Below are positions 1 through 56,782 of a stretch of 56,782 nucleotides of DNA, in pieces. The DNA comes from Octopus bimaculoides (lineage: Eukaryota). The notes below the pieces were generated by a model that saw only the letters and a program-made list of their open reading frames with translations, was not told the DNA's origin and did not search any database. The stretch's first letter is position 1. Every line of letters starts with the position of its first letter. The position numbers were made by a program, and so were the translations under genes. The stretch is from the NCBI RefSeq assembly GCF_001194135.2, contig NC_068985.1, positions 126,102,519 through 126,159,300 on the forward strand, written 5' to 3'.

Positions 1-12144: not shown

Positions 12145-13912
12145 TGACGATGATAGTTTCTGAGTCGAAGGCGACCAGAACCTTGTGGGTGGGCATTATG
12201 TATGTATGTTGTATATATATATATACATATATATANNNNNNNNNNNNNNNNNNNNNNNNNNNNNNNNNNNNNNNNNNNNNNNNNNNNNNNNNNNNNNNNN
12301 NNNNNNNNNNNNNNNNNNNNNNNNNNNNNNNNNNNNNNNNNNNNNNNNNNNNNNNNNNNNNNNNNNNNNNNNNNNNNNNNNNNNNNNNNNNNNNNNNNNN
12401 NNNNNNNNNNNNNNNNNNNNNNNNNNNNNNNNNNNNNNNNNNNNNNNNNNNNNNNNNNNNNNNNNNNNNNNNNNNNNNNNNNNNNNNNNNNNNNNNNNNN
12501 NNNNNNNNNNNNNNNNNNNNNNNNNNNNNNNNNNNNNNNNNNNNNNNNNNNNNNNNNNNNNNNNNNNNNNNNNNNNNNNNNNNNNNNNNNNNNNNNNNNN
12601 NNNNNNNNNNNNNNNNNNNNNNNNNNNNNNNNNNNNNNNNNNNNNNNNNNNNNNNNNNNNNNNNTAATAATAATAATAATAATAATGATGACGATGATAG
12701 TTTCTGAGTCGAAGGCGACCAGAACCTTGTGGGTGGGCATTATGTATGTATGTTGTATATATATATATACATATATATACATAGTACACGTTTTATCACA
12801 ATTGTTATGATAATATATAAATAATGAAGATTACAGCTTATACTAAAGATCATATGTCTATCTTAAAGTGGTGGAGAATAAATCATCCATGCATGATTAG
12901 ATTAGAGATAATCATACGAACATCAATTGATGATTGGAAACAGGATCAGTTCAAGATCAGATAGGCAGATATAGTCTCCATCTGCTGCTTCATACACTTG
13001 GTAAATACGTATGCACATAAATACGTAAGTGCGTATATGCATATAGAAAAGCATGCCTACGTGAATACATGCATACACGAATAGCTACAAACATACACGC
13101 AAGTACATATATTACATTCGCATTTATACTTTGATACGCAAATATACCGAGATCTGTGCGTGTTTTTAATATGAATAATATATATTTCTAACTTACATGT
13201 GTGTTCATGTGTACATATATATATATATATATACATACATACATATAATAGACATAAACGCAAATAGAGGGAATGAGAGAGCTTAGGACAAGGAGAAACA
13301 CACACATATATATATATATATATANNNNNNNNNNNNNNNNNNNNNNNNNNNNNNNNNNNNNNNNNNNNNNNNNNNNNNNNNNNNNNNNNNNNNNNNNNNN
13401 NNNNNNNNNNNNNNNNNNNNNNNNNNNNNNNNNNNNNNNNNNNNNNNNNNNNNNNNNNNNNNNNNNNNNNNNNNNNNNNNNNNNNNNNNNNNNNNNNNNN
13501 NNNNNNNNNNNNNNNNNNNNNNNNNNNNNNNNNNNNNNNNNNNNNNNNNNNNNNNNNNNNNNNNNNNNNNNNNNNNNNNNNNNNNNNNNNNNNNNNNNNN
13601 NNNNNNNNNNNNNNNNNNNNNNNNNNNNNNNNNNNNNNNNNNNNNNNNNNNNNNNNNNNNNNNNNNNNNNNNNNNNNNNNNNNNNNNNNNNNNNNNNNNN
13701 NNNNNNNNNNNNNNNNNNNNNNNNNNNNNNNNNNNNNNNNNNNNNNNNNNNNNNNNNNNNNNNNNNNNNNNNNNNNNNNNNNNNNNNNNNNNNNNNNNNN
13801 NNNNNNNNNNNNNNNNNNNNNNNNNNNNNNNNNNNNNNNNNNNNNNNNTTGTAGTACTCGGTGTTACTTTGAGGCACCCCTTAGATTTATCATCTCTCGA
13901 TCTATACACGCG

Positions 13913-13978
<66 letters not shown>

Positions 13979-14179
13979 CATACATACATATAATAGACAT
14001 AAACGCAAATAGAGGGAATGAGAGAGCTTAGGACAAGGAGAAACACACACATATATATATATATATACACATACTTTTTTAATGTTTTTCTTAAGTTTAT
14101 TTTTTGAACTTGTGGATGACACACGAGATGTCGAAATAGCGTTCACTTGATAACAAGGCACTCTTCTATTTTTGCTAAT

Positions 14180-14189
14180 AATAATAATA

Positions 14190-14255
<66 letters not shown>

Positions 14256-14275
14256 GTGGTGGTGAAGATGATGAT
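14180..14275. repeat. (AAT)n(GAT)n(GGT)n compound microsatellite
   Basis: Direct reading. Confidence 0.9.
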
Positions 14276-14282
14276 AAATACA

Positions 14283-14840
14283 CTAACGCAGTACCAGGCA
14301 GTGGCTCTCATGGCTTTCGATTTTAACAGACTGAAGGTGTCATCATATACATGTTTTGTCGTGGTATAAAAGATGGGCTACAGCAAATATTCTGCTCAAT
14401 ACCTCAGATTTGCTTGTCCGTTGCTTGACCTTAATAGTTGAGCATATATACCTTGGTGGCTGACGATTTGTGCATCTCTGATCACGAGCAGAAGTCGTAG
14501 TGTAGCATCATAGCTACGTATTGAGAGGAATTCTTTAGGGTTTGAATAATTCTCCTCTGAAAAAATGGGTGTTTCGTTCATCATCCTTAAACAAACCTTA
14601 TTCAGGGACCATTTGGACGGGATGGGCTACTTGACCTGAACAAAATCCTTCACTGGGCCCCACCTGCAAGGTCATACGCTGTTTACCTTGATACAAGGTC
14701 ACTGTGCTGCACACATATGGTTGTGATGCGTGTACCTGGTGTACCCTTATCAGACGAGTTGTCATGATGGGTATACTGAGCTTCGTATATTTGTACCACA
14801 GTGTCACTTTGGTGGCATGCACTGCTCTCTCACTCAATAA
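14283..14840. mobile_element. Probable interspersed repeat of unknown class
   Basis: GC-richer block without a recognisable ORF, bounded by trinucleotide tracts; single copy here. Its repeat status rests on my recollection of octopus repeats. Confidence 0.35.
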
Positions 14841-14851
14841 TAAGGATAATA

Positions 14852-15056
14852 ATAATCCTTTGTACACAAGGCCTGAAATTGGGAGGGACAAGTTCATTAC
14901 ATCGATCCCGGTACTCAAGTGGTACTTATTTTATCGACCCCGAAAGGATGAAAGATAAAGTCGGCCTTGGAAGAATTTGAATTCTGAACGTAAGGGCGGA
15001 CGAAGTGCCGCTAAACATTTTGTCCGGCATGCTAAAGATTCCACCATCTCGCCGCC

Positions 15057-15057
<1 letters not shown>
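14852..15057 (-). mobile_element. Family A SINE (tail variant 2)
   Basis: Same head and core as 918-1147; tail CCCTCCCAATTTCAGGCCTTGTGTACAAAGGATTATTATT. Confidence 0.88.
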
Positions 15058-15133
<76 letters not shown>

Positions 15134-15135
15134 TT
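15058..15135. repeat. (TAA)n microsatellite
   Basis: Direct reading. Confidence 0.95.
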
Positions 15136-16579
15136 GAAAAAATAATAATTTATGAAGAAAAAGTAGTAAAATTAAAGGAAGGGAGAATAAAGAGAAAAAA
15201 TGTGAAAGAAAGAAAAAGGGAAAAGGAAGTGTTGGGTTATCTATCCATAGATAAACGCTATTTCGCAATTTTGTGTAAAGCAAATGAATATGTAGATTGT
15301 AATAAAGTATTTATGAAAAGCTTCTAAAGAAACGGCTTTAGCGAATTTCAAATTAAATGAGAATTTCTTAATGTCATTCAGAGAGTGGCTGGATTGACGT
15401 TGTATCCTGTTGGTTTAATTGATTTATTTACCTCATCCTAAGAACAAGAATAAAGGTGAGCTTCATTAGAATTAAAAGTATTCATTTGTTTTATTTATTT
15501 TTCATTAAGGGATTTAAGCTGGTTTTCTTGTTTTTTTTTTTTTACTTTTTATTTTACATACATCATTCTCCACATTTTTGCATGAGCCAACTGTATATAT
15601 ATATATGTAATTTTTATATACATACGTCTTCATTATGCACATCAATTAAGGTCAGAAAGAAAGGGATATAAAATCCGGATATTCGTGTGATTTTCATAAG
15701 AATTAATTTTCTCCTCTCACTATAGACAATTTTGTCCTTACATTAAACTCACGACCGTTTTCGCAGTTGCTAATTTCTCCTTGAAAATTTACGATACAAT
15801 TTGTTTCATTTGCATTCATTTCTTAATCCCTTTATCGCATTCTAGTTCGCCGTTTATCGCTTATTAAGCGGATTTCTTTGAATCAATCTTTTTTTATGAA
15901 AAGACGCCTTCGCTCTTTCTCAATTCAATTAATTTCCACAGTTTACATCCGATATAGTAATATAAAGCCTTTCTTATATTCAAACTCAACGGGCACAGTG
16001 ATGTACCATAATCCTGCTGGATGGATTTCTTTGCAAGGGGAATTCCATGACAACGATGACAATTAATATTATGGTGGGGTGTGTGTGACTGCATCACGGC
16101 CCAAATCTTTAGAAGGACTTCAATTTAGTCGGGAAAGTAACAAAACATAGCTGCTAATTGTGCATTGTGCTAATTGTGCTAATTGTGCTAATTGTGCATT
16201 GTTGCAGTTGCATGGGTTGTTGTTACTGATGCTGTAGTCGTTGCTGTTGGTGCTATTCTTATTTAACACGAGCGCAGGCTTAATCGATAATATGTCATCG
16301 ATATCCTAAGCAGTGAATTTAGAGCTATATCATCCAATGTACGCCTTCTTTCTGAAAACGCAAAACAAAAACGACAAAGTGAATACTTTTACAAGAAATG
16401 AGCATTGACAGATGAATAAATGAATTACTGAACAAACCAAGTGGCCAGTGGTTCGTCTCCTTCATCACTTTTAAATAGCTATGTCCATCGAACTAAGAAT
16501 AGGATTGATCTGTGCCATACAATTGAAAATACTGATACCTTTAGGAGAAAAAACACAGAGTGAGTAAGGTTGCTTTTAC

Positions 16580-17700
16580 AAGCAGAGGAATTACGTAGAA
16601 TATGTGAGGTACCTATAAGTACAGTCTTTCGTAATTAGCCTATTATTTTGGGGCTGCCAGGCATTTGATCTATATACTTGTTTACTCCTCTTGATATCAT
16701 TTCAAGTGCCCCAATGATAATAGTTAATGCCCTTGTTTTGAGATGCCACATTCTTCTCATTTCAATGTTCAGGTCCTTATACTTGCTCAGCTTCTCAAAC
16801 GTTTTCAGTGATATGTTTCTGTCGGCTGCGAGTGCAACAGCAATTAGAAAACAAATTCCTTTGATACGATTTTTCACAATGCGATCAGATTTATGTATCT
16901 ATATTTACTGAACAGTTAGAACACTGAAATTCCAGAGGATGGTAGCCTCAGCATTCTGGACAACCTGTGTAGCTTATGTTTCCGCCAATTGTTTTTGTGA
17001 GAAAGGTTGTATGTGCGGCAAATTGACCAGTGTGTGTGCTGAGCTGCTCTGTCATGACATTACAAGTAATTCTGTTGGTGCCAATCTAGGACATTCAGAG
17101 ACTATGTGGTCGATTGTCTCTGAGTTCTCTCTGCATATTCCGTATAATGAGCTGCTTTCATATTTGTGGACATCACTCTAGTGATTCCTAGTTGTAAGGG
17201 ACTGGTCTTAAGTAGCAATGACAAAACATTTCAGCTTCTGGTTTGAGATCAGAGCATAACAGCCATTGATGAGTAAGGGCTTGATCTACAAAAGGGTCCC
17301 TGATTCTAGTTGATTCTTTGTTATGCTGTGACCTTTGCTCCCATTTCTTATGAATTTATTGGAGGTTGGTTTATTTGGCTATGGTTTTTAGTTGTTTTAC
17401 ATTGTCTTCGGGTACTAGTTCGTCTAGTTGCATTTCTCAAAGGTATACTTTCACATTTTTCATCACTGAGTGCAACCGTTTGCTATAGTCACGTTTCAGA
17501 ACCAGCTTTAATATCCGGTCGTTTGCGTATTGCAGGTAGGCAGACAGTCCCATGGTTGCAATTTTCAATGAGAATTGAGATTGTATTAACCCCCACCGAC
17601 TGCTTTCTTTTCTCGGGAGGTATATTCGGTCTGTGTCTGTTTTGGGGTGATACATACGATGCATTGTCATCAGCTTTTCGTATTTTGACGTCAACTTTGT
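16580..17700 (-). mobile_element. RLE-type non-LTR retrotransposon (R4/Dong-like), 3' part
   Basis: HPKTDTDRIYLPRKE (post-RT), CRENSETIDHIVSECPRLAPTE (CCHC knuckle) and LIAVALAADRNISLKTFEKLSKYKDL..IIIGAL (RLE domain). Confidence 0.88.
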
Positions 17701-17733
17701 TGTTGTTGTTGTTGTTGGTGGTGGTGGTGATGT

Positions 17734-17793
<60 letters not shown>

Positions 17794-17795
17794 AG
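17698..17795. repeat. (GTT)n(GGT)n(AGT)n compound microsatellite
   Basis: Direct reading. Confidence 0.95.
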
Positions 17796-18353
17796 TGGTG
17801 GTTTGGAGCAATCTTCTAATTATATGCCTTTGGGAATTTGTTCTGATCATTTATGATTTGAGTTCAAGCCTTGTTCAGTTTGACTTCGACCTTAACTCTT
17901 CAGATATCGATAAAATAAAGAAACGACCAAGTAATAAACTCAATATAATTGACTAAACCCACACGCTAAATCTGTTATCTTGTACCTGTGTTAGACTTCG
18001 TTTTCGATATTCTTATTATTTTGAGGAAAGTAATAGATAACATCGATAAAACATTTTAAGACCGCATCAGGAAATGGCCAAATGTATCATTTATAGGTTG
18101 TCGATCAATTAAGCACCAATCGAGACCAAAGTTCAAAAATGACGCCGACATCCTACATCAAAATCTATGACACAGTACATATTTTAAAACCTTATATTAA
18201 TATAAAGTTATGTGTATGATATAATACGCCTTAAAACCATACCTCTTTATTAACAGGCCATCTATTAAAAAATCCATTCTAATATGTTTATGTTTGCAGT
18301 AGTTTGTAATCTTTATGTTAGTATAATGGTTTATTTTCGCTAATTTGTAGATA

Positions 18354-18354
<1 letters not shown>

Positions 18355-18407
<53 letters not shown>

Positions 18408-18491
18408 CGTGTCAATGGATATACATATGTGTGTATGTATTTGTGTGTATGTGAGTATATCTATCAATCTCTCTCTTTCTCTCTCTCTATT

Positions 18492-18580
<89 letters not shown>

Positions 18581-18700
18581 ATTTAAGTATAGATATGTAT
18601 ATATATATGTGTGTATGTGCGAGTGGGTGTCTGTGTGCGCGTGTGTGTGTGTGTGTCTTTGTGTATGTGTGTGTGTGTGTCTGTTTGTGTGTGTGTAAAT
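18355..18700. repeat. GT/CT/TA compound microsatellite block
   Basis: Direct reading. Confidence 0.9.
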
Positions 18701-19065
18701 ATGTATATCAATGTATCCAGGGCGATTATATCGACATATCATTCATATATGCATATTGAATCATACGCATATGTCATTCAATATATGCGTGTCATACATA
18801 GCAAACAGGTTACGAAGCAGAAATCAACGGACACAAGCACACGCATGCACACACGCTTATAAGTATGCAAATATATTCAAGTATATCATTGCATGTGAAT
18901 ATGTGGGTTGGATAAAAATATTCATCTATCGTGTGTATAGGAATATAATATGATATAACATTATATGTGTGTGTGCATATGTGTGTATAAATCTCTCTCT
19001 CCCTCTCTCTCTTCACACACATGTATGTACATACATAAATTCACTCACATACAGAAGCAAATATA

Positions 19066-19100
<35 letters not shown>

Positions 19101-19483
19101 NNNNNNNNNNNNNNNNNNNNNNNNNNNNNNNNNNNNNNNNNNNNNNNNNNNNNNNNNNNNNNNNNNNNNNNNNNNNNNNNNNNNNNNNNNNNNNNNNNNN
19201 NNNNNNNNNNNNNNNNNNNNNNNNNNNNNNNNNNNNNNNNNNNNNNNNNNNNNNNNNNNNNNNNNNNNNNNNNNNNNNNNNNNNNNNNNNNNNNNNNNNN
19301 NNNNNNNNNNNNNNNNNNNNNNNNNNNNNNNNNNNNNNNNNNNNNNNNNNNNNNNNNNNNNNNNNNNNNNNNNNNNNNNNNNNNNNNNNNNNNNNNNNNN
19401 NNNNNNNNNNNNNNNNNNNNNNNNNNNNNNNNNNNNNNNNNNNNNNNNNNNNNNNNNNNNNNNNNNTGTGTGTGTGTGTGTGT

Positions 19484-19527
<44 letters not shown>

Positions 19528-19951
19528 CTATATACATGGACGATATAAAAAAGAAACATTGTTAACCTGATAGGAATATTGATTTATTCTGTTTCGTTAA
19601 AAAATTTTGTTAGTTTTTTTTTTCGCTTATAAAACATAAAGTGCTTCTCTGACCGATATTTATTTAAATATGCACGCATTTGATCGCACATATCTAAGCA
19701 TGTGTATGAGTATGTGCTTGTATGTGCGTGTGTGTATGTATGTGTGTATTTATAGATGTGCATGTGCACGCAGGTTCTTCAGTTTACGGTCCATTAAATC
19801 CCTAATAAAAGCGTGGGAACACTCAGGAGCTGCATATGTGTGTGCGTGTCTGTTTCTACGCATTTATTTGTATTCATGTATATTTTTTTAAATATCTATG
19901 TATATGTATTAATGTGTATATATATATATATATATGTGTCTGTGTATTTTG

Positions 19952-20010
<59 letters not shown>

Positions 20011-20015
20011 TTATG

Positions 20016-20048
<33 letters not shown>

Positions 20049-20054
20049 GGATGA

Positions 20055-20710
20055 ATGAATTATCCTTTACACTTAATTTGCACAATAACTCATACTTTCC
20101 ATACCACAAACTATTCACCAATCTCAAGTATATTAGTCCATCCAGTAATCACGCTAGGGCAATTACTTAGAATTTAGTTTAAAATATTTCAGTTAGATTG
20201 TCTAAACTATCCGCCAATGATGACATTTTTAACAAGGCAGAATTTTATAACTCTGCTTTAGTTAATGCAGGGTATAAAGAAAAAGTTACCTACATCGATT
20301 CTGTTCAATCTCATTCCTTATCCACTATTCGAGACAAGAAATCTAGTTGTAATAAGAAGAGTGATTTTAATTCTAATATGGACAACAACACAAAAAATAA
20401 TAAAATTCTTTTACAGAGTAAGGGAGGCAACCGTTATTTAAGCCCATTTTTTCACTCTAGAGGTAATTCACCGTTCTTTAGAGATAGTACCACTTACAAT
20501 TTGACTGGTGCTAGCAAAACTATTTGGTTTGTTATTCCGTTTGGAAGGCAAATTAAATCTAATCTTCCTTTGCAGTTCCGTGAAGCGTTTAGTAAAACTT
20601 TCCAAAAAATTCTAGATATTACTCCATTATTAATTCTCATATAGTTAGAGTTGCCTTCTCCAGCACAAAGAATCTTTCACAAATGATATCTTCATAAATT
20701 ATATCTTCTC
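20055..20710 (+). mobile_element. Penelope-like RT C-terminal fragment (third PLE family)
   Basis: FTLNLHNNSYFPYHK..YISPSSNH, SKLSANDDIFNKAEFYNSALVNAGYKEK and IWFVIPF resemble the PLE thumb and IIWFNPP region. Confidence 0.7.
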
Positions 20711-20711
20711 G

Positions 20712-20925
20712 CAGGATCATTAGCACGCCGGACGAAATGTTTGGCGGTATTTCGCCTGCGGCTACGTTCTGAATTAAGATTCCGCCGAGGTCGACTTTGC
20801 CTGTCATCCTTTCGGTATCGATAAAATAAGTACCAATTGAACACTGGGATCGATGTAATCGATTCATCCCCTCCCACAAAGTGGCTGCCCTTGTGGCAAA
20901 ATTTGAAGTCATTATTATTATTATC
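20712..20925 (+). mobile_element. Family A SINE (tail variant 3)
   Basis: TTAGCACGCCGGACGAAATG..GGTCGACTTTGCC..GATAAAATAAGTACC; tail CCCTTGTGGCAAAATTTGAAGTC(ATT)n. Confidence 0.88.
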
Positions 20926-21039
20926 ATTCCCTTTCACTACTCAGAGCTCACGATTTCACTTACTCCGGTTAATTCTGTAAGAGCAGACAGTATCTTATCG
21001 TCAGCGGTTTCACAGGGTTTCTTTCTACGACACTTAGCA

Positions 21040-21730
21040 CCCAAGTACCAATCTCAAAGTCCTCACTGTCCCGAATAAAGGCATTTTAGAGCATGTTCTA
21101 ACCTCATGTCAATCCCAATATCTCTGACCTGGTTGTTAATTATCCCAGTGTCCCTATAACTACTGGGATGACACTTCCTTCATCGTCCGCCTTTGTGCAA
21201 TCTCATCTTTAAGTTACTTGTACTTCTCAATCTTCTCCTGCTCTTGTCACCCACTCGTGCATTCCCAGGTATAGCAATGTATTTCTTTCTTCCTTTTATC
21301 CACTACAACAATACTTTGTCTCCGAGCATCAGTCACTGAGTCACACTGGATTGTAAAATCACATAAGATCTTATACCCATTGTTCTCGGCGGCACCTGGA
21401 TTATGCTTGTACTATTTCAATGTCCTTTCAAGGCCGTACTTCTCACACAATCTCCAGTGAAGAAACTTAGTAACGTTATCATGCCTTCTTTTGTATTCCT
21501 TTTGGGTCAATTTGCTATACTCACTCACATGATGTAAGACTGTTTCATTTGTGATACCGCATAACCTATAAAGAGCGATACACTTCTCTTACCTGTTTGG
21601 AACTTGGTGTAATTACTCCTCAGAGCTTGTTCCTGGGCGCTGCATATCAATGCTTCAGGGAATTCTTTCAGTTCATTTTTCCCTAACCACTTCCATGTGT
21701 TGGTTTTGTCTTTCCCTTCCATTTCTTTGC
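21040..21730 (-). mobile_element. RLE-type non-LTR retrotransposon (R4/Dong-like), 3' fragment
   Basis: EALICSAQEQALRSNY, QKEYKRRHDNVTKFLHW, DFTIQCD and EKIEKYK..VVIGTLG in broken frames. Confidence 0.85.
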
Positions 21731-22066
21731 AGTATTATCAAGGCCTTGCTTTCATTTTCCAGTTATTCAATCTACCCATGCATCCACCTATATTTCCTGC
21801 GCAAGGTTTAGAATATAAAAGATTTTTCCACAGCATTTGCTTGCCAACAACAGCAGCAACGAAGGATATGACAGACAATCCACAATTAGCCGCCGAAACA
21901 GTCCCTTTCCCCAACATCACAACCGTCACCACAAATAACATCAACAATTGTACAAATACCAACACTACAAGCAATCTTCGTCACTAATGAACAAATCATC
22001 ATCATCAATAAGAGAGATATAATGAGAGAGAAAAACAATGAGAGCAAGATGTCAGAGAGAAAGAGC

Positions 22067-22116
<50 letters not shown>

Positions 22117-23108
22117 TAAAATTCGACTTCAGTACTTGGCTGACACTGGGAGGGTTATTAAAGACAAAGTTATCTTCAGAACGATTTGATTTGAACTCAG
22201 AGTATAAAGATGGAAAAATACAGTAAAAATATCTCATTCTCTAATGACACTGCTAATCTACATTTTAAAAGGAAAAAGAGAAACAAAACAAGATGTGGCA
22301 GTCATGATAAAATGGCCATTCGATCAGGACTGAAACCAAACATCAACAGTAACAACGAGCAACCGCTCGCTAATTCTTCTTTGCCCTATCAACCCCACGT
22401 CATTGCGTGTAGCTTACAACTTTCTCGTTTGCAATCGCATTTCTAAATCACATTGTTCTTCAATAAATTGTTCCTGGGATTACAGATTGTGGTTTGTTAT
22501 TAGTGAGAAGGATTTTAATTTTAGTGTGTTTGTAGTAGATTAGAGTCATTTTATGGTTTCGCGTGGTGCATTTAGTATTCTATTATAAAAGTTTTTTATT
22601 TTTGATAATGCGCTTATCTATTTTATATTTGCTTACTTGTTTCCTGTATTTGACAACAATGCACTTACAAAATGTTCACAAAAAAGTGCAACGTTTCAAT
22701 GCACTACATCACCACAACAAAAACAAAATTAGATTGCAAAACATTAGCAAACAATATGTTTATATCCTTACATGATTGGAGCAATACGTATCGTCTAGTA
22801 CAATGCTAGCATAAATATACGAGTAACATATAATGATCACAAACGAAAATAAGCACCCTTGGTGCTGTATAAATTACGATTACGGCAACAATGCCTTCAC
22901 CAATCACATTGACACTGCGTAATATTAAACAGCAACATGCGGAAAACACATCAAGATCATTTCGTATAAAAGATGAGTGTCTAGAAATATTTATGACGGC
23001 GAAATACTTCATAACCTCTCTGTAGAAGAAGATACACCAGGTTAATTGATATGGTCTGTAGGAATTCAGGTAATTCAAACTCAACCAGTTGTCACCAGTC
23101 AAAATTGT

Positions 23109-23245
23109 CTTTTATCTTTTATCAGACAAAAGACAGTGGCCATGCTGGGGCACCACCTTGGAAGGATTTTAGTTAAACACGATCGACCTCAGTACTTATA
23201 TTTTTAAAGTCTGGTACGGATGTCGTGTCTTTAACCGAACTGCTA
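23109..23245 (-). mobile_element. Family B SINE 3' tail fragment
   Basis: Reverse complement contains AGCAGTTCGGTTAAAGA..GTACCAGACTTT..GGTGGTGCCCCAGCATGGCCAC..ATAAAAGATAAAAG. Confidence 0.7.
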
Positions 23246-23251
23246 CAAAAA

Positions 23252-23440
23252 CTGGTGTGTTTAAGTCCCTGTAAGCTTGGCAAAAGATACCAATAAAATA
23301 AGTACCAGGCTTTAAAAAATAAGTACTTAGAGACTTATTTTTTTATTATTAATATTTTGGAGTACTTCATTGAACTAAAAATTGTTCGAGGTGGTGCTCC
23401 AGCCGGATGACTGAAATAAGTAAACAATAAAAGATAAAAG
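23252..23440 (+). mobile_element. Family B SINE 3' tail fragment
   Basis: CTGGTGTGTTTAAGTCCC..GGCAAAAGATACCAATAAAATAAGTACCAGG..GGTGGTGCTCCAGC..GACTGAAATAAGTAAA. Confidence 0.7.
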
Positions 23441-23479
23441 GTCTATTAATAAAATTGATTGTATAATTATTCGGAATAC

Positions 23480-23540
23480 GCAGTGGGACTGAACCCGTAA
23501 CTATGTGGTTGGTAAGCAAGCTACTTACTACACAGCCACA
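23480..23540 (-). mobile_element. Family B SINE head fragment
   Basis: GCAGTGGGACTGAACCCG..ATGTGGTTGGTAAGCAAGCTACTTAC..CACAGCCAC matches 24466-24525. Confidence 0.8.
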
Positions 23541-24281
23541 TAGATTCTTTGAAACAGCTGCTGGTGCTGTCATGAAATGGCTGCAGTTCAATGACTGAAA
23601 CCTGGCGCAAAACATTTACTGTATAAATATATTATCGCGGTTTTATATAATTAATGCCTTTTCTCTAATACATTACTTCAAGAGCACAAACCAGTTAACC
23701 AAAACCTGTGAACTACTCGTGGCAACTATGTTGCTTCCTGTTTCTTTTGATACTAATCCAATCCCCCTCTTTCTTTCTCTCTTTTTCTCTCTTCCTCTCC
23801 CACATACATTTTCGACACAACTATACTAAACCACAATCTTTTTATGTCATTTCAAATTGCAAACCTTCACCATTTATAATTGTCTCCGCCCTTCTCCGTT
23901 TCAGTTTCGTTTGCACACTATCGGTTTGTTTTTTTTACATTATCACTTTCTCTCTCTCATCCTCTCTCTGTCTTCTTGTTTTCCTCTCTCTCTCTTTATT
24001 ACTGTTTTTCCAGAAATTTGCTGTTCTTTTACCAAGTTTTGTGTTTTTCATATCAACTATAATCGCACGCTATGCACCACATGCTTTTGTTCAATGCCAT
24101 ATTTCTCTTTTTCCAATTTCTTTCTTTCTCTTCTATGTCTGAATGAATGAATGTGTGTGTGTGTGTGTGTGTGTGTATATAAGTGTGTGTGCGCGCGCGG
24201 GCGTACGTGCGCGTGCGTCTTTATATTCGTGTTAGACTCTCAATGCTTAGTAAACGGTGTTGCTTTGTTTATATTCCAATA

Positions 24282-24535
24282 ACTTAGCCAGCATCGGTTG
24301 TCAAGCGATGTTGGGGAGACAAACACAGACACACAAACACACATATATATACATATACATATACATATATATGACGAGCTTCTTTCAGTTTCCATCTACC
24401 AAATCCACTCACAAGGCTTTGGTCGGCCCGAAGCTATAGTAGAAAACAATTTCCCAAGGTGCCAAGCAGTGGGACTGAACCCGGAACCATGTGGTTGGTA
24501 AGCAAGCTACTTACCACACAGCCACTCCCGCGCCT
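24282..24535 (-). mobile_element. Family B SINE (head, CORE, internal microsatellite, partial tail)
   Basis: Reverse complement AGGCGCGGGAGTGGCTGTGTGGTAAG..GGTTCAGTCCC..CACCTTGGGAAA..GACCAAAGCCTTGTGAGTGG. Confidence 0.9.
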
Positions 24536-24571
24536 GACAACAACAAAACAAAAAGGAATTTAACCAATTTT

Positions 24572-24775
24572 AGCAGAACAGTTAGCACGCCGGTCAAAAT
24601 ACTTAGCAGTAATTCGTCCGTTCTTATTTTCTGATTTCAAATTCTCCTGGGATTGACTTTGCTTTTCATCTTTTCGAGGTCGAGAAGATTAATATTGGTT
24701 GAACACTGGAATCAATGTAATTGTCTTGCCCACTCCATCGAAATTGGTGGCCTTGTGCCAAAGTTTGAAATCAAT
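24572..24775 (+). mobile_element. Family A SINE, diverged (tail variant 3)
   Basis: GCAGAACAGTTAGCACGCCGG..TTCAAATTC..GACTTTGCTTTTCATC..GCCTTGTGCCAAAGTTTGAAATC. Confidence 0.8.
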
Positions 24776-24993
24776 GTATAAAACTAGGCACATTACAATG
24801 GCAGCCGTTACAAGGCGTATAGAAAAACTGAGAAAGTGCGTGACAATCGTCTATTCCTGTGAAAAAGCTGCAGCTTTTCTGACGTGAGCAATGTTCTGAA
24901 GTTAACTTCACCTTTAATCAACAGGAAAGAATGGTATCCATGCTTCAGTATTTTCTTTTCCTGTACTTTTACTTTTGTGTATGTTTAATTTTT

Positions 24994-25044
<51 letters not shown>

Positions 25045-25282
25045 GGCTTGTGTATCTATTCGTCACGGCGTATTAGTAAATGCTCTATCTGAACATTTTA
25101 GAAAAATGTATGAAGTAAGCACAAGCATTTATCTGAATGTATACTCAGCATGGTTCTTGCGAAAGAGCATGTAACACTGGTCTACGAAGAGACCGACACT
25201 GCGATACTTTATCTTGTTCAATGACATCGATGCACTCCGCATACAGTCAGGCACTGAACATAAACAACTTGATATATAATAA

Positions 25283-25500
25283 AATGGTTTCAAATTTTGG
25301 CACAAAGCCAGCAATTTCGGGGAATGGGGCTAAGTCGATTACCTCAGCCTCAGTGTTCCACCGGTATTTATTTTATCGACATCGAAAGGATGGAAGACAA
25401 AGTCGACTTCGACGGAATTTGAACTCAGTAAGTAAAGATGGACGAAATGCTGCAAATCATTTTGTCCGGCGTGCTAACGGTCGAGCCGGGCTCGCCGCCC
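25283..25500 (-). mobile_element. Family A SINE (tail variant 3)
   Basis: Same head and core; tail GCTGGCTTTGTGCCAAAATTTGAAACC. Confidence 0.85.
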
Positions 25501-25509
25501 TCACTTAGT

Positions 25510-25732
25510 ATAATATAATCCTTTCTACCATAAGTACAAGACCTGAAATTGTATGGGAGGGGGATAGTCGATTACATCGATCCCAGTACGTAACGAGTAC
25601 TTATTCCATCGCCCCCGAAAGGATGAAAAGCAAAGTCGACCTAAGTGGAATTTGAACTCAGACTGTAAGGACGAACGAAATGCCGATAACCATTTCGCTC
25701 GGTGTGCTAACGATTCTACCAAATCGTCATCT
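25510..25732 (-). mobile_element. Family A SINE (tail variant 2)
   Basis: Same head and core; tail AATTTCAGGTCTTGTACTTATGGTAGAAAGGATTAT. Confidence 0.85.
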
Positions 25733-25776
25733 TCACTTGATATGATATAACAACTAGAAATAAATACTAACAAGGC

Positions 25777-26015
25777 AAATTAGCCAAATCGTTTAGGCGT
25801 CAAGTGAAATGCGTTTCGGTTTCATTCCGGCTCTTTTTCTCTTTGAATTCAAAATTCTCCGATGTCAAGTTTGTCTTTCACCCTTTTGGAAATGATGGAT
25901 AAAATCATATTAGTCTTCAGCTGTGAACTGGCAGAGTCGTTTGAGTATCGGATGGGATACCTTGTGATATTTGTTCCGGCTCCTTTAAAATTCTATATTC
26001 AAATACCGCCGTGGC
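25777..26015 (+). mobile_element. Two strongly diverged family A SINE remnants in tandem
   Basis: AAATCGTTTAGGCG..GAATTCAAAATTCTCCG..TTTGTCTTTCACCC and GTGAACTGGCAGAGTCGTTT..TTCAAATACCGCCG. Confidence 0.5.
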
Positions 26016-26399
26016 CTACCAGACGTATACACTCATATAGCTGACTATGGATAGCAAACATTAAAGCGGTCTATGATATTAAGTCTGCTTAGAGCAGATG
26101 ATACTTAATGACGATGATATATAATGAAATATTTATATCCTCTTAGCAATTGCAATCGTTTTGAAAATGCCGGATGTGTATCTTTCAAGTTAAAATTATT
26201 TCAATAATGGATGAATCTATTAAAATAAAAATGGAATAAAATTTAATTGAAGGAAACAAAATTATGCAAAATGGCAGCAAACTCATTCGCATTCTTTGCT
26301 TTTTTTTTTCTTCTCTACCATCCTCTGTCCTTTCACAATGTTAGAGCATATACGTCTGCGTGCTTGCGTTGCGTGTGCAAATAAGTTGTTGTATGCGCG

Positions 26400-26441
<42 letters not shown>

Positions 26442-27282
26442 NNNNNNNNNNNNNNNNNNNNNNNNNNNNNNNNNNNNNNNNNNNNNNNNNNNNNNNNNNN
26501 NNNNNNNNNNNNNNNNNNNNNNNNNNNNNNNNNNNNNNNNNNNNNNNNNNNNNNNNNNNNNNNNNNNNNNNNNNNNNNNNNNNNNNNNNNNNNNNNNNNN
26601 NNNNNNNNNNNNNNNNNNNNNNNNNNNNNNNNNNNNNNNNNNNNNNNNNNNNNNNNNNNNNNNNNNNNNNNNNNNNNNNNNNNNNNNNNNNNNNNNNNNN
26701 NNNNNNNNNNNNNNNNNNNNNNNTATATATATGTATATATATATATATATATATCATATATATATTATATATAAGAAGATATTATACATGTATGTATGTA
26801 TGTATGTATGTATGTATGTGTGTATGTATCAGCAGGGATATGCCAAACACGGAGTAGCAATAGCTTTCTCAGCTCTATAAAATGTAATTACAGTCTACTT
26901 CTGCATTGAGGATATTTCTTGTTTGAAAATTCAACCGTGTGTATGACCATGTATATGTACATATGTCTGTGTGTATAAGTGCGTGCGTACACGCGTGTGT
27001 GCGTGTATGTGTGTTTGTGCGTGCGTGTGTTTCTTCGCGCGCACGTCTGTCTAAGTGTGTCTACGTGTATGTATCCATATATAATTTGTTAAGTCAGTCC
27101 CACTTTACGGCTGGTCGCCCACAGAAAGTATTTTTGTGCGTTTTCTATGCATTGCTCTTTTGTTCTTTTTTGTTTTTGTTTTTTCGTGTATTGCTGTTCT
27201 TTTCTGTTATTATTGTTTCTTTGTACTAGTAATAAAAGTGGCGCACTGGTTGAACTATAAGTGTTCTGATGATAAACCTCAT

Positions 27283-27301
27283 CACCATCATCATCATCAT
27301 C

Positions 27302-27333
<32 letters not shown>

Positions 27334-27360
27334 CATAATTGTGATTATCATCACCATGCG
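27283..27360. repeat. (CAT)n(AAT)n compound microsatellite
   Basis: Direct reading. Confidence 0.9.
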
Positions 27361-27635
27361 ATGGTGATAGTCGTAACGATACTGTTGATGGTTCCTGGTG
27401 TTGTTGCTGACTTTTCTGTTTGTCAGTAGGTGGAAAAAAATCCAATATGCTCTTTGTTTTAAATGCTGAGTTAATATCTATCAATGCATCAATGATCCAC
27501 TACTCTTCCGCGACGCTCCCGTGAGGAAGTAGGAATGTTACGCCATCGTTTTGATATAACAGGAAAGCTACATAAAGTCGATGTATGCCCTCGTGCTATA
27601 ACAACATCGATTTGATCCCAATCGAAGCTCTAGCT

Positions 27636-27896
27636 TAGTGGTTCTCAATCGGAGTCTGTATGACCCTTGGGGATCCATATAAGGTTTTGTTGTCAACATT
27701 TATCAGCAATTATTTGGTTATACTTCTACAATACATAAAATATTTTAACAATGTTTTTTATACAATTCCTAACAGTATTTAATCATGAAAATAATATATA
27801 AAAGGATTTTTTTAAACACCGAATGGCTATGAGGATCGATCCAAGTAAAATAGGAATCTAAGGGGTCTATAGCCAAAATATGGTTGAGAATCACTG
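27636..27896. mobile_element. hAT (Charlie-like) MITE, 261 bp
   Basis: TIRs TAGTGGTTCTCAATC / GGTTGAGAATCACTG; flanking 8-mers CTCTAGCT and TTCAAGCC (5/8 identical), the left one close to the Charlie nTCTAGAn target. Confidence 0.8.
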
Positions 27897-28034
27897 TTCA
27901 AGCCGTCAGTTGTTTTCGCAATTTGCTTGTTTAGTGAAAAATAATAATTGTTCTGAAATTGACAAATTAGTGGCGTAGGCATTGTTGTTCCGGATGCAAA
28001 CTATAGCCCTGGGATGACAAGAGATTCATTAGTC

Positions 28035-28120
<86 letters not shown>

Positions 28121-28324
28121 TTATGTGTGTGTGCGTGTTTCTCCTCCATCACCGTTTTACTATTACTGTTGGTTTCTTTTCATCCCCGTAACTTAACGGT
28201 TCTCCACGGTAACTGCAGTGAATTTGCCTTATAGCAGCTGAAATATGTCACAAGCATATTTTAACTAACCTAAACGTTGCTTATGCCTCAACACTGCTTA
28301 GCGTTCATATTACGGTAATTTTCA

Positions 28325-28510
28325 CGCAACGATGCGTCACCGGGATGTCTAGACAGGATTTCTATGCTAATTCTGTCCAGTACACCACTATGTTGTTCTT
28401 TGGAATGTTGTTCTTTGGCATGACCAGCATGCCAAAGAACAACATGGTGGTGTACTGGACAGAATTAGAATAGAAATCCTGTCTAGACACCCCGGTGACG
28501 CATCGTTGCG
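28325..28510. repeat. 186-bp palindrome with 5-nt loop
   Basis: Arms are reverse complements around ACCAG (28423-28427); the left arm carries an extra ATGTTGTTCTTTGG copy. Confidence 0.92.
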
Positions 28511-29213
28511 GCAAATACAGGAGTCGGTCCTCATAACTGAAACGCAACCAGTTTTGAACACCAAATACACTTAGATGAGGGCCTTACAATTGCCCATGGT
28601 TGCATGCGTTGTTCACACATATGANNNNNNNNNNNNNNNNNNNNNNNNNNNNNNNNNNNNNNNNNNNNNNNNNNNNNNNNNNNNNNNNNNNNNNNNNNNN
28701 NNNNNNNNNNNNNNNNNNNNNNNNNNNNNNNNNNNNNNNNNNNNNNNNNNNNNNNNNNNNNNNNNNNNNNNNNNNNNNNNNNNNNNNNNNNNNNNNNNNN
28801 NNNNNNNNNNNNNNNNNNNNNNNNNNNNNNNNNNNNNNNNNNNNNNNNNNNNNNNNNNNNNNNNNNNNNNNNNNNNNNNNNNNNNNNNNNNNNNNNNNNN
28901 NNNNNNNNNNNNNNNNNNNNNNNNNNNNNNNNNNNNNNNNNNNNNNNNNNNNNNNNNNNNNNNNNNNNNNNNNNNNNNNNNNNNNNNNNNNNNNNNNNNN
29001 NNNNNNNNNNNNNNNNNNNNNNNNNNNNNNNNNNNNNNNNNNNNNNNNNNNNNNNNNNNNNNNNNNNNNNNNNNNNNNNNNNNNNNNNNNNNNNNNNNNN
29101 NNNNNNNNNNNNNNNNNNNNNNNNNNNNNNNNNNNNNNNNNNNNNNNNNNNNNNNNNNNNNNNNNNNNNNNNNNNNNNNNNNNNNNNNNNNNNNNNNNNN
29201 NNNNNNNNNNNNN

Positions 29214-29757
29214 TGCAAAACAGAAAACAATTACATTTTCGATACTTGCTTCTCTTCGCTTTCAATCGAGCATCCAAAGCTATCAATACCGCTCGTGGCA
29301 TTTGTGCTACCTATGGGAAGGAGGTTTTAGCGAAAAAAAAAAAAAAGAAGCAGAATATAAAAAAGTGTTCACCTTTCAAAGAGGGGAAATTTAATCTCGC
29401 CCTCTTCGCGTTCCGGCCAACCTGTACAGTTGAACAAAGTTCGATTTAGCTGGACCAAAGCTGGGATGCTCTGATGATACCGTAGCCCGTCATGCCCACT
29501 CGATGGATAAGATCTAAAAACTCGACAGCGCAATGCTGCTACACAACTCTCGCCGTCACTAATTTGACAAAAATTGCTTATTAGGAGCTGAGTTGTCAAG
29601 TTCTACTGTACCTTACTTATACTCCTCATATAGCACCTTCAGATCATTACTTATTTCGCTCGCTCTCTACAATTTGCCAGGTGTTTCATTCAACAAGTAC
29701 ATGGAGCTGAAAACGTCACTCGAAGACCTCTTTCAGTCATGACCCGGTGAATTTATG
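29214..29757 (+). mobile_element. Internally deleted mariner transposase remnant
   Basis: YLLLFAFNRASKAINTARGICATYG..FKEGKFNL..SRSGQPV, KLGCSDDTVARH and YTPHIAPSDHYLFRSL..GVSFN. Confidence 0.85.
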
Positions 29758-30343
29758 TGAGAACCCAAAACACATACATACATATATGATTGTATGGTTG
29801 TATATATATATATATATATATATATATNNNNNNNNNNNNNNNNNNNNNNNNNNNNNNNNNNNNNNNNNNNNNNNNNNNNNNNNNNNNNNNNNNNNNNNNN
29901 NNNNNNNNNNNNNNNNNNNNNNNNNNNNNNNNNNNNNNNNNNNNNNNNNNNNNNNNNNNNNNNNNNNNNNNNNNNNNNNNNNNNNNNNNNNNNNNNNNNN
30001 NNNNNNNNNNNNNNNNNNNNNNNNNNNNNNNNNNNNNNNNNNNNNNNNNNNNNNNNNNNNNNNNNNNNNNNNNNNNNNNNNNNNNNNNNNNNNNNNNNNN
30101 NNNNNNNNNNNNNNNNNNNNNNNNNNNNNNNNNNNNNNNNNNNNNNNNNNNNNNNNNNNNNNNNNNNNNNNNNNNNNNNNNNNNNNNNNNNNNNNNNNNN
30201 NNNNNNNNNNNNNNNNNNNNNNNNNNNNNNNNNNNNNNNNNNNNNNNNNNNNNNNNNNNNNNNNNNNNNNNNNNNNNNNNNNNNNNNNNNNNNNNNNNNN
30301 NNNNNNNNNNNNNNNNNNNNNNNNNNNNNNNNNNNNNNNNNNN

Positions 30344-30650
30344 NGCCGCGGGCCGACCAAAGCCTTGTGAGTGGATTTGGTAGACGGAAACTGAAAGAAG
30401 CCTGTCGTATATATGTATATATATATGTGTGTGTGTGTATGTGTTTGTATGTCTGTGTTTGTCCCCCCAACATCGCTTGACAACCGATGCTGGTGTGTTT
30501 ATGTCCCCGTAACTTAGCGGTTCGGCAAAAGAGACCGATAGAATAAGTACTAGGTTTCCAAAGAATAAGTCCTGGGGTCGATTTGCTCGACTAAAGGCGG
30601 TGCTCCAGCATGGCCACAGTCAAAAGACTGAAACAAGTAAAGAGTAATAT
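30344..30650 (+). mobile_element. Family B SINE, 3' two-thirds (head lost in the gap)
   Basis: GACCAAAGCCTTGTGAGTGG, internal TA/TG tract, and GGCGGTGCTCCAGCATGGCCACAGTC..TGAAACAAGTAAAGAG tail. Confidence 0.9.
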
Positions 30651-31129
30651 ATTTACAGATAAGAAAAGAAATAAAGCAACAATTAACAATTGATCATTGG
30701 CATTAAAAAGACATAGTTTAATTGTAGTTCAAGAACATTTACTGCTGAATTAGTTTATTTCGAAGTACATTTGCATTTATCTCATTCTATTTAACAAACA
30801 TCGTCAGAAAGATTTTGCGTTTATCGGAGGAATATAGATAGGAGAAAAAGGGAAATGAAAAGAAAAAGGAAAAAGTTCGTTAAGTCTTTAGGCTTACATT
30901 TTTGTGCCCTTTTTGGGTTCTACGTGTGTGTACGTTTCTTCATAAAATAAATAAAATTCCAAAATAAAATTCCAAAATAAATGATACCATAAATTCCAAA
31001 ATAAAATTTTGGCATTATGGAGGCTCAAAATTGGAAACAAAAACAGGACAGTGGAGACGTGCAAGGAAACCGAACGAAAACAAACATTGAGAGTCATTAG
31101 ACCGGAATTGCTGTACTCTTTCACCACAA

Positions 31130-31345
31130 CTTTCTCTCACTCTTACTTCCTGTTTCTGTTGTGCCTTTAATTCGAAGGGTCAGCCCTGTCACACTGTGTC
31201 ACGCTGAATATCCCCGAGAACTACGTTAAGGGTACATGTGTCTGTGGAGTGCTCAGCCACTTCCACGTTAATTTCACGAGCAGGCTGTTCCGTTGACCGG
31301 ATCAACTGGAACCCTCGTCGTCGTAAGCAACGGAGTGCCAACTCT
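31130..31345 (+). mobile_element. Probable SINE-like interspersed repeat fragment
   Basis: GC-richer block ending CGTCGTCGTAAGCAACGGAGTGCCAAC; single copy here, recalled as an octopus repeat. Confidence 0.35.
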
Positions 31346-31751
31346 TTATATATGTACACACACGCACATATATATATATATAACTGCGTGTGAGTGCGCA
31401 CGCGCACATGTTTGCAAGTTTATTTTTATTGATTTTTTTAAGAATGGACGTACCGACCCTTTACTTTAACATGCTCTCGGTGACTGAATAGATAGACACC
31501 TTTATTCATTTTTAATAGATGCAAGTAAATATCAAGAACTAGTTTGGAATTCCATAGGTTTATCGACATGGAGAGAAAAGATTGGTTAGAGGTGTGTTTA
31601 GTGCACAACCTAATAGAATACAAGATATAAAAATGATGGTTAGAGGAGGTGAGACGAATGTTTTCCGGTGGACTTATGTAGGTGGTATGTTAACAAAGAG
31701 CGCACGTGCGCTCCTATGTGTCTTTCTGTCTGTCAACATCCATGAATATAT

Positions 31752-31948
31752 TAGGGCGGCGCACGCCAAGGGAAATGCTTAGCGCCATTTCGTCCGCTTT
31801 TACGATATGAGTTCAAATTCTGCCGAAGTTGACTTTACTTTTTATCCTTTCAGTCGATAGAATAAGTACCAGTTGAACACTAGAACCGATGTAATTAACT
31901 TACTCCTCCCCCGAAATTGCTAGCTTTGTGCTAAAATTTGAAGTTAAT
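31752..31948 (+). mobile_element. Family A SINE, diverged (tail variant 3)
   Basis: GAAATGCTTAGCG..GAGTTCAAATTCTGCCG..GATAGAATAAGTACCAGTTG..TTTGTGCTAAAATTTGAAG. Confidence 0.8.
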
Positions 31949-32304
31949 ATATGTGAATACATTATTTCTATTTGAGATGCCTGTGGCAGATTCTTTGACG
32001 GTTTAGCCACGCAAATACTGGTGATAGCCTCTCATTATTATGTGAATAATTTTAGTGAAAAAGTTATTTATGATGGAAACGTATAAAACTTAAAAGAATT
32101 TCTGAACCTACTGGTCATTTCTTTTTTTTTTCTCTTTCAGTCTCTCGCTTTCTCTTTCTCTCACTCTTTCTTTCACTCCCCCCCCCCTTTCTTTATTTTG
32201 TAAGTTTCTCAATCTAGTTTTTATTACAGAATCTTTCCCTTTTTTGATATTGTAGATTCAGTGAACATTTTTATCTTTTCTCTATCTCTCTCTCTAAATA
32301 TTTA

Positions 32305-32320
32305 TATATGTGTGTGTGTA

Positions 32321-32359
<39 letters not shown>

Positions 32360-32650
32360 TGTGCGTGTGTGTGTGTGTGTGTGAATTTTTTGTTTACTCC
32401 CCATCTCTTCATTCAAAGTTTCTCAATCCTTTTCATTTTCTCGCCCCTTTTTTTCTCTTTTTTGCTTTCTCTAGCCGTCTTATACTCTCTCACTCTAATT
32501 CTTTTTCTCTCTCTCTATCTCTCTCTCTCTCTCTCTCACTCTAATTCTTTTTCTCTCTCTCTCTATCTCTCTCTCTCTCTCTTTCTCTAACACACACACA
32601 CACTCACACACAAACACATGCACATTCACATACACACGCACATACACTCC
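32305..32650. repeat. GT / CT / CA low-complexity block
   Basis: Direct reading. Confidence 0.85.
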
Positions 32651-33399
32651 GACGCCTACAAAAGAACATTAGAAAATAATTCTGGAAATTATGGTTGGTT
32701 GTAACATTCTTCAGCCATTCATCAATTCATTCATGAAAACATACTTCTCCTTTAATTTCCTGGTTTAAAATTCATGAGGGCCGCAAATCAACTTCAGAAA
32801 GAAGCCGTTAATTAAGAAATAAACAAAAAGACAATAGGAAAAAAAACAACAAAAAAAAGCTAGTTGACAATTCTAAATAATGCATTTTTCGTTTTTGCTT
32901 GTTTATTTAATATTTTCTTCTTCTTTATAATAAAACCTGTTAAATCTGACTACCGTATGTCATTCTTCATATCCTTATTCTGACTAAAATGATGAATAAA
33001 TGTTTGAAACGCAAAAATAAGACATTTCTGAAAAGTAACCAGGCAAGTAGACATTTACAATAACCAAAACAAAAGCAAGACACAAAGGAAAAGGTCAGAA
33101 ACAAGTAATTTTAATGAAAACGAGATATATATAGTGTGTGTGTGTGTGTGTGTGATTGTTGTGGTTATTGTCGTTGTGGTTATTGTCGTTGTGGTTGTCG
33201 TGGGAGAAGGAGGTAATTTAATTAACCAGCTTTGTGGCGAAGTTACACTTCCGATTAACAGCTAATTTCGTCAGTCAGAGGTTCGAAATATGTTACAGAC
33301 ACGGAATTGTATTATAAGTAAAATCTAAGACGAAACAAAGTAAATTTTTTTTAATATTTAATTTGTTTCGAACCCCGTTTTTTAAACTTGAAAGTGAAG

Positions 33400-33718
33400 A
33401 AAAAGCACCTTCTCTCCTTCGGTTATGAATGACCACGGGGTTGCACCTAAAATGTTCCCCTCCTAGAAGATCAGCAGTCACCCATGCATACCATCCTCCC
33501 CACTTCATGCCACCGATGTTATCCAAGGGAAAGGCAAAGGGGCCGATACAGCTTGGCACCTGTGATGTTGCAACTCATTTCTACAGCTGAGTGAACAGGA
33601 GCAACATGAATTAAAGTGTCTTGCTCAAGAACACAACACACAGCTTGGTCTGAGAATGGAACTCACTGCCACATGATTTTGAGCCCGACGCTCTAACCAC
33701 TGAGCCATGTGACTGCAT
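33400..33718 (-). mobile_element. tRNA-derived SINE, family D
   Basis: Reverse complement TGGCTCAGTGGTTAGAGCG (A box), CTTGAGCAAGACACTTTA, CACTCAGCTGTAGAAATGAG; homologous to 51984-52300. Confidence 0.85.
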
Positions 33719-33759
33719 TAACTTGTGAGTAGGTGAAAAAAAGTAGATGAAAAAAATTC

Positions 33760-33992
33760 CTTCCCGGGGCATAGGCTCACTTGGCCGGTTTCCCAGTTAC
33801 GTTTGCCTATATATATTCCTCCCGCTGAATAGGAAGCCGGTCTGTCGCAGGAGCATTCGTTTTAGCTAGTTGAGGGGACTGAAGCGACGTTAAATGAAGT
33901 GTTTTGCTCAAGAACAAAAAAACATCACCAGGGCCAGGAATCGAAACCACACTTTTATCATTCTGAGAGTAACACCCTAAAAACCATACCAG
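33760..33992 (-). mobile_element. tRNA-derived SINE, family E, diverged
   Basis: Reverse complement GGTTTCGATTCC (B box) followed by TTCTTGAGCAAAACACTTCATT, a domain shared with family D. Confidence 0.6.
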
Positions 33993-34450
33993 TGTAGATA
34001 GACAGATATCACAAAAATGCAAGTACAGTGCCTTGGTTAAAGGAATGGTAGTTAGCAATATATGACACATGATGGCGGGGTTTTGTTATATTGGGCCGTA
34101 ATGAGATATACGTCCTATCATTTGGGCTGGCAGGAGTGTAAGTCTCTTTAGCAACCTGACTAGCGCATATGGCTCAACACATGAGCACAACATTTCAAAC
34201 AAGGTCGTTTGACCACCACTCACACACAATCAAAAACACATACACATACACGCGCACGCACGCGGAAGCGGTGTGAAATACATATTTGTTCCTTGTTCTC
34301 TAAATACTGGGAAATGGTGCATTTTCCTTGAAATATAAAGACTGATTCCTTAACACATTCTAGTTATCTTTTTACTTTGAGGATTAGATTATCATTCATT
34401 CAAAAAGCAACCACCAACCATGATATAAATGTATTTGTACACATTTGTAC

Positions 34451-34514
<64 letters not shown>

Positions 34515-35125
34515 NNNNNNNNNNNNNNNNNNNNNNNNNNNNNNNNNNNNNNNNNNNNNNNNNNNNNNNNNNNNNNNNNNNNNNNNNNNNNNNNNNNNNN
34601 NNNNNNNNNNNNNNNNNNNNNNNNNNNNNNNNNNNNNNNNNNNNNNNNNNNNNNNNNNNNNNNNNNNNNNNNNNNNNNNNNNNNNNNNNNNNNNNNNNNN
34701 NNNNNNNNNNNNNNNNNNNNNNNNNNNNNNNNNNNNNNNNNNNNNNNNNNNNNNNNNNNNNNNNNNNNNNNNNNNNNNNNNNNNNNNNNNNNNNNNNNNN
34801 NNNNNNNNNNNNNNNNNNNNNNNNNNNNNNNNNNNNNNNNNNNNNNNNNNNNNNNNNNNNNNNNNNNNNNNNNNNNNNNNNNNNNNNNNNNNNNNNNNNN
34901 NNNNNNNNNNNNNNNNNNNNNNNNNNNNNNNNNNNNNNNNNNNNNNNNNNNNNNNNNNNNNNNNNNNNNNNNNNNNNNNNNNNNNNNNNNNNNNNNNNNN
35001 NNNNNNNNNNNNNNNNNNNNNNNNNNNNNNNNNNNNNNNNNNNNNNNNNNNNNNNNNNNNNNNNNNNNNNNNNNNNNNNNNNNNNNNNNNNNNNNNNNNN
35101 NNNNNNNNNNNNNNNNNNNNNNNNA

Positions 35126-35549
35126 AGAATGTTATTTTCTCAGACAAGTCATCCTTTACCTTATTTCCGACCACTGGCTGAGTATATGTGTGGAGACAGC
35201 CAAAGGAAGTATTTGACCCAGACTGCCTTCTTCCAACTGTTAAACATGGAGGAGGATCAGTGATGATCTGTGGGTTGGGGGGGGGCTATCTTGAAAATCC
35301 GCCGGCCCAATGGTTTCTCTTCATGGCAGAATTAATAGTCAAGACTATTTAAGCATTTTATCTGATCAAATTCATCCTATGGTTGCGGAACTATTTCTGG
35401 AGGGAAATGCAATCTTTCAGGATGATAATGCACCAATTCACACGGCTAAAGTTGTTACTGAATGAGCACGAGGAACATTCTAGTGAAGTCGAACATCTTA
35501 TCTGGCCCCCACAGTACCCAGATCTCAATATTATTGAACATTTATGGTG
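35126..35549 (+). mobile_element. Tc1-family transposase catalytic fragment with DD36E spacing
   Basis: VIFSDKSSF..LPTVKHGGGSVMI..FQDDNAPIHTAK..WPPQYPDLNIIEHLW; 36 residues between the second D and E after removing a 1-nt insertion. Confidence 0.88.
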
Positions 35550-35605
35550 CATTATTTACATTATTTACATTTGACGGATATTTGTCCTCATCTTGTTTGT
35601 TGTTA

Positions 35606-35649
35606 ACACAACGTTTCGGCTGATATACCCTCCATCCTTCAACAGGTGT
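35606..35649 (-). ncRNA. Minimal type I hammerhead ribozyme motif (inverted pLTR copy, CUGUUGA core)
   Basis: ACAC-CUGUUGA-A-GGAUG(GAGGGUAUAU)CAGCC-GAAA-CGU-U-GUGU. Confidence 0.7.
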
Positions 35650-36130
35650 CTTGAGGAAATTTCGAATCTAGGCTCTCATATGACATCGGGACAGTATTCA
35701 AGAGTAATACAAGACTTCGCAAATATCTCCGAGTAAATCCACCAATAGAAGAGAATATGACTAAAGACTGCTTGTACTTAATCCCATGCAGATGTGATAG
35801 GTTATACAAAGGCGAAACATGCCGCCCTCTAAAAATAAGGGTAGACGAACATCGCAAAGCTGTGACATGAGGAGATATTGATAAATCAGGTATAGCTGAT
35901 CATGTATGGAAAAATGGAGATGACTTTCCCTTGTGGGATGAAGTTAAAATAATAGACAGAGAACACCAGTGGAAAATACGAAAAATAAAAGAAACAGCAC
36001 ATATGCTAGGACACAACAACCTCCTAAGCAGACCGAGTGCAGATATGAATAGCATATGGGAACCAGTATTAAGGAAGGATAGGAAAATATTAGATTTATA
36101 AGCCCTAAAATTCACTCCATAATTGCCCAC

Positions 36131-36185
36131 GGGCATATAGCGTAGTAAAGAGTGCGGGCTACTAACTCTAGGTTCGAAATTTCCC
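36131..36185 (+). promoter_or_regulatory. Shortened tRNA-like (Pol III A/B-box-like) cassette upstream of the hammerhead
   Basis: GGGCATATAGCGTAGTAAAGAGTGCGGGCTACTAAC..GGTTCGAAAT; homologous to the fuller copy at 49965-50037 at the same element position. Confidence 0.6.
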
Positions 36186-36189
36186 CAAG

Positions 36190-36233
36190 GCACCTGATGA
36201 AGGCTGGAGGGTATATCATCCGAAACGCTGTGT
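36190..36233 (+). ncRNA. Minimal type I hammerhead ribozyme motif (canonical CUGAUGA core; U16.1 mutated in this copy)
   Basis: GCAC-CUGAUGA-A-GGCUG(GAGGGUAUAU)CAUCC-GAAA-CGC-U-GUGU. Confidence 0.8.
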
Positions 36234-37833
36234 TAACAACAAACAAGATGAGGACAAATATCCGTCAAATGTAAATAATGTAAATAATGTGCATAATTCC
36301 TCATCTCTTGAATATAGAACTGTATTATCTAATCGGTACGACATTAGACTTCAACGGAGACATATAGAGAAACTCCATCAAAAACTAGCTCGTCTTTCCA
36401 ACCATCTAACTTTCCTGTGTAGATGTAGAGACTCAAAGCTAATATCACCTGGCTTGAATGTAATGACACCAGTGGATTCATATAAAGGTAGAAAAGAAGC
36501 GAAAAGGGCAGAACATACTTTCGTCCGTAAGAGGATGCATTACAACCGTTGGAAAAAAACATCAACTAAATAACGAAATCAAACAGAGGTTATCTTCATT
36601 ACTTAGGAGAATAACCAGAGATGATGATAGAAAGAGAATCTAACAAGATCTAGAAAGGTCGTTCAAGAAAGAATTTGAAATGGTGAATACATGCCAGATT
36701 AAGAAGTTTATGAAACTCAAAGATCAGAGAATGGAGACTGAAGTCCGTCACCTACCTCAGAAGGCAGTAATTAATGTAAGTAGCCGACATCAAGAAAGCT
36801 CTGAAGAAGCAGTACTAAACAAAATTCTCAACTTTGCGACAACCATCAAGAGCATTCCATACTTGGACATAATAGCCCCTATTGAAGAGATAGCCATAAA
36901 GATACCAAAAGCACAGGAAGATGAACTAAGGTGGAAAATGAGACAGTTACTAGGAAAAGCGAAACTTCCCAAACCAAACATCACTAAAGAAGAAAAGTTC
37001 GCTATCAAAACACTACAGAGTGGCAATTCCATCATAATACTTCCAGCGGACAAGGAAAATGCTACAGTGGTGATGAACAAGTCTGACTATTCTGAAAATT
37101 TGGCAAGTCTTATAAATGCTGATAGCTACAGCAAAGAAAAGAAAGACCCAACTCTCAAAACAGAGAGGAAGTTGTCACAGATCTTGATCAAGAACAAGGA
37201 TCACTTTACACCAATGAAGTACAGACAACTGACTCAACACAACAGTAAACTACTACACATGTAGGTCCCCCTAAGATTCACAAGAATGGTATTCCATTAA
37301 GATCCATGGTGAGCTATAGAGGTTCAGCATGTCATCCACTGAGCCGCTTCCTTGTTGATATAATCAGTCCATTAGCAGGAAAGTTAACATCGTACGTGAA
37401 AAATTCCGCTCACTTCGCAGAATTTATCAAGGATACCCTCATTGAATCCAACTAGATGATGAGTCTAGATGTGATAAGTCTGTTCACCAATGTCCCAAAT
37501 GGTGAAGCACTATCGGTGATTCAAGAAAAACTAGTGACAGACACCCATCTAAAAGAACGCACNNNNNNNNNNATGGATTCAGGACATCATATACCGCAAG
37601 CCGACCTTCACTGGACGATACCTCAGCTTCAATTCCCACCATCCATACAGTGTAAAGAGAGGGATTACTCAGTGCCTAAAACATCGAGCAAAGAATATAA
37701 GTAGCGATCGTGATACACACCACGAAGAAATGATCAAGCTCAATAACAATCTATTAAGCAACAACTACCCCAAAAGTATATTATCCACTTCATTTATGAA
37801 GAAAAGAGAGAATAAGACCAATAAACTGTTCAC

Positions 37834-38011
37834 AGATTGCTCCTATCTGGCCAGCCCCAGATTCCTTGGAAGAAAATAGCGTATGTATTTGTGTAACATT
37901 CTTCGTTTTTTTTTTTCCGTCCTCGTTTTCGTATACATTCGCTGTTTTCTTCCAAGGAATCTAATGCTCTTAGCTTAGTTTTCCCTGGGTCTAGCCAGAT
38001 TGGAGCAATCT
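37834..38011. repeat. 178-bp foldback element with two nested inverted-repeat blocks
   Basis: AGATTGCTCC.ATCTGG..CCCAG pairs with CTGGG..CCAGATTGGAGCAATCT; AGATTCCTTGGAAGAAAATAGCG pairs with CGCTGTTTTCTTCCAAGGAATCT. Confidence 0.8.
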
Positions 38012-38799
38012 CAAGTATAACCAGCTGAAATTGCAAAAATAATCTGGAACTCGACTGAGGAAAGAAAACCCCGAATGATCCGTCCTTGTTTTCTTTGAGA
38101 ACTTCATTACGGACACAAGAAAGGAAATATTTACATTTGTATTAAATGCGACTGGTTACGTATTTCGTTGTTCTTGTTATCGCTATTTTTAGATATTCTN
38201 NNNNNNNNNNNNNNNNNNNNNNNNNNNNNNNNNNNNNNNNNNNNNNNNNNNNNNNNNNNNNNNNNNNNNNNNNNNNNNNNNNNNNNNNNNNNNNNNNNNN
38301 NNNNNNNNNNNNNNNNNNNNNNNNNNNNNNNNNNNNNNNNNNNNNNNNNNNNNNNNNNNNNNNNNNNNNNNNNNNNNNNNNNNNNNNNNNNNNNNNNNNN
38401 NNNNNNNNNNNNNNNNNNNNNNNNNNNNNNNNNNNNNNNNNNNNNNNNNNNNNNNNNNNNNNNNNNNNNNNNNNNNNNNNNNNNNNNNNNNNNNNNNNNN
38501 NNNNNNNNNNNNNNNNNNNNNNNNNNNNNNNNNNNNNNNNNNNNNNNNNNNNNNNNNNNNNNNNNNNNNNNNNNNNNNNNNNNNNNNNNNNNNNNNNNNN
38601 NNNNNNNNNNNNNNNNNNNNNNNNNNNNNNNNNNNNNNNNNNNNNNNNNNNNNNNNNNNNNNNNNNNNNNNNNNNNNNNNNNNNNNNNNNNNNNNNNNNN
38701 NNNNNNNNNNNNNNNNNNNNNNNNNNNNNNNNNNNNNNNNNNNNNNNNNNNNNNNNNNNNNNNNNNNNNNNNNNNNNNNNNNNNNNNNNNNNNNNNNNN

Positions 38800-38835
<36 letters not shown>

Positions 38836-38838
<3 letters not shown>

Positions 38839-40711
38839 TTACTCTTTTACTCGGTTCATCCATGCGGCTGCAGCCATGCTGGAGCACGACTGTCGTTTTT
38901 CTGATTTCTTCAGTCTGGAGTGTTTCACATCACCACCCCTGTATGTGCCTTTGTCCCAGCTGTTGGTCTATTTGGTGCATAAGGGAGTTTGATTCTGCTA
39001 CCCTCGTCTGCACTTCATGTTGGGCTGTTGGTTCATCCGGTATTGTGAAGGGGAGGATGTCTAGTTCCTTATATACCTTATACAGATTTCTTAATTTTTG
39101 TGGCAGAGCATTGAAGAGCTGTGGACCTTTGAACCTTAGACAATTTCAGTACCTGAGCCTGAATTTAGATGGAGTGGATGATACCTTTGGTACAATACAA
39201 TGGCAGCCAGTTCTGGCATGTGTATAGCGCCCAATGCCGAAATTAGGTACTAGCCCTTCTAGGGGTTTCCATGTGTAGACTATTGCATATCTCTTGCGCC
39301 TTCGCTTCAAGGACCAAAGTTGCAATTTTCTCAGTCTATCCCTGTAGCTCATCCGCAACACTGTTTCAATCTCCGCTGTTAGTTTGGCACTATGTGGTGA
39401 CCATAACTGGGAGCAGTAGTCCAGCCGGCTGAGAACAAAGGTTCTCCACAGGATCAATATAGTGTCTTGGTCGCTTGTCTGGAAGGACCTCAGTATCCAT
39501 CCTGTCAGTTGTCTGCACATTGCTGCCATCTTGGTAATGTGCATATAAAATGATGCATCATTGCACATACTGATCCCCAAATCTTTCACTGCTTATGACT
39601 CTGGGATTGTATATGCAGACTGTGGTGCATTCGTGAGTTGATAGGGCAGTGCTTGAAATTTCCCAGCATTAAACTGTATGTTGTTTATTTTGGCCCACTT
39701 GTATATCGAATTCAGATTCCGCAGTAAGCTTGCAACGTTATCTTCAATTTTTATTGCCTGCGATAATTTTGTATCATCGGTATAGCTAGTGACAGTGGCT
39801 GTCCGAATGGCCGTGGGCATGTCTAAGAGGGGCTATTATGAACAGTAATGACCCTAGAACAGTTCCCTGGGGGACACCACTTAGGATATGAGTTTTCTCA
39901 AATAGGGCACCATTGGCTGCAACTACCTGACTTCTGTCATTTAAGAAGTCATGCAGCCACTCTCCCAGTTTACTAGCAACGCCAAGGTCTCATATCAAAT
40001 GCTTTTGCAACGTCATGATATATCATGCAGACATCTGAGTGGTCAAGCAGCTGCTTCAAAACCCAGTCATAGTGTTGTAGGAGCTGTGTGAGGCAGCTTC
40101 CTCCTGGACGGAAGCCATGCTGTGCATTGTTCAGCAGGTCATTTTCTTCTAGGAACATTATCAACTTCTTTCTGATGATTTACTTCATGACTTTACTGAT
40201 ATGTGAAGTCAGAGATTTGCCTGAAGTTTATGGCCTCTACTCTTCTTCCACCTTTGTGGATAGGGCATATAATGCCTTCTTTCAATTTTGTAGGATGTTT
40301 ACCACTTGCAAGGAAACTGGAAAATTATCTGAAGTGGTTTCGCTAAAGCTTGTTTACAGGAGAATAGCTGAGAAACCATCAAGGTCAGCTGTGGAGCATG
40401 AGCTCATTTCATCCAAGGCTGCTGTTACATCTGTCTCCTCAATGTTGATGTAATCGATGGTTTGCACATCCTTTTTAGAGCTGCAATATTAAAGAATTCA
40501 GCCAGGTTTTTATCTGCATGTATCTAAGGAGGGAAGTGAAGATACTTTTAAATTGTTCACTGAGTATCTCACCTATCCTTCCTCGGTGAGTCATATCCAT
40601 CCAGTGAGTCATTCCTTTGGAATAATGGTCCTATTCTATATTGTATTGTGGATGTTTCCTTTGCGAATTTATAGAAAGCTTTGAGATTTGTTTTTATGAT
40701 TGTTTCAGTTC

Positions 40712-40803
<92 letters not shown>

Positions 40804-41345
40804 TTCGATTTCTAGGAGCGTCCTTATTAAGATAGACTTCTTCCTATCTCTTAGTTGCCTGTTCAGCCGCTTTGAGACCTTTGACTTGCGTCTCATACGG
40901 ATTTTTCTGTCCCTGGGAATCTTGTCAGTATGCTGGCTTTTCTTTCTGGGGTATATTTAGTGCATATAGCTTGCACTGTTGGCATGTCCTGGCTGAGTTT
41001 CAAGTTAATGTCTTGCACACATAGAATGTTGGACCAGTTTCCTTTGTGAATCTCTTTGCGGATTGATTCCCATTTTGCTTTATAGAAATTCAGGTTGGAA
41101 AAGGCTTGAGTTCTCCTGATAGGGTAGATACCAGCAGTTCACTCGGGATCATACCTAATTAGTTCAACAATGTTGTGATCTGAGAGTGTTGTGGGTGTCA
41201 CCTTCACATTATGGATAAGGTCCACATTATTTGTGAAGCAGAGGTCTAATATGTTGTTTACCTTGGTTGGTCTGAGTATCACTTGCTTCATCAACAGCAT
41301 ATTAGAAAGTTCAAGTAATGTTTTTACATGCTTTTGTTCATGCAG
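38836..41345 (-). mobile_element. CR1-group (APE + RT) LINE, decayed, 5'-truncated within the endonuclease
   Basis: NILDLCFTNN..LSDHNIV (APE), IKTNLKAFYKF, QHGFRPGGSCLTQLL, GVPQGTVLG, YTDDTKL, KDLGI and LSRLDYCSQLWSP. Confidence 0.9.
40715..40799. repeat. (CT)n microsatellite inside the LINE ORF
   Basis: Direct reading. Confidence 0.95.
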
Positions 41346-42139
41346 TGACATCCAAGAAAGGATGTGGCCTTATAATACATATGTTTTTCTCCTCTTTCTC
41401 ACGACCATTAGTTATTATCTTCCCATCTGCTTGCTTGATTAAAGAAAACATATGTATAGTCACTATCATTCCTCCATTCAGTAAACCTTAGTCAATATCT
41501 ACGTCGAAACTGGTGGATAGACAAACGGAAATGTTGTAGAAATTGTTTGCTGCTAAGATCAGTATGACTGGTTACAATACTAAGATATAATTATTAATGC
41601 TGATAGCATATGTAAGAACAAAAGCTATTTTTAGTAATTTTAGATATTTCAAATCACGATCTAAGATCCACTTAGATTCTTCCAGTACATAATAAAATAC
41701 TATTTATGTTTTAAAGTCGATATCATTGAATGTACTTTTTACTTGTATTTAAAGTCTTAATAGACTGGAAATCAACAATTTTAGGTAGAATCCGAAGAAA
41801 CTAATGGTATTGTGCATCGGCAAAACGTGATATAGATTATAAAAATAATTTATGAACAATAAAGTCAATTTAAAGCTGTGGAGAAGAAAAGAGGGAAGCT
41901 TAGCATTTCAGCAGAGCCCTTTGTAGCAGAAAAATGGAAAAATCAACTTCTGGTGAAGGATAAATAAATTAGGATTGGTGAGAGAGTGGGGAGGAGAAGG
42001 TTTCGAACAAGGTAAGAAGAGTTAGCTCTGAAGTGAGGGGAGGGTGAAGAAGCAGTCAGAAAGTTAAGAACATACATATAAAGGGAACAAAGGTTTCGTT
42101 GATGGGCGGGGTGTATAAACATATGCACATTCATATCAT

Positions 42140-42370
42140 TAACTGTTTTATAAACGTTACCAGAGTCAAGACAACAAGGGACAGCAGGCTCTGTTCAATG
42201 GATGCCATATGAGAAGAAAAAGCCTTGAAACCTTGGTGGACAACTAGGAAACAGAAAGGAAGAAGAAACCAGGATTGACAGACAACACATTTGAAGGCTT
42301 TGCTGACTGGCTTCAGAAGGACTGTGATAATAAAGTGCTAAGTTATCTGTAGGACAGGAGGGTGGAGTGG
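42140..42370 (+). mobile_element. Possible very decayed RTE-like LINE 3' remnant
   Basis: VQWMPYEKKKP and a later DRRVEW resemble RTE C-termini; weak. Confidence 0.25.
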
Positions 42371-42395
42371 TTACTGACGACTGTAATTATGATGC

Positions 42396-42445
<50 letters not shown>

Positions 42446-43596
42446 AAGCGATCATAAGTGGCAATCCAATCTATAAAATTAAACCCACTGATTTCCTACA
42501 GCAAACTGTATTCCAGACTGACATGAGTTAATCATACAAGATATAATCCATGCTGTACTTTTTGAAATATTTGAAAACCTACATTCTGTGCTCAAAAACA
42601 TTTGTTCGGGAGTAGTAAATCATAGTTTCTTATCCTTTACTCGGATTTCTCATTCATTGAAATTGATTACGGGATGAATAAGATACTCATTAAACTTATC
42701 GATATCAAGTAACGTTGGTCTTACAAATCCTATACTTCTGGATCTAAAAATACATGTGTCGAGATTTTATTCTTTGAAATAGCGCTTTTGACATCTGTCT
42801 TGCTTATGTGTTCATTTGTCTACCCGGGAGTACCCATTAAATATAAACTCATAATCTACTCATACTATAAATGCATTAAAAACTGACCATTTTAAAATGC
42901 ATGTGTAGTCTCTTTCTTCCGGTCATGCCCTCTTTTTTGCTATGCTTTCTTTTCTTTCTCTCTTTTTCTTTCAGTTTACTTCTCTTTGTACACGTATTTA
43001 TCTTCTTTATCTTTCATTTATTTTGTTGTTTAATATATATTTTTTAATTGTTTTTATCTGTTTTGTTTCACTTTTGTTTCACCCTTTCCTTCCTTTCTCT
43101 CTTTAAATACAATCTTATCTCGTTTCTTTCTCTTTACTACTCTCTCTTCTTTCTCTGCTTTGTCTTATCGTCTTTCCACTCTTTTCTTCATTCCTCTTTA
43201 TTTCTCTTTGACTCTTGCTTTTTTTACTTACCAATCAAAATACTCATAAAACGTCTCGCCGCCTATCTGACATGAGCCTTTTGTTTTCTAGAATATAGTA
43301 CAATGAAGCGCCTCACTGACAATCCGTTGTGATTAAGCATCCAATACAATGTTCCAGACGACCAAAATTGCGAAACATACGTAAGAATGAATGGCTTATA
43401 ATTGTGTTTACCGTCGATTTTCATAATCAGCTTTCTAAGTATAGTAGTAGCTAAAGAACTGAGTGAAAATACGTGGGTATCTAAAATAGACATGAGCATC
43501 GTACATCTATTTGTACACACAAGATTACTTTGTGTGTGAGTGAGTGTGTGTGTGAGTATGTGCGCGCGTGTGTGTGTAACTATAAATATGTAAATG

Positions 43597-43630
<34 letters not shown>

Positions 43631-43799
43631 CACTCGCACACACTCACACACGTCAAAGTCCCTATCTCCTATTCACACACATACGCTTAACTTACACATT
43701 CACACACACCATTCTCAAATACATATTCGCACGCACACCTTCATTTGGGATCCCCAGTACTTTATTATCTCCCTTTCTTCCTACCTCTTCTGTCAAACT

Positions 43800-44010
43800 T
43801 TTTTGTAATCATTCGCCATGCTTGACCGCTAAATCTACAGGGTTTTTTTTTTTCATTCTCTCTCTCTTTATTTTCTGTTATTCCTTTCTGTTGAAGAGCG
43901 TTTGTTCGAAACGTAAAAATCTTTTCTCATTTTCCCGAGCGTCAAACTAATACAACTGCTTGTTGTTCATACACCTGTCTTCGTCTTTTGTATTTCTATA
44001 AATTTCAAGT
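43800..44010 (+). mobile_element. Short hammerhead-bearing repeat (solo PLE pseudo-LTR-like), copy 2
   Basis: Homologous to the reverse complement of 7370-7560; ends in (TA)n at a gap. The 5' boundary is approximate. Confidence 0.7.
43884..43919 (+). ncRNA. Minimal type I hammerhead-ribozyme-like motif with variant core
   Basis: CUUU-CUGUUGA-A-GAGC(GUUU)GUUC-GAAA-CGU-A-AAAA. Confidence 0.6.
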
Positions 44011-44232
44011 ACATATATATATNNNNNNNNNNNNNNNNNNNNNNNNNNNNNNNNNNNNNNNNNNNNNNNNNNNNNNNNNNNNNNNNNNNNNNNNNNNNNN
44101 NNNNNNNNNNNNNNNNNNNNNNNNNNNNNNNNNNNNNNNNNNNNNNNNNNNNNNNNNNNNNNNNNNNNNNNNNNNNNNNNNNNNNNNNNNNNNNNNNNNN
44201 NNNNNNNNNNNNNNNNNNNNNNNNNNNNNNNN

Positions 44233-44269
<37 letters not shown>

Positions 44270-44989
44270 ATGAATATACACACATGTATACACACACGAC
44301 GATGTGTGTGTTTGTATGCGTGTGTATATGTATGTTCATGCCTGTGTAAGTATTTGTATGTATATTTGAGTGTCTGCGTACGTAAGCGGAGACACGCATG
44401 TCTTTTGAAGTATGAATGTGTACTTACAAGTTTGAATCTATACATATAAATATATCTGACTATGTGTATGCATAGACAAATACACGCATGAGCGTATATT
44501 TCTCTAGATCAATGTGGATGCACACACACATACACACATATGTATATGTGTGTATATATGTACATGCGTGTATATATGTGTTTGTGGGTATTGATGTGTG
44601 CGTGTGTGTGTATGTAAGTACATAACTGTGCATTGGCGTGTTTCCTTGCGAATATCTGTGTGCGTGAGTGTGTATACACACGCGCGCACGCACACAGACA
44701 CACATACTCGCATTCAAACATATGTAGACGTGTGAAAATAGGTCCGCGTGACGAAGAGCGTGCGCAAGCACGTGTTTCTGCTGGCTCGTATATTATATAC
44801 CTCTGGCTACAAGACAGTATGTCTAGCTAGCTCTACACAAGAATATTGCCAGTTTGCTGAAGAACAATGTATGTATGAATATAAGATAAACGTTTAGGAA
44901 AATTATGGAACGGGAGATGTAACTAAATTAATTGTCAAATCAAAATCCCCTTTCATAGAAGCCCGGCAGTTTCATTATTGCCCTGTTGC

Positions 44990-45130
44990 AGTTGTATGCT
45001 GTCTTTATTGATGTTGGTGTTGTTGTTGTTGTTGTTATTGTTGTTGTTGTTGTTGTTGCTGTTGTTGCTGTTGTTGCAGTTGTTGTTGTTGCTGTTGTTG
45101 TTGTTATTGTTATAGTTGGTGTTACTATTG
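44990..45130. repeat. Degenerate (GTT)n microsatellite
   Basis: Direct reading. Confidence 0.9.
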
Positions 45131-45444
45131 TTATTGGTTTTCTTTTTTTTTTTTTGTATTTTTATTGACTCAAAGTTTACTTTATAGATTTATTTAATAT
45201 TTTTCTCGTTTGTTAATTATCTTTTGTTAATTTTGTGCACTAATAATTTATTTTAATTCATTTTTATTACTCAGACTTACTGCTGCTGCACATTATGTAT
45301 GTGTATGTGTGTGTGTGTGTGTGTGTGTCTGTGTGTGTATTTGTGTGTATGTATGCATGCATATATATGTATATGTATATATATATATACACACACACAC
45401 ACATATATACACACGCATATATATATACATATATACACATATAC

Positions 45445-45519
<75 letters not shown>

Positions 45520-45992
45520 NNNNNNNNNNNNNNNNNNNNNNNNNNNNNNNNNNNNNNNNNNNNNNNNNNNNNNNNNNNNNNNNNNNNNNNNNNNNNNNNN
45601 NNNNNNNNNNNNNNNNNNNNNNNNNNNNNNNNNNNNNNNNNNNNNNNNNNNNNNNNNNNNNNNNNNNNNNNNNNNNNNNNNNNNNNNNNNNNNNNNNNNN
45701 NNNNNNNNNNNNNNNNNNNNNNNNNNNNNNNNNNNNNNNNNNNNNNNNNNNNNNNNNNNNNNNNNNNNNNNNNNNNNNNNNNNNNNNNNNNNNNNNNNNN
45801 NNNNNNNNNNNNNNNNNNNNNNNNNNNNNNNNNNNNNNNNNNNNNNNNNNNNNNNNNNNNNNNNNNNNNNNNNNNNNNNNNNNNNNNNNNNNNNNNNNNN
45901 NNNNNNNNNNNNNNNNNNNNNNNNNNNNNNNNNNNNNNNNNNNNNNNNNNNNNNNNNNNNNNNNNNNNNNNNNNNNNNNNNNNNNNNNNNNN

Positions 45993-46163
45993 ATGATGAT
46001 GATGATGAGGAGGAGGAGGAGGAGGAGGAGAAAGACAATAATGAGATGCTGATGATGCGGATGGTGTTGGTGGTGATGACGACGACAACAACGTGGACGA
46101 TGATGACGATGATGATAATAATGGTGACGTTGACGGTAGTAACGATAATAAAGATGATGATGA

Positions 46164-46194
<31 letters not shown>

Positions 46195-46215
46195 AATGAT
46201 GATGATGATGATGAA
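45993..46215. repeat. Degenerate (GAT)/(GAG)/(GAC) trinucleotide tract
   Basis: Direct reading. Confidence 0.85.
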
Positions 46216-46371
46216 TTGACCGATCAAAAGAGTGATACTACTGTAAATGTTAAAACTGCAGATGTGATATCACGAAGATAAAAACGTTCTAGAGCCAAAA
46301 CTATGGGAGTGAAATCAAAGAAATTCACAAATCTGCTTGTCATGAGATTCATCAAAATATATATTATCCTT

Positions 46372-47028
46372 CATCATCATCATCATCGTTTAACGTCCGC
46401 CTTCCATGCTAGCATGGGTTGGACGATTTGACTGAGGACTGGCGAACCAGATGGCTACACCAGGCTCCAATCTGATTTGGCAGAGTTTCTACAGCTGGAT
46501 GCCCTTCCTAACGCCAACCACTCAGAGAGTGTAGTGGGTGCTTTTATGTGCCACCGGCACGGAGGCCAGTCAGGCAGTACTGGCAACGGCCACGCTCAAA
46601 ATGGTGTATTTTACGTGCCACCTGCACAGGAGTCAGTCCAGCGGCACTGGGAACGACCTCGCTCGAATGTTTTTTTCACGTGCCACCGGCACAAGTGCTA
46701 GTAAGGCAACGTTGGTAACGATCACGCTAAAATGGTGCTATTTACGTGCCACTGGCACGGAAGCAACACAGCTGCTCTGGCAATGATCACGCTGGGACGG
46801 TGCTCTTAGCGCTCCACTGGTACAGGTGCCATCACGATTTCGATTTCACTTGCCCTAACAGGTCTTCGCAAGACGAGTTTAGTGTCCAATGAAGGAAAGG
46901 TGCGCATAAGTGGACTGGCTACACCCCTGGCAGAGGCCTCGGATTATGGTCTCACTTGACTTGCCGGGTCTTCTCACGCACAGCATATTTCCAAAGGTCT
47001 CGGTCACAAGTCATTGCCTCGGTGAGGC
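46372..47028 (-). mobile_element. 5'-truncated RTE LINE: last codons, long 3' UTR and (GAT)n tail
   Basis: LTEAMTCDRDLWKYAVREKTRQVK* (stop 46952-46954), then a UTR ending CGTCCAACCCATGCTAGCATGGAAGGCGGACGTTAAAC(GAT)n. Confidence 0.8.
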
Positions 47029-47199
47029 AATATATATCTACGCATACGCACGCATGCGCGCGCACACACACGCATACACACACACACCTTATATATTCAA
47101 TGTGTACGTCCTTTTTTTGTTTTGTTTATATTTTATTTGTGTTGGTTGAACTGTTGATGCACACACCCAACTGTGTACATGTAAATCATCTAAAGATTC

Positions 47200-56782: not shown

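What the first reader, a model, noticed from the sequence alone, without database searches (positions are those of the whole stretch)
35672..37830. Candidate Pol III-transcribed, hammerhead-processed, protein-coding Penelope element: tRNA head + ribozyme + TTTT-free sense strand
Seen: in both copies of this PLE family a tRNA-like A/B-box cassette sits at the same position after the GIY-YIG stop (36131, 49965). In the intact copy it lies immediately upstream of a minimal hammerhead (36190) and the ORF start of the next tandem unit. Reading the sense strand by hand I find no TTTT from 35360 to 37905 or from 48719 to 50155, although TTT and AAAA+ runs are common; T4 reappears within about 80 bp of the element ends. 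Internal controls do carry sense T4 runs: the Neptune PLE (9550-11500, many), the CR1-group LINE and the 16.6-kb RLE LINE. At roughly 22% T (a few lines counted) about 5 runs would be expected by chance. Established: type-2 Pol III promoters are tRNA A/B boxes, metazoan Pol III stops at 4 or more Ts, and PLE pLTRs carry minimal hammerheads. Inference: the autonomous RT-EN mRNA may be made by Pol III and trimmed by the ribozyme. I know of no description of this arrangement but cannot search for one.
Basis: partly seen in the sequence, partly recalled or inferred. Interest (0 to 1): 0.9.

Follow-up and report, generated by a model that had tools for sequence, protein, structure and literature searches.

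The report
Octopus Penelope element with tRNA-derived leader
A decayed octopus Penelope-like retrotransposon carries a conserved tRNA-derived promoter-like cassette beside its hammerhead ribozyme, which appears undescribed for an autonomous element, but its lack of TTTT runs follows from codon usage and does not show RNA polymerase III makes its mRNA.

Summary
The sequence facts hold. 35360-37905 and 48719-50155 have no TTTT on the + strand. A tRNA-derived cassette follows the endonuclease stop in both copies. A minimal hammerhead lies at 36189-36234.

The cassette is not a stray SINE. It sits at the same place in all 13 3'UTRs examined, across four families: Octopus window, O. vulgaris, O. 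sinensis and an unidentified ENA assembly. A conserved TTTATAAG lies about 35 nt upstream of it. Two more distant Penelope elements lack it.

The Pol III-mRNA reading is not established.
- An intact relative (L012, 806-aa ORF, 2675 bp) also has no TTTT, but a synonymous-codon shuffle expects only 0.46.
- G runs are depleted as much as T runs.
- Decayed copies do carry TTTT.
- The "intact" window copy has stops, frameshifts, a gap hiding 363 bp, and a MITE. Its own B box is deleted and its ribozyme has a C at position 16.1.
- The main reading frame stays open upstream through the ribozyme in three families, with an in-frame ATG before it. Ribozyme "trimming" would therefore remove the start codon.

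Best reading: a Penelope pseudo-LTR with a built-in SINE-type cassette, laid out like schistosome Sm-alpha. It is a new variant of a known kind, and the polymerase is undecided.

The parts
35550..35671 (-). Inverted, 5'-truncated fragment of the element's 3' end. It contains the pre-ribozyme motif, a hammerhead with a core mutation (CTGTTGA), and the tail.
   Evidence: Inverted repeat I1 with 36168-36289: 122 nt, 94% complementary. BLAST to the HHR-tail probe. Same arrangement upstream of L001, L008A and L008B. A known Penelope hallmark (PMC8557442).
35679..36101 (+). C-terminal GIY-YIG endonuclease remnant of the upstream, 5'-truncated unit. It has one internal stop; the terminal TAA is at 36099-36101.
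   Evidence: Translation. Homologues in O. vulgaris and O. sinensis, and one that JGI names a GIY-YIG endonuclease. tblastn. Pfam itself did not call GIY-YIG on this fragment.
36095..36102 (+). Conserved TTTATAAG (TATA-like) motif, about 35 nt upstream of the tRNA-derived head. In this family it overlaps the stop codon; in families B-D it is non-coding.
   Evidence: Invariant columns in alignment A1 across three families. Also seen in L009, L010, L011 and L012.
36131..36166 (+). tRNA-derived head, internally deleted version. The A box is at 36138-36148 (TAGCGTAGTAA, 2 mismatches). Its own B box and the microsatellite spacer are missing.
   Evidence: D-stem 88.6% paired with compensatory changes in 3 of 4 pairs across families. 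No ARAGORN or Rfam call.
36171..36181 (+). It is actually a conserved motif just upstream of the ribozyme and lies inside the open reading frame (read as V-R-N-F).
   Evidence: Three matches in the window, including the inverted fragment and copy 2 after its microsatellite. Conserved in families A-C. Frame analysis.
36189..36234 (+). Minimal type-I hammerhead. Helix I 5' strand 36189-36193; CTGATGA 36194-36200; extra A 36201; helix II 36202-36206 with 36217-36221; GAA 36222-36224; ACGC (consensus ACGU) 36225-36228; U17 at 36229; predicted cut 36229|36230; helix I 3' strand 36230-36234. This copy has C at 16.1 and a C.U mismatch in helix II.
   Evidence: Pair counts: 84% of cells paired against 17-54% in slid controls, and 7 pairs with compensatory change. 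Hallmarks match PMC4209133. No Rfam hit.
36235..37830 (+). Tandem downstream unit: conserved AAGATGAGGA (ATG at 36248), N-terminal domain and reverse-transcriptase remnants. The frame continuous with the ORF is open from 36172. There are several stops and frameshifts.
   Evidence: RVT_1 E = 3.8e-9 on a query that joins copy-1 and copy-2 RT pieces.
37563..37572 (.). Assembly gap. It stands for 363 bp of reverse transcriptase that copy 2 retains (48962-49324). The flanks are not contiguous.
   Evidence: blastn of copy 1 against copy 2: 37369-37562 matches 48768-48961, and 37573-37787 matches 49325-49534.
37834..38011 (.). MITE-like insertion with 27-nt terminal inverted repeats. It ends the Penelope sequence and holds the first downstream T run (37906).
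   Evidence: Inverted repeats I3 and I2. T4 positions.
48744..49941 (+). Copy 2: reverse-transcriptase and endonuclease remnants, 5'-truncated, with frameshifts and a 10-N gap at 49535-49544. Stop at 49939-49941.
49965..50040 (+). Copy 2 tRNA-derived head with near-canonical promoter boxes: A box 49970-49980 (TGGGGTAGTGG), B box 50014-50024 (AGTTCGATTCC), 33 nt apart.
   Evidence: only 5 such A+B pairs in 306 kb scanned, and 2 of them are Penelope heads. Also.
50041..50145 (+). Copy 2 (AAT/TAG)n spacer, pre-ribozyme motif (50082-50104) and 3' tail. The hammerhead core is deleted between 50104 and 50105.

Best explanation
WHAT IT IS (shown)
The locus is a decayed composite insertion of a canonical, C-terminal-endonuclease Penelope-like element of Octopus. 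It has the usual layout:
- an inverted 3' fragment;
- then a 5'-truncated unit that serves as a pseudo-LTR;
- then a tandem unit.

What is unusual is the pseudo-LTR. It holds three conserved modules in fixed order:
1. a TATA-like TTTATAAG;
2. about 35 nt later, a tRNA-derived head with A and B boxes;
3. after a variable, microsatellite-rich spacer, a minimal dimer-type hammerhead.

The element's reading frame appears to begin inside the pseudo-LTR, upstream of the ribozyme.

HOW IT MOST LIKELY WORKS (inferred)
- The head is a SINE-type internal (type 2) Pol III promoter cassette that travels with every copy.
- It fires from pseudo-LTRs to give tRNA-leader RNAs that run through the ribozyme. 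This is the same promoter-then-hammerhead order as schistosome Sm-alpha elements.
- Uncleaved transcripts that keep the upstream ATG serve as mRNA. These are probably Pol II products started near the TATA-like motif.
- Dimer-dependent hammerhead cleavage of multimeric transcripts yields unit-length RNA.
- The T4-free sense strand is a by-product of T-poor, homopolymer-poor coding composition. It permits Pol III read-through but does not demonstrate it.
For: ELEMENT IDENTITY
- RT (RVT_1).
- Homologues with RVT_1, HTH_animal and GIY-YIG domains.
- Inverted plus tandem architecture, as described for Penelope elements.

RIBOZYME
- The clade design is cac-CTGANGA-N-helix II-GAAACGTT|GTG, with the extra nucleotide after A9, a G10.1-C11.1 pair and a palindromic ACGU.
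- These are the hallmarks listed in PMC4209133.
- 7 pairs show compensatory change.

CASSETTE
- Present at the same place in 13 of 13 3'UTRs from four families.
- Absent in the more distant L006 and L007.
- A+B boxes with at most 1 mismatch each and 33-nt spacing in copy 2 and L008B. Such pairs are rare in background: 5 in 306 kb scanned.
- The 5' half of the head is about as conserved as the coding sequence, and its D-stem covaries.
- TTTATAAG is invariant across families, whether it is coding or not.

ORF START UPSTREAM OF THE RIBOZYME
- The same frame (VR..P.TP[DE]E[GS].R.Y.PKRC) is open and continuous with the main ORF in c1, L008A, L004, L011 and L005.
- In-frame ATGs lie upstream, and the ribozyme match (CTGANGA through GTTGT, as scanned) is a fixed 38 nt.

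PRECEDENT
- Sm-alpha has the same promoter-then-ribozyme layout (PMC6765202).
Against: - No transcript, 5'-end or polymerase-occupancy data exist here, so every functional step is inference.
- The cloverleaf is not preserved, and neither ARAGORN nor Rfam recognises the head.
- A and B boxes are degenerate in some copies: the L005 B box is deleted and the family C A box is divergent.
- I found no clear population of short, SINE-like copies that start at the head. There is only one candidate, at L001:7063.
- The coding status of the pseudo-LTR segment rests on open frames. The codon-position test was only weakly suggestive: 11/7/18 differences at positions 1/2/3.
- Family D (L009) has a stop immediately before the ribozyme.
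- The organism behind families B-D (ENA ERZ21867824) is unknown.
Confidence: 0.45

Rival explanations
1. Pol III starts at the tRNA-derived head of an upstream pseudo-LTR, reads through the whole T4-free RT-EN unit, and the hammerhead removes the tRNA leader to give the coding RNA.
For: - A conserved A/B-box cassette plus a TATA-like motif sits where a Penelope promoter is expected.
- There is no T4 from the head to the end of the Penelope sequence in copy 1, none in copy 2, and none in the intact L012 element of 2675 bp.
- The clade sense strand has 10 T4+ against about 22 expected from dinucleotide shuffles, and no T5+. Control ORFs, including two outgroup Penelope elements, have ratios of 1.0-1.3.
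- Family C uses TTT for none of its 17 Phe codons.
- From my own knowledge: R2 elements are a precedent for a retrotransposon RNA made by a polymerase other than Pol II and released by a ribozyme.
Against: - Zero T4 is what codon usage predicts: 0.46 expected in the L012 ORF, and 1.8 (order-2 Markov) in copy 1.
- G4 runs are depleted identically, A4 runs are also low in the intact ORF, and the fall in run extension is gradual with no step at 4.
- T4 occurs in L002 (3, two of them in coding codons), L008A (a synonymous ACC to ACT change), L001, L008B and L011.
- The frame and the upstream ATG put the ribozyme inside the ORF, so trimming would delete the start codon.
- Most copies have an inverted upstream fragment, not a direct one.
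- Copy 1 lacks its own B box and has a crippled ribozyme.
- Published opinion holds that Pol III processivity is too weak for autonomous elements (PMC10886601).
Confidence: 0.1
2. The head acts at the RNA level, not as a promoter. As a tRNA mimic in the leader or 3'UTR it could be recognised by tRNA-processing or tRNA-ligase machinery (RNase P/Z for end formation; RtcB for joining the 5'-OH and cyclic-phosphate ends that the hammerhead makes), or by the element's own reverse transcriptase.
For: - The D-stem is kept through compensatory changes in 3 of 4 pairs, with 88.6% of cells paired against 25-48% in slid controls.
- The head sits next to a ribozyme whose products are substrates of tRNA ligase; animal retrozyme RNAs are circularised by RtcB in vitro (PMC7229834).
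- Families B and D have genomic A-rich tracts after the stop codon, upstream of the head.
Against: - The acceptor, anticodon and T arms are not maintained. The anticodon-like stem is only 67.5% paired, and no tRNA model scores even at relaxed thresholds.
- RNase P and RNase Z need the acceptor/T-arm helix (my own knowledge).
- The best-conserved stretch coincides with the A box, so DNA-level and RNA-level constraints cannot be separated here.
Confidence: 0.2
3. Passenger. An ancient tRNA-SINE landed in the 3'UTR of an ancestral Penelope element and has simply been carried along without function. The T4-free stretch is pure composition.
For: - SINEs make up about 11.6% of the O. vulgaris genome (PMC13282606).
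- Penelope elements favour microsatellites, and the spacer is microsatellite-rich.
- Large internal deletions of the head are seen in c1 and L008A. The B box is lost in L005, and the ribozyme carries G12 to A in L005 and L011.
Against: - The head is retained at the same position in all 13 UTRs of four families whose proteins are only about 60-68% identical.
- Its 5' half stays alignable while the adjacent spacer does not.
- The copies with deletions are dead copies.
- A neutral insert would not be expected to keep D-stem pairing through compensatory change.
Confidence: 0.1

Closest known systems
Canonical EN+ Penelope-like elements (Penelope/Poseidon-type) with minimal hammerheads in their pseudo-LTRs (Cervera and de la Pena 2014; Craig et al. 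2021)
   Same: - RT plus C-terminal GIY-YIG ORF.
- Partial-tandem pseudo-LTR and an adjacent inverted 5'-truncated copy.
- A 30-40 nt tail extension and association with microsatellites.
- A type-I minimal hammerhead with an extra nucleotide after A9, a G10.1-C11.1 pair and a palindromic helix III.
   Different: - A conserved tRNA-derived A/B-box head and a TATA-like motif lie between the stop codon and the ribozyme. The Penelope papers I could read do not describe this.
- The reading frame appears to run through the ribozyme.
Schistosome Sm-alpha / Sj-alpha SINE-like elements (Ferbeyre et al. 1998; Laha et al. 2000; summarised in PMC6765202)
   Same: - A tRNA-derived Pol III promoter is followed by a hammerhead, so the promoter ends up near the 3' end of the cleaved unit.
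- A tandem upstream copy is needed to transcribe the next unit.
- tRNAscan-type predictions of tRNA-Gln turn out to be Sm-alpha.
   Different: - Sm-alpha is short and non-autonomous.
- Here the same module order is part of the pseudo-LTR of the protein-coding element itself.
- Here the ribozyme is the dimer-type minimal form.
TRIMp3 elements (Cassandra, Helenus, Ajax): retrotransposons with 5S- or tRNA-derived Pol III promoters in their LTRs (Kojima 2024, PMC10886601)
   Same: - A small-RNA-gene-derived promoter sequence is embedded in the terminal repeat of a retrotransposon.
- The tRNA-like part does not encode a functional tRNA.
- Conservation is taken as the sign of promoter function.
   Different: - Those are LTR retrotransposons, all non-autonomous.
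- The author argues that their autonomous partners must use Pol II.
- They have no ribozyme.
R2 and L1Tc non-LTR elements with HDV-like ribozymes
   Same: A self-cleaving ribozyme at the 5' end releases the element RNA from a longer transcript (R2 and L1Tc carry HDV-like ribozymes; PMC6765202). That R2 rides on a Pol I rRNA transcript and that its translation is cap-independent are from my own knowledge.
   Different: - A different ribozyme class and a different element class.
- No internal Pol III-type promoter.
- Here the ribozyme seems to lie inside the ORF rather than ahead of it.

Membership tests
Penelope-like element, C-terminal EN+ type | Reverse transcriptase of the Penelope type | tested here: met
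   Pfam RVT_1 E = 3.8e-9 on the window-derived RT. 1380 homologues, most with RVT_1 plus PF26215.
Penelope-like element, C-terminal EN+ type | GIY-YIG endonuclease C-terminal to the RT | tested here: inconclusive
   Pfam did not call GIY-YIG on the decayed window fragment. The motif ...LYLIPCRCDRLYKGETCRPLKIRVDEHRK is visible. One homologue is named a GIY-YIG endonuclease by JGI, and P0097 carries PF01541.
Penelope-like element, C-terminal EN+ type | Pseudo-LTR from a partial tandem, often with an inverted 5'-truncated copy at the 5' side | tested here: met
   Inverted arms 35550-35671 and 36168-36289. The tandem junction continues into the ORF. Same pattern in L001, L008 and L005. Description in PMC8557442.
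Minimal type-I hammerhead of Penelope elements | Core CUGANGA ... GAAA, an extra nucleotide between 9 and 10.1, a G10.1-C11.1 pair, and a palindromic 15.2-16.2 | tested here: met
   All four features are present in the family consensus and in 12 of 14 aligned copies. Criteria from PMC4209133. In window copy 1 the core is present but 16.1 is C.
Minimal type-I hammerhead of Penelope elements | Helices I and II supported by compensatory change | tested here: met
   84% of cells paired against 17-54% in slid controls. 7 of 12 pairs show changes on both sides, 4 of the 5 in helix II.
Minimal type-I hammerhead of Penelope elements | Match to a curated hammerhead covariance model | tested here: not met
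   No Rfam hammerhead hit, even at E <= 10. This is expected for motifs with a 1-bp helix III (my own knowledge).
Minimal type-I hammerhead of Penelope elements | Self-cleavage, as a dimer | not testable with these tools
   Needs in vitro transcription of monomer and dimer constructs.
tRNA-derived SINE head / type 2 Pol III promoter | A box (TRGCNNAGTGG) and B box (GGTTCGANNCC) 30-60 nt apart | tested here: met
   Copy 2 (49970 and 50014) and L008B have at most 1 mismatch each and a 33-nt gap. There are only 5 such pairs in 306 kb scanned. Families B and D also have both boxes. Copy 1 does not: its own B box is deleted.
tRNA-derived SINE head / type 2 Pol III promoter | tRNA cloverleaf, or a recognisable tRNA match | tested here: not met
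   ARAGORN found 0 genes in the window and in 5 loci. No Rfam tRNA hit. Relaxed ARAGORN thresholds gave only noise. Only the D-stem is kept.
tRNA-derived SINE head / type 2 Pol III promoter | Transcription by Pol III | not testable with these tools
   Needs occupancy, inhibitor or 5'-end data.
   Free of T4 in the window copies and in L012. Expected counts are only 0.46 (codon shuffle, L012) and 1.8-2.7 (copy 1). G runs are equally depleted, and T4 is present in other copies.
Sm-alpha-like hammerhead SINE | Short, non-autonomous unit made of a Pol III promoter plus a hammerhead | tested here: not met
   The module order matches, but here it is part of an RT-EN element. No population of short copies was found in 153 kb of sequence held. 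One head-only fragment lies at L001:7063.

The most novel reading that the evidence does not exclude
The tRNA-derived cassette is the element's true promoter. Pol III starts at the head in a tandem pseudo-LTR and transcribes the whole T-run-free unit. That would make this the first autonomous, protein-coding retrotransposon whose genomic or messenger RNA is a Pol III product. Codon usage (for example, no TTT codons in family C) would then have been shaped by terminator avoidance.
Probability: 0.1. Interest if true: 0.85.

Novelty: new variant of a known kind. Interest (0 to 1): 0.55.

Why it matters
How Penelope elements are transcribed, and what their hammerheads are for, is largely unknown outside Drosophila virilis.

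A clade whose pseudo-LTR keeps a tRNA-derived A/B-box cassette next to the ribozyme matters for three reasons:
- It gives a concrete, testable promoter candidate.
- It physically links autonomous Penelope elements to the Pol III-plus-hammerhead layout of Sm-alpha-type SINEs and retrozymes, which suggests how those non-autonomous elements arise.
- If the ORF really runs through the ribozyme, the RNA motif and the coding sequence are under joint constraint, and cleavage and translation are mutually exclusive fates of one transcript.

It is also a caution for annotation. Such heads can be masked as SINE insertions, which splits one element into several.

Tried and rejected
- ARAGORN at default and relaxed thresholds: nothing at 100-90%. 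At 80-70% there were 72-447 calls in 153 kb, which is noise.
- Rfam at gathering score and at E <= 10 on the heads and ribozymes: only chance or microsatellite hits.
- Exact-pattern scan of metagenome contigs for the pre-ribozyme-plus-core motif: 0 hits.
- Ferbeyre 1998 and Lunse 2017 are not held in the library, so I cite Sm-alpha through reviews.
I therefore do not call families B-D cephalopod.
- I first scored two sense T4 runs in L005 and took them as strong counter-evidence. L012 showed that they lie in an inverted inner segment, so they are antisense, and I withdrew that point.
- I first read a stop at 36274 in the main frame. The computed frame is open back to 36172.
- Independent SINE insertion: rejected, because the junction is shared and the head is present in all copies.
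- Codon-position test for coding in the pseudo-LTR: too noisy to decide.
Full report
WHAT THE WINDOW HOLDS

The best protein matches are to Octopus vulgaris and O. sinensis.

Copy 1 is a composite.
- 35126-35545 is a Tc1/mariner transposase fragment (DDE_3).
- 35550-35671 is an inverted copy of the Penelope 3' end (122 nt, 94% complementary to 36168-36289).
- From about 35661 a 5'-truncated unit supplies the endonuclease C-terminus, with its stop at 36099-36101, and the 3'UTR.
- At about 36290 a second unit follows in tandem.
- That second unit has stops and frameshifts.
- Its 10-N gap at 37563-37572 replaces 363 bp that copy 2 retains, so the flanks are not contiguous.
- It ends at a MITE at 37834-38011.

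Copy 2 (48744-50145) is a 5'-truncated, frameshifted RT-EN-UTR copy. It is 82-91% identical to copy 1 over the long aligned blocks (88-91% in the RT).

Inverted-plus-tandem structures are the published hallmark of Penelope insertions (PMC8557442).

THE T4 OBSERVATION

It is exact. The two intervals are the longest and third-longest T4-free stretches in a window that has 403 T4+ runs.

Part of the first interval is not Penelope sense strand at all: 35360-35671 is the mariner fragment plus the inverted piece.

Expectations for copy 1 sense (2160 nt):

| Model | Expected T4+ runs |
|---|---|
| Mononucleotide shuffle | 4.3 |
| Dinucleotide shuffle | 2.7 (P0 = 0.05) |
| Order-2 Markov | 1.8 |

I then fetched relatives: L001 (O. 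vulgaris), L008 (O. sinensis), and L002-L005 and L009-L012 from an unidentified ENA assembly.

- Other copies do carry sense T4. L002 has 3. L008A has 1, created by a synonymous ACC to ACT change. L001, L008B and L011 have 1 each.
- Two T4 runs that I first scored in L005 turned out to lie in an inverted inner segment, so they do not count.
- The one intact relative, L012 (806-aa ORF, element 5022-7696), has none in 2675 bp. It is only 18.9% T and uses TTC for all 17 Phe codons.
- For L012 the synonymous-codon shuffle expects 0.46 T4 in the ORF (P0 = 0.62), and the dinucleotide shuffle expects 1.5 in the whole element.
- Pooled over the clade (14.5 kb), T4+ is 10 against about 22 expected. G4+ is also 10 against about 22. 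A4 and C4 are as expected. Four control ORFs, including two outgroup Penelope elements, have T4 ratios of 1.0-1.3. The pooled copies within a family are related, so these shuffle P values overstate the significance.
- Run-extension probabilities fall gradually for both T (0.23, 0.20, 0.14, 0.11, 0) and G. There is no step at length 4.

So T runs are scarce in this clade, but not specifically, and no more than its codon usage predicts. The feature permits Pol III read-through; it is not evidence for it. The total avoidance of TTT codons in family C is the one hint that remains.

THE tRNA-LIKE CASSETTE

- ARAGORN and Rfam see nothing.
- Copy 2 nonetheless has TGGGGTAGTGG and AGTTCGATTCC 33 nt apart. 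Such A+B pairs occur only 5 times in 306 kb scanned, and two of the five are Penelope heads.
- In copy 1 the head is internally deleted.
- The head sits at the same place in all 13 3'UTRs I could examine, in four families whose proteins are roughly 60-68% identical.
- An invariant TTTATAAG lies about 35 nt upstream of it.
- Two more distant Penelope elements (L006; L007 from a leafhopper) keep the same ribozyme design but lack the head.
- The head's 5' half (A box and D arm) stays alignable while the spacer does not.
- The D-stem is 88.6% paired, with compensatory changes in 3 of 4 pairs. The rest of the cloverleaf is not kept.

This is an ancestral, constrained module, not a set of independent SINE insertions.

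THE RIBOZYME

The clade consensus is GACAC-CUGANGA-A-GGCUG-loop-CAGCC-GAA-ACGU-U|GUGUU. Every hallmark listed for Penelope minimal hammerheads is present (PMC4209133).

On 14 copies, 84% of pair cells are standard pairs against 17-54% in slid controls, and 7 pairs change on both sides.

Individual copies are damaged:
- Window copy 1 has C at 16.1 and a helix II mismatch.
- The inverted fragment has CTGTTGA.
- Copy 2 has lost the core.
- L005 and L011 have G12 to A.

AN UNEXPECTED POINT

The main ORF has no in-frame ATG at the unit start.

The frame continuous with it is open upstream through the ribozyme in c1, L008A, L004, L011 and L005. It reads ..VR..P.TP[DE]E[GS].R.Y.PKRC.NN.. In-frame ATGs lie before the ribozyme, and the ribozyme match (CTGANGA through GTTGT, as scanned) is a constant 38 nt. 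The other two frames are short.

A codon-position test was only weakly suggestive, and family D has a stop just before the core.

If the ORF does start in the pseudo-LTR, ribozyme cleavage removes the start codon. That contradicts a 'hammerhead-trimmed mRNA'. It suggests instead that uncleaved RNA is the message and cleaved RNA is the template.

COMPARISON WITH WHAT IS KNOWN

- The promoter-then-hammerhead order is that of schistosome Sm-alpha SINE-like elements. These are thought to be Pol III-transcribed and to need a tandem upstream copy (PMC6765202).
- tRNA- or 5S-derived promoters in terminal repeats are known from non-autonomous LTR elements. Their describer argues that autonomous partners must use Pol II (PMC10886601).
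- None of the Penelope or retrozyme papers I could search mentions a tRNA-like module or Pol III in an autonomous Penelope element.

VERDICT

- The cassette is real, conserved and apparently undescribed.
- The Pol III-mRNA inference is possible (about 0.1) but unsupported by the T4 argument.
- The ribozyme-trimming step is contradicted by the reading frame.

My sub-confidences:

| Statement | Confidence |
|---|---|
| The cassette is integral and conserved | 0.9 |
| It acts as a Pol III-type promoter in some form | about 0.5 |
| Full-length coding RNA is made by Pol III | about 0.1 |

Noticed in passing
window 36172-36290; L008:6920-7040; L004:5100-5480 (- strand); L011:4563-4800; L005:4020-4330 (- strand): The reading frame continuous with the main Penelope ORF is open upstream through the hammerhead in three families. 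In-frame ATGs lie before the ribozyme, and the scanned ribozyme match is a fixed 38 nt. The ribozyme may therefore lie inside the coding sequence.
   Followed up: partly
window 36245-36254; the same motif in L002, L005, L009 and L011 tails: AAGATGAGGA is conserved in all four families about 18 nt after the predicted cleavage site. In families A and C, where the frame was computed, its ATG opens a short (8-codon) frame that is +1 relative to the main ORF.
   Followed up: partly
L012:5001-7421: The intact 806-aa family C ORF uses TTT for 0 of 17 Phe codons. Other T- versus C-ending pairs pool to 69:125. The first in-frame ATG is about 85 codons in.
   Followed up: partly
clade sense strands (window copies plus L001-L011): G4+ runs are depleted exactly as much as T4+ runs (10 observed against about 22 expected for each), while A4 and C4 are not depleted. 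No explanation was tested. Avoidance of cryptic splice signals or of RT slippage are untested possibilities.
   Followed up: partly
L005:7630-7667 and L011:4669-4706: The hammerhead carries G12 to A (..GGCCAAAACG..). In the overlapping frame this is a synonymous CCG to CCA change, so the ribozyme may be lost while the coding sequence is kept.
   Followed up: no
window 35126-35545: A Tc1/mariner transposase fragment (Pfam DDE_3, E = 1.5e-8) lies immediately left of the Penelope insertion, which apparently interrupted it.
   Followed up: yes
window 37834-38011: A MITE-like element with 27-nt terminal inverted repeats and an inner 30-nt inverted repeat. It cuts off Penelope copy 1.
   Followed up: partly
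L001:6793-7300: An inverted Penelope tail fragment, then an (AAC/AAT)n microsatellite, then a head-only fragment in the opposite orientation ending in (AAT)n. This is the only candidate for a short, SINE-like derivative that I saw.
   Followed up: partly
L005:4045-7715: A near-perfect palindromic pair of Penelope copies centred at about 5880. Each arm has an inner segment of about 190 bp in the opposite orientation, and the gene caller fused that antisense sequence onto the ORF.
   Followed up: partly
L009:4380-4410, L010:4370-4395, L002:5580-5600: Genomically encoded A-rich tracts (up to about 35 A) directly follow the stop codon in families B and D, upstream of the TATA-like motif and the head.
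   Followed up: no
window 33480-33720 (- strand): An unrelated tRNA-derived SINE whose head (..TGGCTCAGTGGTTAGAGCGTCGGGCTC..) resembles the Penelope head. Read by eye only.
   Followed up: no
L012:7697-11498 and L010:4560-7880: Other elements are inserted into the Penelope 3'UTR between the head and the ribozyme. L012 has an LTR retrotransposon with RT, RNase H and integrase. L010 has an insert of about 3.3 kb with a zf-CCHC ORF.
   Followed up: no
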